From assembly GCA_963770935.1 (NCBI GenBank), contig CAVYRJ010000008.1, forward strand, positions 1 to 64,000: a DNA stretch of 64,000 nt, written 5' to 3'. Source of the DNA: Candidatus Bathyarchaeota archaeon (lineage in GTDB: Archaea; Thermoproteota; Bathyarchaeia; Bathyarchaeales; Bathycorpusculaceae). Made by a program: the position numbers and the translations under genes. Of this stretch, positions 1 to 64,000 are shown in pieces. The notes beneath the pieces are model-generated. The model had not been told where the DNA came from. It worked only from the letters and a program-made list of their open reading frames with translations, and made no database searches. How positions within the stretch are numbered: the first letter of the stretch is position 1; every line of letters starts with the position of its first letter.

Positions 1-330
1 AAGAAAGTATCAATAGGTTTGAGGGACTTACTCTTCGAGGCAAGCTTGAGAACATGCTTTTCAATAGTCATCGTTACTCCTGGCGGAATAACGTAAACAT
101 GGTCCGGTTCAACTGGAATCCCATCTTTGACTGCTTGGACGGGCATTTTGGTAAATCTTGAAAGAATATCGGTCAGCATAATTTTCTTGGCCAGCGGCCA
201 GATGTTGAATAACGACAAATGACAATCCTGTATCGACTGGTAAACATTCGAGCAAAACTTTGAACGCTTCTAAGCCGCCCGCTGAAGCGCCTATTCCTAC
301 CGTGATGACTGATTGTTCAAATTTGGACAT
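1..330 (-). CDS. CheB-type methylesterase domain protein (CheB/CheR-like), N-terminal part; frameshifted near 180 and running off the window
   Basis: VGIGASAGGLEAF...VVIQHL is the CheB catalytic Ser/His motif region; CheB-like text (VQAVKDGIPVEPDHVYVIPP) continues in another frame. Confidence 0.8.
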
Positions 331-373
331 TTTGTGAACTCCATTTTACACATTTGTTCGCTTTTTCGTCTTT

Positions 374-2258
374 TTACAGAGGAGGTAAACGCACAATGAA
401 AGTTGTTCCTTTACCTTCTAGGCTCTCAAAAGAAACGGTGCCGCCTAATGCTTCAGTCATGCGCTTAATCACTGCTAAGCCAAAGCCTTGACCCTTCGAT
501 TTTGTGGTAAACATTGGTGTAAACAATTTGCCTTTCACCGCTTCGGGGATCCCAACACCTGTATCCTTAACAGATATCACGGTATCGTTTGCGTCTTTGT
601 ACGTGCGAATAATAAGTTTGCCTCCTTTTGGCATCGCTTGAACAGCATTATTCACCAAATTAAACATTATGCGGCTAATGAAAGTGGAGTCAGCAACAAC
701 TTTTTCAGTTTCGACATTAACAGTTACTTTAACGTTTTTGGGCAGATTATTTTTAGTTAATAAGTCATCGATTACATGTTTTAGGTCTGTTTCTTCTGCA
801 CGAGGGTTAAGTGGTCTTGCGAAGTCTTGCAGGTCAGCCACAATCTTGTTAATGTAATCAACGTTCTTCTCAATTTCTGTAAGACTTTCTTCAATGCTTT
901 TTTTCTCATCACTCGCAGGAGTTGAAGCCAATTCTGTTTTAGCCAAATAAATGTCGCCAGTTATAGCCTGCAGTGGATTGCGAATATCATGACCAACCAT
1001 ACCCGCAGTCGCACCAATTGCGGCTAAACGTTCAGAATCCTTTAGTTGTCTTAGTGCGTTCTTCAACCAAATTCTCCAAATGCGCACTATATTCTTCAAG
1101 CTTTAGCTCCATTTCTTTGCGTTGACTGATATCATGAAAGACAAGTACAACACCGGTGACTTCGCCATTTTGGTCTTTTATTGGTGCACCGCTATCGTCA
1201 AGAGGAACTTCGCTGCCATCTTTTCGAACTAAAATTGTGTGATTAGCTAGCCCAATTATCATACCTTTCGCAAGCACTTTGGAAACTGGGCTTTCAACTT
1301 CCATGCGGGTTTCTTCATTAATTATATGAAACACTTCGTTGAGTGGTTTTCCTAAAGCTTCTCTAACAGTCCAGCCAGTAGATTCCTCTGCCACTGTGTT
1401 CATAAATGTCACAGCTCCAGAAACGTCAGTGGCAATAACTGAGTCTCCAATGCTTGATAGCGTAGTTGCCCAGCGTTGCTCGCTTTGATGCAGAGAAGCT
1501 TGCGCTTGCTCTAAGTCAGTTTTCGAGGCGGTTACATTTTTCAGGTCAGCCGTCATTTGATTGAAAGCACGGGATAAATCGCTAATCTCGTCGTTTCTTT
1601 TGGCTTCTATAACGTAAGCTAGGTTTCCAGACCCAATTGTCTTGATTCCCTCTTGAAGTTCCGATACCGATCTTAGTGTTCTTCGAAAAACCATAAGGTA
1701 AATTGTTGCTAACAAAGCACCAAAGGTACCTACAAGAGAAACAATGAGTAAAATGTTTGTTTGATTTGTTTGTTGAGCTTGTTCGTCTAAGGAACGCGAT
1801 AATTGTGTAGCGTGAGTGTTAAGAGTCTGGCTTTGAAGTGCCAAGTCGCTCCATCTGGTTTGAAACTCAGGGTCAATTCTAACGCTTACATTTCGAGGAG
1901 CATTCTGCAAATAAACGATTAACTCGTTAAAAAGGGCGTCAATAGTTTGTAGATCTTTGGCAGTGAAGTTAGCAAGAGTTTGTTGCTGCACATTATTGGG
2001 TTTAAGGTTTGGTAAATCGTTAGAAAAGGAAGAAATCGTGGTTTGCCATCGGGAAATCTGTAAATCTTCTTGATAGAGAAAATAATCGATTGACACACTG
2101 TTTAACCTGCTTGCCCCCTGCTCGATGTTGCTAGCGATTGTTTTTTGGGCGTTAAGCTGAGTTATCTGCTGTTCCGTATTGGCTACTGAGGCGGCAATAA
2201 TAACCAGTATTACACTAAAGACAACGATGCATATTGTGAATTGGGTTTTTATTTTCAT
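374..2258 (-). CDS. Membrane sensor histidine kinase (2 TM, HAMP, PAS, HisKA, HATPase); one frameshift near 1050
   Basis: ORFs 1032-2279 (TM, HAMP 'DEISDLSRAFNQM', PAS) and 374-1099 (H-box GHDIRNPL, N-box NLVNNAVQAM, DTGVGI, GQGFGL). Confidence 0.9.
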
Positions 2259-2271
2259 GTTTCCATTTCCT

Positions 2272-3288
2272 CTAGCCAATTACGTCTACTGATTCTGGTT
2301 TTACCGAATTTAATCCCTCTAGGTAAATATAGTTTAGAAAATCAGGAACCAAAGTTCGAGTAGTGAGATTGTTTTTTATCATCCAACGTGCCTCGTTTTC
2401 CATGGCAACTACAAGCGATTGATCGAGGGAAAGTGAGAATTCGTTGCGAGCCCAAACGGTTGTCATGTAATCATCCGTGTAATTCATTTTTTTCTGCACA
2501 ATAGCTTTTGCTTCATTAGGATGCTGAATCATATAGTCCTCAGTTTGACTCATAGATTTTAAAAATCTTTTTACCAACTCTTGATTCTGAGTAAGCCAGT
2601 CAGCTCTGCAAGTTATCAAACCATACAACATCTGCTTGCCCTGCACCGCCCAAACCACGGCATCATCGCCGAGTTGCTGGCGTGCAGTTTCAACATAAGG
2701 AGGAAAAGAAACCACTGCATCAACGTCACCGTTAATAACCATATTAGCAGACTGGGCGAGAGTAATGTTCACAAGAGTCACCTCAGATATGGTTAGACCG
2801 TTAAGTTCAAGAAATCTTCCAAGATAGAACTCCATAACTGTTCCCCTAACAACCCCAACTCTTTTTCCGGATAGATCGGAGATGTTTTCGATCCCTCGAT
2901 CTTTTCGCGCAACGATGGACGCAAAATCGGTTTTTGCCACACTTCCAATAGTTTGTATATTCTGGTTGCCTAAAGCCTTACCAACTAATATGTACTCAGC
3001 GCACCATGCCATGTCTACCTCGCCCTTTTGCATATCGTTTACCGCGTTCAGCCCGACGTCATAATATTTTAAAGTTACATTCAAACCATTGTTTGTAAAA
3101 AAGTGCTGGTCTTCAGCTACGAAACCTGGAGCTACAGATTCCAAGAAAGTTGTACCCAAAATAATTGACTCTAACGGTCCAACATAAGGTTTCTGAGAAT
3201 TAAGGTAAACAAATGAGCTTAAAATAATGGCTACAACCAAAATGATAACGGCCAGGATTATGAACTTTCGTTTTTTAGAGGCTGCCAT
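2272..3288 (-). CDS. NMT1/THI5/SsuA-like solute-binding protein, probably the sensory partner of the downstream kinase
   Basis: N-terminal membrane anchor, 'ISDLSGKRVGV..GT' motif; no permease or ATPase nearby; abuts the kinase gene. Confidence 0.8.
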   Translation of the reverse strand: MAASKKRKFIILAVIILVVAIILSSFVYLNSQKPYVGPLESIILGTTFLESVAPGFVAEDQHFFTNNGLNVTLKYYDVGLNAVNDMQKGEVDMAWCAEYILVGKALGNQNIQTIGSVAKTDFASIVARKDRGIENISDLSGKRVGVVRGTVMEFYLGRFLELNGLTISEVTLVNITLAQSANMVINGDVDAVVSFPPYVETARQQLGDDAVVWAVQGKQMLYGLITCRADWLTQNQELVKRFLKSMSQTEDYMIQHPNEAKAIVQKKMNYTDDYMTTVWARNEFSLSLDQSLVVAMENEARWMIKNNLTTRTLVPDFLNYIYLEGLNSVKPESVDVIG

Positions 3289-3418
3289 GTTATTTGTCCT
3301 CAGAAGCTAAAACTTACTACAAATGGATGGTTGTACGCATATATAATTATCGCTTAGAAGCCTCAAACTTGCCTGACTTATATTTAGATGAGATTAAGAG
3401 ATTGATGCAGTCAGATTG

Positions 3419-3910
3419 CTAAAATCTGTCTTTTTCACTATCCCTCCAAGCATCAAAAGCAAAACTGGTCAGTGCCCAATGCCAACCACGCTTTTCTGCA
3501 ACATGCTCTCCAAACTCCTTCTCCAAACGCTTGTTCATTCTTATGATTCTTCTGCTTATTTGGTGGCGAGTAACTTTGAATTTTTCAAGGTTAGATTGCA
3601 AATCTTTTGGCAACAAACCTGGACTGCCTGCTTCAAAAAGCAGTTGCAGAATCTCCCGGTCAACCTCGTCTTCACAAGCAATCCGCTCAATTAGCGACTG
3701 CTCAAAATTGAAAGAGCCCTTCAAGCCAGCAAAGATTGTGCGAAGCATCAGCTTGACCTCTTCAACTTCTGCTAAGGTCTGTTTGAGGAGTTGCTGGTTA
3801 TACTTCAACCGACCTATCTTATCGCTTTGGCTTCGCTTCTTTTTCTGGTTCTGAACAGGTTTTTCGGTTTCTTCCATGTCAAAATGCACACTCCAAGTTT
3901 TCTGCTCCAT
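3419..3910 (-). CDS. Hypothetical winged-helix DNA-binding protein of the integrated element
   Basis: Coiled-coil N-terminus then a wHTH-like segment (DREILQLL...GLLPKDL...RHQISRRI...WALT). Confidence 0.55.
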   Translation of the reverse strand: MEQKTWSVHFDMEETEKPVQNQKKKRSQSDKIGRLKYNQQLLKQTLAEVEEVKLMLRTIFAGLKGSFNFEQSLIERIACEDEVDREILQLLFEAGSPGLLPKDLQSNLEKFKVTRHQISRRIIRMNKRLEKEFGEHVAEKRGWHWALTSFAFDAWRDSEKDRF

Positions 3911-4080
3911 CAACGCATGGCAAAATTAGCAGTGGGTAATCAGGACCAACCAACTGCAGAAAAGTGACTTGTGAAAAGCATGGACTTTTCCCATGCCAAA
4001 CGCTTAGTGCTAAAATGGCTTTTGAACAGGTTTTTACTGCCATTATTGCGATTCTAAAGTTGGGCTTTTCTGGGATCTTC

Positions 4081-5079
4081 CTAAGACACATAGCTATTTC
4101 CTCCATCTGCAGAACCCTTAGCGAAGTCTTGGGTGCCCTCAGAAACTACAAGCTTGCCCAAAATTTCAGCAACTCTTCCTAAGTCACAACCCATCTTCTC
4201 CAGTTTGGCAAGGCTGCCTGAAATCTTCTCTAAATCACAAAGAACATTGTCAAATTGACCTTCAAGTTTCTTGACCCGCTCAGGCATTAGCAAGTACTCA
4301 ACTGCAGCGTCGCGCCCAAGGTGATCAAGCTCGCCCTCATCTTCTCCTGGGCTATCATCGATGACTCGTTTGGGTGTGCTTACTGTAAAGTAGCGGTTGA
4401 GAAGATTAGCGACAGGATCATCAACGCCTAACTCGTGGCGTTTGTTTATTTTGCCATCGCCTAAAACGCAGCCGTACTTACTCATCAAGCCCTTAGCGAC
4501 GCGGTCAGCCAAGGTTTTAGCAGTTGTCACTAACTCTCCGGGACTGCGACCATACAACGTTTCCACATGAACAATCCAAGACGTCGTCGTATGCCTAACC
4601 TTGACACCTTGCTCTAAACCCAAAAGAGCCGTCCAATTCTGCATCTCAATTCGCTTAAAATCGCCCGATGGATAAACGCCCTCACGCAAAACCGGAAACT
4701 TGAAAAAACATCGATGAAGCCGAAAGACGCCGCTGCTGAAAAGTACTCCCTCACATGATATGAGAAAGTTTTGACCTCGCTCAGTCAACTCATAATCTAC
4801 AAAGTTGCTGCGCTTTAATCTGCGGATTAAGCCTGCCTTTTCCAGCTTCTTTACGTAGTAATCGACATGCTGTTTGCTCCATCCACGGACACGCCCTATC
4901 TTGGCAGGATACATCTTAACCTCAATGCCCTTAAGGATCGGAAGGACTCGGGAGCGAACGGTAGAGAAGTCAAATTTGACTTTGGACTTTGAAAGCGAAA
5001 TATTTTGACTTCTATCGACAAGCTTATCTTCCAAAAAAACGCCTCTATTTCGGGAGACTTCTGCTCTTTCTTTTCTCAT
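4081..5079 (-). CDS. wHTH-domain protein with uncharacterised C-terminal domain and coiled coil; candidate replication protein of a mobile element
   Basis: MarR/ArsR-like wHTH (SKQHVDYYVKKLEKAGLI...YELTERG), then RLH..FKF and DDSPG..EGELD motifs; mobile-element context. Confidence 0.5.
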   Translation of the reverse strand: MRKERAEVSRNRGVFLEDKLVDRSQNISLSKSKVKFDFSTVRSRVLPILKGIEVKMYPAKIGRVRGWSKQHVDYYVKKLEKAGLIRRLKRSNFVDYELTERGQNFLISCEGVLFSSGVFRLHRCFFKFPVLREGVYPSGDFKRIEMQNWTALLGLEQGVKVRHTTTSWIVHVETLYGRSPGELVTTAKTLADRVAKGLMSKYGCVLGDGKINKRHELGVDDPVANLLNRYFTVSTPKRVIDDSPGEDEGELDHLGRDAAVEYLLMPERVKKLEGQFDNVLCDLEKISGSLAKLEKMGCDLGRVAEILGKLVVSEGTQDFAKGSADGGNSYVS

Positions 5080-5731
5080 TAGAAAAAGGTAGACTTTGGC
5101 TTATTGTTGGATCAAGCCTTGGGTCATGACCTAAGTCCATAAGCTTTTGGTTCATGAGTTCGATACCTAATGATTGCGAAAGCGCGGCGCCAGCCATGAA
5201 AGCCCTCTTTGTATCATTGTTTACGGGGATATTGTGACTTTTTAACGCTGGAATTATTTCTGATATCAGAATCTTCATGAATTCGTTGGTGTATTGCTCT
5301 CCAAATCCTTTACGTCTTTTGCTTTTGTCACTGTGAGGCCTCCGTTTTCTGCGATCTAAGCTCAAGGCTGAACAGGCATTGCTTGAAGCAAGACGGTTAA
5401 CTGACTTCCTGCCTGCCAAAGAAGGCTCTGAGCAACGTCCACACCAAAAAACTGCATTCAAAGCAAAAGAAAACTTGCCCAGAAAACGCCATGAACTAAG
5501 CTGTCTCCTTTTCAAGTACTTGACAAGAACGCGAGAGCAATGCCTCGACAGGAGTAGCGTATTGTGTCTTACTTCCATCGTTCCAATATAACCTTCCGGC
5601 ACTGAAGGCAGTTGACCATCTTCTGGTTTATCAGAACCTCATTATTCGAAGTTTGCCACAGGTTGTTTCCTGACAAGGATACATTGCCGCAGAAAAGCGT
5701 GCAGTTTCCACATATTCTTCTCGACGGTCAT
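5045..5731 (-). CDS. Chain of small overlapping hypothetical genes (including a Cys-rich peptide); frames disrupted
   Basis: AGGAG-preceded ATG at 5731; segments CQETTC...NCLQC and LSLDRRKRR...; overlaps the next gene. Confidence 0.35.
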
Positions 5732-5886
5732 TTACTATATCTCCTAGTCGCCAACTGATTTCTTCGGACTTAGAATGCGTTTTTCTCCGAAACAAAGGAA
5801 AAAGGGAAGGAAGCTACCGAGAAGTTATAACAGCGTTATCGCCATAACAGGCGAATGATTACGAATTTGAAGGCGATGCCACGTTG

Positions 5887-5916
5887 TTGGGGCTTCAAAT
5901 CCCACCCCCTGCACCA
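5887..5916 (+). mobile_element. Degenerate tRNA 3'-end fragment (Leu-like); putative att site
   Basis: TTGGGGCTTCAAATCCCACCCCCTGCACCA = T-arm plus acceptor 3' strand plus CCA, with no 5' tRNA half upstream. Confidence 0.7.
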
Positions 5917-5981
5917 CTATGGTCAAATAGTAAGGGGGTCCCGCCTGGCGATGTTGCTTAGTTTTTTGGCTAATTTTCATG

Positions 5982-6190
5982 TTAAAGCTTCCTTTTCTTA
6001 AAGATTTTAGCGCCGTCAAATTCGGTAACGTACTCGAATCCTGACTCGATTAAAGCACATATTTCTTTTTCAGTTTTCGCGACCTTAGAAATATACTCGC
6101 ATTCGCCTTGAAAGAGAGCTTCTTCAAGTTGAACGTACATCAGCGTGTTTTTGATGCTTTTATGGTCTAGTCGTTGCATGACATAGACTG
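5982..6190 (-). pseudogene. C-terminal remnant of a tyrosine recombinase/integrase
   Basis: YVMQRLDHKSIKNTLMY (His and catalytic Tyr region) plus tail AKTEKEICALIESGFEYVTEFDGAKIFKKRK; N-terminal part absent. Confidence 0.8.
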
Positions 6191-6601
6191 TGGGTGTGGC
6201 ACCTCAGCAGGCAACTCAAGCTCAGAAGTAGTAGTCGAAGTGTTTTTTTTTCTTCTATTTTTGCAGTCTTTTCTGCAACCATCACTGAAAAGAAAATAAA
6301 ACATAGAGAATCGAAATAGCAATTTTACCTATCAAGTACCAGCGAATTTAATTATTCTCTTGATTCCACTGCTCCATCCTGGGGCTCCTATTCGTATACA
6401 AGATATGCCAGTAGCGACTTCAAACTCTCAATACCAATAGGATCTGCAAAAGATCGACGTTTGATTCTGTTGGCGCAAATGATAAAGAATTGGTAGTTTC
6501 TACCTAAAATTTTATATTAGTAGAACCTATCTTTTGGGCAAAACCCTCCCAAATGGTAACTGGGAAACCGACAGCCAATCTCTATAACCATAAAATGCTG
6601 A

Positions 6602-7324
6602 ATGGTTGAAACTAACCGCATGAAAGTGAAAATGAAGTTATTGGTAGTGGCAATCACTGTCTTAATACTCTCAGCTGGCTTTGCGTCATACTTAAATTTG
6701 ACAAAAAATGTTGTAGCCGCTAAACCAATTCGGGTTGCATGTGTCGGTGACAGCATAACCGAAGGAAGCGGATACCCCTATAGGTTACGACTATTGCTGG
6801 GATCCAACTATGTGGTGGGTAATTTTGGAGTCAGTGGTTCTACTGTGTCACTCAAATCTAGCAAACCATACATGTATGAGAGTAAATTCAAAGATGCGAT
6901 AGATTTTCATCCAGACATTATTGTTATAATGCTGGGTACTAATGATGCTAATGCAGAAATTAGCCAGAATGGAGATAGTTTTGAAACGGATTATTCAAAG
7001 TTGGTGTCCGCCTTTGAGCAGCTTGACGGCAAGCAACTAATTTGGATCGTGAAATCACCACCAATTTTCACTAGCAACTCAAGCTACAACAATACTTATC
7101 TCGAAAACAACGTACTTCCACAAATTGACCAGTTAGCTGACCAAATGAACCTTCCAACTGTTGATCTATACGATGCATTGGACAACCATGCTGACTTTTT
7201 TTTGGATGGAGTGCACCCTGATGACAATGGAGCGTCAATTATTGCCCTTAATGTGTATGATGCAATAACTTCGCCTGATGGCTCACCAGACGAATCTTAC
7301 TTTCGTTATGGGTACTTAGGTTGA
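6602..7324 (+). CDS. Membrane-anchored SGNH/GDSL hydrolase-family protein
   Basis: N-terminal TM; GDSIT, NFGVSG, LGTND and DGVHP blocks. Confidence 0.9.
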   Translation: MVETNRMKVKMKLLVVAITVLILSAGFASYLNLTKNVVAAKPIRVACVGDSITEGSGYPYRLRLLLGSNYVVGNFGVSGSTVSLKSSKPYMYESKFKDAIDFHPDIIVIMLGTNDANAEISQNGDSFETDYSKLVSAFEQLDGKQLIWIVKSPPIFTSNSSYNNTYLENNVLPQIDQLADQMNLPTVDLYDALDNHADFFLDGVHPDDNGASIIALNVYDAITSPDGSPDESYFRYGYLG

Positions 7325-7416
7325 ATTTTTTAGTTTCAGCGCCTTCGTTTTGGCTTAATTGCTTTTTGGTATATAATGCAAACAATTAATAGTAAAATAA
7401 ACAGTAAGAAGAATAG

Positions 7417-8514
7417 ATGTTACAGGAATCTGAATCATCCCAAAATAATGAGGGTCTTGATCTTCCCGTAGACCTTATCCGTACCATAGCAATAATTTTG
7501 GTTATTCTGCTTCACGCATCTATTGAGGCTGTTCCAAACATCGACATCATGTCACCTCAAGGAGTCCAACTCTGGTGGACATCAAATGTCTACAATTCCA
7601 TATCACGGACAGCAGTACCATTGTTTGTCATGTTAACTGGTGCTCTTTTGCTTCAACCAAACAAAGCAAATGAGCCACTTAGAGTTTTTTTTAAAAAACG
7701 TTGGAACAGAATTGGGATTCCTGTGTTGTTTTGGGGCGCAATATTTTTTGCATGGGATTCTTTCGTTAAGGGACAGCTGTTAACGCCGGTTTCTTTCTTG
7801 CAGGGTTTACTTACGGGACCATACGTTCATTTTTGGTATCTGTACATTTTGATTGGATTATACCTTATCACACCTCTTGTGAGGGTAATTGTGGCTCATG
7901 CAGACTGGAAAATCATTAAATATTTTCTAATTATCTGGTTTGTAGGCACAGGCATAATACCTCTTCTTACTTTGTATGCAAGCATTAGCCCTCAGACGGT
8001 ATGGTTTAGGCAAAATGTTTTTGTCTTAAGTGGACTGCTAGGATACTTCATTTTAGGTGCCTATGTAGCTAAACTGCGGCTTCGAACCTCAATTCTCTCT
8101 TTAATGTTGGTATTAAGCTCGGTCTTTACGATATTAGGCACGTACTTCTTAATTGCGACTTTGGGCGAGCAGTATAGCCAATTTTTCCTTGATGCTTCAA
8201 GCTTTAGCGTAATAATCGCTTCGGTAACATTGTTTCTTTTGTTGGCATCTGTACCTTACCAAACGATTGAGAGGAAAATTCCACGTGGCAGCAAAGCACT
8301 TCAAGTGATCAGTCAAAACACACTTCCAATTTATCTGTTCCACGTAATAGTCTTAGAAACGCTCCAGAAAGGATACTTGGGCTTTAAAATCAGTGTAACA
8401 AACTTGAATCCTATAATTGAAATTCCTCTAATTACCGTTGTGACTCTGCTGATATGTTTAGCTATAATCATACCGATAAAAAAGATACCATACGTGAAAA
8501 GAATTATCGGTTGA
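7417..8514 (+). CDS. Acyltransferase-3 family membrane O-acyltransferase (copy 1)
   Basis: DLIRTIAIILVILLH, VPLFVMLTG, HFWYLY and PIYLFH motifs; about 10 TM. Confidence 0.9.
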   Translation: MLQESESSQNNEGLDLPVDLIRTIAIILVILLHASIEAVPNIDIMSPQGVQLWWTSNVYNSISRTAVPLFVMLTGALLLQPNKANEPLRVFFKKRWNRIGIPVLFWGAIFFAWDSFVKGQLLTPVSFLQGLLTGPYVHFWYLYILIGLYLITPLVRVIVAHADWKIIKYFLIIWFVGTGIIPLLTLYASISPQTVWFRQNVFVLSGLLGYFILGAYVAKLRLRTSILSLMLVLSSVFTILGTYFLIATLGEQYSQFFLDASSFSVIIASVTLFLLLASVPYQTIERKIPRGSKALQVISQNTLPIYLFHVIVLETLQKGYLGFKISVTNLNPIIEIPLITVVTLLICLAIIIPIKKIPYVKRIIG

Positions 8515-8620
8515 AAGCCAACCAAATAATCATATTCAAATGATTTATTGCGGCTTCTAAACTCATATAGATAGGAAAAATTTAAACCCTAAAACCAACG
8601 AATTAGCAACTAGCTGTACT

Positions 8621-9520
8621 TTGAAATTGATCAAAATATCATTTACCCGAACGTACCAAACTTACATATCGGGCAAACAAACGTTTGATAAGATAAGCCT
8701 TAAAAAAAATATCGCCGAAACTTACTCCTTCATAAGCATTCTAGTTGGCTACATACTTGTTGCTCTTTCATTAGGACCTTACCATAATGGGGATACAGCA
8801 TGGGAATACGATGCTGTATTGGGTGTAATGAAGTATGGCTTACCCTATGCAAATGGTTTATACTTGATGGACCAGCCGCCTTTGGGCTTTTACATCCAGG
8901 CAGCATTCTTCAAAGGATTTGGTTTATCGATTAACAATGGAACTTTCTTGGTTACTTTGTTTGGGCTTGGATGCGTTGCCTTAGTTTATGCAATAGGCAA
9001 GACAATGTTTAACAAGACCACAGGTTTTTTTGCTGCTTCACTATTTGCCTTTAGTCCTTGGCACCTTCTGCTTTCCAGAACATTCCTAATTGACGTGCCA
9101 TGCCTATTTTTTAGTCTTCTTTCATTTTTTACAGGAATAATTGCAATACGAAAGAATTCATTCAAACTTTTTTTTGTCTCCGGGTTAATTTTTGCTGCGG
9201 CTTTTGTCACAAAATTATACGCCGTCTATATCCTTATCCCATTATTAGCCTTCCTTTTCTATTATGGAACAAAAAACGTAAAGCGCACAATAAGCTGGTT
9301 GGTAGTATTTTCTCTGCCTGTAATATTGATTTCTTATTTGTGGTACCAAACAATTGTAGGAATAGGAGTAAGCTCAATTTTTTTCCATCCTGACTTTTTG
9401 GTTCATGAAGCAAGCAGCGTTGTTCCATCATACTTTTTTGCTGGCAATTTCATAGTAAATTATGGTTTAGGCTGGTTTTTCGTTGATGCCGCAATCCTAT
9501 CAATAATCATTTGTTTTGCG
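8621..9520 (+). pseudogene. GT-C (ArnT/PMT-like) glycosyltransferase, 3'-truncated at the duplication junction
   Basis: Matches the first ~300 aa of 11322-12749, then runs into SGNH sequence. Confidence 0.8.
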
Positions 9521-9521
9521 G

Positions 9522-10025
9522 AATTTTGGAGTCAGTGGTTCTACTGTGTCACTTAAATCTAGCAAACCATACATGTATGAGAGTAAATTCAAAGATGCGA
9601 TAGATTTTCATCCAGACATCATTGTTATTATGCTGGGCACTAATGATGCTAATGCAGAAATTAGCCAGAACGGAAATAGTTTTGAAACGGATTATTCAAA
9701 GTTGGTATCCGCCTTTGAGCAGCTTGACGGCAAGCAACTAATTTGGATCGTGAAATCACCGCCAATTTTCACTAGCAACCCAAGTTACAACAACACCTAT
9801 CTCGAAAACAACTTACTTCCACAAATTGACCAGTTAGCTGACCAAATGAACCTTCCAACTGTTGATCTATACGATGCATTGGATAATCACGCTGACTTTT
9901 TTTTGGATGGAGTGCACCCTGATGACAATGGCGCTTCAATTATTGCCCTGAATGTTTATGATGCAATAACTTTGCCAGATGGCTCACCAGACGAATCTTA
10001 CTTTCGCTATGGGTACTTAGATTGA
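9522..10025 (+). pseudogene. SGNH hydrolase copy 2, 5'-truncated (lacks TM and catalytic GDS)
   Basis: Starts at NFGVSGS; near-identical to the C-terminal part of 6602-7324. Confidence 0.85.
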
Positions 10026-10116
10026 ATTTTTAGTTTCAGCGCCTTCGTTTTGGCTTAATTGCTTTTTGGAATATAATGCAAACAATTAATAATAAAATAG
10101 ACAGTAAGAAGAATAG

Positions 10117-11214
10117 ATGTTACAGGAATCTGAATCATCCCAAAATAATGAGGGTATTGATCTTCCCGTAGACCTTATCCGTACCATAGCAATAATTTTG
10201 GTTATTTTGCTTCACGCGTCCATTGAGGCTGTTCCAAACATTGACATCATGTCGCCTCAAGGAGTCCAACTTTGGTGGACATCAAACGTCTACAATTCCA
10301 TATCGCGGATAGCCGTGCCATTGTTTGTGATGTTAACTGGTGCTCTTTTGCTTCAACCAAACAAAGCAAATGAGCCGCTTAGAGGTTTTTTTAGAAAACG
10401 TTGGAACAGAATTGGGATTCCTGTGTTGTTTTGGGGCGCAATATTTTTTGCATGGGATTCTTTGGTTAAGGGACAGCTGTTAACGCCGGTTTCTTTCTTG
10501 CAGGGTTTACTTGCGGGACCGTACGTTCATTTTTGGTATCTGTACATTTTGATCGGCTTATACCTCATCACGCCTCTAGTGAGGGTAATTGTGGCTCATG
10601 CAGAATGGAAAATCATCAAATATTTTCTAATTATCTGGTTTGTAGGCACAGGGATAATACCTCTTCTTACTTTGTATGCAAGTATTAGCCCTCAGACGGT
10701 ATGGTTTAGGCAAAATGTTTTTGTCTTAAGTGGATTGCTGGGATACTTCATTTTAGGTGCCTACGTAACTAAACTGCGGTTTCGAACTTCAATTCTCTCT
10801 TTAATGTTGGTATTAAGCTCGGTCTTTACGATATTTGGCACGTACTTCTTAATTGCAACTTTGGGCGAGCAGTACAGCCAATTTTTTCTTGATGCTTCAA
10901 GCTTCAGCGTAATAGTCGCGTCAGTAACATTGTTTCTTATATTAGCATCTATACCTTGCCAGACGATTGAGAGGAAAATTCCGCGAGGAAACAAAGCACT
11001 TCAAGTGATTAGCCAAAACACACTTCCGATTTATCTGTTCCATATAATAGTCTTAGAAACGCTCCAGAAAGGATACTTGGGCTTCCAAATAAGCGTAACA
11101 AACTTGAATCCTATCATAGGAATTCCACTAATCACCGTTGTGACTCTGCTAATATGTTTAGCTATCATTATACCGATAAAAAAGATACCATATGTGAAAA
11201 AAATTATTGGTTGA
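10117..11214 (+). CDS. Acyltransferase-3 family membrane O-acyltransferase (copy 2)
   Basis: Same length (365 aa) and motifs as copy 1. Confidence 0.9.
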   Translation: MLQESESSQNNEGIDLPVDLIRTIAIILVILLHASIEAVPNIDIMSPQGVQLWWTSNVYNSISRIAVPLFVMLTGALLLQPNKANEPLRGFFRKRWNRIGIPVLFWGAIFFAWDSLVKGQLLTPVSFLQGLLAGPYVHFWYLYILIGLYLITPLVRVIVAHAEWKIIKYFLIIWFVGTGIIPLLTLYASISPQTVWFRQNVFVLSGLLGYFILGAYVTKLRFRTSILSLMLVLSSVFTIFGTYFLIATLGEQYSQFFLDASSFSVIVASVTLFLILASIPCQTIERKIPRGNKALQVISQNTLPIYLFHIIVLETLQKGYLGFQISVTNLNPIIGIPLITVVTLLICLAIIIPIKKIPYVKKIIG

Positions 11215-11321
11215 AAGTCAACAAAATAAACATGTCTCAAACGATTTATTGTCGCTTCTAAGCTCAGTTATATAGGAAAAATTTAAACCCTAAAACCAAC
11301 GAATTAGCAACTAGCTGTACT

Positions 11322-12749
11322 TTGAAATGGATCAAAATATCAATTACCCGAACGTACCAAATTTACATATCGGGCAAACAAACGTTTGATAAGATAAGCC
11401 TTAAAAAAAATATCGCCGAAAATTACTCCTTCATAAGCATTCTAGTTGGCTACATACTTGTTGCTCTTTCATTAGGACCTTACCATAATGGGGATACAGC
11501 ATGGGAATACGATGCTGTATTGGGTGTAATGAAGTATGGCTTACCCTATGCAAATGGTTTATACTTGATGGACCAGCCGCCTTTGGGCTTTTACATCCAG
11601 GCAGCATTCTTCAAAGGATTCGGTTTATCGATTAACAATGGAACTTTCTTGGTTACTTTGTTTGGGCTTGGATGCGTTGCCTTAGTTTATGCAATAGGCA
11701 AGACAATGTATAACAAGACCACCGGTTTTTTTGCAGCTTCACTATTTGCCTTTAGTCCTTGGCACCTGCTACTTTCTAGAACATTCCTAATAGATGTGCC
11801 ATGCCTATTTTTTAGTTTGCTTTCTCTTTTTGTAGGAATAATTGCAGTACGAAAGAATTCGTTCAAACTTTTTATTGTTTCTGGATTAATTTTCGCTGCG
11901 GCTTTTGCCACAAAATTATACGCCGTCTATATCCTTATCCCCCTATTGGCCTTCCTTTTCTACTATAGACCAAGAAACGTAAAGCGCACAGTAAGCTGGC
12001 TGGTAGCATTTTCCCTGCCTGTAATATTGATTTCTTATTTTTGGTACCAAACAATTACAGGTATAGGCATGACCTCAATTTTTTTCCACCCTGACTTTAT
12101 GGTTCATGAAGCAAGCAGCGTTGTTCCATCATACTTTTTTGCGGGCAACTTCATAGTAAGTTATGGTTTAGGCTGGTTTTTCATTGATGCCGCAATCCTA
12201 TCACTAATCATTTGTTTTGCGCAAAGACGCTTATTTCAAAAGTTCATTACTTTTGATATCCTTTGTTTAGCCGTTATCGTTTGTGTCTTGAGCGTTAACA
12301 CTTTTTTGGGAGCAACCTTAGACCTTAAATCGCCCTACCTTAACGCAATAAAATATGACTATCAATCATTGCCTTTCCTAAGTTTCTTAGCGGCATCATT
12401 GATAACCAAAAGCATCTCACTTTTCAACATAGACAAGGCAAAGAAGAAACTAAATAAGATAGCCTACTTTTTTGTCGCTTCAGCAGGATTCATTCTGGTG
12501 GCAGCAACAATAAGTTATAGCATGAGTTATGTGCATCTTTTTACCACATGGAATTATTTCCTGTTCAGAGTAGAGCCCAACCTTAACTTGGGATATTCGC
12601 TTTTTAATGATTCTCCAATCAGCGTAAACAGCGTTTTGATGAGTGCCCAATACGTGGGGTACGCATTTTTTTTATCGGGGATGATATGGATAAGTAGACA
12701 TAAGATAGGTTCTTTACTAAATATAGTTCGGCAAAAAATTAACTCTTGA
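11322..12749 (+). CDS. GT-C fold glycosyltransferase (ArnT/PMT_2-like), full length
   Basis: GD..Y loop, DQPPLG, FAFSPWH..LSR..L.D, ATKLY motifs; multi-TM. Confidence 0.85.
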   Translation: MKWIKISITRTYQIYISGKQTFDKISLKKNIAENYSFISILVGYILVALSLGPYHNGDTAWEYDAVLGVMKYGLPYANGLYLMDQPPLGFYIQAAFFKGFGLSINNGTFLVTLFGLGCVALVYAIGKTMYNKTTGFFAASLFAFSPWHLLLSRTFLIDVPCLFFSLLSLFVGIIAVRKNSFKLFIVSGLIFAAAFATKLYAVYILIPLLAFLFYYRPRNVKRTVSWLVAFSLPVILISYFWYQTITGIGMTSIFFHPDFMVHEASSVVPSYFFAGNFIVSYGLGWFFIDAAILSLIICFAQRRLFQKFITFDILCLAVIVCVLSVNTFLGATLDLKSPYLNAIKYDYQSLPFLSFLAASLITKSISLFNIDKAKKKLNKIAYFFVASAGFILVAATISYSMSYVHLFTTWNYFLFRVEPNLNLGYSLFNDSPISVNSVLMSAQYVGYAFFLSGMIWISRHKIGSLLNIVRQKINS

Positions 12750-12816
12750 ACCTTTCAGTTAAAGTAAAAAACAAGTCTTATGTACCTGATTGGGACATAC
12801 AGAAAAGGGATGCAGC

Positions 12817-13188
12817 ATGCAAAACGACTCAGAAACAAAAATTAAGCAAGACCTTCTTGCTGAAATTCAGAATTTAGAGAACAATTACGAAATTATAGCA
12901 AATTTTACCGCAGGAATAGAATATGAGGTCACCGTCATCGGCTCCAGCATTCAATCCTTCAAAGACAGCTTAAGCCGAGCCAGCGCATTTGTCCTTGCCC
13001 TATACAACCTTAAAGGCAAAAGAGTCAATATCCCTTGGGACCCCCTCTTTACTAGCCTTGAATATGCGTTAGCAACTCTGTCCACGGCTCCAAAGAAAGC
13101 AACAGTTCAAGCAATTCTATCTATGTCTGAAGCCCAGATGGAACAAGTTATGACTTATTTTTCAGCTCTAAAAGAATCACTCAAATAA
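12817..13188 (+). CDS. Hypothetical protein
   Basis: Clean helical ORF; no recognised motif. Confidence 0.6.
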   Translation: MQNDSETKIKQDLLAEIQNLENNYEIIANFTAGIEYEVTVIGSSIQSFKDSLSRASAFVLALYNLKGKRVNIPWDPLFTSLEYALATLSTAPKKATVQAILSMSEAQMEQVMTYFSALKESLK

Positions 13189-13356
13189 CCCAGAACAGTA
13201 CTTAAAACAAAAACATTATTTGTTCCCAAGTTATAGTGCTTTTTTTGTGGCCCAAATCGATTTACCCAATATTTAAGGCAAAGATTAATTTCATTGTCAA
13301 ATTTTTAGCAATAATCTTTTATTGTAATTAGCGAATAATCTATAGTCGGTGCGAAT

Positions 13357-14139
13357 TTGTCCAAAACAAGTAGTAATTTACTTCGCTTTGGAAACCTCTT
13401 TGCCTTCATTGTTACTCTTGCAGTTAACGGTTTAGCAGGCACGACCTTGCTTAACAATAGGACAACCGCACAAGTATCCGATCTATACGCTAGCCCCATT
13501 ACGCCAGCAGGTTATGTCTTCGCAATATGGGGACTAATTTATGCGCTACTGCTGGTATTTGTCATATACCAACTTCTGCCCAAACAAAAAGACAAGTTGT
13601 TCCAACGGCAAATCGGCGGCCTTTTTATCCTAACTAGCATATTCAATGTTGTCTGGCTTTTCCTCTGGCAATACGACTACATCGTCGTCTCAGTGATTTT
13701 GATGTTGGCCCTTTTGGTAACGCTGATAAAAATTTATTTGCGTTTAGACATTGGGAAATCAAAGGCGCCGTTAACTGAAAAGTTTTGTGTTCAGTTGCCG
13801 TTTAGCGTTTATCTCGGCTGGATTACGGTTGCATCAATCGCTAATATCGCGGCTGCTTTGGTGTCGGTTGGTTGGGGTGGGTTTGGGTTGAGTGCGGAAA
13901 TATGGGCGATTGTAGCCATACTTGTTGCTTTAATCGTTACATTGGCGGTTATTGTTACCCGTAGAGATGTTGCATATAGTTTGGTTATTGTTTGGGCGCT
14001 CGCGGGTATAGCAGCTAAACAAAGTATGTATGCAAACATTGTAACTACTGCTGGAATAGGTACAGCCATAATTCTGATTGCCTTGGCTGTTACGTTAATA
14101 GTTTACAGATTAAGGCGTGGAAAGAGCTTAACTTTTTGA
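13357..14139 (+). CDS. TspO/MBR-related tryptophan-rich membrane protein
   Basis: ITPAGYVFAIWGLIY, NVVWLFLW and SVYLGWITVA motifs. Confidence 0.75.
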   Translation: MSKTSSNLLRFGNLFAFIVTLAVNGLAGTTLLNNRTTAQVSDLYASPITPAGYVFAIWGLIYALLLVFVIYQLLPKQKDKLFQRQIGGLFILTSIFNVVWLFLWQYDYIVVSVILMLALLVTLIKIYLRLDIGKSKAPLTEKFCVQLPFSVYLGWITVASIANIAAALVSVGWGGFGLSAEIWAIVAILVALIVTLAVIVTRRDVAYSLVIVWALAGIAAKQSMYANIVTTAGIGTAIILIALAVTLIVYRLRRGKSLTF

Positions 14140-14188
14140 GCTCCATGAAGGGTTAAGTATGACCCAAACAAAACATTATTGACTTTAC

Positions 14189-14530
14189 ATGGCTTATCTG
14201 CGTAACGAGAATGAAACTCTCGAAATAGACTATCCACTGGAAGATATTTGGACAGCTATCCCAGAAGTTATTAAGATTTTGGAGTGGACAATCGAAGAAA
14301 AAGACGATAATGAACACAAGATCAAAGTCAAAACAAAAGGAGGTTTCATGGCTTATGGCTCAAATTTTAATATTGAGGCAAAATCGAAAGATGAGAACAC
14401 CACTCGCTTGTCCATAAACGCTGAAACCCCCGTAACCACCATAACATCTATCATTGATTTTGGCAGAACAAGAGACCGTATTGGACAATTTATTGAAATA
14501 TTAGCAAAGCAAATGGAAAAGAAGAGGTAA
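14189..14530 (+). CDS. Hypothetical protein
   Basis: Clean alpha/beta ORF of 113 aa. Confidence 0.6.
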   Translation: MAYLRNENETLEIDYPLEDIWTAIPEVIKILEWTIEEKDDNEHKIKVKTKGGFMAYGSNFNIEAKSKDENTTRLSINAETPVTTITSIIDFGRTRDRIGQFIEILAKQMEKKR

Positions 14531-14603
14531 CGACTTTTTTACATCAAAATTAGGATTAGAAATCCAAAAATCTAATATGCATTAGAAAACGCTTGAATAC
14601 CTT

Positions 14604-15565
14604 ATGATTCGCGCCGTTACATTAGGCGACAACAAAGAAAGAACAGTTCAGCCTGAAGAAGTAAAAGCGCTAAGCCTCTCCGAATGTTTGGCTGGAGCTT
14701 GTTGATCCGACCGAAAACGAGTTACGCGCAGTCTCCGATGCAACCGAGTTGTCAATTAATTTTTTGAGGTTACCAACAGCAAACGATTATGTTGATTTAC
14801 GCTTAGAAGATGGTTATGCAATTATCAATTTCCTAGTAATGGCAGATGTTGCATCAACTAAAAAAGGGCACCCAGTAATTATGGCTTTTTCAAAGAGCTT
14901 TCTTGTTACAGTCGCGAAAAAGGAAATTCAACCAATCATTAACACTGCTAAAGAACGAATGAGTAAAGCCAAAATTGACCCGCCTTCTCAGGTTGTATAT
15001 TATATTATAGATGAAATCGTCGCAAGCCATTACAGCCACATTGAAAAAATAGAGAACCTAACTGCTAAAGTTGAAGAGGAAGTCGTTGAAAAAACCTCCT
15101 CCGAAACGCTCAAACGAATATTTAAGCTTAAAACCAACATGATTAGCTTTAACAAGATTTTGTGGTATGAACGGGGACTAATTTTTAATCTCCACAAATG
15201 TGGCGATACATGCATGATTTCAAAAGCTAGATACCCTTTTTGATACTACTCATGAAGATTTGACTAGGCAAATAGACATTGTTGAAACCTACCGAGAAAT
15301 CCTCTCAGACGCAATAAACGTGCACCTATCCGCCATCTCAAACAAGATTAACCTCTCCATAAAAAGCCTAACAGTCGTTATATTCTACCTAACCATCATT
15401 ACCACAATAACTTCTTTCCCAAACACAGTTGCCACCTTCTTTGGAATTTCCCAGTTCGGCAACACCAACATCATCATAGTCAGCGTTGCCATACTGTTGT
15501 CCATCGTTTTGCCGTTCATTTGGCTTTGGAAAAAGAATTGGCTTACACTAAAAAGGCTTGATTAA
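14604..15565 (+). CDS. corA: CorA-family divalent cation transporter (two frameshifts)
   Basis: WLELVDPT..EL N-terminus, 'DLTRQIDIVETYREILS...HLS..SNKIN' stalk helix, two C-terminal TMs; GMN motif is divergent (FGIS). Confidence 0.75.
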
Positions 15566-15661
15566 GCTTGATCCTTCATTTTTCTCCAAAACAAGCTCTC
15601 CAAGTTTTAGCGGGGAAAGTTATTTGTGTTCTCCAGTCAAATTAATAATAACGTCGATTTC

Positions 15662-16081
15662 ATGAGCAGAAAACAAACCCCAATTATCACCTACAAGGGC
15701 AGAAGCTTAGGCATTGTCGTTTTAACCGTTGCACAATTACTCATCGGAGCCATACATGTTTTCTTCGGGTTATTGCTGCTTATGTTCGAAAACATCTCTT
15801 TCCTTCAAGCAACAGCCGCCTACGACGTTTACACGTTTGTTTTCGGATTGTTAGTCTTGGTTTTCGCCGTTTTCATTTGGCAAGGCAAGAAGGCAGGATG
15901 GGTTGGCACTGTTGCGGTTTCGTTGTTTGTTATTGCTGCGGATTCCTTGACGCTTCTGGATTTGCCAAGTATTCCGGGGGTTCCAAAGTTTCCAGCGTTA
16001 ACCGAAATAGCGTATAGCCTTTTGGTTATATTATACTTGTTTCAATCTGGCGTTAGAAGCAAATATTTGGATTTAAAGTAA
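15662..16081 (+). CDS. Small 4-TM membrane protein
   Basis: Four hydrophobic segments. Confidence 0.65.
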   Translation: MSRKQTPIITYKGRSLGIVVLTVAQLLIGAIHVFFGLLLLMFENISFLQATAAYDVYTFVFGLLVLVFAVFIWQGKKAGWVGTVAVSLFVIAADSLTLLDLPSIPGVPKFPALTEIAYSLLVILYLFQSGVRSKYLDLK

Positions 16082-16165
16082 CTGTGGTTACGTTGCTACA
16101 ATCACAATCGTTTATAGAAGTATTCAATGTTAACTCAACCAAGTTAACTATTGGAGAGATTTTGA

Positions 16166-16552
16166 TTGGATAAAGTTGTACATTTTGAAATCCCCGCAGA
16201 TAATGTTGAGAGAGCAAAAAAATTCTACAAAGAAACCTTTGATTGGAAGATAACCCCCGTTCCGCAAATGAACTATACGCTTTTAGGAACAGTCGAAGTA
16301 GACCAAAACAACATGCCCAAAGAATCCGGCGCCATCAACGGAGGAATGATGGAACGCAGCTTCGGCATAGCAGGCCCAGTGCTAACAATAAACGTAAACA
16401 ACATCGACGCATCCATTGAGAAAATCAAAAATCAGGGTGGCAAAATCATCCAAGGCAAGATGGAAGTTCCCACTGTCGGCTTCATAGCGTATTTCCAAGA
16501 CACTGAAGGGAATATTTTAGGTCTGATTCAACCAACTGAGTGGCGACGCTAA
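16166..16552 (+). CDS. VOC/glyoxalase family protein
   Basis: VVHFEIPAD..RAKKFY...FDW, INGG, AYFQDTEGN. Confidence 0.9.
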   Translation: MDKVVHFEIPADNVERAKKFYKETFDWKITPVPQMNYTLLGTVEVDQNNMPKESGAINGGMMERSFGIAGPVLTINVNNIDASIEKIKNQGGKIIQGKMEVPTVGFIAYFQDTEGNILGLIQPTEWRR

Positions 16553-16562
16553 GAGAGCAGAC

Positions 16563-17229
16563 TTATCTAACGGTGGCGTTGTTGGGGTAGCCTCTGCTTT
16601 CCCACCAACCCAGATAATCAGGGTTGTCGGTTAACTCGATTTTTGTAACCCATTTAATCCATTTGTACCCGTACTGGCTTTCAGCTACCAGCTCGAAGGG
16701 GAAACCGCGTTCAGGCGGAATCACCAGCCCATTCATCTTATAGGCTAATATGATGTTGTTGTTTGTGATGTAATCGAGCGGAAGCTCAGTGGAGTAGCCA
16801 TCAGACGCATAAAAGATTGCTCCCACCGCACTGAAGTTAACTCCTGCTTCTTTTAACAAATCGTTCACAAGGAAGCCTTCCCAAAGAATCTTAGCCGACC
16901 AGCCTTCCACACAATAAAGCGTTACAACTTTTTGGTACTTTTGGAAATTGATTATTTGGTCGTATGTGTATTCGACGGTTTTGTTTACTAAGCCCGTTAT
17001 TTCTAAGCGGTAGGTTGATGAGTTGATGAATTGTGTTCCCCTGATGGCGTTTTCCTGAACGTCAGCAATTGAGGCGAGGTTTTGGCCTTGGTAATCGCGG
17101 ATTTCGCCAGGATACAACCTCTTAGGTTGATTCTGCAACGTAGTAGTATACACCTAAGAAAACAAGCACTAACAGCATTATGCCTAAAGCAACAGCTATT
17201 ATTTTTCTGAAAAAACTTTTCTTCTCCAT
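16563..17229 (-). CDS. Membrane-anchored molybdopterin-dependent oxidoreductase (sulfite oxidase/MsrP-like); frameshift near 17125
   Basis: CVEGWS, DGYST.LP, LAY.MNG..IPPERGFP..LV...YGYKWIKWV, GWWESRGY. Confidence 0.85.
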
Positions 17230-17285
17230 TCTCTTTCAACCTAAAAAAGAAGAAACCAAGGTTTAAACATACTGGCTTTTTAATT

Positions 17286-17699
17286 CTAATCAACGGTTTT
17301 TTCTTTGAGGGTACGCAAGTACGATGTTAAGCTCTCAATGCACTGAATTTCCCGACCAACCAGCCCACGTAATTCACGCCAAAACCTCACGTTCACCTTG
17401 ATTTTTCCCCGTTCCAAACTCTCCTGCAAACGCTTGGTGCCTTCCCTTCCTCTTCTGTCAAAATCCAAAAAAAGAATAACCTCATCTGCCCCAAGGGCTT
17501 CAATTTCCGCGGTTGCTTCAAGAAAAGATTTGCCGCCAGTCTTCACCGTCAAGATTGCGCCACTAACGCCTAACTCTTGGAGCGCTTGCGCATCTTTTTT
17601 GCCCTCAACAACTATGGGCTTGCCTTTAGCTGATTCCTCAACCAACTTGGTTATGATTTGCTCGATTTTCTCCACTTTCTCTTTAAGATGCGTTGACAA
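17286..17699 (-). CDS. Stand-alone TOPRIM-domain protein (RNase M5-like)
   Basis: IVVEGKKD and FLDFDRRG motifs. Confidence 0.85.
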   Translation of the reverse strand: MSTHLKEKVEKIEQIITKLVEESAKGKPIVVEGKKDAQALQELGVSGAILTVKTGGKSFLEATAEIEALGADEVILFLDFDRRGREGTKRLQESLERGKIKVNVRFWRELRGLVGREIQCIESLTSYLRTLKEKTVD

Positions 17700-17704
17700 A
17701 ACTA

Positions 17705-18800
17705 TTACCTGGTAATTTTTGCCTTGCGTACCGTCTCCAAGCAGTCTTTGGCTTCTTTGTTGTTTTCGAAGTAGCGGCGGACTGGCTCAAGAATGTCTGC
17801 CAAGTTGGGTTGCAACTCCGTTTTTGAGGTCCATCGGATGCAGTTTACCCTCTGCATAGCATGATTCAAGTTCTTGGAAACTCTGGAAATCAATGTTGCC
17901 GCCGAATTTGGCTGGGCGCTCAATTGTAAAGACTGGTTTCTCTCGGAAAACAATGTATTTGCAGATGTCCATTATGGGGTTGAATTTTACGGTTCTCTCT
18001 GGACAGAATGCTTTACTCATCTTTTGTTTGATTTCCTCTGGTGTATCGTAGATGAAGATGCATGTGTCTGGTTTGCTCTTAGACATCTTCGCTGAGGCAA
18101 CTGCTTCTCTTTCTTGTCCTTCGGGAATCGGCCAAATTCCGGGTTTCGCTAAACCCTGTAGCAAATGGTGATGTACGCAGACGGGTTTCCAGCAGCCGAT
18201 TTTTTCGCCGATTTCTCTGCCAACCATGTTTGCTTTTCGCTGATCCATGCCTAGCTGGCAAATCTTGACTTTCATGTGGAAAATGTCTGCGACCTGCATG
18301 GGCGTGTAGAGGTAGTCGGAGACGTAGTGGGCTTCGCCTTCTTTTCTGCCTGCAATTTCCAGCGTTCGGGTGGTTCGGGCAAGGGTGAGGTTTTTGGCGA
18401 TTATGACTGTTTTTGCCCAGTAATCAATGTCTTTGTAGAGTTCGTCGGAGTAGATGAATTCAACTTTGTCGCCTGGAACGCCAAGGGATAGCCATGAGTG
18501 GCGGAAAAGGTCTGCGGCTTTGCGGATAAGCGTTAAGTCGCCGCCGAGTTTGTTGTTGAGCCATGCATGCCACGTTGCCAAAAAAGCTTTGAAATGTATG
18601 CCTGCTTCGGCGAAGTCTTTCATTTTGTAAGCGCAGATAACGCCTGTTCCCAAATGCGCCAACCCTGAGGGTTCCCAACCGTTGTAGGCGATGGGGTGCT
18701 CTTCTGTTTCCAAAATGCTCCGTAAGTCCTCGGGGGTTACTACTTCTTCTGTTGGCGGTCTGCAGATAAGCTCAATTTTCTTCTCTAAATCCAAAGGCAA
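17705..18800 (-). CDS. tyrS: Tyrosyl-tRNA synthetase (archaeal type); +1 indel near 17800
   Basis: YNGWEPSG.AHLG, YTPMQVADI, GMDQRKA, KMSKS, LHPMDLK. Confidence 0.95.
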
Positions 18801-18947
18801 CTCAACTCAATTCTTATTAGCATAAACGATTTCTGGGGAATTTAAGAATTTAGTTTAAACAACTGAGATTCTAAACAGAATTTTTGGCCTCCTACTTAGT
18901 TTAAAAAGCATGCGGTGCAACAGGTTATGAGAGTTCGCTTGGGAAAA

Positions 18948-19866
18948 TTACTTTAAGATTTTTTCCCAGCTTGCAACTCTATCCAAGACTTCCTGCACTG
19001 GTTTTCCACCATAACTCTTCAACCGTTCTCTAAGTTGAACGTCTAGGACTACTGCTTTTTGGAAATCCAACATTTGGCTTTCGCCATCTGTTAAGTAGAG
19101 AAATCCAAGAAATCCATCCGTTCCAGCTCTTGCACAACGAACACGTAACCGTTAGCAACTCTGCTGGGGTTGGTACATCTTGGGGGTTGTCGCCTGGACC
19201 ATAAACGTATAGGCTGATGTAGGAGGGTTTTTTGAGTAGCTTCTTAAAGCCGCGTGCAAGCATCTCCCAGTACCATGGCGTCGCATAGTTTTTGCTAAAC
19301 ATCACCACGTTAAATGCGTCAGCGTACTTGGCGAAGTCGTCAAAGTCCACACCATAACGCTCATAGGAAGTTATAGGGTCAGGTTGAAGGCTCAAGACAA
19401 GCTCTTTTTTGACTACATCTCGGATCTGCGCTATGTAGTCGGTAACTACTTTTCTGCGCCACTCCAGCCAGCCCAACCCGCTTTTGCTCCAAAGTTCTTG
19501 GCATCGGGGACAGGTGCAGTGACTGTGTTCAGCGAAGTATTGACTGTTTAACCAAATGCCGAGTGATTGTCGGTCGACTTCGGCGATGTACTTGAGTTGT
19601 TCTTCTCGGTATTCGGGTTGTGTAGCGCAAAGCACGCTCCAGTAGATGTTGAAGTTGTTGTTTCCGAACTTGGCTGGACCAAGAGGTGACTGTGAAATCC
19701 AGTCAGGATGATTTTGTCCGGTTAGGGTGTCGGCGAAGACTGCGATGTTGCTGTACATGTCTGGGGCTGGTTGAAGCCTCAATCCTGTTTCTGGTTTAAC
19801 TCGGTAAACGTGGAAGTCGAATCCTTGGGGTTTTTGGGGTTGAAATGTAAATGAGCCAAACTTCAT
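18948..19866 (-). CDS. Uncharacterised glycoside-hydrolase-like TIM-barrel protein with CxCxxC; frameshift near 19140
   Basis: HCTCPRC...WLEWRRKVVTDYI and ERYGVDFDDFAKYAD resemble GHL/GH42-like barrels. Confidence 0.55.
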
Positions 19867-20164
19867 TTTCTGGTCGCCTTTTATGCAAAGAAGCGTTGTG
19901 TCGTTATAAGTTTTGTGTGCTAAACTCAAAACCTGTTATTTTATTTTTCTAACCTGATCTTAAAAAGCTTGTGAAAAAGTATTTGTACAACTGTGGGTAG
20001 ACGTATAAATTTTTATGCCCAACTATTATTTACACCCGTATGGACAGTTGTTTAATAGTTTGTATAAATGATATAAAAGTGCAAACTATAATCTACATTT
20101 TTATTCGTAATGCTTATATAATATCTAAGAAGTTCGAAATGTGTCAAATATGCTGAGTGGGAAA

Positions 20165-20721
20165 ATGGTAAATCCGACAAGAATAACAGTAGCTTTCGAT
20201 AAAGTCACGGCAGATTTGCTGGAAAAAATAAGCACAGAAGCCCATGTTTCACAGAGCGAAACAATGCGTCGAGCCTTAAAATTTTACAGCGAAAACAAAG
20301 CACTCGAAGACCCAGCGGCCAAGAAAAAAATTTTCTCCTACATAGATATGCTCCTTTCAGGTGAACATGTCATTTTAGACGTTGACCACTGGCTTATGTT
20401 CCTGCGTCTATCCCTTCATCACCAGAGAAGGAGCAATTCTGGAAAGAACATAGGGAAGTCGCGCGTGCGCACTGGGAACAACTAAAAAACAAGGTACACT
20501 CAGCAGAAGATTTGCTGGCAAGGCTTGAGGCATGCAACTTTTACCGCTTAATCAAGAACGCACCCAACGACTTCACGCTAGTGTCGGTTTCGGAGGTTTC
20601 GAAAGATTTCATCAGAATCTTCCTTGAAGACTACTTTGCCGCCATGGGTGTTAAAGCTGAGATAAAAGAGAACTTAACCAAGCTGAGAGTCACAGTAAAA
20701 CCTGGCACCCTGAGAGTATAG
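20165..20721 (+). CDS. Ribbon-helix-helix (CopG-like) regulator with C-terminal V4R-like ligand domain; frameshift near 20410
   Basis: RITVAFD...VSQSETMRRALKFY; GEHVILDVDHW; LARLEACNFY. Confidence 0.7.
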
Positions 20722-20936
20722 CTGTCTTGCACCAAACAAGTAATTGGTTAGAACAACATTTCATAATTATTATGCATATATATTAAATATGTTTTTAAGA
20801 TAGAGGCATGCAATAAGTGTACAGTGAAACAAGAATAATCAAACAAACGTTAAATAAACACGATAAAACTATAAATCTGCACACTAAAACCGATCAATCC
20901 TCAACTTTCAACAGTAGGGGTTACCGGTAGATTTGC

Positions 20937-21411
20937 TTGAGAAAAAAAACAATAAAAAAACAGAACTTGACCCATCAATACCCAAATTCTAAGGATACTG
21001 CAGGAGAATTGCCGGTTAAGTTTCCGAAAAATTGGTGACAAAATAGGCATCTCAGGTGTTATTGCAGCGTCAAGAATCAATAATTTAGAGGACAGGGGCG
21101 TGGTGAAGGGTTATACCGTAATTTTGGACCCAGTTAAGTTAGGTTATGACTTAACAGCGATTATTTTTGTTCAAACTGAGGGTGGGTATCTCGAGGATTT
21201 AGAAAATGAGCTCTCACAAATGTCCAACATTATCGGCCTGTATGAAATCACAGGAGACTTTGATGTTGTTGCTATTGTCAAGCTTAAGGATCGAGAGAGT
21301 TTGAATAATTTAATTAAGAATTACTAGTTACTCCTCATATTAAGAAAACGATGACTAATATTACGCTGAATGTTGTGAAAGAGGATTTCAAGATTAAACT
21401 CTATTTTTTAG
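20937..21411 (+). CDS. Lrp/AsnC family transcriptional regulator (frameshifted)
   Basis: ILRILQENCRLSFRKIG..IGIS...RINNLEDRGVVKGY; YEITGDFD. Confidence 0.85.
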
Positions 21412-21486
21412 CATTTGCGTAGTGTAAACAGGTTTTTATCGGACAGTGACGCAAACATTTATTTTGACTAATTTATGTAAATATTT

Positions 21487-21531
21487 CAGTTTTTCATAAA
21501 AGTTATGAACAAATCACAACTACCCTTATAT
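21487..21531 (+). promoter_or_regulatory. 45-bp promoter block with palindrome TTCATAA-N3-TTATGAA and a TATA-like box, upstream of amt-1
   Basis: Identical to 23261-23305. Confidence 0.75.
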
Positions 21532-21567
21532 TGGCTAGCCGCCCAACCGTCCTATAAAAACGGTGAA

Positions 21568-23150
21568 ATGAAAATGAGAAAAGGCAAAAATACTAAGCAA
21601 AGCATCAAACTTCGCACAAAAAGCATTGAAAAAGCATTCAGCAATCTTCATGAAAAACAAATTCTTCATACTCGCAGGCATACTCGCAACATGCTTAGCC
21701 ACTCAGCGTAGGACAAGCATTCGCACAATCAACAGATCCACTTAACAAACACAAGCACCGCCGTAAGCATCGCTTGGACACTAGCCATGGGTGGCTTAGT
21801 CTGGTTCATGCAGCTCGGCTTCGCATTCCTAGGTGCAGGCTTCATTCGGCAGAAAAACCAGGTCAACTACTGGACAAAAAGCTACATTGACTTCAGCGTC
21901 GGTGTAGTCATCTTTGCATTAATCGGCTTCGCAATGATGTTCGGCGGTTCCGGCGCAAGCTTTCCCCACAGGAATCGACTCCAGCAGGCGCAGTAATCTA
22001 CACACCACTCGCAGGCTTAGACGGCGGCAACTCAATCATAGGCTGGAGCGGTTTTGCCCTCTTACCGGTGAAGCAGCAACCACGTTGACATTGGTGTACT
22101 TCTTCTGGCAAGCAGTCTTCGCAGCAACATCAGTCACAATCGTAGCAGGTATGGTTGCAGAACGACTGAAATTCCAAGCATACCTACTCTACACAGTACT
22201 GATCAACATCTTCATCTACCCAGTCTACGGCCACTGGGTCTGGGGTGGAGGATGGCTAGCAACATTACCCTTCGGTGTAGGTGTCAGAGACTTTGCAGGT
22301 TCAGGAGTCGTCCACGCAGTCGGTGGCTTCACAGGTTTAGCTGCATGCTGGCTTGTTGGACCAAGAATCGGCAAATACGGCAAAAACGGCGAAGTACGCA
22401 GCTTCGGCTACACCAACGTTCCATACATCGTTATGGGTACAATGGTTCTGTTCCTCGGCTGGTTCGGCTTCAACCCAGGCAGCACACTGAGCACGTTAGA
22501 CTTCGTAACGCCACTCGTAGCAGTCACAACTTACCTTGCAGGCGGTATGGGCGCAGTCATGGGTGTAGTAATCAGCTATCTTGACAGAAAACACTTCACA
22601 GGACCAGACATTCAGGCAGTATGCACAGGCGCATTAGCAGGTCTAGTCGCCGTCACAGCAGTCATGCGCTTACATTGATCCATGGGCAGCACTAATCATC
22701 GGCATCATCGCAGCACCACTAGCACTCTACGGCAACTTCTTCGTAGAACGCAAACTCAAAATTGACGATCCAGTTGGCGCATTCGGCATCCACGGACTCA
22801 ACGGCCTCTTCGGTTTACTCGCAGTCGGCCTCTTTGCAAACGGAACATACGGTGGCGTAAAAGGCATACTAATGAACGGTGCAGCAGGCGCAGGACAGTT
22901 AGCAGCACAGCTCGTTGACATGGCAGTCGTTGCAGGCTTCAGCTTCGGCATGGGCTTGCTCATCTTCGGCATGATCAAGTACACGATCGGACTGAGAGCA
23001 CCACACAAAGAGGAAATCAAAGGCTTAGACTTAAGCGAACACGGATTCAGCGCATACCCAGAAGTCGAGATGAAACCTGAAGCGAAAGAATGGGTAACTC
23101 CAGAATCCTTGACAAAGAAAAGGCAGCAAAGCGGAAGAAGACTAGCATAA
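21568..23150 (+). CDS. amt: Ammonium transporter Amt (copy 1, multiple frameshifts)
   Basis: [47 protein letters not shown]. Confidence 0.9.
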
Positions 23151-23260
23151 AGCAACCTCACTAACTAACTTTCCTCTTCTTTTCTTTTGTAAAATTTTCA
23201 AGTTTTACCAAGTATTCATTGATTAATTGTTCAGTTATTTTGGTTGACCTGCAATATTTC

Positions 23261-23305
23261 CAGTTTTTCATAAAAGTTATGAACAAATCACAACTACCCT
23301 TATAT
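23261..23305 (+). promoter_or_regulatory. Second copy of the 45-bp promoter/operator block
   Basis: Identical to 21487-21531; upstream of the permease gene. Confidence 0.75.
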
Positions 23306-23352
23306 CCAATGCGGATCATGCTCGGAAACAAAGACCGAGATTGTGATGACCA

Positions 23353-24607
23353 ATGCCATAGATGCACAAATCATAATTCTGCCAATATTCATAGCGTGCT
23401 ACGCGCTGGCATTAAGCCGCAAAGTCAAGCTTGCCTACGTATCCATCGGCTCCTGGCAGCCCTAATCATCATCGGCGTCGTCTCATGGCAAGACACCATC
23501 TTCAAAGCCATACAATGGGACGTGCTCGCCGTAATCTGGGGCTTCATGATGGTTTCCTTCATCTTCTCAGAAAGCAAAATGCCCGAACTCATCGCCAACA
23601 AACTCCTAACCCACATAAAAATCGAAAAATACGCACTCTTAGCACTCTGCACCGTTGCAGCTTTTCTCTCAGCGTTCATGGCAAACGTTGCAGTGCTCTT
23701 TCTGATGGCGCCTGTAGCGATTCAGATGGCACGAAAACTCGGTTCACCCCTTTTCCCCTACATAGTTTCAGTTGGTGTATGCGCAAACATGGTAACAACA
23801 ACCACTATGATTGCTGATCCACCAGCACTTATCTTAGCAATTCAAACTGGTATGACACCGCTTGATTTCTACTGGTTCCAAGGCAGAGTCGGCTTAGGTT
23901 CAATCACCATCGTCGGTGTCGTAGCTGCATTATTGACGCTTCTGGTTATCTTCCGAAAAATGAACAAGACAATAGAGATTGCTCCCGAAAAAATCCCCGT
24001 CACAAAACTGCCAACAATCCTCTTCGTTGTAGGTGTTGTCGTTTTGGCTTTAGCACCCGGATTGGACTAAGCTTAGGTTTGGTAGGTTTAGTAGTGGGCA
24101 TTGTTGCCTTAGTCATCGGTCGAAAAGATGCTAAACGCATGATTAAGGAGTTTGACTGGAACTCACTGATATTCCTCGCAGGCATATTCGGCGTCATCTA
24201 CACACTAACCTCTTCAGGTTTACTGGCTGACTTTGCTCAAGCCGTCGTAGCATGGGTATCAGACAACCCCAGCATACTTACTGGTCTTCCTAGTGTGGGT
24301 TTCAGTTGGAATATCCACGTTCATTGACTCATCCGCTTACACGGTTCTCATGATTCCAGTTGGCCAACAGTTAGCAGGGCTTTCAAACATGAGTGTTTGG
24401 CCACTGCTCTTTGGCACACTCATCGGCACAGGAAGCGGAAGCAACATCTTGCCCATGGGTGCAGCGACAAACGTGTTTGCCTGTGGCTTACTGGAAAAGA
24501 ACAGTTGTTTAGTCAGCACTAAAGAGTACATCAAAATTGGGTTACCTCTGTCAGTGGTTGCGGTGGCGGTTGCTAACGTGCTGCTGTGGATTTTCTGGGT
24601 AAGATAA
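23353..24607 (+). CDS. ArsB/NhaD/CitMHS (ion transporter superfamily) permease, frameshifted
   Basis: LSAFMANV, TMIADPP, FDWNSLIF, GSNILPMGAATNV. Confidence 0.8.
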
Positions 24608-24637
24608 AAGTAATTAAGGAACAGAAGGTGAACTAAA

Positions 24638-24950
24638 ATGTCTGAAAAAGCAATGCGAGCAAAAAAAGGCAAGAACTTCAAAGAAGTCATAGAGGAAGAA
24701 AAGAACAAGGGCAAAACAGTCAAAAAAATAATGCGTACACTGACAAGCCTTAACACTCTGTGATTTACGGTGGCTCCTTTCTGTTGGCTTTTGTTACAAT
24801 AGCTGTTGTACTCTATTTCTTGCTTGCGCCAAGCGTGTTTGTTTGGGCTGGGCTTCTTGTGGTGGCGGCGCTGGTAAGTTCACTGTTGGCTTCACGATAA
24901 CTAACGTTCTTAAGAAGAGTCAGTGGAAATATAAGAAGCCTATTACATTC
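24638..24950 (+). CDS. Small membrane protein with basic N-terminus (frameshifted)
   Basis: AGGTG-preceded ATG; MSEKAMRAKKG... then two hydrophobic helices in a shifted frame. Confidence 0.45.
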
Positions 24951-25270
24951 TTCAGCCTCAATTTTTTAGCCGGTTTTTTTATCTATTGTTTTTAGATTTT
25001 CATTGTGCAAATGTTGACTTTTGGATGTAGAGTGAACTTTTTTGTTTAGTGTTTGTTTGATCTGTTTTTGCTTGTTTTTTTGGATAAGTTTTGAGTTATT
25101 GCTAAATTCTGAGGTTGAATGGATGAGTGCAGTTAATTCGGGAGTTTTTTAAACATTCATTCATGAAAATGTTTCACATATTCCAAACGGATAATCTTAT
25201 ATACTTCTTTGAGATAAATGCCAGACAATACAACTAAATAACTAAACAATTGTCAAGAGGAAAAAGAAAA

Positions 25271-26539
25271 ATGGCATCAGGAGACATAGCATGGGTACTA
25301 ACTTCAACAGCCCTAGTCATGTTAATGACACCAGCATTAGGCTTCTTCTACGGAGGCTTAGTGCGCAAAAAAAACCTAGTGTCAACAATCGTTCAATGCT
25401 TCGTCATCTTCGCAGTCATAAGCATAGTCTGGGCACTCTGGGGCTACAGCCTCGTATTCGGACAATCCATCGGCGGAGTCATCGGCTTCAGCCCTGGCTT
25501 ACTTGGCATGGGCAGCCTAGGAATACACCGTAAACCCAGCACTTGCACCAGAAATCCCAGAATTACTATTCTTTGCATTCCAGCTAAAGTTCGCCGCCAT
25601 CACACCAGCCCTAATCATCGGTGCATGCGCAGAACGAATCCGCTTCAAATCACTACTCATCTTCATGGTACTCTGGTCAACCCTCATCTACGTGCCAATC
25701 GCACACTGGGTCTGGAACCCAGACGGCTGGCTAAAAGGCTTAGGCGCAATTGACTTTGCAGGAGGCATCGTCGTCCACGTTTCCGCAGGCTTATCCGCAC
25801 TGGCAGCAGCACTTGTCGTTGGCAGACGAAAAGGCTGCGCTATCCCATGGAAAAGCCACATGAAAGCAATCGACAAAAGACCACGCAACCGAATTCAAAC
25901 CCACCAACATCCCCTATGTACTGCTAGGTGCAGCGTTGCTGTGGTTTGGCTGGTTCGGCTTCAACGCAGGCAGCGCACTTGCAGCAAACGACTTAGCCGT
26001 CTCAGCACTCGTCACCACAAACCTTGCAGCAGCAGGAGCCGCAGTAAGCTGGATGCTTGCAGACTGGGTAATCAAAGGCAAACCATCCGCAGTAGGCATC
26101 GCAATCGGAGCAGTCGTTGGATTCGTCGCCATCACACCAGCAGCAGGCTACGTCAGCGTATCCTCAGCAATAATCATCGGCTTAGCAGCAGGAGTAATCT
26201 CCAACTTAGTGGCAAACTGGCGAGCAGGCAGATCAAGAATCGACGACACACTTAGACGTGTTCGCATGCCACGGCGTCGGCGGACTTTGGGGTTCAATCG
26301 CAACAGGCATATTCGCGTCAGCAGCAATCGGCGGCGTAAACGGCGCATTCTTCGGAAACCCAGGACAACTGGTTGCTCAGTTGATAGCAATTGCGGTGGT
26401 GGTGCCGTTTGCGTTCTTCGGCTCCTATCTGCTGCTGAAACTCGTAAACGTGTTCTCTCCGCTGCGTGTTAGCGAACAAGCGGAAGATGCAGGTTTGGAC
26501 CTAAGCGAGCACGGCGAAGAAGCCTATCAGTTGGAGTGA
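25271..26539 (+). CDS. amtB: Ammonium transporter AmtB-like (copy 2, frameshifted)
   Basis: [55 protein letters not shown]. Confidence 0.9.
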
Positions 26540-26796
26540 GAGCAAAATCAAAGCTCCATTTTTTCCCTTTTTTCAAATTTCAGACCGATTTGTAATTTGA
26601 CAAGTCAGCATTTTATCGTCTGTTTTTTGGACAATTTTGCTATTATAAGGCTTACTGTGAAAAATTATTGAATAAACTATCGTTTGCACGCTTAATATTG
26701 GACATTTATCAATATTTAGCTTGTAATCAATGCGAATGTATAGTTTAAATACAGGTTTCTCCAAAACTGTGGAACAACTAAACACTGAACAGGGAA

Positions 26797-28088
26797 ATGG
26801 ATGGTTCAAACTCAGCAGATATTGCATGGGTACTAATGTCAACAGCTCTTGTCATGTTGATGACTCCAGCGTTAGCCTTCTTCTACGGAGGCTTAGTCCG
26901 CAGAAAAAACCTTGTTTCAACCCTTGTACAATGCATCACCATCTTCGCTGTAGTTAGCTTCGTCTGGTTCTTCTGGGGCTACAGCCTCGTATTTGGCGCA
27001 AGCGTCGGCGGCGTCATCGGCAACCTGTCTCTTGCTGGCTTAAACGGCATAACCATAAACACCGTTAACCCCGCTTATGCGCCAGCAATTCCAGAAATGC
27101 TGTTCTTTGCGTTCCAACTAAAATTCGCAGCCATCACACCAGCCTTAATCATTGGTGCATGTGCTGAACGAATCCGTTTCAAGTCGCTGCTCATCTTTGT
27201 TGTTTTGTGGTCAACCTTGATTTATTCGCCTATTGCTCACTGGGTGTGGAATGTCAACGGCTGGCTACACAATTTGGGCGCGTGGGATTTTGCAGGCGGC
27301 ATAGTTGTACATGTTGCGGCAGGTTTGTCGGCGTTGGCTGCGGCTCTAATTGTTGGCAGACGAAAAGGCTGTGTTTACTGGAAAGACCAACTTAAAGCAT
27401 TAAACCGCAAAGAAGCTGAATATACCGGCGATGGGCACCGAGTTCAAACCCACAAACATCCCCTATGTAATTTTAGGCGCAGGACTGTTGTGGTTTGGCT
27501 GGTTTGGATTCAACGGCGGCAGCGCCTTAGCAGCAGACAACATCGCGGTTTCAGCTGTGGTAGCAACTAACTTGGCAGCGGCAGCAGCAGCGGTAAGCTG
27601 GATGATTCTGGATTGGGTAATCAAAGGCAAACCTTCAGCCATCGGCATCTCCGTCGGTGCAGTCTGCGGTATGGCGGCAGTTACGGCAGCTTCAGGCTAC
27701 ATTAACTTCACTTCAGCAGTCATCATCGGTTTAGCTGCAGGCATAATTTCAAACTTGGTGGCTAACTGGCGTGCTGGCAGATCAAGAATCGACGATACAC
27801 TAGACGTGTTTGCCTGCCACGGAATCGGCGGCATCATTGGCGCAGTAGCAGTCGGCTTGTTTGCAACAGCTGCAGTTAACCCTGCAGTGCAAGGGCTGTT
27901 CTATGGCAACCCTGCACAGCTTGGCATCCAAGTGCTGGCTGTAGTGGTTGTTGCAGCCTTCGCATTTGGCGGCTCTTATTTGCTGTTGAGACTGGTGAAT
28001 GTGTTTTCACCGTTGCGGGTAAGCCGAAGAGGAAGATGAAGGCTTAGACATGAGCCAGCACGGCGAAGAAGCCTACCAGCTCGAATAA
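26797..28088 (+). CDS. amtB: Ammonium transporter AmtB-like (copy 3, frameshifted); close paralog of copy 2
   Basis: Same motifs; [12 protein letters not shown]. Confidence 0.9.
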
Positions 28089-28485
28089 TGCTCTTTTTTG
28101 GTATCCTTAAAGTCCAAAAAAGTCTACTTAGAAGAGAATAAAGTCTTTCGGAAGTCCTTCTCCTCAAAACGAAAAAGCCTTTTGGTTAGTTAAGAAAGGA
28201 GACTGTGGAAAAAGTCAGTTTCGATTTTGAAATTTGCTCCATTGTTGCTAAAAATTGCTTAGCGCACCATTGATTTTTGGTGGCAAATCAGCAATTTTTT
28301 GAGAAGCAAATGAGTTATCACACAGCCTCAAAGTTTGACTTGGAGATGCGGATTTTGTCAAGAAAATTTGACAAAAAAGGTTTTATTTCTTGCCAAGTGC
28401 GTTCGATTGAGAACTAACATGAGTGAAAAAGTCAGTGGTTGTTTGCAAAGATATATGAATGTAAAAGTGGTATGGGCGTGTATGG

Positions 28486-30114
28486 GTGGGGTTGGGTATT
28501 AAACAGCGAACGGTTCTCTGTTTATCTATAGCTAGCCTCATTGCTGTGTCCGTTCTCAGCGTACTATATATTGAGCCAACCAGCTCCTGTTATGGACCCC
28601 ATATTACCTCACAAATAGACCGAACCCAACTAAACATAAACGAAACTGTCACGATATCGGGATTAGTGTGTCCAGCCGGAGAAAACAAAACCGTAAGAAT
28701 AGCCTTCACTAGACCAGACTACACTTGGATAGATACATTTGTGTTAACTGATCCTGTCACAGGCAATTTCTCTTTTACCCAGAAACTTGACATGGCTGGA
28801 TACTGGAACATTTTTCCCATTGATGGCCACATTTCAGACAGATTATTCGCGGAGGTAACAGACCCTTCCAACCCCGACGCGTCCCCTCCGCCCCCAAGTA
28901 TACCCCAAAACTACAAACCCAATTGGCGTCTTATTGGCATAAGCGTGGTTCTGTTATCTTTAGGTGGAATTGCGTTTTATTTTGGCATGCGAAATAAAAC
29001 AAGAAAAATAAGTTCTACACGTTTGTTTGTTCAAATTTTTTTAGTTTTCATTATTTTCTTCGGCGTCTTCGTCGACCACTATGGCTTTCCCAATCCTGCA
29101 GCGCAGATTGCTCCTCATGAAATCCCAATCGGAACCAATGTATTTGGAGTTGGAATGCCAGATGGGCTTCCAGCACCCTTCTTTGGTTGTTACTATCCGT
29201 GTGGAAGAACCGTAACATGCTCATTGTGGCAAATCCAAGCCTACATTTATCCCTTCTTTAACGTTGGCGGCGGTTGGGGAGTACAATACGACTCCACAGG
29301 CATTGCAAGGTTAGCATTGGTTTTCGGTGTAATCATTCTCTCCGCTGTGATTCTTGGAAGGTTCTGGTGCGGTTGGGTGTGCCCCTTCGGTTTGTACGTG
29401 GATTTGGTGTCTCGGCTACGGAAAGCTTTGAAGATAAAACACAGAAACTTCTCAGACAAGTTCAACGAGCGATTCCACCAATTAAGTTACCTCATCTTGG
29501 CGCTCCTCATAATCCTAAGTGTGGTTTTCGGGGCTGAAGCCATCGCAGGTACCCAACTTGTGGACGGCACCCAAAAAGGTGGAGTCGTCTACACTTACTA
29601 TTCAGCGCCATTTTGCCAAGTTTGCCCCATGAAGCCCTTTTGTATTTTAGCGGAAACTAGTGTGGGCTTAATGAAACCAGACTGGATAGTTCAGAATACA
29701 ACTGGGCAATTCTATCAAGTTGGCTTCTATATAACCTCCACAAACCTCATCATACTTGCAATAGTGACGGCAGCAGCTTTCTATTTCAGACGTTCATGGT
29801 GCAGAATCTGCCCACTTGGCGGGTTGATTGCAGTCTTTAACCGTTTTCCACCTTTCAAATGGATCTCAGGTGTACGCTTAAATAAGGTTGAAGAAAAATG
29901 CACAAAATGCGGCATCTGCAAACGGGTTTGCCCCACCCAGGTGAAGGAAGTCTATGAAAAAAGTGGCGATGTCGCCTCCTCTCAGTGCATCTTTTGTCTG
30001 CGTTGCGTTGAAATGTGTCCGTATGAGGATTGTTTGCAATTCAAGTTTGCTGGCAAAACAGTTTGTAGATCGAGGAATTGGTTAATTAAATCTGACAGCA
30101 TTAAAGGAGAATAA
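28486..30114 (+). CDS. NapH/MauN/NosR-like membrane polyferredoxin with an N-terminal extracellular Ig-like domain
   Basis: GRFWCGWVCPFG, FCQVCP, RSWCRICPLG, two CxxCxxCxxxCP motifs. Confidence 0.85.
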   Translation: MGLGIKQRTVLCLSIASLIAVSVLSVLYIEPTSSCYGPHITSQIDRTQLNINETVTISGLVCPAGENKTVRIAFTRPDYTWIDTFVLTDPVTGNFSFTQKLDMAGYWNIFPIDGHISDRLFAEVTDPSNPDASPPPPSIPQNYKPNWRLIGISVVLLSLGGIAFYFGMRNKTRKISSTRLFVQIFLVFIIFFGVFVDHYGFPNPAAQIAPHEIPIGTNVFGVGMPDGLPAPFFGCYYPCGRTVTCSLWQIQAYIYPFFNVGGGWGVQYDSTGIARLALVFGVIILSAVILGRFWCGWVCPFGLYVDLVSRLRKALKIKHRNFSDKFNERFHQLSYLILALLIILSVVFGAEAIAGTQLVDGTQKGGVVYTYYSAPFCQVCPMKPFCILAETSVGLMKPDWIVQNTTGQFYQVGFYITSTNLIILAIVTAAAFYFRRSWCRICPLGGLIAVFNRFPPFKWISGVRLNKVEEKCTKCGICKRVCPTQVKEVYEKSGDVASSQCIFCLRCVEMCPYEDCLQFKFAGKTVCRSRNWLIKSDSIKGE

Positions 30115-30115
30115 G

Positions 30116-31054
30116 ATGAAGAAAGCCTACATATGCAGAATAATGGTTTTCACCACTGTGTTATTTATTCTTTTTTCGATGCTTATTTCTGCTAAGCCAG
30201 CAAGTTCACAAGCGCAACTCAGAAACAATTTTCATCCTCCCAGACGGAACAGTAAATCCGTCAAATGTACCAATCCAGAACGACGGCAACGTTTACACTT
30301 TCACCGATAATGTCTATGACCCTATTCTCGTGCAAAAAAGCAACGTCACCATTAACGGCGCTGGCTATTCCTTGATTGGACCTCTCACTGAAGCAGAAAG
30401 GAAATCTGAACCAGTGTTAGGAGCAGGCCCAAACACCACGCTGCCTCCCTACATAATAGGTTTAGATTGTGAAAAAACTGTGAACGGCTTAACAATCAAG
30501 AACCTTAACGTCAAGAACTTTAATGTTGGGGTTTACATTCGAACAACAAGAAACACCTTAATTGACAATTCAGTTTCAGGAAACACAGTTGGCGTGTTGC
30601 TTTCGGGTTCAGCTAACAAAATCAATAGAAACTATGTTTTTGACAATGAAGAGGGGCTTTCTTTGGTTTTGAACAAATAAACGGTAGTGCAGCAAACATC
30701 CCCTCTGACATTGATATCAGCGAAAACAGCTTTGTCAATAATACATATCAACTCAGCGGCTGCATCTGCAAAGTGTACAATTTTAGTGAAGCGCTACATT
30801 CTTGGGATAATGGCAATAAAGGGAACTTCTGGAGCGATTATAATGGAACCGACGCAAATCACGACGGAATCGGCGACACCTACTATAAAATTGATGTACT
30901 AAACCAAGACCGTTACCCATTAATGCAAAGTATTGTGAATCCGCCCGTGCCATCAGCCAGAGTTACTTCAGAAGCAATAATCTTAGGTGTTTCAGCGGCT
31001 GTAATTGTGGCTCTTGCAGCGTTAGTTTATATGCGCAAAAGAAAGAATTTTTAG
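30116..31054 (+). CDS. NosD-like right-handed beta-helix surface protein with C-terminal TM (frameshifted)
   Basis: TINGAGY, parallel beta-helix repeats, WDNG.KGNFWSDY.G.D...DGIGD..Y...QDRYPL. Confidence 0.8.
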
Positions 31055-31719
31055 AGTTTTATTGAGTTACTGTATTATCCAATCGGGAATATTAGTCAAA
31101 TATGACAGATGAAATCGTCTCTCTCTTTAATGGGAGCGCAAAGTTAATCCGGGATAGCAACATAACCGCTGATAATCTCCCAAAATTAGAAATATTTTTT
31201 AATTCAGCAAACAAATCAAAAGCTTTTTTTAAAAAAAATAAGTCAGCACAAATTAGCGGTAGCCATAAAATTCTCAGTTATAATTGCTGTAGTTGTTTCG
31301 TTTACCTACAAGCTTAAACCTTGTTTTCTAAACCGCTAAACGATAAAGCAACATATTGCTTAATTTGAGCAGTTTTTAGTTTTAGAAAAATTTAAAGTTT
31401 TAAAAATGTTTATTCTTTTTTTCAATAAGCACTATGAAAGAGCGGTTGAAATAACGTTCTTTTTTTGGATATATTCCGATTCAAATAATACTATTTCTTG
31501 TTACATGTGTTTCAAAAAGAAATCTCCCTTTTATTCACTCTAAACACAAGTTCATCAAAGAAAGGTGACTATAGTGTTGAAAGTAAATCCAATTGTAGAG
31601 AAAAAAGAGTTCGCGGAACAGTGCCGAATAGCCCTCGAGAAAAGTTACGGCAAGCAAATTCCAATGCCAAAATGCGTAGGTAAAAAACATTGAAAAGTTT
31701 GATACAACGGTGGATTTTT

Positions 31720-31947
31720 ATGTTAAAAACTAAAGATGTTAAAGAATCTAAAAGTATTAGCGAGAAACCTAAAAAAAATGGGATGCAAGTTGCAACAAAA
31801 AAAGGTAGACAAAAGAGACTTTCAACTCAGGAATTTCTAAAAGGATATGATACAATTTATCAGTCAGGCCCCCAAGTTAAGTATCAGAACCCCGGACTTA
31901 GGGAAAGAGAACTCCAACTAATCAATAAAAAACCGGATCTATTTTGA
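31720..31947 (+). CDS. Small basic hypothetical protein
   Basis: ORF only. Confidence 0.35.
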   Translation: MLKTKDVKESKSISEKPKKNGMQVATKKGRQKRLSTQEFLKGYDTIYQSGPQVKYQNPGLRERELQLINKKPDLF

Positions 31948-32004
31948 CAACAGTACAAGCGCGATTATTGAATTAGAATTATTGTTTAAGGTGGTGACAA
32001 ACAT

Positions 32005-32298
32005 ATGAGCAAAGATCAAACAATAGGTGCAGTAATCGTTACGGCTTGCTTTATAGTTGCAATTGCCTACATTGGATTTCTCTTCTTTTATGAACCATAC
32101 CTCTCCCCATTTGTGAATTTAGGCTCTGGTGTTGATGTTCGTTTCTGGATAGTCGCCGCTCCAGTTGCCATAGCATTTGTAGCTATACTCGCAATCGGCT
32201 CATGGATAGGATACACAATGGCAACTACACCGCCACCTAAACCCATAGAAGAAATAGCGTCCATTACAGAAACAGAAAAACTACCAAACACAAACTGA
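32005..32298 (+). CDS. Conserved archaeal two-TM small protein
   Basis: MSKDQTIGA... and WIGYTMATTPPPKPIEEI signature; GGTG ribosome-binding site. Confidence 0.75.
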   Translation: MSKDQTIGAVIVTACFIVAIAYIGFLFFYEPYLSPFVNLGSGVDVRFWIVAAPVAIAFVAILAIGSWIGYTMATTPPPKPIEEIASITETEKLPNTN

Positions 32299-32310
32299 GC
32301 AAACCCTGCA

Positions 32311-32444
32311 GGCAAGGATGATCCGTTGAGATTGCATATGTGACTTAGCGCTTTATGCATTTTCCACTTGTTGCGTCATAATGGTTTGTGTCGCCGTAGT
32401 CGCATGTTTCGCAGTCATTTTTTATATCTTGCCCAAACGGGCAA
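32311..32444 (+). other. Long imperfect hairpin (putative structured RNA or 3' UTR element)
   Basis: Nested stems GGCAAG/CTTGCC, GATTGC/GCAGTC, ATATGTGACT/AGTCGCATGT with G-U pairs on the + strand. Confidence 0.45.
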
Positions 32445-33065
32445 CCCTTCAAATCAGCCATACTTAAACATCTCAAATGAAAGTATCTGCACATGTTTGT
32501 ATTATAAATCTGTTTTTAGAATTTAACGGGTTATTCTTCTGGGTTAGAGGGATGTACGCATCTTGTTTTTTTTTTGGTGGTGTAAGTTGTGTTTTATGTT
32601 TGGTTTTGAGGTTTGGGGTTTGTTTGGTTGTAGTAGTGGTTGTGGATGTGTCTTTGGTTGGTTGTTGGGGGTAATTTGGAGACTATTGGTGTATTTTTCA
32701 ACGTGGTTGTAACACTCATTGGTTATATTAACGAAAACCAAAAAGCCAATACTTCTCGGGAGCCGTGAACATGTTTGAGTGCGGAGATGGGAAGAGCGCT
32801 TTTTGAGACGTGTTTAACTTATAGATCAAGTTTGGTTGTGCCTTCGATCAAGTTTTAAAGTTTAAAGTTGCTTAAACTCCTGTTGTCCTCAGGAAACATG
32901 AGTTACCTGGTTTCTTGGCTTTGATTTGGTTTTAAATAATTATTGACTACTACTCGAATTGTTATTTAACCCGTAACAAGTCATTGAAGAATTGCTAATT
33001 TATATTCATAGCAAATATCGAAAAAGAAGGATTGTTTTTTGCAATTATCGGTAAACGATCTACAC

Positions 33066-33280
33066 TTAATTTAGAGATCTCTGAGTAACTTTTAATCCAA
33101 CATCTACTGCCAATTGCAGATTAGATTGCGATTTATTTAAAACTAAGAGCCTATTATCAAATGCTGTTACTAAGTCGTCTAAGAAAATGTTGCGCATTCC
33201 CACTGGCAGAAATTTAAGATCTTCGCTAAAAGCTTCAGATATCTTATTTTTCAAAGCCGTTCTATGTTTAGTTTTATGTT
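33066..33280 (-). CDS. Small hypothetical protein
   Basis: Amphipathic ORF (IFLDDLVTAFDNRL); 5' end uncertain. Confidence 0.5.
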
Positions 33281-33560
33281 TCAGTTAATTCTACCCCCGT
33301 TTCCTGGCGCTAAGTAATTATCCTCAGTATTTAAGTCACTTATGAATCAAAAATCCATATTATAATTGACAAAATAAGATTACCCCCTCTATGATCTGGC
33401 TAACCGATAGAGTTGTCATCGAGAATCCAGCTATAACAGATTAATTTCAAATAAAATTTTTCTTTATATTTCTAATTTTTATGTTTAAAAAAAGTCAATT
33501 CTTTGTGTAAGCTCACCTTGGCTAGTTTGATAGCTATTTGAAATCAATGGTTGAAATAAA

Positions 33561-35738
33561 TTAGGAAAATTTCTTTTTATTTTCCATTTGTTTTTTAAGC
33601 TCTTGAAGATTCTTTATGTTCGGCGAATTTCTACGCTTTAACAAGAGCACGGATACAATTGCTGCTGCAACGACTACGACAATTATCACCACTACAACAA
33701 CTATAGGGTTGTTGGCATCTTGATTGCTATCAGTTTTAGCTGTTAAAGGAATGGTAAGTGTCAATGGTTGGCCATTATAATCCAAGATTTGATTTGTCTC
33801 TGGGTATCCTTGACTTATTATCTTAAAGGTATAACTTCCGGCTGAAGCGTTTTGGAATGAAACATAGCCTGTTTCGTTTGATATTTGGAGTAATGTCAGG
33901 GTTCCAGTTGGTTGGACAATCGAAGTAACAAGTGTGTTGTTTAGTGGGTTTCCTTGTTCATCTGTTATTTTGAAAGTTAGTGTTGCTGGAGTTGCGGTTA
34001 GTGTTTGTGTTGGGGTAGAGGTGGGGGTTGGGGTTGCAGTTGGAGTGGGTGTTGGGATTGCTGTCTGGTCTGGATCTGGTGCGACAGCTATCTGAGTTGT
34101 TCCTTGTGCACTTAAATAGCCAGGTTTTGAGCCGCTTGCCGTAATGGTGCAGCTGGTTGCTGTAGAAAAACTTGGGGCGGTAAAGCTTACGTTGTAGTTG
34201 CCATTTCCTTGTTCTGCTATTATTCCGAATGATCCACCCTTATTCGATGCAAAACTTATTGTCGCCCCCGTTACTGGGACTGAGTTAGCAGTTATGTACG
34301 CCATTATTGACGTTGTATAAGCGTTGGTTACGCTGTTTGGGTTCGATGTTAGCGTTATTTGCAGAGGTGAATAATCAATAAGGTTTGTTACTATCGAGGT
34401 TAGTCCTGTAGTGTAGCCTGAAGCTTGGGCAGTAATTGCTGTTTCTCCTGGAGAATTTGTTACAGTCAAGTTTCCAGTGGCTTGTGTTTTCCCAAAAGGA
34501 ATTGTTATAGTTGAGCTGACAACACCGATTGTTGGTTGTGAAGAAAAGAGATTTATGTTGACGTCAGCTTGAGGGTCTTTTGCTGGACGACCTTGAGTAT
34601 CTTGTAATTGAACTTGTATTGTTTGGTATGTCCCGTTGTCTGATGGTAGATTCATCGGGACGCAGTATATTCCAATTTTTGAGGGAATAAAGCCAAATGT
34701 GCTTATGGATTTGTGGTCCCACAGAAGGTCGGTGGCGACGGCAGTTAATGTTGCAGAGCCTGCTTTGTAAGTCGTGTTTAGAGTGGCTAAAGCATAGGGC
34801 TGCAGCTGTGGAATAATTATTTGGTCTGTTCTACAGATGGTTTGATCGCTTGACGCCAAGGTAACAATTTTATCTGTTGGATTTACAGCAACAAAACCCG
34901 TTGCATTTTGCAGTTCCACTGCAATTTGGGTGTATGAGTATTGGTCAGCTGGAACCTTTGTTGGACCTACAAATATTTTAAGTTGAGATGGGTTCGTCGC
35001 AACTGGAGTGGTTGTAATGATCAATTGGCTGGGGGTATATCCCTGCGTTACTGCAGTGATTGCTGCTAATTCAAAAGTAGCTTCTGTTTGTGCCTTTGTT
35101 GTTGTGGTGAAATTAGCCACCGCGTATGTTTGACCTTCAGGTATAGTTGTGGTTGAGGGAACTGTGCCAACACTGGTGTCTGAGCATGAAAGGGTAACTT
35201 GAATTCCGCCTTGAGGCGCTCTTGCAGGGTTACCGCTTGAATCCTGAAGTTGCAACATTATAGCTGCATAAGTATTCCCATCTGATGGTAGAGTAGAAGG
35301 AAATCCGTAGGCTGTTATAGCCGAGGGGATTGGACCGACAGTAGTCACAATTGCCTGTTCAGTAGCAAAGCCTGAGGCTGTGGCAGAAATTGATGTCGTT
35401 CCGGGGCTAAATGTTGTGTTAAAGTTTGCTGAAGCAAACGTGGTTCCTTTGAAAATTATGATAGATGAGTCCACAGTTCCTATGTTTATGAGGGATGATG
35501 AGAGGCTAATAGTAGTGTCTTGTAATGCTCTGGCTGGTTGCCCAGATGAATCTAGCAATTGCACGAAAATACAGTTATAAGTGTCATTATCTGCAAGTAC
35601 GCTTGTTGGGCCTGTACAAATGTTGAGTTTAAACGGGTCACTTGTAGCTGTACAGGAACTATTATTTTGATTAAATAAGACTAATGTCGATGTCACAACT
35701 AAAATTGCTATAGCAAAGATCACTGTTTTTTTGAACAT
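33561..35738 (-). CDS. Cell-surface protein with tandem Ig/invasin-like repeats, Pro-Thr linker and C-terminal TM anchor
   Basis: Signal peptide; four repeats of 'P..LP.D..TY..I.VQLQD..G.PA'; PTPTPT; TM followed by a basic tail. Confidence 0.85.
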   Translation of the reverse strand: MFKKTVIFAIAILVVTSTLVLFNQNNSSCTATSDPFKLNICTGPTSVLADNDTYNCIFVQLLDSSGQPARALQDTTISLSSSLINIGTVDSSIIIFKGTTFASANFNTTFSPGTTSISATASGFATEQAIVTTVGPIPSAITAYGFPSTLPSDGNTYAAIMLQLQDSSGNPARAPQGGIQVTLSCSDTSVGTVPSTTTIPEGQTYAVANFTTTTKAQTEATFELAAITAVTQGYTPSQLIITTTPVATNPSQLKIFVGPTKVPADQYSYTQIAVELQNATGFVAVNPTDKIVTLASSDQTICRTDQIIIPQLQPYALATLNTTYKAGSATLTAVATDLLWDHKSISTFGFIPSKIGIYCVPMNLPSDNGTYQTIQVQLQDTQGRPAKDPQADVNINLFSSQPTIGVVSSTITIPFGKTQATGNLTVTNSPGETAITAQASGYTTGLTSIVTNLIDYSPLQITLTSNPNSVTNAYTTSIMAYITANSVPVTGATISFASNKGGSFGIIAEQGNGNYNVSFTAPSFSTATSCTITASGSKPGYLSAQGTTQIAVAPDPDQTAIPTPTPTATPTPTSTPTQTLTATPATLTFKITDEQGNPLNNTLVTSIVQPTGTLTLLQISNETGYVSFQNASAGSYTFKIISQGYPETNQILDYNGQPLTLTIPLTAKTDSNQDANNPIVVVVVIIVVVVAAAIVSVLLLKRRNSPNIKNLQELKKQMENKKKFS

Positions 35739-35767
35739 TTTTTTTCCTCAGAGTCTTTTCATTATTG

Positions 35768-36115
35768 CTAATTTGATTTTTTTGCTGTAATGCGCGTTGG
35801 ATTTTTTTCTTGGTTTTTGTAAATCTTACAAAGTGCACATGTAACATTAGAAAGCTCTAAATGGCAATGAAGAATTGCTGACTCTTTGCAATGTGTAACG
35901 CGACAATTTGTGGCAATTGGAATTTTCCCCTTAGAATCATTCACAAGAACAAAATAGCTACATTGACCATTTCTGGGATATTCACATTGGGCTTTTTTTA
36001 GTTCTCCAAAAAAAGTAATCGACGCTAATATTTCCAACAGTGTTAAGACTTCTTCATTTCTTTGTCGCTCAATTTTGTCAATGCGTTTATTCAATTCTTC
36101 GATTTCTACAATCAT
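35768..36115 (-). CDS. Cys-rich hypothetical protein with N-terminal coiled coil
   Basis: Seven Cys including a C-terminal CALC. Confidence 0.6.
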   Translation of the reverse strand: MIVEIEELNKRIDKIERQRNEEVLTLLEILASITFFGELKKAQCEYPRNGQCSYFVLVNDSKGKIPIATNCRVTHCKESAILHCHLELSNVTCALCKIYKNQEKNPTRITAKKSN

Positions 36116-36294
36116 TCAGAGCATAGCATCCGTGATTTACTTGAGGGAGTCTGCTTATATACTGAGTTAGGAAGTCAATTGTCACAATTAAAAATCAAGA
36201 AGCTCACTTGCAGGTATTGCTGTATTCACGATGTTTTTTATATAGGAACTTTGCTGCTCGTTTAAAAAATAAGAAATATTGACTTATAGATATT

Positions 36295-37089
36295 TTATAC
36301 GCAAAGTATCATTGGAGTTGATTTTGGACTTTCTTTAGCTGTAATTAATCTTCTAATTCTTACTTCGTTAGCATAAACCGTTCTCTCTGAAATACCAAAT
36401 ATTTTGCTGATATCTTCCTTAGAAATCTTCGTTTTCTTCTTACAGGCAAAATAAAGGACGCCCGCTGCAACCCCTATCGGATTTCCTCCTGATCCCTTAA
36501 TGTACAATAAGGTTTTTTCTGCATCGGAGAATATTTCTCTGCTTAGTGATATTCTTCCGCCTTTTTCACGCAAATAGTCTATGGATGTTTTGCGTTGAAT
36601 TTTTACTTGATTTTCTCCTTGGTTTAATGTCTTGTTTAATATCCAAGCTTGCTTCAAAACCAATTTACTATCAAGGCTTAGCTCTTTTGATATTTCTTTT
36701 ATCGATCTTACCTTGTCATATTCCTTGAGAACTATGTGCATTAATGCCGCCACAGTGGCCCTTTTGTTTTTTGACAGTTTCTGTGATTTGGCCAAACAAT
36801 AATTTTGTTTTCTTATTGTTCGTGCAGCTTCTTCTCTGTAGGGAAAATTTGGTATGTTTAGCTGGCAAGAAACTGCTCTTAGGATAGTTAACCATTCTTT
36901 GAGTGTTTCAGAGTCTTGTTCATTCCAGTTTGAAAACCATTCAGGCGCCCATTGTGTGAAGGTGTTGAGCGAAGGTGTACTCTCTATAACTAGTCCACAT
37001 TTGCCGCATATTTTTTCCCCCTGTAAGCCTTCGGGATAAACGATTGCGCCTTCGCATTTGCTACACTTCACACTAATTTTTCTCCTCAA
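36295..37089 (-). CDS. Divergent transcription factor B (TFB/TFIIB) paralog
   Basis: Zn ribbon CSKC...ICGKCGLVI, two cyclin folds (P.GVAAG.LY.AC), C-terminal HTH ISKEDISKIFGISERTV. Confidence 0.8.
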   Translation of the reverse strand: MRRKISVKCSKCEGAIVYPEGLQGEKICGKCGLVIESTPSLNTFTQWAPEWFSNWNEQDSETLKEWLTILRAVSCQLNIPNFPYREEAARTIRKQNYCLAKSQKLSKNKRATVAALMHIVLKEYDKVRSIKEISKELSLDSKLVLKQAWILNKTLNQGENQVKIQRKTSIDYLREKGGRISLSREIFSDAEKTLLYIKGSGGNPIGVAAGVLYFACKKKTKISKEDISKIFGISERTVYANEVRIRRLITAKESPKSTPMILCV

Positions 37090-37509
37090 TTGTCGACCTG
37101 AGTTAAGATTGATGATTTTAGCGATTGTTACAGTGTGATTATTTGCTTAATAACACTTGAGAACTGAGAATTCATGATTTTTAGAGATTTTTTATGTTTT
37201 GTTTAGCAAAAATAATAAAAAATAGTAAAATATTATTACCTGAAATATATTTTTGAAAATATTGGGTATGCATAAATTTGCGGAAGAAATGAGCCGAAGT
37301 TTCTACCTTTTTTGTTAAATGGAGCTTTTATTGCTCTACTCCATCAATGTTAAAACGCATCAACCTTTAGAAATATTTTCTTCAATAAAGGCTTACTTTG
37401 TAAAATAGAACATAGATTTAGACTATTTATCGGTAGTTAACAGTGTTTATTAGCTAACTTCTGAAATAAAATGTCAAATGGAAAATTTCGAAGGAGGTGG
37501 AAAGAAAAA

Positions 37510-37945
37510 ATGAATTACATACGCTTATTAAGAAACAGAAAAGCAATCTCGCCAATTTTCGCAACTTTAATCCTCATTGCAATTGCAGTTATTGCTGGAG
37601 TAGTCGTTTACATGTTCACTAGTGGAACATTAGCAACTATGACCGGAGGTGGACCAGTAGCACAAGAACGAGCTGCAGTGCAAGCTGCATCACGCACTGC
37701 AACAGGCGCTAGTCGTTTACGCCCAATACATGTCTGGAGGAAATGCTATCAGCATAAATGGCGCGATTTTCAATGATGCAACCGGTACAACTGTACCAGG
37801 AGTTCTTACAACTACAGCATTACCAACTACTGGAGCATTAACACCCATTACTATCACAGGAACATTAGTAGCAGGACACTCATATACGATTACGTTGACA
37901 AGTACAAAAGGTGGTAGTTTCGTGTCACCTAGTTTCGTCGCTTAA
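37510..37945 (+). CDS. Archaeal type IV pilin (probable major pilin); frameshift near 37710
   Basis: Class III signal RKA|ISPIFATLILIAIAVIAG; C-terminal YTITLTSTKG. Confidence 0.85.
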
Positions 37946-38532
37946 ATTTTGAGCGATTTTTCCTCTAATTATTTTTCATTTTCATTATTTAATATCTGGA
38001 AGAACATTCATTGTTCTTAAATTATTCATATTCTCTGGAATAATTAATTTTAGGCATGTCGACTTTAGATGTGTTAATGCATTTCCACTTTTCCTGTGAG
38101 CATTTTTGATTCTGCATGGTAATAAACAATGAATTATTGAAAATCTACCGTAAAATATAGTTAAAGCCGCGATTTCTTAGCTGCAAGAATTAACTCATCT
38201 AAATTAGGACAATGCTAATTTCAATTATGACATTAAAAGTAAACGAAAATAACTAACAACATTTATGTAAGAAAGAACCAAAGCAAGAAACACCATTTCC
38301 TAAAAGATAAGAAATAGTAACAGATTACCATTCAACAGGTTTGCAGTGATAGCTTGAGGTATCTTACGTTAAACGACAAGATTGATTATTGAATTCAAAA
38401 TACCTAGTTTATAAATAAACAACGCGAAGGGAATACTTGAATGTTGGAAAGATAAAAATGAATGTTAGTGCCAAAGATTCTCCCTTAAACAATAAAGCGA
38501 TAGCTGCTAAGCTAAACGGTTGGATACGGTAA

Positions 38533-39066
38533 ATGGGAAAACCTGGTATTTGGTCACGTGATAAGCGCGCACTTAGTCCAATATTTGCCACTGTATTGTT
38601 ATCATCAATCATTATTGTTTTTGGTTCAACCGCTTACTACTATGCAAGTAACATTACTACGACTACTACAAACGATTATGTTAGCAGTTTATCCAATAGT
38701 CAGCAATCCATAGCTGAGCGCATAAGCTTTGAAAATGTTATTTATACACAATCTTTTCCTGCAACACTAAAGATTTACATTCTTAATTCTGGAAGCGCGA
38801 ATAACTTGAAAATCAACGTAGTATTCATTTATGATTCAAGTCAGAACATTGTAGGAGCATATTCGGGCAGTGCGATTTCTGCATTGAATCCTATCGATGG
38901 AAATATTCCCACACCAACACCAATTACAGGAAACGCTCTAAACGTCGGAAAGGAAGCATACTTTACTGTTACGTTGGCTGGTCCCTCTCTCATCTCTGGT
39001 TCAATTTACACTATTCATTTAATAACTCAAAGCGGAAGCTATTTTGACCATGAATTTACGCCATAA
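38533..39066 (+). CDS. Archaeal type IV pilin
   Basis: KRA|LSPIFATVLL; ERISFE; YTIHLITQSG. Confidence 0.85.
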   Translation: MGKPGIWSRDKRALSPIFATVLLSSIIIVFGSTAYYYASNITTTTTNDYVSSLSNSQQSIAERISFENVIYTQSFPATLKIYILNSGSANNLKINVVFIYDSSQNIVGAYSGSAISALNPIDGNIPTPTPITGNALNVGKEAYFTVTLAGPSLISGSIYTIHLITQSGSYFDHEFTP

Positions 39067-40150
39067 TTTTCGAAGAAACAGGAAGGGCATCGCCACAGTC
39101 TTCGGAATGGTTTTTTTCCTACTTATAACTATGGTTGTTTTTGCGAGTTTTATGACGATTCTCAATCAAAACACGGGTCTCGAACGTACTGTAATGCAGA
39201 CTAGGCAAATGGACAATGACAAAGCAAATGAAAAGTTGACAATCAGCGACCAAGGCAACATCATCAACACTAATAGTGTAACCGTTAAATGTAACCTCAC
39301 TAACACTGGAAATCTACCAGTTCAAGTTATCCGTCTATGGGTTCAAGACCTATCAAATAATAACACAGGATCTCTGCAAGTTTCAAGCACGGATGGTGTA
39401 CTCCAGCAAGGTCGAACAAGATTTTATAGTGGAACGGTTAATGTTCAAATAGCTGACCCTGCCAGAGACCAAATCAGATTTTGGTTCGTAACAGCAAGAG
39501 GCAACCACTTTACGCTCGGAGATACCGGCTCTAATATTCCTATAATTGAATCGGGCACGGGGGGTGAATTTTACGTCGGACCGTTTGTTTTGAGATTTAG
39601 TAATGAATCATTTCAGTTCACAGCCGATAATTATCCGCCTTCACCTAGCAATCCTGCAGGGAGTATACCTGACGTCTCTGTTCCTCAACCTGCATTCCAG
39701 TTAGATAATGATAATCAGCGTATCTGTTTTGATATAGAAATCGAGAATGCCGCGGAACAGAATATTGAAATTAGTCGGCAGTCATTTTTTTTAGTGGAAG
39801 TCAGGGAGCTATTGGGTGATGGCGATCCAGGAACAACGGAGTACGAACGCTACTTCCATATCGTTGGTCCTTCAAGCACCTACTCGAGTTTGTCGCGATA
39901 CAACCCGGATTATATGCAGGTCCTTCCCGCTGGAGAGATTACCACTCTGAAGTTTGGATCTGAAACCGTGGGCGGCAACTCATTTTTGAACCCTGAGAAC
40001 GAGTATCAACCTCTCCAAGGTGATGGCGATAATGGTGACAACTCTGAGAACCTCTGCTGGGCATTCCTCGTCTTATTCTGGAGATATCAAGGCTCGCAAT
40101 TTACATTCGGACAGACAATTACCTACGTTGCTATTCAAACATTGCCTTAG
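39050..40150 (+). CDS. Large minor pilin/adhesin
   Basis: RKG|IATVFGMVFFLLI; N.G..PVQVIRLWV; VTARGN. Confidence 0.8.
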   Translation: MNLRHNFRRNRKGIATVFGMVFFLLITMVVFASFMTILNQNTGLERTVMQTRQMDNDKANEKLTISDQGNIINTNSVTVKCNLTNTGNLPVQVIRLWVQDLSNNNTGSLQVSSTDGVLQQGRTRFYSGTVNVQIADPARDQIRFWFVTARGNHFTLGDTGSNIPIIESGTGGEFYVGPFVLRFSNESFQFTADNYPPSPSNPAGSIPDVSVPQPAFQLDNDNQRICFDIEIENAAEQNIEISRQSFFLVEVRELLGDGDPGTTEYERYFHIVGPSSTYSSLSRYNPDYMQVLPAGEITTLKFGSETVGGNSFLNPENEYQPLQGDGDNGDNSENLCWAFLVLFWRYQGSQFTFGQTITYVAIQTLP

Positions 40151-40452
40151 AATATAGAGTTGACTATCCGCTTGAGAAATCGGGTAAGGTTACGAAACTT
40201 CAAGAGACAACAGAAAGTTGAATCAATAATAAAAACCAGTAACTGATGCACTTTCCTCTTGCAGGGGTGCTGGACAAACATGGTTGGATATAGTAGGTTT
40301 TTGTATAAAATATTACAAACAATCAGTCACATTTGGGCATCATTCGACTATAAGAGACGGCAATTTGAACAGCGGTCAGTAATCTTCCCAGAAAACGACA
40401 TCAGATCAAAACTGTACCTGCTGATCATAAGGAATAAAGTTGCATGGTTTAT

Positions 40453-42108
40453 ATGGATTCCTTAGAAATTAATCGTGTGGTCGCCAGCTTGAAGATTTGG
40501 AAACGCCAAAAAAAAACCAGGACTTCGCAGTCACTAATAGAAAATTCTTTAGTTATAGACGAGACTATACCTGGTCCGGCTGTGGAATCTCACATAGATA
40601 TTGCTAAAGGATCAGAAGTTCCAGAAACATTCAAAGAGCATTATCCTCTGTTGCTACCTTTTTCATATGCAGCAATTGTTGAAGACGAAAAAAATGATAT
40701 AAAATATTCTCTTCTTGAGCCAACTTTAACACAGTTAGACGCTAAGTTGTTAGGTGAGCTAAAAAATATCCTCTGGGACGAGCTTTCAATTAATACAAAA
40801 AGTTTTAAAAATGGTGAAGAAGCACAAGAATTTCTGAAATATAAAATTTTGGATACAGCAATAAAATATCGCGTAAATATTGATGCCAATACTCTGGGTA
40901 AATACCAGTATTATATCGCCCGAGACTTCTTAGGCTTCGGAAAAATAGATGGAATAATGCGAGACGAAAACATTGAAGACGTTTCATGCGATGGTACTAA
41001 TTCGCCAGTGTTTGTTTGGCATCGCAAATATGAATCAATACCCTCAAACGTAAAATTTGAAACTCACGAAGAACTGGAAAACTTTGTTTTTAAACTTGCA
41101 TATCTCTGCGGACGACATATTTCCATTGCGCAACCAATTCTTGACGGAACATTGAATGATGGTAGCCGAGCGCAAGTGACATATGGAACAGAGGTAACAC
41201 CTAAAGGCAGTACCTTCACCATCAGAAAATTCAAGAAAACCCCGCTCACAATCACTGATTTAATTATATATAAGGCTCTATCACCTGAAATTGCAGCTTA
41301 CTATTGGTTCTTAATAGAAAATCGGCATTCAGTTATGATCGGAGGCGACATTGGTGGAGGAAAAACTTCAATGCTTAACGCAATCAGCCTATTCATTAGA
41401 CCAACTTTAAAAATAGTGAGCATTGAGGATACACAAGAAATTCGTTTACCTCACCAAAACTGGGAAATGATGGTGACAAGGCAAGGCTTAGGCACAGGTG
41501 CAGGTGCCGTTGGAGAAGCTGGAATCGGCAGTATCAGTATGTTTGATCTTCTAAGAGCAGCACTGAGACAAAGACCAGACTTTATTATAGTGGGTGAAAT
41601 CAGAGGTGAAGAAGCCTACGCACTGTTCCAGGCTATGTCAACTGGCCACTTGGGACTTACAACTATACATGCGGAACACGTGCAAGGTGTCCTGCACAGA
41701 CTAACAACAAAACCCATGAACATTCCCCAGACACAAGTAGAAAATTTAAATGCCATCTCAATAGTCCGACGGCTTGTAGTAAACAACGTATCCTTGAGAC
41801 GGACGATTAGCGTTTCGGAAATGGTCGGTTGGGATAAAGAGAAAACCGATTTTAAAGTTCAAGAGATATTCACGTGGAATACGGAAAAAGATACCTATGT
41901 AAAAGTAGCTAGAAGCCCGCTGCTAGATAGGATTGCAGCTCAATGGGGGTACTCTATTGAAGAGATTGACCAAGAACTCGAAATGAGACAAACAATCCTT
42001 GAATACATGGTTAAGAAGCACTTGCGCTCATACGAGCAAGTCTCAAAACTAGTCCTAGACTACTTCTCTGACCCACAACAGATCTATAGAAAAGCAAAAG
42101 TGAGTTAA
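40453..42108 (+). CDS. Type IV pilus assembly ATPase (VirB11/ArlI-like)
   Basis: D.NIEDVSCDG, STFTIRKF, Walker A GDIGGGKT, SIEDT.E, LRQRPDFIIVGEIRG.EA, TGH...TTIHA. Confidence 0.95.
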   Translation: MDSLEINRVVASLKIWKRQKKTRTSQSLIENSLVIDETIPGPAVESHIDIAKGSEVPETFKEHYPLLLPFSYAAIVEDEKNDIKYSLLEPTLTQLDAKLLGELKNILWDELSINTKSFKNGEEAQEFLKYKILDTAIKYRVNIDANTLGKYQYYIARDFLGFGKIDGIMRDENIEDVSCDGTNSPVFVWHRKYESIPSNVKFETHEELENFVFKLAYLCGRHISIAQPILDGTLNDGSRAQVTYGTEVTPKGSTFTIRKFKKTPLTITDLIIYKALSPEIAAYYWFLIENRHSVMIGGDIGGGKTSMLNAISLFIRPTLKIVSIEDTQEIRLPHQNWEMMVTRQGLGTGAGAVGEAGIGSISMFDLLRAALRQRPDFIIVGEIRGEEAYALFQAMSTGHLGLTTIHAEHVQGVLHRLTTKPMNIPQTQVENLNAISIVRRLVVNNVSLRRTISVSEMVGWDKEKTDFKVQEIFTWNTEKDTYVKVARSPLLDRIAAQWGYSIEEIDQELEMRQTILEYMVKKHLRSYEQVSKLVLDYFSDPQQIYRKAKVS

Positions 42109-42112
42109 AAAA

Positions 42113-42994
42113 ATGAAATTTCAACCCTGGGCTATTGCGTATGAACTACTGAACAAAAAGTTGGAAAAAGTTTATCCTCATTTCCAAGAAATCCATGTAC
42201 AATTGAAGAAAGGTGGTGTACTGATTGCATTCAAGCCGTACATTGCCTTCATGGTATTAGCTTCAATGATTGCTTTTGTAGTTTCAATCCCCGTCTCTTT
42301 TATTGTCTTCCCATTTCTAATCGGGATTCAGATCCTTTCAGTAATGAATTTCTCATTCACTTTAGTAATTGCCGTATCAGTTGCACTAATCACCTTAATG
42401 GTTATGTATCTTTATCCAAGCCTAAAAGCAGGAAATAGAAAAGGTCCAATAGACAAGAATTTGCCCTATATCACAAATTTTCTAACCCTTCTCTCAAGTT
42501 CAAACGTTCCGCCAAGCGTTATTTTTGAGTCAATGGCTAAAATTGATACATTAAAAGAAGTTCGCTTAGAATTTAGTAATATAATGAGAGACATAGAAGT
42601 CTTTGGTAATGACCTTATGAGCTCAATTCTTGATAACGCAAAACTTACTCCTAACGATCAACTTGGTGAAATCCTGCAAGGATACGTAGCCACTGTTAGA
42701 ACAGGAGGAAATCCCACCGAGTACCTAAAAATTACTACAGAAAAAGTGACGAAAGACCGAGTAGGCAAACTGGACTTGATGCTGGAATCGCTTGCAGCAA
42801 TGGCAGAAATCTACATAATGATGCTCGTGGCAGCTCCGTTGCTGTTCGTGGTGCTTTTTGTCACTTTGGGCATGATAGGGAGTGGCACAATTGCAGGCTT
42901 TAGCATGTCACTAATCCTTTATCTGTTGACCTACCTTGGAATCCCAATAATGGGCGCAGTAATGATGGTTATAATTTCAACATTCGAAAAGTGA
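42113..42994 (+). CDS. Type IV pilus membrane platform protein (TadC/T2SSF-like)
   Basis: IDKNLPY, G.DL...I....TP, GGNP; follows the ATPase. Confidence 0.9.
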   Translation: MKFQPWAIAYELLNKKLEKVYPHFQEIHVQLKKGGVLIAFKPYIAFMVLASMIAFVVSIPVSFIVFPFLIGIQILSVMNFSFTLVIAVSVALITLMVMYLYPSLKAGNRKGPIDKNLPYITNFLTLLSSSNVPPSVIFESMAKIDTLKEVRLEFSNIMRDIEVFGNDLMSSILDNAKLTPNDQLGEILQGYVATVRTGGNPTEYLKITTEKVTKDRVGKLDLMLESLAAMAEIYIMMLVAAPLLFVVLFVTLGMIGSGTIAGFSMSLILYLLTYLGIPIMGAVMMVIISTFEK

Positions 42995-43001
42995 GATCTA
43001 A

Positions 43002-43826
43002 ATGAAAATAACCAAAAAAACGATAAAGCACATTACAATCATTTCAGGCATAGTTGGCATAATCTTCTTCATTATTGCAGCAATGTTCTATCTTACATCC
43101 CCTACCTTAGACTACATGGTTATAATCGCTCTCGCAATCGGTGTTGCACCACCAGGTATCGCAAATATTTTTCACAGTAGATGGCGAATGAAAATCGAAA
43201 AGGCAACCCCTGAATTTTTGAGAGACTTAGCAACTGCATCGAGAACCGGTATACCATTACATGTGGCTTTGGAACATGCCTCCAACCGAATGTACGGTCC
43301 ACTTACTCATGAACTAAAAGTGTTAGTTGCACACATGAGTTGGGGCATGAACTTTAACGAGGCACTAGATGAACTTGCGGAAAGAATAGACTTGCCTCTA
43401 ATCAGAAAAGCAACAGTCTTGATAAATGAAGCAGGAAAACACGGTGGAGAATTATCAAATATCTTTGATTTAACTGCTAAATACCTTGAAAACATAAATG
43501 ACTGGACTCAAAAAAGAAGACAACAGACACTCCCATACGTCGCAATTTTCTACTTCTCTGTTTTTATGTTCCTATTCATCATTATAGTAATTTCAAACAT
43601 GATGTTTACACCATTGAGTCAAACTACAGATGGAGTATCATTCATCAAACCGATCCTATCTCAAGGTGAATCAAGACGATTATTCTTACATGCATCATTA
43701 ATAGAAGCAATTTTCGGTGGACTTATTGCAGGAAAAATTAATGAGGAAAGCTTCATCGATGGTTTGAAACACGTCACGTTTCTAGCTGTTGCTTCAGGCA
43801 TAGCGTTCTATTTGTTCCTGCATTAA
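43002..43826 (+). CDS. Second TadC/T2SSF-like membrane platform protein
   Basis: PEFLRDLA...RTG.P, YGPLT.E, GLIAGKI.E.S...GLKH. Confidence 0.9.
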   Translation: MKITKKTIKHITIISGIVGIIFFIIAAMFYLTSPTLDYMVIIALAIGVAPPGIANIFHSRWRMKIEKATPEFLRDLATASRTGIPLHVALEHASNRMYGPLTHELKVLVAHMSWGMNFNEALDELAERIDLPLIRKATVLINEAGKHGGELSNIFDLTAKYLENINDWTQKRRQQTLPYVAIFYFSVFMFLFIIIVISNMMFTPLSQTTDGVSFIKPILSQGESRRLFLHASLIEAIFGGLIAGKINEESFIDGLKHVTFLAVASGIAFYLFLH

Positions 43827-43887
43827 ACCAAATAATATAAGGATGTCAAGATAATAACTGATGGAAATAAAAAGTTAGGTCGATGAA

Positions 43888-45090
43888 ATGAAAAAAATCT
43901 CACAGCAAAATACGGATACAATGCAGGCTACTGAAGGACAAAAGCAGCCGTTGGGAAAAATTTTCTCAAGCAAAAACAAAGAACCTATAAAGGCTTTAGA
44001 TGCTGAAGATAAAATAGAACTCGAAAGGCGCGAAGCCTATATTGAGCCAAATACACGCGATTTATTAAGAGAGATTCTTGAATGCTGTGATAACGAGGAG
44101 ATTATTCCAAAATATGTCTCAGGAACGGGATTCGTATATCAGGCAACTAATAAAACTTTGAGTGATCCTAAAGCCAAAGTAATTGAAAAAGATATATTGG
44201 AGAATCTTGCACGCCTTGATATATTGAAAAAGAACTTCTTTGATTCAGTTTCAGCATGCCCAAATTGCGAATCGACAACCATAACTCTGCATAATCGATG
44301 CCCAAAATGCAAAAGTCACAACGTTGCAAAAACTAATTTAACCGAACACATTCCTTGCGGATACATCGATCAAAAAGACAAATACGTAGACAATCGATGT
44401 CCGAAATGTGGCGAACCCCTCGAAGAAGGGCAATATCGAAACATGGGGCGCTGGTATGTATGCCAAGAATGCTCGGAACGATTCGAAAATCCTGAATCAG
44501 ACATTATCTGCCGAAGCTGTAGAAAAAACTTCACGATAAAAGAAGCCACAGCAGTCGATATTCCGAAATTCTCATTAAATCTGCAACGACGAAAAGAAAT
44601 TAGGCAAAATGTAACAAGCCTAGAAAACATTCAACAACTCTTAACCAACCTGGGATTCAGCATTGATATTCCTGGAATAGTAATCGGGCAAAAAAGCGGT
44701 ATGCAACATCATTTCAGTCTAATTGCCAAGAAACTTATAGATGGACAAGAAAAGGTTATTGCATTAGATCATGCAGTGAGTGAGAGCGAGGTCTCAACAT
44801 CACCACTGATTTTATATCTCTACAAAACCTCTGAAGTTAAAGTCGATGTTCCAATTTTTGTTGCCGTTCCCCAGCTAAATGAAACAGCAAAGAAGATTGC
44901 ACAAGGTCATAACATTGTTTTGATTGAGGGCTCATTAGAAGAACAGGAAGCAATGACAAGAATTAAAAGCGAAATTGAAAAAAGTTTAGAAGCAAAAAAA
45001 CCAACCAAAACGTCATACGGTCAAACAGAAGAGGAAAAAACGCAAAGGAAATCATTTCTAGACAAATTTAAAGGAATAAAAAAAAGATAA
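43888..45090 (+). CDS. TackOD1-like multi-zinc-ribbon protein with C-terminal restriction-endonuclease-like fold
   Basis: CPNC, CPKC, H..CG, CPKCG, CQEC, CRSC; C-terminal GQKSG..HHFSL...VP.L...AKKIA. Confidence 0.7.
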   Translation: MKKISQQNTDTMQATEGQKQPLGKIFSSKNKEPIKALDAEDKIELERREAYIEPNTRDLLREILECCDNEEIIPKYVSGTGFVYQATNKTLSDPKAKVIEKDILENLARLDILKKNFFDSVSACPNCESTTITLHNRCPKCKSHNVAKTNLTEHIPCGYIDQKDKYVDNRCPKCGEPLEEGQYRNMGRWYVCQECSERFENPESDIICRSCRKNFTIKEATAVDIPKFSLNLQRRKEIRQNVTSLENIQQLLTNLGFSIDIPGIVIGQKSGMQHHFSLIAKKLIDGQEKVIALDHAVSESEVSTSPLILYLYKTSEVKVDVPIFVAVPQLNETAKKIAQGHNIVLIEGSLEEQEAMTRIKSEIEKSLEAKKPTKTSYGQTEEEKTQRKSFLDKFKGIKKR

Positions 45091-45199
45091 CCTCCTAAAG
45101 AGCCAAATAAACCTCAGTTCTCATCACTGGAAAGAAAATCAAAGATCTAATCTTGAGGCAAAAATACAAATTAAATGTCATAACCATGCTCTTATTCGA

Positions 45200-45680
45200 T
45201 GTTTAAAAATTTCTTCATTTGTATTAATCGGCTTTATGAAAGGCATATGTATTTTTATCTAAATTGAAACTGCCCATTCTTCGTTAAAACATTTGGGACC
45301 AACTGGTATTTCCAAATATGGTTCTTCAAGAATTTTACTTCAAGCCATCTTGCCTCTAAATTGGAAAACTTCGGCAAAATATACAAGAATTCTTCGACCC
45401 TTTTAGGAATATCTTTCTTTTCCATCTTAAAATTAACTTTTAATCGAAGGTAGGTCTCATTCTCACTGGAGCACATGGTAAAGAAAACACTTCATCAATG
45501 GGCTCTATTAAAAAATTATCAAATTTGTCTGCGAGGTTTTCGTTTGTAAGTTTATCCTTGATTTTATTGGTTTTTTTAGTTAGATTTCAGGTAGATTAGA
45601 ACATCATCACTTGTTGCCAGTTGAATTGAGGTTTCTTCGTTCTGATTAATTGTAAAACTAGTGCTTTTTCCTTCATGTGA
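45200..45680 (-). pseudogene. Decayed paralog of 48383-48937 (NitrOD5/DUF3227-like)
   Basis: DKFDNFLIEPIDEVFS / KKDIPKRVEEF / LEVKFLKN in broken frames. Confidence 0.55.
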
Positions 45681-45849
45681 TATTCTTCAGTAAATGAAAT
45701 ATTTGATAGCCTTGAATTGATGCATAAAACTAAAATATTCAAAATATTTATTTTAATCGATATTATTCAAGACTATGGCGATGGATATTTTCTTAAGCAA
45801 CATTCTTCAAAAAAAATTGAAAGAATAAAGAAAGAATGATATTTAAATT

Positions 45850-46296
45850 TTAGTTGACAGAAATTTCCTTAACTCTGGTTTCGATGAATTCAGCGACTTT
45901 TTGTTCATTGAATTTTTTGTCTTCTTCTTGTTTTTTAAGCTGTTCTCTAACGGTTGTTAGTAATTGATCAATGTCAACGGGTTTAATCAAGTAAGCATCT
46001 GCATTTCTATTTACTGCTTCAACTGCGTTCTGTAGAGATGGGAATCCAGTCACCATTATTTTTCGCATTCTTGGAACACTATCTTTCATTAATTTTAGAA
46101 GTTCTACACCTTCCATGTCAGGCAATCGTATGTCAAGTAACGCTAAATTGTAAATCTGCTCATGTGTCTTTTTGATCGCTTCTTTTCCATTGGCTGCACT
46201 ATCTACACTGTATCCTTCATCCACAAGTATTGCCTCCATGGTGCTTCGTATTGTTACATCATCATCCACAATTAATATTCTGTATTTTTGTATCAT
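45850..46296 (-). CDS. Stand-alone response regulator (REC)
   Basis: ILIVDDD, LLDIRLPDMEG, VTG, AYLIKP. Confidence 0.95.
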   Translation of the reverse strand: MIQKYRILIVDDDVTIRSTMEAILVDEGYSVDSAANGKEAIKKTHEQIYNLALLDIRLPDMEGVELLKLMKDSVPRMRKIMVTGFPSLQNAVEAVNRNADAYLIKPVDIDQLLTTVREQLKKQEEDKKFNEQKVAEFIETRVKEISVN

Positions 46297-46299
46297 ACT

Positions 46300-48252
46300 C
46301 TATTCACCTCCGCATTGAAGGGTAGGTTCTAACGGGATAGTCATCGTAAAAGTAGTCCCTTTTCCCATGGCAGTCTTAACGCTTATCGTTCCTCCATGTG
46401 CTTCAACAATACGCTTACAGATTGCCAATCCAAAACCCATTCCTTGCGCTTTAGTTGTAAACAATGGAGCAAATAACTTGGGTAAAACATCGTCTGAAAT
46501 TCCAATACCTGTATCAGAGAAACCTATTCTTAATTTCCCATCTTCTTGTCCGCTGCTAATTGTTAATGTGCCTCCACTGGGCATTGCATCAATTGCGTTC
46601 TTGATTAAATTAACAAAAATACGTGTTAATTTGTTTACATCAGCTAAAAAAGTGACCTCACAAATTTGATCGCTTATAACAATAATCGTATTTGGAACGT
46701 TAGCCATTGTCAGGCTTTCAACTATCATTTTTTGTAATGAAACTTCTTTGAGATCTAGTCGAATTTCTCTGGAGAAATCAAGCAGATCATTGATTATTTT
46801 ATTTGAATATTCGACACAGCGACCAATTATCTCAATCATTTCTTGTTCTTGGGGAGTAGAACAAACATTCTTTCTTTTCAAGAAGTAAACCGCATTCTTA
46901 ATGCCGGTTAAGGGATTTCGCAAGTCGTGACCAATCATTCCCGATAACTCTCCGATTGCCGCTAACCGCTCAGATTTTATTAGTTGAGCCTGTGCTTTCT
47001 CTAGTTCCTTGGTCTTTTGATGAACAACTTCTTCAAGAGTCTTTGAATACTTCTCTAATTTTTTTTCCATGTCTTTCCGTGACGTTATATCAGCTACGAG
47101 CGCAAGAGTGCCTATGCAGTCTCCTTCATCATCAGTTATTTGGGATGCAGCGATACTAGTGTAAATATGAGACCCATCTTTTCTGGCAAACTCGTACTCA
47201 AAATTTCCACTAACCCCACAAGTAAATTTCCCCAAGAAATCCTTCGCTAAAGGACCTTCCCTGCTATCCATGAAATCAAAAAGCTTCTTTCCCAACATTT
47301 CACTGCGGCTGTAGCCTAAAATATCTGTCATTCTGCGATTAACAAAAACAGTTTCATACTCTTTTGAAAGAACCCAAACACCTTCGTGAGCAAGCTCAAC
47401 CAATTGCCGATACTTTGCTTCGCTCTCACTCAAGCTCCTTTGGACTCGTCTAATTTCGGTTATGTCACGAAAGATACATTGGAGATATTTTTTACCTTTT
47501 AATTTAATGCTCTTAGTTGTTACTAGAATATTCTTTGTTTCGCAAGTCTTAGTTTGATGCTCTGTTTCAAACTCTCCGTCCCCAGCTTTTAATAGCTCAT
47601 TAACGTTTTTCCTAATTTTGCCTGGCTTATTGACCTCTATATCTACTAAGGCAAGTTTTTCGAATTCATCTCTGGAATATCCAAGTTGAGTATGAGCAAG
47701 ATCATTAAATTCAATAAAGCCGGTGGTCTTGGGGTCTACGACTAAAACTCCGACAGGAGCTTGATTAAACAATGCATGATAACGCTGCTCCGCTTCTCTT
47801 GACTTTTCTTCGGCTTGCTTTCTGCGCGTAATGTCTTTAACTACTCCAACAGCGCTCCATTTTCCTGACTTTTTTAGGGGCGAAATTGAAAGTTCAATTG
47901 AGATTTCAGAACCATCTTTCCGATTTCCAACCAACTCAACATTACCTACAGTAAAATAACCCATACCTGTGTCAGCAAAAATATCCATACTCGACTTAAT
48001 TCGTTCTTTGCCTTCAAGACACAAAGTTTTAGGGACAAGAAGTTCGTGTACACTTCTTCCCAAAGCTTCAGCACTTGAGTACCCAAATATTTTCTCAGCG
48101 GCAGAATTCCAAAATGTAATTTTACCGATATCATCCACTAAAATTATTGCATCCTTTAGAGAGTTAGCTATCGTTTGAAAATTCTCTTCATTTTTCACTA
48201 CATCGACTATGCTTAAGACGGCGACGGAACTAGATTCTTGTGTGATATTCAT
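46300..48252 (-). CDS. Cytoplasmic histidine kinase with three PAS domains
   Basis: Three PAS/PAC repeats, GHDLRNPL, NLIKNAIDAM, GMGFGL. Confidence 0.95.
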   Translation of the reverse strand: MNITQESSSVAVLSIVDVVKNEENFQTIANSLKDAIILVDDIGKITFWNSAAEKIFGYSSAEALGRSVHELLVPKTLCLEGKERIKSSMDIFADTGMGYFTVGNVELVGNRKDGSEISIELSISPLKKSGKWSAVGVVKDITRRKQAEEKSREAEQRYHALFNQAPVGVLVVDPKTTGFIEFNDLAHTQLGYSRDEFEKLALVDIEVNKPGKIRKNVNELLKAGDGEFETEHQTKTCETKNILVTTKSIKLKGKKYLQCIFRDITEIRRVQRSLSESEAKYRQLVELAHEGVWVLSKEYETVFVNRRMTDILGYSRSEMLGKKLFDFMDSREGPLAKDFLGKFTCGVSGNFEYEFARKDGSHIYTSIAASQITDDEGDCIGTLALVADITSRKDMEKKLEKYSKTLEEVVHQKTKELEKAQAQLIKSERLAAIGELSGMIGHDLRNPLTGIKNAVYFLKRKNVCSTPQEQEMIEIIGRCVEYSNKIINDLLDFSREIRLDLKEVSLQKMIVESLTMANVPNTIIVISDQICEVTFLADVNKLTRIFVNLIKNAIDAMPSGGTLTISSGQEDGKLRIGFSDTGIGISDDVLPKLFAPLFTTKAQGMGFGLAICKRIVEAHGGTISVKTAMGKGTTFTMTIPLEPTLQCGGE

Positions 48253-48382
48253 TCACGCTCTTAATATTTATTGGAGCAGTAAAACGAAACATAAGCATTA
48301 TGAATTCTAAATTCATACTCAAAGATTTTGCCCAAATAATGATTATACAATTCTTTACCTCAGAAAATGATTGAGAGGAAAA

Positions 48383-48937
48383 CTAGTAAGTCCTCTTTCT
48401 GACAGTCTCTGCGTAACTATTTCGCAAATTTTGAACATAATCCGTAAGTGAAACTTCGTTAACTATCCACTTGGACAGTGGCCATTGGTATTCAGTTAAT
48501 TTAACGTCGACTTGAAGCTTAGAATTTAAGCTATTCATTATTTTAAGCTCTAATCTACCTGCTCCTAATCCAAAGACCTTATGAATTACCTTGGAGAACT
48601 CACAGATCTCTATGGGAATATCCACTCTTTTTATTTGAAAATCGTTTTGTAAATGTTCAAAAACAGCGTTTTTAACAACTTCGCCTAAGGAAGAAAAAGT
48701 TTCATCTATGGCTTCCAAAAGATATTGATCAAATTTCTTATCCGAATCATAAGTATTTGTGGGTGTAATGGAAATGGAAGTTGAGCTATAGCTATTTGAA
48801 AAGTTATGTTCGTTGAAGATTTCGTTTTTTTGGGTGCTTATTATAAGGGCTTGTTGAAAATATTCTTCTGTTTCAACAAGATCTTCTTCAGTAAGGTAAG
48901 CTTTTTTCATTTTTCCAATAGTGATTTCTTTCACCAT
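48383..48937 (-). CDS. NitrOD5/DUF3227-like archaeal output-domain protein
   Basis: LLEAIDETFSSLG...FQIKR.DIP...F...I.KVFG.GA..LE. Confidence 0.6.
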   Translation of the reverse strand: MVKEITIGKMKKAYLTEEDLVETEEYFQQALIISTQKNEIFNEHNFSNSYSSTSISITPTNTYDSDKKFDQYLLEAIDETFSSLGEVVKNAVFEHLQNDFQIKRVDIPIEICEFSKVIHKVFGLGAGRLELKIMNSLNSKLQVDVKLTEYQWPLSKWIVNEVSLTDYVQNLRNSYAETVRKRTY

Positions 48938-49174
48938 TTCGATTAACTATCCCCAGGAGGTCTAAGGTTGTTGGTTAATTGTATGTAACTTCAGAACTAC
49001 CTGTGTGTATCGTGTTATATAAGTATTAATATTTACTACTATAGATTTATTAAAAGTCATTCTCACAAAACACGAAGCAACTAAGGCACTAACAAATAAG
49101 CACATATCAAAAGGGGAGTTTCAAAGGCTGATTTAGACACGAAAATTAAGCGACCAACTTGTGAAAACTAGCTT

Positions 49175-50938
49175 TTAACCTAAAGGCGGGCGCGTTTTTA
49201 ATAGCTCAACTGGTAATGCAAAAGTGAATTTTGCACCTTTACCAACTGCGTTTTCGACAGTAACTTTTCCGCCGTGAGCTTCCACAACCCGTTTACAAAT
49301 CGCTAGACTCATACCCATTCCTTTTGCTTTAGTCGTTACCAAAGGACTGAAGAGCTTAGGCAAAATAGTTTCTGGTATTCCAGGTCCGGAATCGGTAAAA
49401 GTTATCTCAACAGTTGTATCTCTTAGTCCGCTTGTTATTTGTATTTGACCATTTTCGGAGATTACTTCAATAGCGTTTTGAATAATGCTAGCAAAAGCAT
49501 TCTGTATTTTTTGTGCATCTACAAACATCTTTATCTCGTCGGTTGACAGATTGATTACATTAATGCGTATGGGAACTTTTACTTTTAATAACGCGTTATT
49601 TGTTAGAGATTTAGGAGTGCATTGTTCCATTTGCAATTGAAGATCACTCGAATAGTCAACTAGACTGGTGATAATTCTGTTAGAATCCTCGATTGCATAT
49701 TCAATCCACTCGCAAATCTTAATTCTATCATCAGCTGGCATTTGATCATTTTTCTTTTTGATCATATAAATGCCATTTTTTATGCCGGCTAATGGATTGC
49801 GCAGGTCATGTCCAACTTGTCTAGCGAGTTCGCCAATCGATGCGAGCTTCTCAGACTTTAGAAGTCTTTCTTCCATTTGTAGACGCTCAGTAATATCGTG
49901 AAGAATGCAGGTTATTCCAACGGAACTGCCCTTTTTACTCTTAACAATGGACCCAGAGAAAAGAACGTGTTTTTTCTCTCCCTGCTTTGTTACTAATACC
50001 AGTTCTTGATTTCTAATTAACTTCTTATCAGAAAGCTCCGTTAGAATGCGGTTACAATTAGTTTTGTTACTTTCATCAAACAACTTTGTCATTGGCTCTC
50101 CAATAAGTTCACCTTGTCGGTAACCAAGAAAATCTATCAAACGTTCGTTGACTCTGATTATATTGGAGTCTAAATCTGCGAGAATAAGTGAGTCAGGGAT
50201 TGTGGAAATTATGTTTTCTGCGGCCATTGACGCGTCAAGAGTAAAAAGTTCATATTTCATGACTGCATACCCCACAAAAACACTGAAAAATAAAATAGAG
50301 AACACACCAAGATTAGGAAAATCAATCCCAAGAGCTCTGGTTAACATGTTTGTTGCAACAAAGGTTGCGATTGGTATACCAAAACCTATTGTTACATATT
50401 TTCTTTGTAGCCGATGAACTTGGTCTTTTGCTGCGCGATAGTCTCTAAAACAAAAAATAAATGCTATAACAGGTATTACAGCTGTCCAAATAGTTGATAT
50501 GTAGTAGATCCATGTTCCCGATGCAACATCATTATATCCCCAATATTTCATTATCGGTGCAGCGTTTATTTGGTAAGTTAATAAGTCAACGAGCCAGAAT
50601 GCTACAGCGGGCAAATAGAGTACTAAATAGCTGAGTTTGTTCTTTATCCATTTGTTGTTGCTAAATACTAAGGCAAAATTTAGCACTAAAACGGTAAAAA
50701 AAGGCCAAATAGTTCCCACTTTGTGCCAAAAGTTCGCTATTTCAAAATCAATTGACATCCACATCATTACAGTTGAAAATGAGTAGGTAAAAGCAGCGAG
50801 GCTTGTCAAGAAAAAAAGTCTATTAACAGTTGCTTTCCTGTTAAGAGAATAAACCATATGACCTAGGAGTAGACAGACAATTGCTGCAGGAAGGGAGAGT
50901 AAAGCAAACTGATTCATTATCATCAAGGTGGATTTCAT
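49175..50938 (-). CDS. HisKA_7TM plus PAS histidine kinase
   Basis: Seven TM N-terminus, PAS, GHDLRNPL, DSGPGI, GMGMSL. Confidence 0.9.
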   Translation of the reverse strand: MKSTLMIMNQFALLSLPAAIVCLLLGHMVYSLNRKATVNRLFFLTSLAAFTYSFSTVMMWMSIDFEIANFWHKVGTIWPFFTVLVLNFALVFSNNKWIKNKLSYLVLYLPAVAFWLVDLLTYQINAAPIMKYWGYNDVASGTWIYYISTIWTAVIPVIAFIFCFRDYRAAKDQVHRLQRKYVTIGFGIPIATFVATNMLTRALGIDFPNLGVFSILFFSVFVGYAVMKYELFTLDASMAAENIISTIPDSLILADLDSNIIRVNERLIDFLGYRQGELIGEPMTKLFDESNKTNCNRILTELSDKKLIRNQELVLVTKQGEKKHVLFSGSIVKSKKGSSVGITCILHDITERLQMEERLLKSEKLASIGELARQVGHDLRNPLAGIKNGIYMIKKKNDQMPADDRIKICEWIEYAIEDSNRIITSLVDYSSDLQLQMEQCTPKSLTNNALLKVKVPIRINVINLSTDEIKMFVDAQKIQNAFASIIQNAIEVISENGQIQITSGLRDTTVEITFTDSGPGIPETILPKLFSPLVTTKAKGMGMSLAICKRVVEAHGGKVTVENAVGKGAKFTFALPVELLKTRPPLG

Positions 50939-51190
50939 TTAATATAAGATGTATGAATTTCTAATCTGTACCAAGTTTAAAGAAATTCCGTTACAGTGGA
51001 ATTGAAGGTTGACTGATAGTTCGTTCTTGTTATGATTTCCCCTCAATTGTGCCTTTTTGCCAATTGTAAAAGAGTAATGGTTGATAAATGTGTATGGATG
51101 GGAGTTAAAGAGAGATGAGGGTCCTTAAGTAGAGATGTCTTAAGAAACGTGAACTTTTCTTTTTTTGCAGTCTGAAGCCTTAAAATTTTA

Positions 51191-51403
51191 TCAGTTTGTT
51201 ATTGCTTGTTCTTCTTGCAGAGGAATAGCCATTAAATGCACATTTTCCGGTTTTAAAGCAGCTTTGCCCATTTTTTGTTTCTTATTCCCTGATTGACCTA
51301 TCCAATAGAAACTCCAGCCGACTAAGAAAACTATGGCGATTATTGGCGCAAATAGAATTCTGATTGCTTTACTTCGTTTTTTTCTGTGCAATGGCTTTGT
51401 CAT
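51191..51403 (-). CDS. Small single-TM protein
   Basis: Basic N-terminus, LFAPI..IVFLVGW..YWIG. Confidence 0.6.
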   Translation of the reverse strand: MTKPLHRKKRSKAIRILFAPIIAIVFLVGWSFYWIGQSGNKKQKMGKAALKPENVHLMAIPLQEEQAITN

Positions 51404-51905
51404 ATTGACGTAACCATATTCTTAATACTTAACTCTTGATATATAAATTTTACTTGTGGCCACTCTAAAAGAAAAAGAACATTCAAATGAAGATATCCTA
51501 AAGCTTTCATCCAAAAAAGGACGTTTATTTTCGATTTCCCAATCAAATGGCAACTAAATTATGTTCTTCTAGGCGGAAAAATTGTAGAGCACAATTTCAA
51601 TATTATTTTGGAGGATAAAATCAACGTATTTTCTGATGATTTGAATCCATAAATTACATTTTTCTGTTGTTGCGTTGTACAGTTCTTTTATTTTTAGTTG
51701 TGTGGTCGAAATCGGCATTTTTAAAAAGTATTTTACGTATTGATGTGTTTTTGTGTTCGGCAATTGTGCGTGAAATCAGTTTGGATATGCTTGCATTATG
51801 TAATAGGGTTTATCTTGCAGAGTGGACTTATTGAAGACAAAAGAAATGTGTCTTAATAAGACATATTGTATAACTGTACAACACAACAACAGGAGAAAAA
51901 CAAAA

Positions 51906-52298
51906 ATGCACATAAACTATCAAAAAGAGGTCCAAACAAAACTCACAAAAGGACTCTTAGATATGATTATCCTTGAATATTTAGGCCAAGAATCCATGCA
52001 TGGATACCAGCTCATCACTAAAATTCGCAAAGGCTTTGGCGTCTACTTCGGACCTAGCACAATCTATCCACTGTTAGGGCTATTAGAGAAAAAGGGCTAT
52101 GTAAAGAGCGCATGGAATATGAATACGGAAAGACCTAGAAAAATGTATAACCTTACTTCCGAGGGAAAAAGTGTTTTAAGTTTTACCGAAAGTTCACTCA
52201 ACTTAATATGCAAAAACATGGTGGCTGAAACAACCGATAGCAAAACCCGGATACAAGGAACCTCCTTAACCCTTGGCGCGATCAAAGCTTCAAATTGA
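51906..52298 (+). CDS. PadR family transcriptional regulator
   Basis: MHGYQL, GPSTIYPLL..LEKKGYV, RPRKMYNLTSEG. Confidence 0.9.
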   Translation: MHINYQKEVQTKLTKGLLDMIILEYLGQESMHGYQLITKIRKGFGVYFGPSTIYPLLGLLEKKGYVKSAWNMNTERPRKMYNLTSEGKSVLSFTESSLNLICKNMVAETTDSKTRIQGTSLTLGAIKASN

Positions 52299-52529
52299 AA
52301 GCCCCAATTAACCTAAAGTGTCCGATGCCAAAAATTATCTCTTCAAACTGCTAGTTCAAGATTTGCTCCTCATCAATTCATTATTAAACGCTTACAGCTT
52401 GAATATTTTCTGTCGCAAACGATATTTCATGTGTTTTTCTTATCATAATGATCGCTAACTTAATTGAAACAACTAACAGCATTTGAAATATTCATTTAAA
52501 CCATCTGGTAAAGTGGAATAAGATGCAGA

Positions 52530-52848
52530 ATTTGCATTCAGGGGAATACAAAAAATCGCGGAAACCCCTTAGAAGAGACATTATGTGGCGGGAATAATTT
52601 TTGGATGCTTAGTTAAGTAAGTTTTTAGAGGGCAGATACGGTTTTCGTAACTGACAGTGTTGTGTGCAGGGATTAATATCATACAATTTGTCCCAATGTA
52701 TCAATCGCTGTGCGATCCTCCAACTTCATTTTTGCATGCATAAACTTCTCAAATTCTTCCAGCATTCGAGGATTCACTAATATTTCGCGGTTGTTTGACT
52801 GAAATTGGTTCGAATATAATGGTGAATTGCTAAAAGAAGCGTTAAAAA
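52530..52848 (-). pseudogene. Decayed integrase N-terminal region reading out of the tRNA-Ala 3' end (SSV-type split-integrase remnant)
   Basis: Frame GSNPSRST...LEEFEKFM..KMKLEDRTA, then broken 'TVSYE / KTYLTK / FRDFL' segments resembling a core-binding domain. Confidence 0.55.
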
Positions 52849-52926
52849 TGGTGGACCGAGAGGGATTTGAACCCGCGACTTCCGCGTTGCGAACGCGGCG
52901 ATCATACCGAACTGATCTACCGGCCC
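52849..52926 (-). tRNA. tRNA-Ala(CGC)
   Basis: GGGCCGG...CCGCG-TTCGCAA-CGCGG...GGTTCAAATCC...CGGTCCACCA; full cloverleaf with encoded CCA. Confidence 0.95.
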
Positions 52927-53091
52927 TTTTCTGGAAAAACACGGTTACGATAGCATTTAGAGCTTTCGGTGCCTTCTTATCAGGATTGAGCTAAAATATT
53001 CAGCGCCTAGTAATCTAACAGAATAAGTGAAATACTAAAAATATAAAAATCAAAAAAAGGAAAAAATTCTAATTCAACACATTGGAAACGC

Positions 53092-53676
53092 TTAGTATCT
53101 TGGTCTGTAACCGCCGCTGCCGCCACCGCGTCGATCTCCACCTCTACTGTCTCGACCGCCGCCGTAACCGCCACCACCGTATCCTCCGCCGCCACGTCTA
53201 TCTCTTCCGCCACCGTATCCTCCGCCTCCGCCGCCGAATCCGCGTCCGCCTCCTCTTCCGCCTCTAAATGGTCTGCGTTCTTGCTCGTATGTCTTGCTTG
53301 AAACGTTGTTTTCTGTGTTAACTTCCACTGTGAGTGGCTCTTTTGCTTGGTCGAGTTTACCGTATTTGCCAATGTTTAGGCGTATGTTGCCTTTGAAGAG
53401 TGTAACATACCCATTTTCTATGCGCACTGTGTCTGCTTCGTTGACTTTTTCAATGTTGTCGTCCCACAGTGTCAGGTATACAACGCCAGTTTCGTCGCCG
53501 ATGAGTGCATCGCTGACTTTGTGTGCAGATCCATCTCTGCCCATTGGAATTTCGCGTATTTCTGTTTTGGATACTACTTTGGCCGTAACGTTAACCGCTT
53601 TTGATTGTGGGGTTAAGTCTCCGACTTTTGCTTCTACTGGTTCCTTTTTGTTTTCGAAAAAACCTTCAACAGCCAA
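53092..53676 (-). CDS. ssb: Single-OB-fold ssDNA-binding protein with long RGG/YGG tail
   Basis: VGDL.P....VNV..KV, GDETG...LTLWD, NGYV..FKG..RLNIGKYG. Confidence 0.85.
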   Translation of the reverse strand: MAVEGFFENKKEPVEAKVGDLTPQSKAVNVTAKVVSKTEIREIPMGRDGSAHKVSDALIGDETGVVYLTLWDDNIEKVNEADTVRIENGYVTLFKGNIRLNIGKYGKLDQAKEPLTVEVNTENNVSSKTYEQERRPFRGGRGGGRGFGGGGGGYGGGRDRRGGGGYGGGGYGGGRDSRGGDRRGGGSGGYRPRY

Positions 53677-53803
53677 TTGATTTCACCTATTTTGTAATCT
53701 GAGACACAACTTAGCTTTCTCTACACTTAAGGGTTTCGCTTTGGATGACTTTTGGGATTTTAGCGTTTAGGATATAAACTTGCATGTGTATTTACGTCTC
53801 AAT

Positions 53804-54686
53804 ATGAAAAACCAGTATGTTGCAGTGGCCGTTTTTGTTTTAGCAGTGCTGGTAGTCGGCGCTTTAGCGTTTTCTTTATCTAGTTTAGCTCCTTTTAACG
53901 GTTCATCTCCAACTCCAACGCCGACCCAAACGCCTCCTCCAACTTCGGCTACGCCAACGATATCGCCTGCTCCAACACTAGACCCATCCACATCAAACGG
54001 TCCCACAATCTACACCTACAAAATAGTAAAAACCTATCGCCATGACCCCAGCGCCTTTACTGAAGGTTTAGTGTTTGACAACGGCGTTTTGTACGAGAGC
54101 ACTGGCTTAACGAGTTCTCTTCGGCGTGTGGATCTTGAAAGCGGCAACGTGCTGCAGAAAGTCAGTTTGTCTGAGGAATATTTTGGTGAAGGTTTAGCAG
54201 TTGTTAATGATTCACTGGTTCAGCTGACATGGCAAAACCAGATAGGTTTCATCTACGACAAATCCACATTTAGTTTGCTGGGTAATTTTAGTTATGACAC
54301 AGAGGGTTGGGGCTTAACTAACGATGGCAACCGATTAATCATGAGTGATGGATCCTCAAAACTGACTTTCCTAGACCCAATTACCTTTCAGAAAAATGGG
54401 CAAGTAATCGTCCATGACGGAAACAACGTCTATAACAAACATCAACGAACTGGAATATGTTAACGGAGACGTTTACGCCAACATTTGGCTGCAACAAAAA
54501 ATCGCCATCATAAACCCACAAAATGGAAATGTGAAAGGCTGGATTGACTTAACAGGAATCTACCAATCGCACAACATAGATGACGTTTTAAACGGAATTG
54601 CATATGACTCACAAAACAACAGACTCTTCATCACAGGCAAATACTGGCCAAACCTCTACCAAATAACAATAACCCCTAAAACATAG
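53804..54686 (+). CDS. Membrane-anchored glutaminyl-peptide cyclotransferase (frameshift near 54430)
   Basis: HDPSAFTEGL, LYESTG, YFGEGL, QLTW, EGWGLT, NELEY, YANIW, VLNGIAYD, ITGKYWP. Confidence 0.9.
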
Positions 54687-54884
54687 CATCTCAGAAAAAA
54701 CTTTTGAAGTCTCTAGAATGCGTGTGATAACAAGCCTGTGATAGGTTTTTGGGCATTTGTTTTGGGGTGGTTTTTTTAAAAAAAGGCTATTTAATCTTTG
54801 GTAAAAAGTTCGCACATGAATATTTCCAAAAAAAGTGGAGTTTAACGGTTTCTCCGCTTTTATTTTTTCTTCCACTTAATTTTT

Positions 54885-55118
54885 TGCAGGTCAAGTCTGA
54901 GCCTTATTGTTGCGTACAGCCCACCTAAGCGATGTCTTTGACCGCTGCAGATTTTATGCGCCGTTTTGAACCTGCAACTCAAAGCTAAGGTGCCACAACA
55001 CTATGCATGTTCAGCCCACTGAGGCAAAGTCTTAGTCGCGCACTAATATTTCGCTGTTTGAATCAGCACGCATCTATGCCTCAATGCATTGCATCTAAAG
55101 CTTGCTCCTTGACCTGCA
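54885..55118 (-). ncRNA. Novel structured RNA closed by an 11-bp terminal stem and a canonical BHB motif; predicted ~205-nt excised/circular RNA (54897-55101)
   Basis: TGCAGGTCAAG/CTTGACCTGCA; 4-bp GAGC/GCTC helix with 3-nt purine bulges AAG and AGA; two long G-U-rich hairpins; no ORF. Confidence 0.75.
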
Positions 55119-55140
55119 TATTCTACTTATCACTATCTTC

Positions 55141-55156
55141 ATAATAAATATTGCGA
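55141..55156 (-). promoter_or_regulatory. Putative BRE/TATA for the BHB RNA
   Basis: CGCAATA-TTTATTAT located ~25-30 nt upstream of the RNA 5' stem. Confidence 0.5.
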
Positions 55157-55346
55157 CATTTGTGCTACATAATGAGACAAAAATGTCCCATTTGTAACAT
55201 AAGAATATATGCTGGGAAACTAAAAGAATCGCTGTGACCAGTTTTTTCATATAAAAAAGAAATTTCACATTTTGGCAATTGAAAAATGTGTTATTTAGAA
55301 TTGGGTCGCGGTTTTGGTTGTTCAGTTTTCTTTATTTTTGAGGATC

Positions 55347-55511
55347 TTGGTTACTTCCACAAGCAGCATTGTTACAAGAACCGACGTTAAGAACGTGGTA
55401 GAACGTTATAGAACCATGCCAGGTTTGGGAAGCTACGACACAAGAATGGACTTCAACAATAACTACGGAGCAGAAATCGCTGAAATCTCAACAGTTGCCG
55501 CCAAGATGTAA
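55347..55511 (+). CDS. Small hypothetical protein (~54 aa)
   Basis: GAGGA-preceded TTG start, followed by a T-rich terminator. Confidence 0.5.
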   Translation: MVTSTSSIVTRTDVKNVVERYRTMPGLGSYDTRMDFNNNYGAEIAEISTVAAKM

Positions 55512-55615
55512 GAAATTATGTGCCAAAATTTACCCTATTTTCTTTTGTTTTCTCTTGCTTCTAAACGGTTAAGTTAATACGTTTATTTTGCATAAGAAAT
55601 CTTTAGTGGCTAACG

Positions 55616-55798
55616 ATGGCTAACAAAGGAAAAAGTAGTGCAGCAACTGATACGCCCAAAGAAGTAGCGTTACCCTGTGGTTGCGTATACCAGGATAAAG
55701 GTTGGATGCTTACCCGAAGCAGCGAATGCGAATACCATAAACGAAAAAGAACCACAAAGCGTCCGTACAGGCCTAAAGCTGAATGCGTAAGACCATAA
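55616..55798 (+). CDS. Small basic putative Zn-binding protein
   Basis: LPCGC...CEYH; ATG start. Confidence 0.5.
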   Translation: MANKGKSSAATDTPKEVALPCGCVYQDKGWMLTRSSECEYHKRKRTTKRPYRPKAECVRP

Positions 55799-55983
55799 AA
55801 AGGAAATGCTACATTCGCGTTTTTTTTTAGTTAATGGTTAATCAAGTAATCGTTTGATTTACATCTATTTTGAGGGGTCCAAGCAGCGAAACAAGTGCTC
55901 AAGCAAACTATTGACACCTTAGAATCCTTTTGTTGCAAGTTTTCCACAATCCATTTAACCATCAAAACCAATTCCTAAGCACC

Positions 55984-57080
55984 ATGACATTTCCCCAATC
56001 GTCTCCTGCACTTAAGACGCAAAGTTCCGCAAAAAGAATCCTAAAAATTCTCCTTCAAGTAGTATTCATGGTTGCTATTTTCGCCGCTTTGCTTTGGTAT
56101 GTCGGAATAGGTTCACTGTATGATGCATTACTCACCATAAAGGCGAGTACTTGCTTCTTGCTTTTCTAATGTATTTTGGAATAAATCTCCTCTTTACTGT
56201 AAGGCTCAGACGCGTCCTAAGCAAAGACGGAGTAAAAACGTCTTTTGGAAAAACACTTCTTGCCCAATATGCAGGAATGTTAACCAGCGATGTAACCCCC
56301 GGACGCTCAGGATACATCCTAACTCCAGTTTACCTACGAGACCAAAATGTGCCTGCGTCAAAAGGTCTTTCAAGTATTTTAGGTATACAAACCATAGAGT
56401 TTTTAGTGAAAGTAATCGGTGGAGTAGGCGCAGTAATTTATTTAGTCACATATGTACCTACAGCGACGTGGAATGAATTATTTCCCCAAACAGTTGCAGG
56501 GATAAATGTGGGGTTGCTAGTCGCGGGATTAGGTATAGCGTTAATGCTTGTAGGAGCTATTGTGCTCGCGCTTTTCACGTGGTCCCAGAGAGCCATTTCA
56601 GTTTTTGACCGCATCGCAAATTCCAGATACCTTAAAAGGTTTACAGGCGGCTTGATGGGGAAACTTGGAGAATACAAAGAAAGCTCCCATAGTACCCGAA
56701 GAGCTATTCCGGAGATAATTATCTTAACATTCGCATGTTGGCTTCTGAAAGGCTTGGAATGGTACTTCCTTGGGTTAGCGTTAGGAATTATCCATATACC
56801 TTGGATAGCTTACTTTTTGATTCACCCGTTAGTGACAGCATTAGCATTTGTCCCTATAACCCCCGCTGGAGCTGGCGTGCAAGAATTTGGAATCATCGGA
56901 ATCCTTGGACTTCTCGGAGTTGCGGCTGGCCCCGCAGGCGTATTTGCATTGCTTGCTCGCGGATTACTCATCTTTGAAGACCTCGTAGGAATACCCCAAA
57001 TTGTAAAATCTACAAGCCTAATCATTACACACAAAAAACCTCAAGAAACAACACTGCCGCCCTCAGCACCGCCACTTTAA
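55984..57080 (+). CDS. Lysylphosphatidylglycerol-synthase TM / UPF0104 flippase-like protein (frameshift near 56145)
   Basis: SDVTPGRSG, PITPAGAGVQE. Confidence 0.85.
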
Positions 57081-57274
57081 CCAGACGTCTTCTCTAAGAC
57101 AACTTTTTTCTTTTCGACAACTAATAGTCAGTCCCGTAAAAACCTTTGATAACTAAGCACTAAATAACACGTTGGTAGCATTATTTTTCTTGAATATGAA
57201 AGGCAGTAATTGATCAAAATAAATTAAGGAATTAAAGGGACTGAGCATTTAGTTATCAAAGGGAGCAGCCCAAA

Positions 57275-57765
57275 GTGAACATTAAACCAACAATAATGCA
57301 AGCTACAATGGATGATCGGGCACAACTAAAAGTAATAATTGGCTTGTGGTTTCCAAGGTTCTTCAGATACTTTGCAAGCAACAGTCTAAATTCAGAAGAA
57401 GGAAAAGTGCGCGTAGCCGTAACTCAGGGCGCAATCTCGGGTTTTGCTAAACTCATCAAATTCAATGTAGGTCTAAGCAAATATGGCTGTGTTCTCTGGA
57501 TTGCGGTTCACCCTTCTTATCGGCGCAGAGGAATTGCTCTTAGCTTTAACAAACGCAGGTACAGAATACCTGAAAAGAGATGGACACAAGCGGTTTTTGC
57601 TTCCACCCAGAGAAAAAATACCACTGATTTGGCGACATTGGGCAAAGCAAGTTTTAGGCGGATAGGTTTTGTGGGTTTATGGCGAGCGTTTGGTTGGCGT
57701 GTATTTAGCTTTTACCGTGAGATTTGGTATGCCCAGGCGAAATAGTATTGATGAAGAATTTTTAA
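57275..57765 (+). CDS. GNAT family acetyltransferase (frameshifted or possibly decaying)
   Basis: WIAVHPSYRRRGIA acetyl-CoA binding motif. Confidence 0.75.
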
Positions 57766-57774
57766 GAAGTTAGT

Positions 57775-57928
57775 TGGTCGGGAGAGCAGGATTTGAACCT
57801 GCGACAGCTCGGTATCTGTGGCCTAGACAGGCTAGAATGAAGCCTACCATGGGTAGACCTCTACAGCTTCTCCACCAGCTAAGCGTGTTAGCCGGCTCGA
57901 GAGCTCTGCCAGGCTGAGCTACCTCCCG
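57775..57928 (-). tRNA. tRNA-Tyr(GTA) with two BHB introns (30/31: 57868-57897; 37/38: 57814-57860)
   Basis: C1:G72 and A73; removing 30 + 47 nt gives a 77-nt cloverleaf with anticodon arm CTCGG-CTGTAGA-CCGAG. Confidence 0.92.
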
Positions 57929-58049
57929 ACAAAGACCATAAAGACAAAAGATTGGAATTTATGTGTTTTGGAATTGCTTTAACGTTCTATGTACTAAAAG
58001 TTTTAATCTTTTAGTTATAGTGATTCTAACTAAAAGAGGCGCAGTTAAA

Positions 58050-59015
58050 ATGGCAAAGACTATCGGCATTGTTACTTCGGGAGGAGACGCACCAGGCATG
58101 AACGCAGCCATCCGCGCAGTAACGCGTGTTGGGTACTCGATGGGTTTCCAAGTAATTGGGTTTGAACGCGGCTGGGATGGACTGCTATCTAATTCTTTCA
58201 AAAAGTTAACTCCGCGCAGCGTCGGCGGCATAATCCAGCTTGGAGGCACAATACTTCATACTTTGAGGTGCCCTGCATTCGAGCAGCCTGGCGGCGTTGA
58301 AACAGGCGCAGAAACCCTGCGAGAAAACAATGTAGATGCCTTAGTAGTCATTGGCGGTGACGGTTCGTTTCGGGGAGCGTTGGCTCTGGGCAAGAAAAGT
58401 GACGCTTTATTGCTTGGTATTCCAGCAACCATCGACAACGACGTTTACGGCACGGATGAAACAATCGGCTTTGACACAGCAGTTAACACAGCTGTGGGCA
58501 CTATCGACAAAATCAGGGACACAGCGATTTCTCACGAACGGATTTTTATTGTTGAGGTTATGGGTCGCAAAAGAGGCTTTTTGGCGCTGGAAGTGGGAAT
58601 GTGTGTGGGCGCTGAAGTAATTTTGATTCCAGAAAAACCCCTTGGCTTAACGGATATAGTAAGCATTATGGATAATAACTCCAAAAAAGGCAAAAGAGCA
58701 GGCATAATCGTTGCCGCCGAAGGACACGGTGACTCAAGCAAATTGGCACAGGAAATGCAGCAACAAACAGAATCCGAAGTTAGGCTATCCATACTTGGCT
58801 ATGCACAGCGTGGCGGAAGCCCGACTGCCCGTAGTAGGTTGTTGGCTAGTTTGTTTGCTGAGAGAGCGGTTGAATTGATTTGCGAAGGAAAAGGCAATAT
58901 GGCTGTTGGGTTGGAGAAGGGCGCAGTCGCCAACATTGAGCTTGGCTTGGCTGCAAATAATCGGAAGCGTTTGGATTTGCGGTTGTTAAAAGTAGCAGAA
59001 ATGCTCTCGATCTAA
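58050..59015 (+). CDS. pfkA: ATP-dependent 6-phosphofructokinase (bacterial PfkA type)
   Basis: TSGGDAPGMNAAIR, GGDGS, PATIDND, EVMGR, LGYAQRGG. Confidence 0.95.
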   Translation: MAKTIGIVTSGGDAPGMNAAIRAVTRVGYSMGFQVIGFERGWDGLLSNSFKKLTPRSVGGIIQLGGTILHTLRCPAFEQPGGVETGAETLRENNVDALVVIGGDGSFRGALALGKKSDALLLGIPATIDNDVYGTDETIGFDTAVNTAVGTIDKIRDTAISHERIFIVEVMGRKRGFLALEVGMCVGAEVILIPEKPLGLTDIVSIMDNNSKKGKRAGIIVAAEGHGDSSKLAQEMQQQTESEVRLSILGYAQRGGSPTARSRLLASLFAERAVELICEGKGNMAVGLEKGAVANIELGLAANNRKRLDLRLLKVAEMLSI

Positions 59016-59048
59016 CCATTCTTTCGGGTTTTTTCTAAGTTTTCAAGT

Positions 59049-59265
59049 TTACAGCAGTGACTCGTAGATTTTGGAATGTTTCCTCGGCAACTTTTCGTCA
59101 AGTGAAGTATTCAAGCACTCTTCGCCGGCCATTTTCGCCCCAATTCTTGGCTTTCTCAGGATTCCTTAATGTTTCTTTTACGCCCCAAGCTAAGTCCTCT
59201 GGATCTTCACCGTTAATATGAATACTATTCTGGTCAACGCCGCCGTTCACAACTTGTTCTTTAAA
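59049..59265 (-). pseudogene. C-terminal fragment of a GT4 glycosyltransferase
   Basis: FKEQVV...DPEDLAWGVKETL.NPEKAK.WGENGRRRVLEYFT*RKVAEET. Confidence 0.7.
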
Positions 59266-59650
59266 GCCTTTGTGTGGGATCGCCCTCGATTGAGTGGCAA
59301 CCCGCTAAACCAATGGCTGATTTGCTGAAGGCTAAATTGAACCAGTATCGTAACCAAGGAAAGATTAAGCCTTGCGCTCCAAAAGTTGTGGGCAAAAATG
59401 TTTGGTTTTTTGCACCTATTCAGGGCCGCACACGGGCATTGATGAGGCAACACCTGCGGGCAAAATCATGAGGCAGTACTTTGAACATTTCGGCTTTCAC
59501 GTACTTGGAGAATGGTATGTTCCGCGCGAGTTTCATGGACGAGAAGACATGGGCACTCAGGGTAGGTTCGGCGACATCCGAGGCAAACCGACGAATGGTG
59601 AGTTGGATAAAATTAAAAAGGATGCCCAACAAATAGCTAAGAGTTTGTAA
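59266..59650 (+). pseudogene. 5'-truncated flavodoxin-like protein
   Basis: VGSPS..W, VFCTYSGPHTG..EA, G..GDIRG.P...L; N-terminal S.TGNT motif missing. Confidence 0.7.
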
Positions 59651-59666
59651 TTAGAGTGGGATTGGT

Positions 59667-59948
59667 ATGACAAAGACTGTTGATTTGCCCCTGCGAGTTC
59701 ATGAGGATTTAGTTAAAGTTTCTGAGGAGCTATCTTTGATGGCTAAAAAACCCATTTCGCTGTCGATGGCTGTTGATTTGCTTATGGAGATTTACCGCGC
59801 GTACCTCAACAACCCATGCGCGCTGGATGCATTTAGTCAACAACTAAGAAGCCTAAATATCATGCCCCCAGAAGAATTTGACAAGTACTGGGATGAACCA
59901 GCAAAAACCAAAAAAATAAAGCAAACAGCAAAAAACAAAAAAGGGTAA
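59667..59948 (+). CDS. Small RHH-like hypothetical protein
   Basis: Beta-helix-helix pattern TVDLPLRVHEDL...ISLSMAVDLL. Confidence 0.55.
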   Translation: MTKTVDLPLRVHEDLVKVSEELSLMAKKPISLSMAVDLLMEIYRAYLNNPCALDAFSQQLRSLNIMPPEEFDKYWDEPAKTKKIKQTAKNKKG

Positions 59949-60073
59949 CCCTATTTCAGCTTAACCTTAAAAGGTCAAAGTGTGCCCAAAAAATCCCAGC
60001 GATTTCCGCATGACCAAAAACCTTCTCTTAAAGTTTAAAGGCTTTTCTTTTCTATAATGTATTGGGATTGCTT

Positions 60074-62456
60074 GTGAAAGTATCTTTTTGGCTACTAGAC
60101 ATTAACCCTAAAATCGATGAGGACAAAGGCACACTTGAGATATGGCTGTGGGGAATCGATACATCAGGCAATCGAGTGCTCGTTGTTGACCGCAATTTTA
60201 TTGCTTATTTTTATGCTGTGGTGGCTGAAGGGGTTGATTCGTCGAAAGTTGCTGACTCAATCATGAACTGTTATGGCAAATCAATTGTGAAGGTAGAAGT
60301 TACCAAGCGTCGTTTTTTTGGCAAAACCGTGCAAGCAGTAAAGGTCTACTGCAAAGTCGCAACCGAAACAGGGAAACTTGCCAAGCAACTTCGAAGCATC
60401 GAAGGGGTGAAAGACTGCCTCGAAGACGACATTCGCGCCTCCATGAGATACTTAATTGATAACAACGTGACACCCTGCAGTTGGCATGAGGCGGATGTGG
60501 CAGAACAAGAAAACACCGAAGGGGTAAGAGTTGCCAAGGTTTATGCGGCTAAAACTCCGCCCAAGCAACTCGACAAAGTCGCGGTGCCGTCTTTGAGGAT
60601 TCTGGGTTTTTCAATGATTTGTTACAGTCGCGAGGGCTCACCTAAACCGGACCGCAATCCTGTCCTAATTATTTCCACCTCAGCTAGCAACGGAGAAACA
60701 AAGCAGTTCATCGTAAACGATGACAAAAACGACCAAACAGTAATTGAAGAATTCATCGCTTACATTTGCCAGTTTGACCCAGACATCATCGCAAGCTACG
60801 GCGCCAACACTAGTCGATTGGACTTATCTTCGAGGCAGAAGCCACAAGTTAAAATTGAAACTTGCCTTTGACAGAGCCAAACGGGAACCTCACACCAGCA
60901 TTTATGGGCACGTCTCCACAACCGGTACCGTAAACATTGACTTGGCAGACTTCATGGATGTGTTCCCCGAAGTTAAAGTGAAAACGCTTTGGAACCTTGC
61001 TGACCACTTAGGTGTCATGACAGAGCGTAAAAGTATAGTAGAGGATGTTGAGTTTGCGGATTACTGGGATAACAAACAAAAACGTGAAGAGTTAAAGCGG
61101 TTCGGTTTTGACAGCGCCTGCAAAGTTCAGGGTAGCGCGGCGTTGCTTTTGGATTTTGCCATGCAACTTTCCAGTTTGACTAGCTTGCCTTTAGATCACG
61201 TGATGACGGCTGCTGTGGGCTTCCGCGTGGAGTGGTTCCTAATCAAACAGGCGCAAAAAATCGGCGAGCTAATCCCCAAACGAATCGAGCAGCCCTACAG
61301 ACCTTATGCTGGGGGACTTGTGCTTTCTCCAAAGCCTGGTTTGCATGAGAACATCTCAGTTTTAGACTTCAAATCAATGTACCCAAATATCATGATAAAA
61401 TACAACCTCTCCCCAGACACCTACATTGCACCCGACGAGCCAGAACCAGCAGACGGAGCCTACGAAGCCCCCGAAGTAAAACATAAATTCTGTAAAGCAC
61501 CCCCTGGGTTCTACAAAGAAGCCCTTACATACCTAATCAACGTACGAGATACAATTCGTCAACGGATGAAGACCCTCAACCAAAAGACCGTTGAATATCG
61601 AATTTTGGATGCAAGGCAAAAAGCAGTCAAAATAATAACGAATGCTGCTTACGGTTATGCTGGCTGGATTGGGGCAAAATGGTATATTAAGCCTGTCGCT
61701 GAAGCTGCTTCCGCATGGGGCAGGCACGCCATTTTATCAGCTACAGAGATGGCTGAGAAAGCAGGTTTACGAGTTGTTTACGGCGATACAGATAGTTTAT
61801 TCCTAAATTATGACCAAACCAAAGTTCAAAAGTTGGTAGAAGAAATTAAACGGGAGCTAAAATTAGAAGTTGAAGTCGGAGAGGTCTACAGGCGTATTTT
61901 TTTTACGGAAGCTAAAAAACGCTATGCAGGCTTAAGGGAGGACGGCAGCCTTGACATCGTGGGCTTAGAGGTTATTCGCGGTGACTGGGCGGAAGTAGCT
62001 AAAAAAGTGCAGGAGCACGTTCTTGAAATAATTCTAAAAGGGCAGTCACCCAAGAAAGCAATTGATTACGTGCGTTCTGTGATTGCGGACTTGAAACACC
62101 GAAAAGTCCCCTTACATGACCTCATAATTTGGAAAACCCTCACAAAACCGCCTGAAGACTACGCAATAAAAGCGCCGCATGTTGAGGCATCAAAAATGCT
62201 CAAAGAAAAAGGCTGGCGACTAACCGGCGGCGACAAAGTAGGTTACGTAATCTTGATGGGCAAAGGACGTTTATACAGCCGAGTGAAACCTTACGTTTTT
62301 GCAAAATACGATGAATTAGATGTCGATTACTATATAACCAACCAGGTCCTGCCTGCAGCCGTAAGAATACTATCCTTCTTTGACGTAACAGAAGCTGAGC
62401 TGCTAAAAGAAACCAAAGACACAGAAGAAGTTACAAGCCTAATGGATTATGTTTAG
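60074..62456 (+). CDS. polB: Family B DNA polymerase (PolB3-like); +1 indel near 60811
   Basis: LDFKSMYPNIM, K...NAAYGY, YGDTDS, KKRYAG. Confidence 0.95.
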
Positions 62457-63634
62457 GCTGGCGGAATGGCGTCTTTGAACGTTATCAATTCAACATTTAG
62501 TACTGGCTTAACTGCTTCAGAGATGCGCGAGGCAACGATTCGTTTGATGTTCTTGTCGGCTGCGATGTCGACAATTCTCTGTGTGATGATGCCGTCAAAA
62601 ACAACTGTGTCAACGCCAGTTACCTGAGCAAGCTTCTCTGCTAGCTGGCTTACTGGTAGACGCTCGATTAATTCAAGTTTGTCGTTAAGCAAGACTGCTT
62701 CAAGGGTACCTACCAAAGCTTTTGCCGCTTGAGTAATGGTGTCTGGCACTTCAACTTTAACTCGTTCAGGCACCTGTACTACCTTCTTTGGAAGTGCTGG
62801 TGGCGCGGTTTTGCCGCCTGCTTCAGCGATCGGTAACTTGTTTTCTAGGGCTTCAGCGATTTCTTTGCAGTTGCATTCCTCAATTTCTTTACCTCTTGGT
62901 GCACGCCCGACAAACTTTACGTTTGTCACCTGCATGAGCTCTTTTAAGATCAAGTCGCCACCTCGGTCACCATCAAGCAACGCTATAGCAGGTCTTTCTT
63001 TTGTTATCTTCTTTATCGAGTCAGGAACCTTGGCGCCTTCAAGGGCAACAGTGTTAAAAATTCCACACCGCATCAAATTAATGACGTCAGCGCGTCCTTC
63101 AACAACGATGATTTCTTTAGCTCCATCCAATCCTGGTCCAGCAGGCAAATCTTCGGGTCCATACTTTTCTACTTTACCCACTTTCATAGTGTCGCTAATT
63201 TCTTTGTAAACCTCGTCTACGCTTGGCATGGATTCAATATTCCATCGGTGAAGAATTTCTTTGGCGCGGTCGATGATTATTTTTCGGCGTGCTTCCCGAA
63301 TGTCCTCGATTTTTTCAAGGGTTACTTTGGCTGAGCAGGGTCCGACACGGTTGATGCTCTCGACGCTGGCTGCGATTAGAGCTGTAGAAACGCGGTCTAA
63401 GCTGGTTGGAATTGTTATGGAACCAGTTGTTCGGTCGTTTTTTGAGTGCAAGTCAATTTCGATTCTACCAATACGTCCAGTTTTTTGGAGTTCTCGCAGG
63501 TCAAGTTCAGGGCCGAAAAGTCCTTCTGTTTGACCGAAAACTGCTCCTATAACGTCGGGTTTTTCAACTACACCTTCAATTTCAAATCTAGCATGTACAA
63601 CGTACTTTATAGTAAATGTTTGGGATGTTCCCGT
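62453..63634 (-). CDS. dnaG: Archaeal DnaG (primase-like, exosome-associated)
   Basis: GVVEKPDVIGAVFGQTEGL, ELQKTGRIGRI, VVEGRADV, DGDRGG, VFDGIITQR. Confidence 0.95.
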   Translation of the reverse strand, partial: TGTSQTFTIKYVVHARFEIEGVVEKPDVIGAVFGQTEGLFGPELDLRELQKTGRIGRIEIDLHSKNDRTTGSITIPTSLDRVSTALIAASVESINRVGPCSAKVTLEKIEDIREARRKIIIDRAKEILHRWNIESMPSVDEVYKEISDTMKVGKVEKYGPEDLPAGPGLDGAKEIIVVEGRADVINLMRCGIFNTVALEGAKVPDSIKKITKERPAIALLDGDRGGDLILKELMQVTNVKFVGRAPRGKEIEECNCKEIAEALENKLPIAEAGGKTAPPALPKKVVQVPERVKVEVPDTITQAAKALVGTLEAVLLNDKLELIERLPVSQLAEKLAQVTGVDTVVFDGIITQRIVDIAADKNIKRIVASRISEAVKPVLNVELITFKDAIPPA

Positions 63635-64000
63635 AAGTATGCAACTCCTATTGTAAGTTATATTCTGTCTGATTATGTTAATCGCACTATAGCGAGTTCT
63701 TCTCGCAATGATGAGATTTTGATTTATTACTAATTTAGAATTTAGCTGCATGCTTTCTAATAATACTTGTGGTTTATAGATTCTGGAACTAAATTCATAC
63801 TTTTCAGAATGTTGAAAGGATTTTCAGTTCCCTTTCTTTTTTTATTTCTAATCAGGTCAATTTTCCCCCGATAACTTGCTCAGGTGAAGTCAGAGAATTA
63901 ATTTCCCAAGAAAGAAGCGGCAAGGTCATTTATGCGCACTTTTAGAAATTGTCCCTTCGTAAAACTTTACTTGCTTAAACAATTGCAGATACTTTGCCAC

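Follow-up and report, generated by a model that had tools for sequence, protein, structure and literature searches.

A free-standing gene of Bathyarchaeia with bulge-helix-bulge ends very probably yields a circular, pseudoknotted non-coding RNA

The DNA analysed here, called the window below, is a stretch of 64,000 nucleotides from a Bathyarchaeia archaeon, and on its minus strand, at positions 55118 to 54885, lies a 234-nt element whose two ends had been claimed in the preliminary description to form a canonical bulge-helix-bulge (BHB) motif. This claim was borne out, as the ends provide an 11-bp outer stem, a 4-bp central helix and two 3-nt bulges, which together make up the hBHBh' form. Read on the minus strand, TGCAGGTCAAG (55118-55108) pairs without mismatch to CTTGACCTGCA (54895-54885), and in the central helix GAGC (55107-55104) is paired with GCTC (54902-54899). 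The bulges AAG (55103-55101) and AGA (54898-54896) each stand 3' of their own strand of the central helix, and the inner helix is in this element CTT/AAG, of 3 bp. The parts of the gene, with the evidence for each in brackets, are these:

55142..55157, minus strand: promoter, BRE-like GTCGCAA followed by the TATA box TTTATTA at 55148-55142 (sequence; genus homologues)
55108..55118, minus strand: BHB outer helix (h), 5' strand, the 5' 'exon' (sequence; covariation with 54885-54895; RNA contigs without cover)
55104..55107, minus strand: BHB central 4-bp helix, 5' strand GAGC (sequence; homologue pairing)
55101..55103, minus strand: 5' bulge AAG, with the cut at 55102/55101 and G55101 as base 1 of the circle (sequence; junction in RNA contigs)
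54897..55101, minus strand: 205-nt circular RNA, RNA positions 18-222 of the 234-nt element (RNA contigs)
54899..54902, minus strand: BHB central 4-bp helix, 3' strand GCUC (sequence; homologue pairing)
54896..54898, minus strand: 3' bulge AGA, with the cut at 54897/54896 and G54897 as the final base of the circle (sequence; junction in RNA contigs)
54885..54895, minus strand: BHB outer helix, 3' strand, the start of the 3' 'exon' (sequence; covariation; RNA contigs without cover)
54828..54884, minus strand: 3' trailer, hairpin AGUGGA...UCCAC and then seven U at 54834-54828 (sequence; no RNA contig cover)

The element had also been placed outside any tRNA, rRNA or coding sequence, and indeed no tRNA, rRNA or mRNA surrounds the motif: the sole tRNA in the window is a tRNA-Ala at 52849-52926, and no tRNA or rRNA match falls on the element, which sets the motif apart from those that bound tRNA introns or close rRNA stems. 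Reading the sequence confirmed that the ligated flanks would encode only MQVKEQT*. The fold had been said to work on one strand, and this asymmetry was upheld by folding z-scores of -3.44 for the minus strand versus -1.46 for the plus strand. By minimum free energy, ViennaRNA favours an alternative register at the ends, AGCUUUA/UAAGGCU, at -84.8 kcal/mol, the BHB conformer being 3.4 kcal/mol higher at -81.4.

A TATA-like box reported at about 30 nt upstream is present as TTTATTA (55148-55142), 24-30 nt upstream of the element. Archaeal TATA boxes are spaced at -26/-27 from the start, and the position of this one places the predicted transcription start at ~55119-55117, where the outer stem begins. 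The pattern GTC(G/A)C(A/T)A..TTTAT occurs at equal distance in the homologues of the genus. Genome-wide, the promoter word GTCRCNANNYTTAT has just one further site, where no Rfam match was found and which fronts an ordinary protein gene, and thus the pattern is that of a normal archaeal promoter. At the other end, archaeal transcription stops at oligo-U, and the seven-U run at 54834-54828 is likely the stop; the AGTGGA of the trailer hairpin is part of a downstream AGTGGAA that is kept in the closest homologues. A scan of the locus for bacterial-type promoters and terminators flagged nothing, the seven-U trailer included, as expected since the organism is archaeal.

Homologues with conserved BHB geometry and covariation had been predicted, and they were found. 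A homologue was scored as a strict BHB if its outer stem ran for 5 bp or more without interruption, its inner helix had 2 bp or more, and between them stood a 4-bp helix with two 3-nt bulges. Among the 86 distinct homologues this held for 71; in another 12 the central helix and both bulges are intact but a flanking stem has a mismatch, and the last 3 are either truncated or otherwise aberrant. The outer stem shows compensatory changes on both sides at 8 of its 11 pairs, and the central helix is paired in 32/32 sequences, with the variants GAGU, AAGU and AAGC facing GCUC or GCUU. Bulge identity is nearly fixed, the 5' bulge being A-N-G in 71/71 scored homologues and the 3' bulge AGA in 69/71. 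The inner helix reaches 6 covarying bp (CUCUGG/CCAGGG) in genus g71, and in some members from the wider class it is weak, with a single bp and an internal loop. Because its geometry is conserved among the homologues, we regard the BHB as beyond chance.

The genome itself carries a paralogue at C13:8644-8868. By blastn, 27 of 36 further genomes from the genus have a member of the family, which is present in 74/151 genomes of the order, in 25/151 genomes of the class sample and in 8/151 genomes of the phylum sample, every one of these last being Bathyarchaeia; among ~131 sampled genomes of other Thermoproteota there was none. In the samples searched, the RNA family is therefore Bathyarchaeia-specific. 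A pattern scan of a genome collection returned at least 118 matches, and among the 80 listed 18 were from Bathyarchaeia, the others being bacterial chance matches. Within the genus no conserved neighbour was detected, the largest cluster of open reading frames being a spurious antisense frame over the RNA itself.

A back-splice from 54897 to 55101 had been named beforehand, and this exact junction is present in public RNA libraries, with the flanks uncovered. Nineteen RNA runs, belonging to 10 studies, contain the element, the highest word share for a 291-nt query being 0.72, and metatranscriptome contigs examined from four of the runs (X1, X2, X3 and X7), each of a different study, carried the junction in 4/4; as assembled contigs, they show the junction and not the circular:linear ratio or the strand. 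The span covered by RNA contigs of 224, 232 and 231 nt is confined to 54893/7-55101, with depth 0 on either flank, and the loose ends of these contigs run from 55101 to 54897 and onward, and from 54897 back to 55085-55101. The loose end 'CTGAGCCTTATT(G)' behind 55101 is the plus-strand sequence from 54897 onward, and '(TGC)ATTGCATCTA' before 54893 is the plus-strand sequence 55085-55097, while a lone mismatch within 54893-54896 is consistent with the junction AAGC/CTGAG, the slash marking the join. We also asked whether such wrap-around contigs could be an artefact of assembly or library making, the RNA being linear in the cell, since the evidence comes from contigs rather than reads and chimeras can arise by template switching. 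We hold this to be extremely improbable, as the junction is base-identical in 4/4 runs from 4 studies, three of which have it at either contig end, as it matches the cut sites expected in advance from the canonical BHB, where the cover also ends, and as neither this locus nor any of the 32 aligned homologous loci has a tandem DNA copy. Since the contigs join 55101 to 54897 at the exact predicted EndA cut sites, we conclude that the 205-nt circle exists in nature.

A model in which the splicing machinery makes the circle had been put forward, and it is supported by the host being a Bathyarchaeia archaeon that encodes both EndA (PF01974, 74.3 bits) and RtcB (PF01139, 591.6 bits). From the BHB geometry we infer that these two enzymes are the catalysts of cutting and ligation. 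Transcription would begin at the first base of the 11-bp terminal stem, and the ends of a primary transcript of ~300 nt would fold into the canonical helix-bulge-helix-bulge-helix. EndA cuts between the second and third nucleotide of each 3-nt bulge, and here it would cut AA/G and AG/A, after which RtcB would seal what has been excised into a circle of 205 nt. With the short flanks discarded, the excised 'intron' would be left as the only stable product of a self-promoted gene. Taken as one joint claim, a stand-alone gene, BHB-dependent excision and a circular product are, in our judgement, highly probable.

The two interior hairpins quoted in the preliminary description are real and correspond to the stems P2 and P2' below; it had not noticed that one domain, with a loop-bulge pseudoknot, stands twice in tandem inside the circle, nor that members with one, two or three copies of the domain occur class-wide. 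The domain, of ~95 nt, comprises a closing stem with a bulge of 7 nt, then two stems, of 12 and 11 bp, separated by a 1x8 internal loop, and an apical loop of 13 nt, and the circle folds as a three-way junction of the junction hairpin and two homologous domains:

55003..55092, minus strand: domain 1 (fold and covariation)
55092-55087 with 55009-55003, minus strand: closing stem Pc1 of domain 1 (by eye)
55086-55074 with 55029-55017, minus strand: stem P1 of domain 1 (double changes in 7/10 pairs)
55071-55062 with 55047-55038, minus strand: stem P2 of domain 1 (double changes in 9/11 pairs)
55060-55049, minus strand: 13-nt loop of domain 1
55037-55030, minus strand: 8-nt bulge GACUAAGA of domain 1
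55016-55010, minus strand: bulge strand GGGCUGAA of domain 1
55053..55056 with 55015-55012, minus strand: pseudoknot 1, loop CAGC with GCUG (99.2% of cells paired, nearly invariant in the genus)
54908..55000, minus strand: domain 2 (fold and covariation)
55000-54996 with 54912-54908, minus strand: closing stem Pc2 of domain 2, UGUUG with CAACA (compensatory variants)
Within domain 2 beyond Pc2, minus strand: P1', the 9-nt bulge GGUCAAAGA (54943-54935), P2' and a 15-nt loop
54960..54963 with 54920-54917, minus strand: pseudoknot 2, loop CGGC with GCUG (double changes in 3/4 pairs)

The motifs of the domain are GAYNAAGA in the 1x8 loop, AAAC-NNNC-GAAA in the apical loop and G-GCYG-RA in a basal bulge of 7-9 nt. 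Apical loop and basal bulge are joined by a covarying 4-bp pseudoknot, implying that the two stems fold back on each other. Pseudoknot 1 has the compensatory form CAAC/GUUG in another genus and in other families, and its equivalent in the single-unit alignment, at pair 64-107, is GC in 20 sequences, AU in 4 and GU in 3. Pseudoknot 2 takes the forms CGGC/GCCG, CGGU/ACCG, CAGC/GCUG and CGAC/GUCG, with pair 163-209 counted as GC 24, AU 5 and GU 1, and pair 165-207 as CG 14, UA 10 and UG 4. Double changes were seen in 7/8 pairs of P1' and 6/9 of P2', and the extension of P1 by an N-N and a G-C pair was drawn from the homologue alignments. As to the closing stems, Pc2 has the compensatory variants UGCUG/CAGCA, UGCAG/UUGCA and GCGUU/GACGC and was modestly favoured in a partner-swap test (native mean -5.73 versus foreign -4.50 kcal/mol), and the same duplex test did not separate native from foreign partners for Pc1 (16/32). 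Over the whole two-unit alignment 91.9% of cells were paired versus 84.3% in shuffles (0/500 as high), double changes were present in 41/64 pairs, and slid controls gave 30-41%; the corresponding values for the single-unit alignment were 92.5% versus 78.0%, 37/49 pairs and 27-46%.

That the RNA belongs to no recognised family was upheld by an Rfam covariance-model search, in which no family was found on the element. With Rfam 15 at gathering thresholds the only match in the window was the tRNA, and at permissive E-values nothing with E<0.1 fell on the element, a 14.9-bit match at its 3' edge being chance. Could the ring nevertheless be a permuted, fragmented or diverged housekeeping RNA, such as SRP RNA, RNase P RNA or a piece of rRNA, or else an H/ACA or C/D guide? 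There is precedent in Thermoproteus, whose SRP RNA is circularly permuted and BHB-processed, and which resembles our RNA in being a free-standing non-coding RNA gene with the BHB at its ends, cut by EndA and ligated. That RNA, however, is a rearranged member of a universal family, whereas here no relation to SRP RNA is detectable: the Archaea_SRP model has no match on the element, and an ordinary, complete SRP RNA gene (150 bits) lies in the same genome at C8:290903-291217. A separate 5S rRNA is likewise present elsewhere in the genome. A model search of this genome returned no RNase P RNA, but the RNaseP_arch model has no match on the element either, and 20 of 24 further genomes from the genus have the canonical gene, many ring carriers included; given these relatives, we ascribe the gap to the incompleteness of the assembly (91% complete).

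The strings ACA and CUGA after stems could point to a guide RNA. H/ACA RNAs have a two-sided pseudouridylation pocket, a K-turn or K-loop in the upper stem and ACA directly 3' of the lower stem. In the present RNA the loops are 0x7 and 1x8, so that the two-sided pocket is absent, the bulge strand has its partner in the apical loop of the same RNA, and the ACA bases lie partly within a stem in the by-eye Pc1 pairing. Box C/D RNAs are defined by a C box RUGAUGA and a D box CUGA that form a K-turn; no UGAUGA occurs in the 234-nt sequence, and CUGA is confined to a pseudoknot strand. Neither is the GA motif a K-turn (an L7Ae site), because the G of the 5'-strand 'GA' pairs with C in 26/27 sequences, leaving the 1x8 loop, and the adjacent preceding pair covaries (UA 11, CG 7, AU 5, UG 4). 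With no Rfam model at E<0.1 on the element as well, we judge descent from a known RNA class to be exceedingly unlikely.

A candidate partner of the ring, absent from the preliminary description, is an uncharacterised protein of ~215 amino acids, encoded outside the window by an open reading frame at C9:114519-115196; it has no Pfam or NCBIfam match and 2453 homologues, all annotated as 'hypothetical'. In its predicted structure (pLDDT 90.7) the closest structural neighbours are PD-(D/E)xK proteins, matched over residues ~48-203 with Z of 9.7 (3dnx), 9.2 (XisH), 8.7 (AF1548) and 7.3 (NucS), and more weakly by Foldseek. In the PD-(D/E)xK fold, beta 2 and beta 3 of an alpha-beta-beta-beta-alpha-beta core bear acidic residues, and the invariant residues E55, D82, E95 and E97 presumably fit the D...ExE site of this fold by analogy. 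Among 151 genomes sampled from the order, 70 had both the RNA and the protein, 4 the RNA only, 19 the protein only and 58 neither, a table that overstates the association because related genomes are not independent; in the class sample the protein is present in 23 of 25 RNA-positive genomes. The two genes are adjacent in 37 genomes, in a divergent arrangement in 37/37 and with a gap of 82-391 nt, and this arrangement recurs in other families of the class. In the genome and genus of the window, as well as in genus g16, they are not adjacent. Moreover, the protein is spread more widely than the detectable RNA, being present in 27/27 genomes of family f24, where the RNA was detected in 1/27, and it also occurs without detectable RNA in families f20 and f10. 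No RNA was found within 700 nt upstream of the protein gene in five f24 genomes, and no credible match beside it in two f20, one f10 and one f17 genomes, as we judged an f10 match (E 0.18) and an f20 match (E 0.63) to be chance. A BHB-motif pattern gave one match in the five f24 genomes, in G+C-rich sequence, which we also took as chance. In two f14 genomes this position next to the protein gene is taken by an RNA that is likewise flanked by a BHB but differs in its interior.

As to function, our best guess, tentatively offered and with somewhat less than an even chance of being right, is an RNA-protein particle of the ring and the ~215-aa protein of predicted PD-(D/E)xK fold. Each domain would be a binding module, and the ring would be the stable RNA part of the particle that gates or sequesters the protein, or directs it. 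The more specific proposal that the ring is the RNA subunit of a hitherto unseen archaeal ribonucleoprotein, whose one to three modules bind a PD-(D/E)xK nuclease and direct it to a target or gate its activity, is speculative and rather unlikely to hold in full. No better chance can be given to the ring being a standalone regulator or sponge, for a small molecule, a housekeeping RNA-binding protein or its own self-assembly, with the protein a mere syntenic neighbour. An aptamer-like domain with a compact pseudoknotted fold and many invariant unpaired purines would suit such a role, as would the range of one to three units, the unlinked genes in the window's genus and g16, and the protein without detectable RNA in f24, f20 and f10. 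On the other hand, adjacent pairs are divergent in every case, with short gaps and in several families, the RNA is rarely without the protein (70/74 RNA-positive genomes in the order and 23/25 in the class share both), and the f14 RNA of different interior still occupies the same place by the protein gene.

Tandem pseudoknotted units beside a nuclease-fold gene, a patchy occurrence across families and multiple copies in some genomes, for example four in G052, also bring to mind either an intron-like element bounded by a BHB, selfish or relic, or a repeat that neutralises a neighbouring nuclease in the manner of type III toxin-antitoxin systems, whose RNAs are ToxI-type tandem pseudoknot repeats. 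We think this improbable. The likeness to the type III systems ends with the tandem pseudoknotted units beside a nuclease-like protein gene, since here the genes are divergent rather than co-directional, the RNA is a BHB/EndA ring and the predicted fold of the protein is that of PD-(D/E)xK proteins and not that of ToxN. Furthermore, the ring gene is preceded, at a constant distance, by a conserved promoter of its own, its copy number of 1-4 is family-consistent, and its distribution is lineage-wide and apparently vertical (20/20 genomes of g18 and 19/19 of g16). Its conserved neighbours include no transposase or integrase. In several lineages the two genes lie apart, which would be hard for a toxin-antitoxin pair to bear.

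Full-text searches on archaeal and Bathyarchaeia circular RNAs and on BHB non-coding RNAs turned up no description of the ring family. Among the known systems, the relevant passages of PMC12918454, PMC7714728 and PMC12558985 describe circular tRNA introns and circular rRNA intermediates, pre-16S as well as pre-23S, of archaea as made by EndA and RtcB. As far as these passages describe them, they share with our RNA the hBHBh' motif, the cut positions in the 3-nt bulges and the circular product; here, in contrast, the flanks consist of an 11-bp stem and a trailer with no tRNA, rRNA or mRNA host, and the ring itself is the conserved, structured and abundant product rather than a by-product or intermediate. 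Functional or stable BHB-excised circles are also represented by the box C/D sRNA in the tRNA-Trp intron of Haloferax and Pyrococcus and by the metazoan tricRNAs (PMC7714728 and PMC4536317, respectively). Both of these ride in a tRNA gene, whereas our RNA is driven by its own promoter outside any host gene, lacks C/D boxes and folds into pseudoknotted modules.

The roles known for BHB/EndA/RtcB circularisation are thus tRNA introns, rRNA precursors and one rearranged SRP RNA, and what is new here is that the BHB machinery apparently serves to manufacture a dedicated, conserved and highly structured non-coding RNA, the ring being its mature form. The ring gene is a clean natural 'gene for a circular RNA' in prokaryotes, and as a natural scaffold of ~105-205 nt it could inform engineered BHB-based circular RNA expression. 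For structural work the ring offers a new RNA fold with two covarying pseudoknots, together with a concrete candidate protein partner that has more than 2,400 homologues. The host class consists of abundant, mostly uncultured archaea of sediment and soil, and the ring is abundant enough to assemble from small metatranscriptomes, ten studies containing it. If the ring is indeed the RNA subunit of a ribonucleoprotein, it would be a circular guide or regulator RNA and would define a new type of RNA-protein enzyme confined to Bathyarchaeia.

The minus strand of the window carries a 234-nt RNA element with its own promoter, bounded by a bulge-helix-bulge (BHB), which is the motif that the splicing endonuclease EndA cuts. 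The features read from the sequence are as follows.

55118-54885, minus strand: BHB-bounded RNA element, 234 nt
55157-55142, minus strand: promoter, GTCGCAA followed by a TTTATTA box
54834-54828, minus strand: seven U which, after a small hairpin, complete the 3' trailer downstream of the element

The first 11 bases of the element, TGCAGGTCAAG, are perfectly complementary to the last 11, CTTGACCTGCA, and form an outer stem; inside it GAGC pairs with GCTC in a 4-bp central helix and CTT with AAG in an inner helix, and the bulges (5' strand, AAG; 3' strand, AGA) each lie 3' of their own half of the central helix. This is the canonical archaeal helix-bulge-helix-bulge-helix geometry, and it agrees with the preliminary description, which had claimed an 11-bp stem, a 4-bp helix and two 3-nt bulges, as well as the TATA-like box upstream. 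Given the position of the TTTATTA box and the -26/-27 spacing rule for archaeal transcription starts, the outer stem's first base is the expected start, and the primary transcript would end at the U run. Folding of the minus strand exceeded that of shuffled sequences (z -3.44, with 1 of 200 shuffles equally good), whereas that of the plus strand was not far better than shuffles (z -1.46), as expected from the claim that the fold works on the minus strand only.

The stretch is present in 19 metatranscriptomic runs from 10 studies, and in the best of them 0.72 of the words sampled from a 291-nt query are present, about the share expected from 205 nt. For four runs, each from a different study (X1, X2, X3 and X7), we aligned the contigs on 54800-55200, and found that in all four the cover extends from 54893 or 54897 to 55101, with zero depth on both flanks. 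One contig each from X1, X2 and X3 (224, 232 and 231 nt) overruns both ends: beyond 55101 these read CTGAGCCTTATT(G), the plus-strand sequence from 54897 on, and ahead of 54893 they read (TGC)ATTGCATCTA, which is the plus strand at 55085-55097. The aligned bases 54893-54896 contain a single mismatch, as expected from a contig reading ...CTA-AAGC^CTGAGCC... (^ marks a junction or cut), and the X7 contigs show one of the two junction ends. The back-splice from 54897 to 55101 that had been predicted was thus recovered exactly in RNA from four studies, with the flanks lost. The junction reads ...GGCUCAG^GCUUUAG... on the RNA strand, and because its two adjacent G can only derive from G54897 and G55101, each bulge is cut between its second and third base (AA^G and AG^A); tRNA introns are cut likewise. 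This contig-level evidence, which is silent on the circular share and on the strand, proves the presence of the joined form in RNA libraries. Genes for EndA (PF01974, 74 bits) and the ligase RtcB (592 bits) are both present in the window's genome, and these would be the enzymes making the 205-nt ring.

With Rfam 15, the single match in the whole window at gathering thresholds was a tRNA-Ala (52849-52926), and permissive thresholds gave no credible match on the element; it lies outside tRNA and rRNA genes, as previously claimed, and matches no known Rfam family. The window's genome encodes an ordinary SRP RNA and a 5S rRNA. RNase P RNA had no match in this 91%-complete assembly and probably lies in the missing 9%; among 24 other genomes of the genus, 20 have it, and in many of these the element occurs as well. 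In three genomes of the genus (G002:C4, G023:C13 and G010:C13) the ring gene and the RNase P RNA gene share a contig at a distance of 8-27 kb, a proximity probably without meaning. Elsewhere in the window, a glutamine cyclotransferase gene (PF05096, 53780-54686, plus strand) is split over two overlapping frames, 53780-54463 covering profile positions 19-166 and 54414-54686 positions 163-249, and this frameshift reflects either a pseudogene or an assembly error. The gene for an Ssb-like OB-fold protein (53092-53676, minus strand) has at about 53100-53300 a G+C content of 0.635 versus about 0.38 around it, with strong skews.

Homologues of the RNA were found across the class Bathyarchaeia. The window's own genome has a second copy (G000:C13:8644-8868, plus strand; L002:1501-1725), 71% identical, with a central helix of AAGU/GCUU and a different promoter context. 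By blastn, 27 of 36 other genomes of the genus have the element, as against 0 of 24 from other families, and a pattern scan of public genomes gave at least 18 true matches among the 80 loci listed, all in Bathyarchaeia/Bathyarchaeota MAGs, the remaining loci listed being bacterial chance matches. A covariance model built from 32 distinct sequences found the RNA in 11 of 151 genomes (5 of 70 genera) of the family sample, 74 of 151 of the order sample and 25 of 151 of the class sample, the last including six families beyond the order. With a single-unit model, the 8 positive genomes among the 151 of the phylum sample were all Bathyarchaeia, and about 131 other Thermoproteota gave no match.

Genomes with the RNA in the order sample, by family (no RNA was found in f2, f3, f4, f8, f9 and f10)
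f11: 33 of 34
f7: 19 of 35 (genus g16, 19 of 19)
f5: 4 of 4
f1: 14 of 35
f6: 2 of 25
f12: 1 of 3

Since the covariance searches were run with Infernal's stricter filters, all of these counts are undercounts; one genome negative in the order search (G129) has a weak match beside the gene of the candidate partner protein described below. Two loci of one genome, L008 and L035 (G001:C9 and G001:C3), carry identical copies with flanks identical for at least 45 nt on each side, from either recent duplication or assembly redundancy. A truncated copy containing the 5' half only (L204, G251:C14:87934-88078; L179:2979-3231) lies close to the end of a contig, with a complete copy about 1.2 kb away.

The BHB is conserved in this family and covaries. 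A strict test asked for at least 5 contiguous bp in the outer run, a 4-bp helix, bulges of 3 and 3 nt and at least 2 bp in the inner run, and 71 of 86 distinct sequences passed it; in another 12 the helix and bulges persist alongside a mismatched or shifted flank, and 3 are truncated or aberrant. Among the 71, the 5' bulge is A-N-G in all and the 3' bulge AGA in 69. The central helix reads GAGC, GAGU, AAGU, AAGC or GGGC with GCUC or GCUU. The ViennaRNA optimum for the window's element is a competing register, AGCUUUA/UAAGGCU, which would give, once ligated, a 6-bp hairpin with a UCAG loop spanning the junction, and the BHB conformer is 3.4 kcal/mol costlier. Genus g71 has CUCUGG/CCAGGG in place of the CUU/AAG inner helix, a compensatory change which favours the BHB register. 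One copy (G025; L033:1490-1695, L174:1501-1706) is without the central helix and bulges and scores 58 bits versus about 200 or more for most other copies of the genus; it is either decayed or differently processed.

The fold is modular and conserved, and contains pseudoknots. The window's RNA consists of two homologous units in tandem, each of about 95 nt. Two-unit rings measure 192-208 nt; a one-unit form of about 135 nt, with rings of 106-112 nt, is found in many lineages, and one genome has a three-unit member of 318 nt (L031:1294-1611, minus strand; G013) with unit 1 duplicated in tandem. One complete genome carries one two-unit and three one-unit copies. Every unit is built as follows.

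Part 1: closing stem
Part 2: bulge on the 3' strand, 7-9 nt (G-GCYG-RA)
Part 3: stem, about 12 bp
Part 4: internal loop, one base versus eight (GAYNAAGA)
Part 5: stem, 11 bp
Part 6: loop, 13-15 nt (AAAC-NNNC-GAAA)

In the two-unit alignment 91.9% of 2036 cells were paired versus 84.3% in shuffles (none of 500 as high) and 30-41% in slid controls, with double-sided changes in 41 of 64 pairs versus 24.7 expected; the one-unit alignment of 27 sequences gave 92.5% versus 78.0% in shuffles and 27-46% in slid controls, with 37 of 49 pairs changed on both sides. In one-unit RNAs covariation supports the closing stem well, with double changes in 6 of its 9 pairs; support is moderate in unit 2 of the window's type, and in unit 1 the stem rests on inspection. 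In each unit four loop bases form a pseudoknot with four bulge bases. That of unit 2 covaries (CGGC/GCCG, CGGU/ACCG, CAGC/GCUG, CGAC/GUCG; 3 of 4 pairs changed on both sides), and that of unit 1 is nearly invariant in the genus; in g71 and other families they read CAAC/GUUG in unit 1 and AGGC/GCCU in unit 2. Since two stems equal in length lie between loop and bulge, the pseudoknot would require a side-by-side fold-back, and the stems would be packed back to back. A reading of the GA motifs as K-turns was refuted by covariation, because their G pairs with C in 26 of 27 one-unit sequences and the adjoining pair covaries.

Clustering of ORFs around 61 loci revealed one conserved neighbour, a protein of about 215 aa at 13 loci in three families. 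It has no Pfam or NCBIfam match, those of its 2453 homologues that have a name are all called 'hypothetical', and the clusters seen in the ESM Atlas are from Bathyarchaeota only. In its confident predicted structure (pLDDT 90.7), residues ~48-203 resemble PD-(D/E)xK proteins (3dnx, Z 9.7; XisH, Z 9.2; AF1548, Z 8.7; AF2093, Z 7.6; NucS, Z 7.3); Foldseek returned the same kinds of protein with weak E-values, and E55, D82, E95 and E97 are invariant. Among the 151 order genomes, which are related and not independent samples, 70 have RNA and protein, 4 the RNA only, 19 the protein only and 58 neither. The two genes are adjacent in 37 genomes, divergent in all 37 with gaps of 82-391 nt, an arrangement also seen beyond the order in families f23, f25 and f27. 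Two f14 genomes have, at the ring gene's usual place beside the PD-(D/E)xK-like gene, a BHB-flanked RNA of about 155 nt with its own TATA box; its interior, a long irregular hairpin, lacks the loop and bulge motifs of the family:

L247:118-270, plus strand: f14 BHB-flanked RNA
L246:554-708, minus strand: f14 BHB-flanked RNA

We tentatively propose that the ring and the PD-(D/E)xK-like protein form a stable RNA-protein particle, with every domain of the ring a putative binding module. Its main rival is that the ring acts independently of protein, as a sponge, aptamer or scaffold. Against an RNA-protein link, the candidate partner's gene lies on another contig in the window's genome, the two genes are unlinked in genus g16, and in f24 all 27 of 27 genomes have the protein but the RNA was found in one; in five f24 genomes it was found neither near that gene nor by a BHB pattern. 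At 10 f11 loci (L212:1745-3229, minus strand, and nine others) an ATP-dependent DNA ligase gene lies on the ring gene's other side, in the order ligase, ring gene, PD-(D/E)xK-like gene, which may be plain synteny.

The pathway of ring biogenesis is the same as that of tRNA introns and rRNA precursors, and among stand-alone genes for BHB-processed RNAs the permuted SRP RNA of Thermoproteus comes closest as a precedent. Circularisation of C/D sRNAs is reportedly the topic of one paper. As archaeal circular RNAs and EndA substrates, PMC12558985 names rRNA, tRNA introns, whole tRNAs, 5S and also omega-RNAs, which have no BHB; PMC7714728 names tRNA, rRNA, one mRNA and, for one further gene, the 5' UTR, and PMC12918454 treats only circular rRNA, including in Bathyarchaeia. 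Full-text literature searches found no description of this RNA family. We conclude that the biogenesis is known, while the RNA family, and the use that it makes of this biogenesis, are new.

Follow-up and report, generated by a model that had tools for sequence, protein, structure and literature searches.

The 64,000-nucleotide stretch of bathyarchaeal DNA analysed here (hereafter the window) carries, around position 55,000, a minus-strand region whose RNA folds into two similar hairpins beside a motif of bulge-helix-bulge (BHB) form, and this raises the questions of what this RNA is and how its two hairpins are held together. The first-pass annotation of the region had offered two answers for the hairpins, either a reciprocal pairing of each loop with the other's bulge, locking a two-fold symmetric fold, or a pair of equivalent binding sites. 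We conclude that the region is probably an independent gene that yields a non-coding circular RNA in the Bathyarchaeia, a reading that takes in its biogenesis, its module architecture and a putative role as a scaffold.

Excision and circularisation of the RNA

The elements that bear on the making of the RNA are, in the order of transcription:

55141-55148, minus strand: TATA-like box TTTATTAT, ~24-31 nt upstream of where the terminal helix begins
55108-55117, minus strand: terminal helix h, 5′ strand GCAGGUCAAG, pairs with 54895-54886
55101-55107, minus strand: 5′ half of the BHB, GAGC (55107-55104) and the 3-nt bulge AAG (55103-55101); predicted cut 55102/55101
54897-55101, minus strand: mature circular RNA, 205 nt (RNA nt 19-223), 54897 ligated to 55101, from wrap-around RNA contigs
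55096-55101, minus strand: GCUUUA, can pair with UAAGGC (54906-54901); helix predicted by RNAalifold
54896-54902, minus strand: 3′ half of the BHB, GCUC (54902-54899) and the 3-nt bulge AGA (54898-54896); predicted cut 54897/54896
54886-54895, minus strand: terminal helix h, 3′ strand CUUGACCUGC, pairs with 55117-55108
54828-54875, minus strand: 3′ trailer, hairpin GUGGA (54875-54871)/UCCAC (54839-54835) and seven U (54834-54828)

Read from the sequence, the TATA-like box is likely an archaeal promoter, and the trailer hairpin with its U-run is likely the end of the primary transcript. An A/T box lies at an equal distance in all 25 homologue flanks examined, other families conserve a longer block that resembles a promoter, and a hairpin followed by a T-run like that of the window's trailer is found in many, not all, of the same-genus homologues. 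The primary transcript would be ~290 nt long, and its ends would form a 10-bp helix that leads into a canonical BHB (3-nt bulge, 4-bp helix, 3-nt bulge). In an alignment of 23 sequences the terminal helix exhibits double changes at eight of its ten pairs, with 92.2% of cells paired, and the central GAGC/GCUC helix of the BHB is 100% paired. The motif has the BHB form, two 3-nt bulges on opposite strands with a 4-bp helix between them, and helices flank it on both sides, the outer being the 10-bp helix and the inner CUU/AAG, which is 100% paired and shows no double change in the 23 sequences (one pair is invariant, two vary one-sidedly). Across 72 RNAs the 4-bp helix closes on its outer side with G-C in 27, G-U in 23 and A-U in 22 and is never unpaired there, this being the only informative pair of that count as the other central-helix letters were fixed by the search pattern.

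On this fold, an archaeal splicing endonuclease would cut each bulge past its second base, a rule which we take over from tRNA intron work, and an RtcB-type ligase would close the excised 205-nt piece into a ring, the leader and trailer being thrown away after excision. The window's genome has over-cut-off matches to EndA (PF01974, C8:188471-188725) and to RtcB (PF01139, C3:61750-63060).

The gene product is a 205-nt circular RNA, with the exact junction present in RNA contigs. The comparison was made with assembled contigs, not raw reads, from 4 of 24 listed runs (three RNA, one DNA). Contigs of 224, 232 and 231 nt, from three runs of three independent metatranscriptome studies, cover 54893-55101, and their loose ends match window positions 54897-54909 on one side and 55088-55097 on the other (55085-55097 in X8); as the contig ends read into the opposite end of the span, 55101 is therefore joined to 54897. 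The junction falls exactly after the second base of each BHB bulge, as predicted. The contig of the DNA run is collinear with the genome across 54840-55129 and does not wrap. Between 0.65 and 0.81 of the sampled words were present in 12 RNA runs, and no endless reading frame was found within any of 23 circles.

Two homologous hairpin modules

Within the ring, the two hairpins resolve into the following parts:

55005-55092, minus strand: module A, from the genus, unit and class-wide alignments
55092-55087/55009-55005, minus strand: outer helix P0-A
55086-55077/55026-55017, minus strand: helix P1-A
55076-55072/55037-55027, minus strand: hinge loop A, UAGAU/GACUAAGACUU
55071-55062/55047-55038, minus strand: helix P2-A
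55061-55048, minus strand: apical loop A
54908-55000, minus strand: module B, from the genus and unit alignments
55000-54996/54912-54908, minus strand: outer helix P0-B
54992-54985/54929-54922, minus strand: helix P1-B
54984-54979/54943-54930, minus strand: hinge loop B, CUUUGA/GGUCAAAGACAUCG
54978-54969/54953-54944, minus strand: helix P2-B
54968-54954, minus strand: apical loop B

Much of what had been noticed in the first-pass annotation is borne out: the repeated motif GUGGGCUG(A/U)AC is present on the minus strand at 55019-55009 and 54924-54914, AAAC(A/G)GCG occurs in both apical loops, UCAAACAGCGAAAU (55061-55048) and CAAAACGGCGCAUAA (54968-54954), and hairpins A and B are equivalent modules which align column by column. 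The basal stems described there are real, though their length of ~7 bp is corrected to 10 bp for hairpin A and 8 bp for hairpin B, with the GUG of the motif pairing with CAU/CAC, and the 7-nt bulge on the 3′ side likewise exists, the bulge proper being GGCUGAA or GGCUGUAC, placed between P1 and the outer helix P0.

The nested structure together with the pseudoknots within each hairpin is 92.5% paired in 23 full-length homologues, against 29-40% for slid controls, and double changes occur at 40 of 73 pairs. None of 500 shuffles matched any of five structure measures, a statistic which the relatedness of the 23 sequences inflates. When the modules are aligned as single units, 45 units from the window's genus are 92.2% paired with double changes at 19 of 24 pairs, and 87 distinct units from the whole class are 94.5% paired with double changes at 23 of 24. 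The thermodynamic stability of the window's RNA is not above that of shuffles (z = -0.41 for the RNA strand and +0.54 for the other strand).

The circle may be pictured as a three-way junction, formed by a 6-bp closing helix and two homologous arms which would have been born by tandem duplication, each arm an autonomous fold-back module with a P1 and a P2 of ~10 bp each. The closing helix, GCUUUA with UAAGGC, was chosen by RNAalifold, and all 23 sequences preserve its six pairs, with no double change; in the ring it would be capped by a 4-nt UCAG loop across the ligation junction, and because it excludes part of the BHB pairing it would form only after excision. In members with a single unit, hand pairing of the sequences makes the closing helix continuous with P0.

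P1 and P2 are joined through a conserved, purine-rich, asymmetric loop, GA opposite GA..AAGAC, whose 5′ strand is just GA when the pair 22-78 is counted. This hinge would have to bend sharply, such that the apical C(A/G)G(C/U) reaches back to the bulge (G/A)C(C/U)G at the foot of its own hairpin. The GA of columns 23-24 and the GA of AAGAC (columns 75-76) are nearly invariant and placed as a kink-turn needs, but the hinge departs from a strict kink-turn in that its loop would have 6 nt where 3 are expected, an additional C comes after, and several members carry A in place of G75. By column entropy the hinge and the pseudoknot junction stand out as two purine-rich, invariant centres amid freely varying helices. 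A reading of the apical loop and G66-A67 as a K-loop or tandem G-A was rejected, as these positions are variable. In the P2 kink-turn and pseudoknot of the SAM-I riboswitch and in HL-out pseudoknots, a hinge enables the loop of a hairpin to reach and pair with a remote strand. By analogy, the module would also use a sharp bend between stacked helices to return its apical loop to a single strand near the base; unlike these bacterial cis-regulatory aptamers, it is repeated in a free archaeal circular RNA, and unlike the SAM-I P2 kink-turn its hinge does not look canonical.

Loops pair with the bulge of their own hairpin

The pseudoknot strands are these, the bulge strands being assigned from covariation:

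55053-55056, minus strand: pseudoknot A, loop strand CAGC, pairs with GCUG (55015-55012) at the foot of its own hairpin
55012-55015, minus strand: pseudoknot A, bulge strand GCUG
54960-54963, minus strand: pseudoknot B, loop strand CGGC, pairs with GCUG (54920-54917), with one G-U in the window
54917-54920, minus strand: pseudoknot B, bulge strand GCUG

That loop and bulge motifs base-pair had been predicted from the window, and a covariation test on homologues found the pseudoknots to be real. Each loop pairs with the bulge at the base of its own hairpin. These cis pairs are formed in 97.8% of cells in the genus alignment, 98.3% in the unit alignment and 98.5% class-wide. Pseudoknot A is 100% paired in the 23 sequences and has no double change within the genus, so that its covariation support comes from the class-wide alignment, while pseudoknot B exhibits double changes at three of four pairs in the genus (164-213, GC 16, AU 5, GU 1; 166-211, CG 10, UA 7, UG 4). 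Class-wide, the first pseudoknot pair is CG in 82 and UA in 2 units and the second is GC in 40, AU in 36, GU in 9 and other in 1, and this second pair is the top mutual-information signal outside the nested helices, 22-78 (which extends P1) excepted. An RNAalifold pairing of GCAAUG with the bulge (29-110, 30-109, 32-107) shows one-sided changes only and competes with the covarying pseudoknot, and it was not retained.

The letters that had led to the idea of a reciprocal lock are as described: ACAGC of loop A complements GCUGU of bulge B, and CGGC of loop B is able to pair, with one G-U, to GCUG of bulge A. A fold in which loop A pairs with bulge B and vice versa could claim that the first of these makes five perfect pairs in the window, more than the 4-bp cis pairing, and that across the genus loop B and bulge A are 92.4% paired, yet we consider it very unlikely. 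In the genus alignment loop A with bulge B reaches 73% paired, A65-213 lacks its pair in 16 of the 22 cells, and double changes are absent under the crosswise model; among further two-unit RNAs the trans pairing is complete in 8 of 19 and the cis pairing in 16 of 19. Moreover, 22 of 72 circles have one unit, for which the own bulge is the sole pairing option, and a three-unit gene exists, so a pairwise two-fold lock cannot explain the family. The lock therefore gives way to cis pairing, which is where covariation places each loop in the 23 homologues and in the 45 and 87 units, and the crosswise complementarity in the window arises because both modules retain near-identical pairing letters.

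Distribution and genomic context

By BLASTN the RNA was found in 18 of 24 other genomes of the genus, and a paralogue 71% identical to it is present in the window's own genome. The predicted circles of 72 RNAs fall at 100-109 nt (n = 22), 190-209 nt (n = 49) and ~285 nt (n = 1), and hold one (~105 nt), two (~200 nt) or three (~285 nt) modules. Searches of the class with unit covariance models of 95-96 positions recovered the RNA in 26 of 151 genomes with the broader model and 25 of 151 with the other, essentially the same genomes, and this agreement means that the patchiness is not simply model bias. The RNA was found only in the class Bathyarchaeia, and patchily, with some whole families without a match among the 151 genomes, which argues against an essential housekeeping role. 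One genome, G040, carries units at four separate sites.

Flanking proteins are not conserved in the window's genus beyond close species triplets. Other families keep one order at ~40 loci, running from DNA ligase through the RNA to the 217-aa protein gene, and in one family a DUF2096 gene, unrelated to the 217-aa neighbour, adjoins the RNA. A search of 18 genomes with the protein only, with filters off, gave no diverged RNA beside the 217-aa gene better than E = 0.38. Rfam gave no match for the RNA on either strand of the window region, at the gathering threshold or at E <=10, nor for six diverse members at E <=1. We found no published description of the RNA family, although the supplementary lists of the papers cited below might hold circular RNAs.

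The bulge heptamer had also been likened to an anticodon arm, through identity with part of a tRNA-Tyr placed 2.7 kb away and resemblance to tRNA-Phe. No such tRNA-Tyr is present, ARAGORN and Rfam finding a single tRNA, tRNA-Ala(CGC) at 52849-52926; the heptamer is common (GGCTGTA has 10 copies in the window against 5.06 expected, the nearest besides the RNA's own at 47307 and 62274) and its GCUG is taken up by the pseudoknot, and the likeness was dropped.

Alternative identities of the ring

Archaeal H/ACA RNAs have one, two or three hairpins with a ~10-bp lower stem and an internal loop, and the ring is like them in all of these, with tandem hairpins in variable number, lower stem, internal loop, upper stem and a short 3′ single-stranded motif; in the window, ACA triplets even lie a few bases 3′ of both hairpins. 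That it is an H/ACA-like guide RNA of one to three hairpins, with internal loops serving as pseudouridylation pockets bound by Cbf5 and L7Ae, is nonetheless highly improbable. Its internal loop is conserved across the class and near-identical in both modules and so cannot encode different targets, the 5′ pocket strand being only GA and the 3′ strand a conserved GA..AAGAC in both modules class-wide; the apical loop is engaged in the pseudoknot, which leaves no K-loop; and P1 is followed on its 3′ side by G-GGC(Y)G, which serves the pseudoknot, with no ACA box there and a varying triplet after the bulge (GAC, GGC, AAC, GUC). In short, unlike archaeal H/ACA sRNAs the pocket is conserved, the loop pseudoknotted and no ACA fixed, and no Rfam H/ACA model matched even at E <=10. 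Each module might instead be an independent aptamer that binds a metabolite or an ion, or else a ribozyme, circularised for stability only, an explanation that we judge unlikely even though an invariant purine-rich hinge and pseudoknot junction amid variable helices is typical of ligand pockets, the module number varies as in tandem aptamers, and some riboswitches use a hinge that brings a loop to a distant strand. No regulatable gene lies adjacent or downstream and no neighbour is conserved in the window's genus, no riboswitch or ribozyme model matched in Rfam, and no cleavage site is evident, the RNA contigs being intact circles. We found nothing in support of self-cleavage or of an H/ACA role, and Rfam matched neither.

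Two further explanations would deny the ring a cellular function of its own. BHB excision normally joins exons, and by this usual purpose the ring would be an intron-like by-product, with the ligated leader and trailer, or the linear precursor, as the functional molecule. This is hardly credible: sequence is conserved solely within the excised part, the leader and trailer retain nothing but their complementarity (8 of 10 pairs covary), trailers differ among species, and the ring is present in the RNA contigs of three studies with none on the flanks (uncovered parts being otherwise given no weight). A patchy distribution, several loci per genome in some species (four places in G040) and the lack of conserved synteny in the window's genus would suit a mobile, viroid-like or virus-derived RNA replicon, an origin we find scarcely conceivable for an RNA that is DNA-encoded behind a promoter-like box, keeps its place between DNA ligase and the 217-aa gene at ~40 loci of other families, and has no endless frame in its circle; viral contigs gave six pattern matches, 0 of 6 fitting the model.

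Comparison with known circular RNAs

The SRP RNA of Thermoproteus is permuted and circularised; unlike this, the SRP RNA of the window's genome is a normal Rfam match elsewhere (C8:290903-291217). Circular isoforms are described for the omega-RNAs of IS200/IS605 elements (PMC12558985). The Bathyarchaeia RNA is like the omega-RNAs and the Thermoproteus SRP RNA in being an archaeal circular non-coding RNA outside rRNA and tRNA, differs from omega-RNAs in that no transposase lies near it, and has no Rfam similarity to SRP RNA or omega-RNA.

Archaeal circles that depend on a BHB include excised tRNA introns, circular pre-16S/23S rRNA intermediates and circular 23S rRNA (PMC12918454; PMC7714728; 10.64898/2026.03.23.713588). 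The Bathyarchaeia ring shares their two 3-nt bulges 4 bp apart, flanking helices, bulge excision and ring closure, and the endonuclease and RtcB genes are present in its genome. It differs in being all that is conserved of the output of a dedicated gene, one with a likely promoter of its own, in being neither rRNA, tRNA intron nor processing intermediate, and in having a modular pseudoknot fold of its own.

A putative scaffold and its meaning for the Bathyarchaeia

Taking the region as an independent gene for a non-coding circular RNA, the ring would most likely be a scaffold that is long-lived and safe from exonucleases. One protein or, less likely, one small ligand may dock in equivalent fashion on each of its one to three modules, and the unit number would then set the stoichiometry; the other answer of the first-pass annotation, that the two hairpins are two equivalent candidate binding sites, is plausible. 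More tentatively, and as a possibility rather than an expectation, the RNA may represent an undescribed, class-specific gene family whose sole product is a BHB-made circle of one to three self-contained pseudoknot modules, the ring putatively serving a ribonucleoprotein peculiar to the Bathyarchaeia, as its RNA subunit or its regulator and perhaps together with the conserved 217-aa nuclease-like protein next door, or else being a trans-acting ligand sensor.

BHB processing in archaea is known for tRNA introns and rRNA, and a gene with a likely promoter of its own that solely makes a small structured ring, conserved across an uncultured class and present in the metatranscriptomes of several studies, is unusual. 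If the ring is indeed part of a ribonucleoprotein or a sensor, it would add a sort of functional circular RNA that prokaryotes are not known to have. The family offers a clean, testable system, with exact cut sites, four to five loop-bulge pairs and natural one-, two- and three-module versions, and the covariance model is available for annotating Bathyarchaeia genomes. It lets one ask what role circularity and modular pseudoknots play in slow-growing archaea of sediment and peat.

Excision of a 205-nt ring

The RNA gene, on the minus strand, carries both sides of a BHB motif:

BHB 5' side, minus strand, assigned from sequence: helix, then GAGC, then the bulge AAG
BHB 3' side, minus strand, assigned from sequence: GCUC, then the bulge AGA, then helix
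55148-55141, minus strand: TATA-like box TTTATTAT, about 24-31 nt upstream of the first conserved base

GAGC and GCUC with their 3-nt bulges form the canonical 3-4-3 BHB arrangement. A pattern that required the motif together with an 11-nt complementary helix picked out 72 distinct full-length RNAs. It fixed the letters of the 4-bp helix except at the outer pair, which is G-C in 27, G-U in 23, A-U in 22 and unpaired in none.

Of the 20 public runs in which the stretch is present, 12 are RNA runs; these contain 0.65-0.81 of the sampled words, and the DNA runs 0.65 to 1.00. We compared contigs from four runs out of the 24 listed: one DNA run, plus an RNA run from each of three studies. Each RNA run gave one contig (224, 232 and 231 nt) spanning 54893-55101, which continues past 55101 with the letters of 54897-54909 and carries, ahead of 54893, those of 55088-55097 (55085-55097 in run X8); 54893-54896 matched merely through the likeness of AAGC to AAGT, hence a single differing letter there. 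As the contig ends match the opposite end of the span, both ends of every contig cross one junction, 55101 joined to 54897, whilst the DNA-run contig is collinear with the genome (54840-55129). By the rule known from tRNA introns, cleavage falls two bases into each bulge, and the observed junction is exactly the one that this rule predicts, so the product is a 205-nt ring. Genes for a splicing endonuclease domain and for RtcB are present in the same genome. After ligation, GCUUUA would pair with UAAGGC under a UCAG cap lying across the junction; RNAalifold favours this helix, and in one-unit members, when the sequences are paired by hand, it runs on into the outer helix P0. Run X6 also gave a second RNA contig at lower depth (window 54960-55101), which matches both ends of a 97-nt stretch but has 99 other letters in the middle; the simplest reading is that a relative in the same sample carries its own version of the RNA.

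Tandem modules and their pseudoknots

The structure model comprises a 10-bp terminal helix, a 4-bp helix flanked by two 3-nt bulges, one per strand, a three-way junction and two arms, A and B, each made up of P0, the basal stem P1, an asymmetric internal loop, the upper stem P2 and a 14-15-nt apical loop. Alignment A1 holds 23 full-length sequences. Four loci were omitted from it: L020 for its three units, L021 because it equals L003 in sequence, and L025 and L026 for their overlap with L020 and L012. On A1 the full model, with each loop paired to the bulge of its own hairpin, has 92.5% of 1646 cells paired and changes on both sides in 40 of 73 pairs; none of 500 shuffles matches any measure, and slid controls are 29-40% paired. 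The arms also align to one another (alignment A2, with 23 units of type A and 22 of type B, L011 contributing no B unit since that unit lacks the bulge motif), with 92.2% of cells paired and double changes in 19 of 24 pairs; judged from these alignments, the pseudo-symmetry of the two hairpins is therefore a tandem duplication.

The motif GUGGGCUG(A/U)AC occurs at 55019-55009 and 54924-54914 (minus strand), and AAAC(A/G)GCG in both apical loops. The first-pass annotation had given each hairpin a basal stem of ~7 bp with a 3' bulge; stems and bulges are present, but the stems reach 10 bp and 8 bp because the motif's GUG pairs with CAU/CAC, and the 7-8 bases left over form the 3'-side bulge separating P1 from P0. 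It had further, as speculation, equated GGCUGUA with positions 30-36 of a tRNA-Tyr 2.7 kb away. No such gene was found, the sole tRNA in the window being tRNA-Ala(CGC) at 52849-52926; GGCTGTA occurs 10 times in the scanned window (5.06 expected), with none besides the RNA's own copy within 2.7 kb.

The complementarities noticed at first pass are real (ACAGC of loop A matches GCUGU of bulge B, and CGGC of loop B matches GCUG of bulge A), and from them a reciprocal lock had been proposed as one of two readings, the loop of each hairpin pairing with the other's bulge. Loop and bulge do covary, but within their own hairpin. In the window's genus the within-hairpin pairings are 97.8% paired, against 73% for loop A with bulge B, where A65 lacks a partner in 16 of 22 cells; the crosswise model shows no double change. 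The pseudoknot of hairpin B changes on both sides at 164-213 (GC 16, AU 5, GU 1), 166-211 (CG 10, UA 7, UG 4) and 165-212 (GC 20, AU 1). Across 19 further adjacent unit pairs, duplicates included (L059 equals L097 in sequence), 16 are fully paired within the hairpin and eight crosswise. A search of the class with unit model R1 gave 101 units, 87 of them distinct (alignment A4), and although this alignment was fitted on nested helices alone, with the pseudoknot left out, its pseudoknot columns are 98.5% paired (first pair CG 82, UA 2; second pair GC 40, AU 36, GU 9, other 1). By mutual information the second pair ranks top among non-nested pairs except 22-78 (AU 36, UA 24, CG 6), an extension of P1 which thereby shrinks the internal loop to GA opposite GA..AAGAC. 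Many members have one unit and one member has three, and a reciprocal lock is applicable to neither. The crosswise lock is thus not supported, and the pseudoknots are placed within each module.

Homologues and distribution

Of 24 other genomes in the window's genus, 18 gave a BLASTN match to a 261-base query from the element; none of 16 genomes from other families did. An A/T-rich TATA-like box lies at a constant upstream distance in 25 of the 25 homologue flanks printed. Within the genus, no flanking protein gene is conserved beyond close species triplets, and the kilobase or so upstream of the RNA gene (55150-56150) holds no open-reading frame above 79 aa and no Rfam match. Genes in the window include archaellum FlaI, archaeal DnaG, a family-B polymerase and a crenarchaeal-type SSB, which mark the source as archaeal. 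The genome has a second two-unit copy, 71% identical (contig C13:8644-8868), which has a terminal helix and BHB letters of its own, the outer BHB pair being in the A-U version.

Copy number of the unit varies elsewhere. The three-unit locus L020 (genome G013, contig C12, about 34745-35062) carries a tandem-duplicated unit A followed by unit B, with a predicted ring of about 285 nt. At L040:2890-2987(+), a partial second copy on the opposite strand, about 1.3 kb from the intact gene, follows unit A through P1 but lacks the GGGCUG bulge motif beyond that point, and is probably a duplicate that has decayed. Predicted rings of the 72 RNAs measure 100-109 nt (22), 190-209 nt (49) or about 285 nt (1).

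Table. Genomes with a match to the unit models (R2 is the broader model)
Window's order, R1: 74 of 151
Class Bathyarchaeia, R1: 25 of 151
Class Bathyarchaeia, R2: 26 of 151
Same phylum outside the class, R1: 0 of 131 (summed from family tallies)

By family, matches in the window's order number 33 of 34 (f11), 4 of 4 (f5), 19 of 35 (f7), 13 of 35 (f1), 2 of 3 (f12) and 2 of 25 (f6), and six families had no R1 match among the 151 genomes sampled; the class sample adds matches in other orders. Scanning one genome per species for the motif returned at least 118 stretches. Among the matches listed, all 50 archaeal-titled stretches are labelled Bathyarchaeota, Bathyarchaeia, "uncultured archaeon" or "Crenarchaeota archaeon", and 49 contain a model-verified unit, the exception being a match at the edge of its stored stretch; none of the 68 bacterial-titled stretches contains one.

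No Rfam family matched the RNA, and it was not found in viral contigs. SRP RNA, which is located elsewhere on the contig, was rejected as an identity, as were a coding sequence and an H/ACA RNA, whose defining features are lacking. The archaeal RNase P RNA model RF00373 has no match in the window's genome (91% complete), where SRP RNA is found.

Neighbouring genes

In about 40 loci outside the window's family, the RNA gene is flanked on one side by the 3' end of an ATP-dependent DNA ligase gene and on the other by a divergent gene for a 217-aa protein. Members of this protein family include:

C9:114531-115154, window's genome, unlinked to the RNA gene (L191)
L037:750-1400, minus strand
L066:762-1409, minus strand

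The protein has no match in Pfam or NCBIfam and belongs to a Bathyarchaeota-centred family of hypothetical proteins (Atlas); its predicted fold is confident (pLDDT 90.8), with weak likeness to PD-(D/E)xK nucleases (best Foldseek E 1.4e-3). D, E-x-E and K residues are invariant in the family. Of 151 class genomes, 74 encode it, including 23 of the 25 with a strong RNA match (the two exceptions being 85% and 68% complete); in 51 genomes the protein occurs without detectable RNA, and no RNA was found beside the gene in 18 protein-only loci. The co-occurrence is a lead, short of evidence for partnership. In one family a DUF2096 protein gene, L060:1814-2539(+), takes its place beside the RNA, encoding a four-helix bundle and a KH-like domain; it was seen in two loci, L060 and L167, apparently one contig.

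Possible function

The BHB processing route is already known, and the gene type, fold and family appear new: full-text searches of articles found no description of the RNA, and the passages of PMC12918454 on circular rRNAs, Bathyarchaeia included, deal with rRNA. Helices and within-module pseudoknots are established by covariation, and the ring junction is seen in RNA. P1 and P2 would each make about one helical turn, and the purine-rich hinge would fold P2 back onto P1, so that the loop reaches the bulge at the P0/P1 junction. The module would thus be compact. In the alignment columns its two centres, at the hinge and at the pseudoknot junction, are invariant and the helices vary freely.

A ligand sensor or catalyst seems unlikely. 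A protein-binding scaffold or RNP subunit is the reading we favour, tentatively and at a little short of an even chance, and what probability remains goes to a function of a kind not yet imagined. Since members have one, two or three modules, each module probably acts alone as one independent putative binding site, and circularity may shield the RNA against exonucleases in cells that grow slowly.
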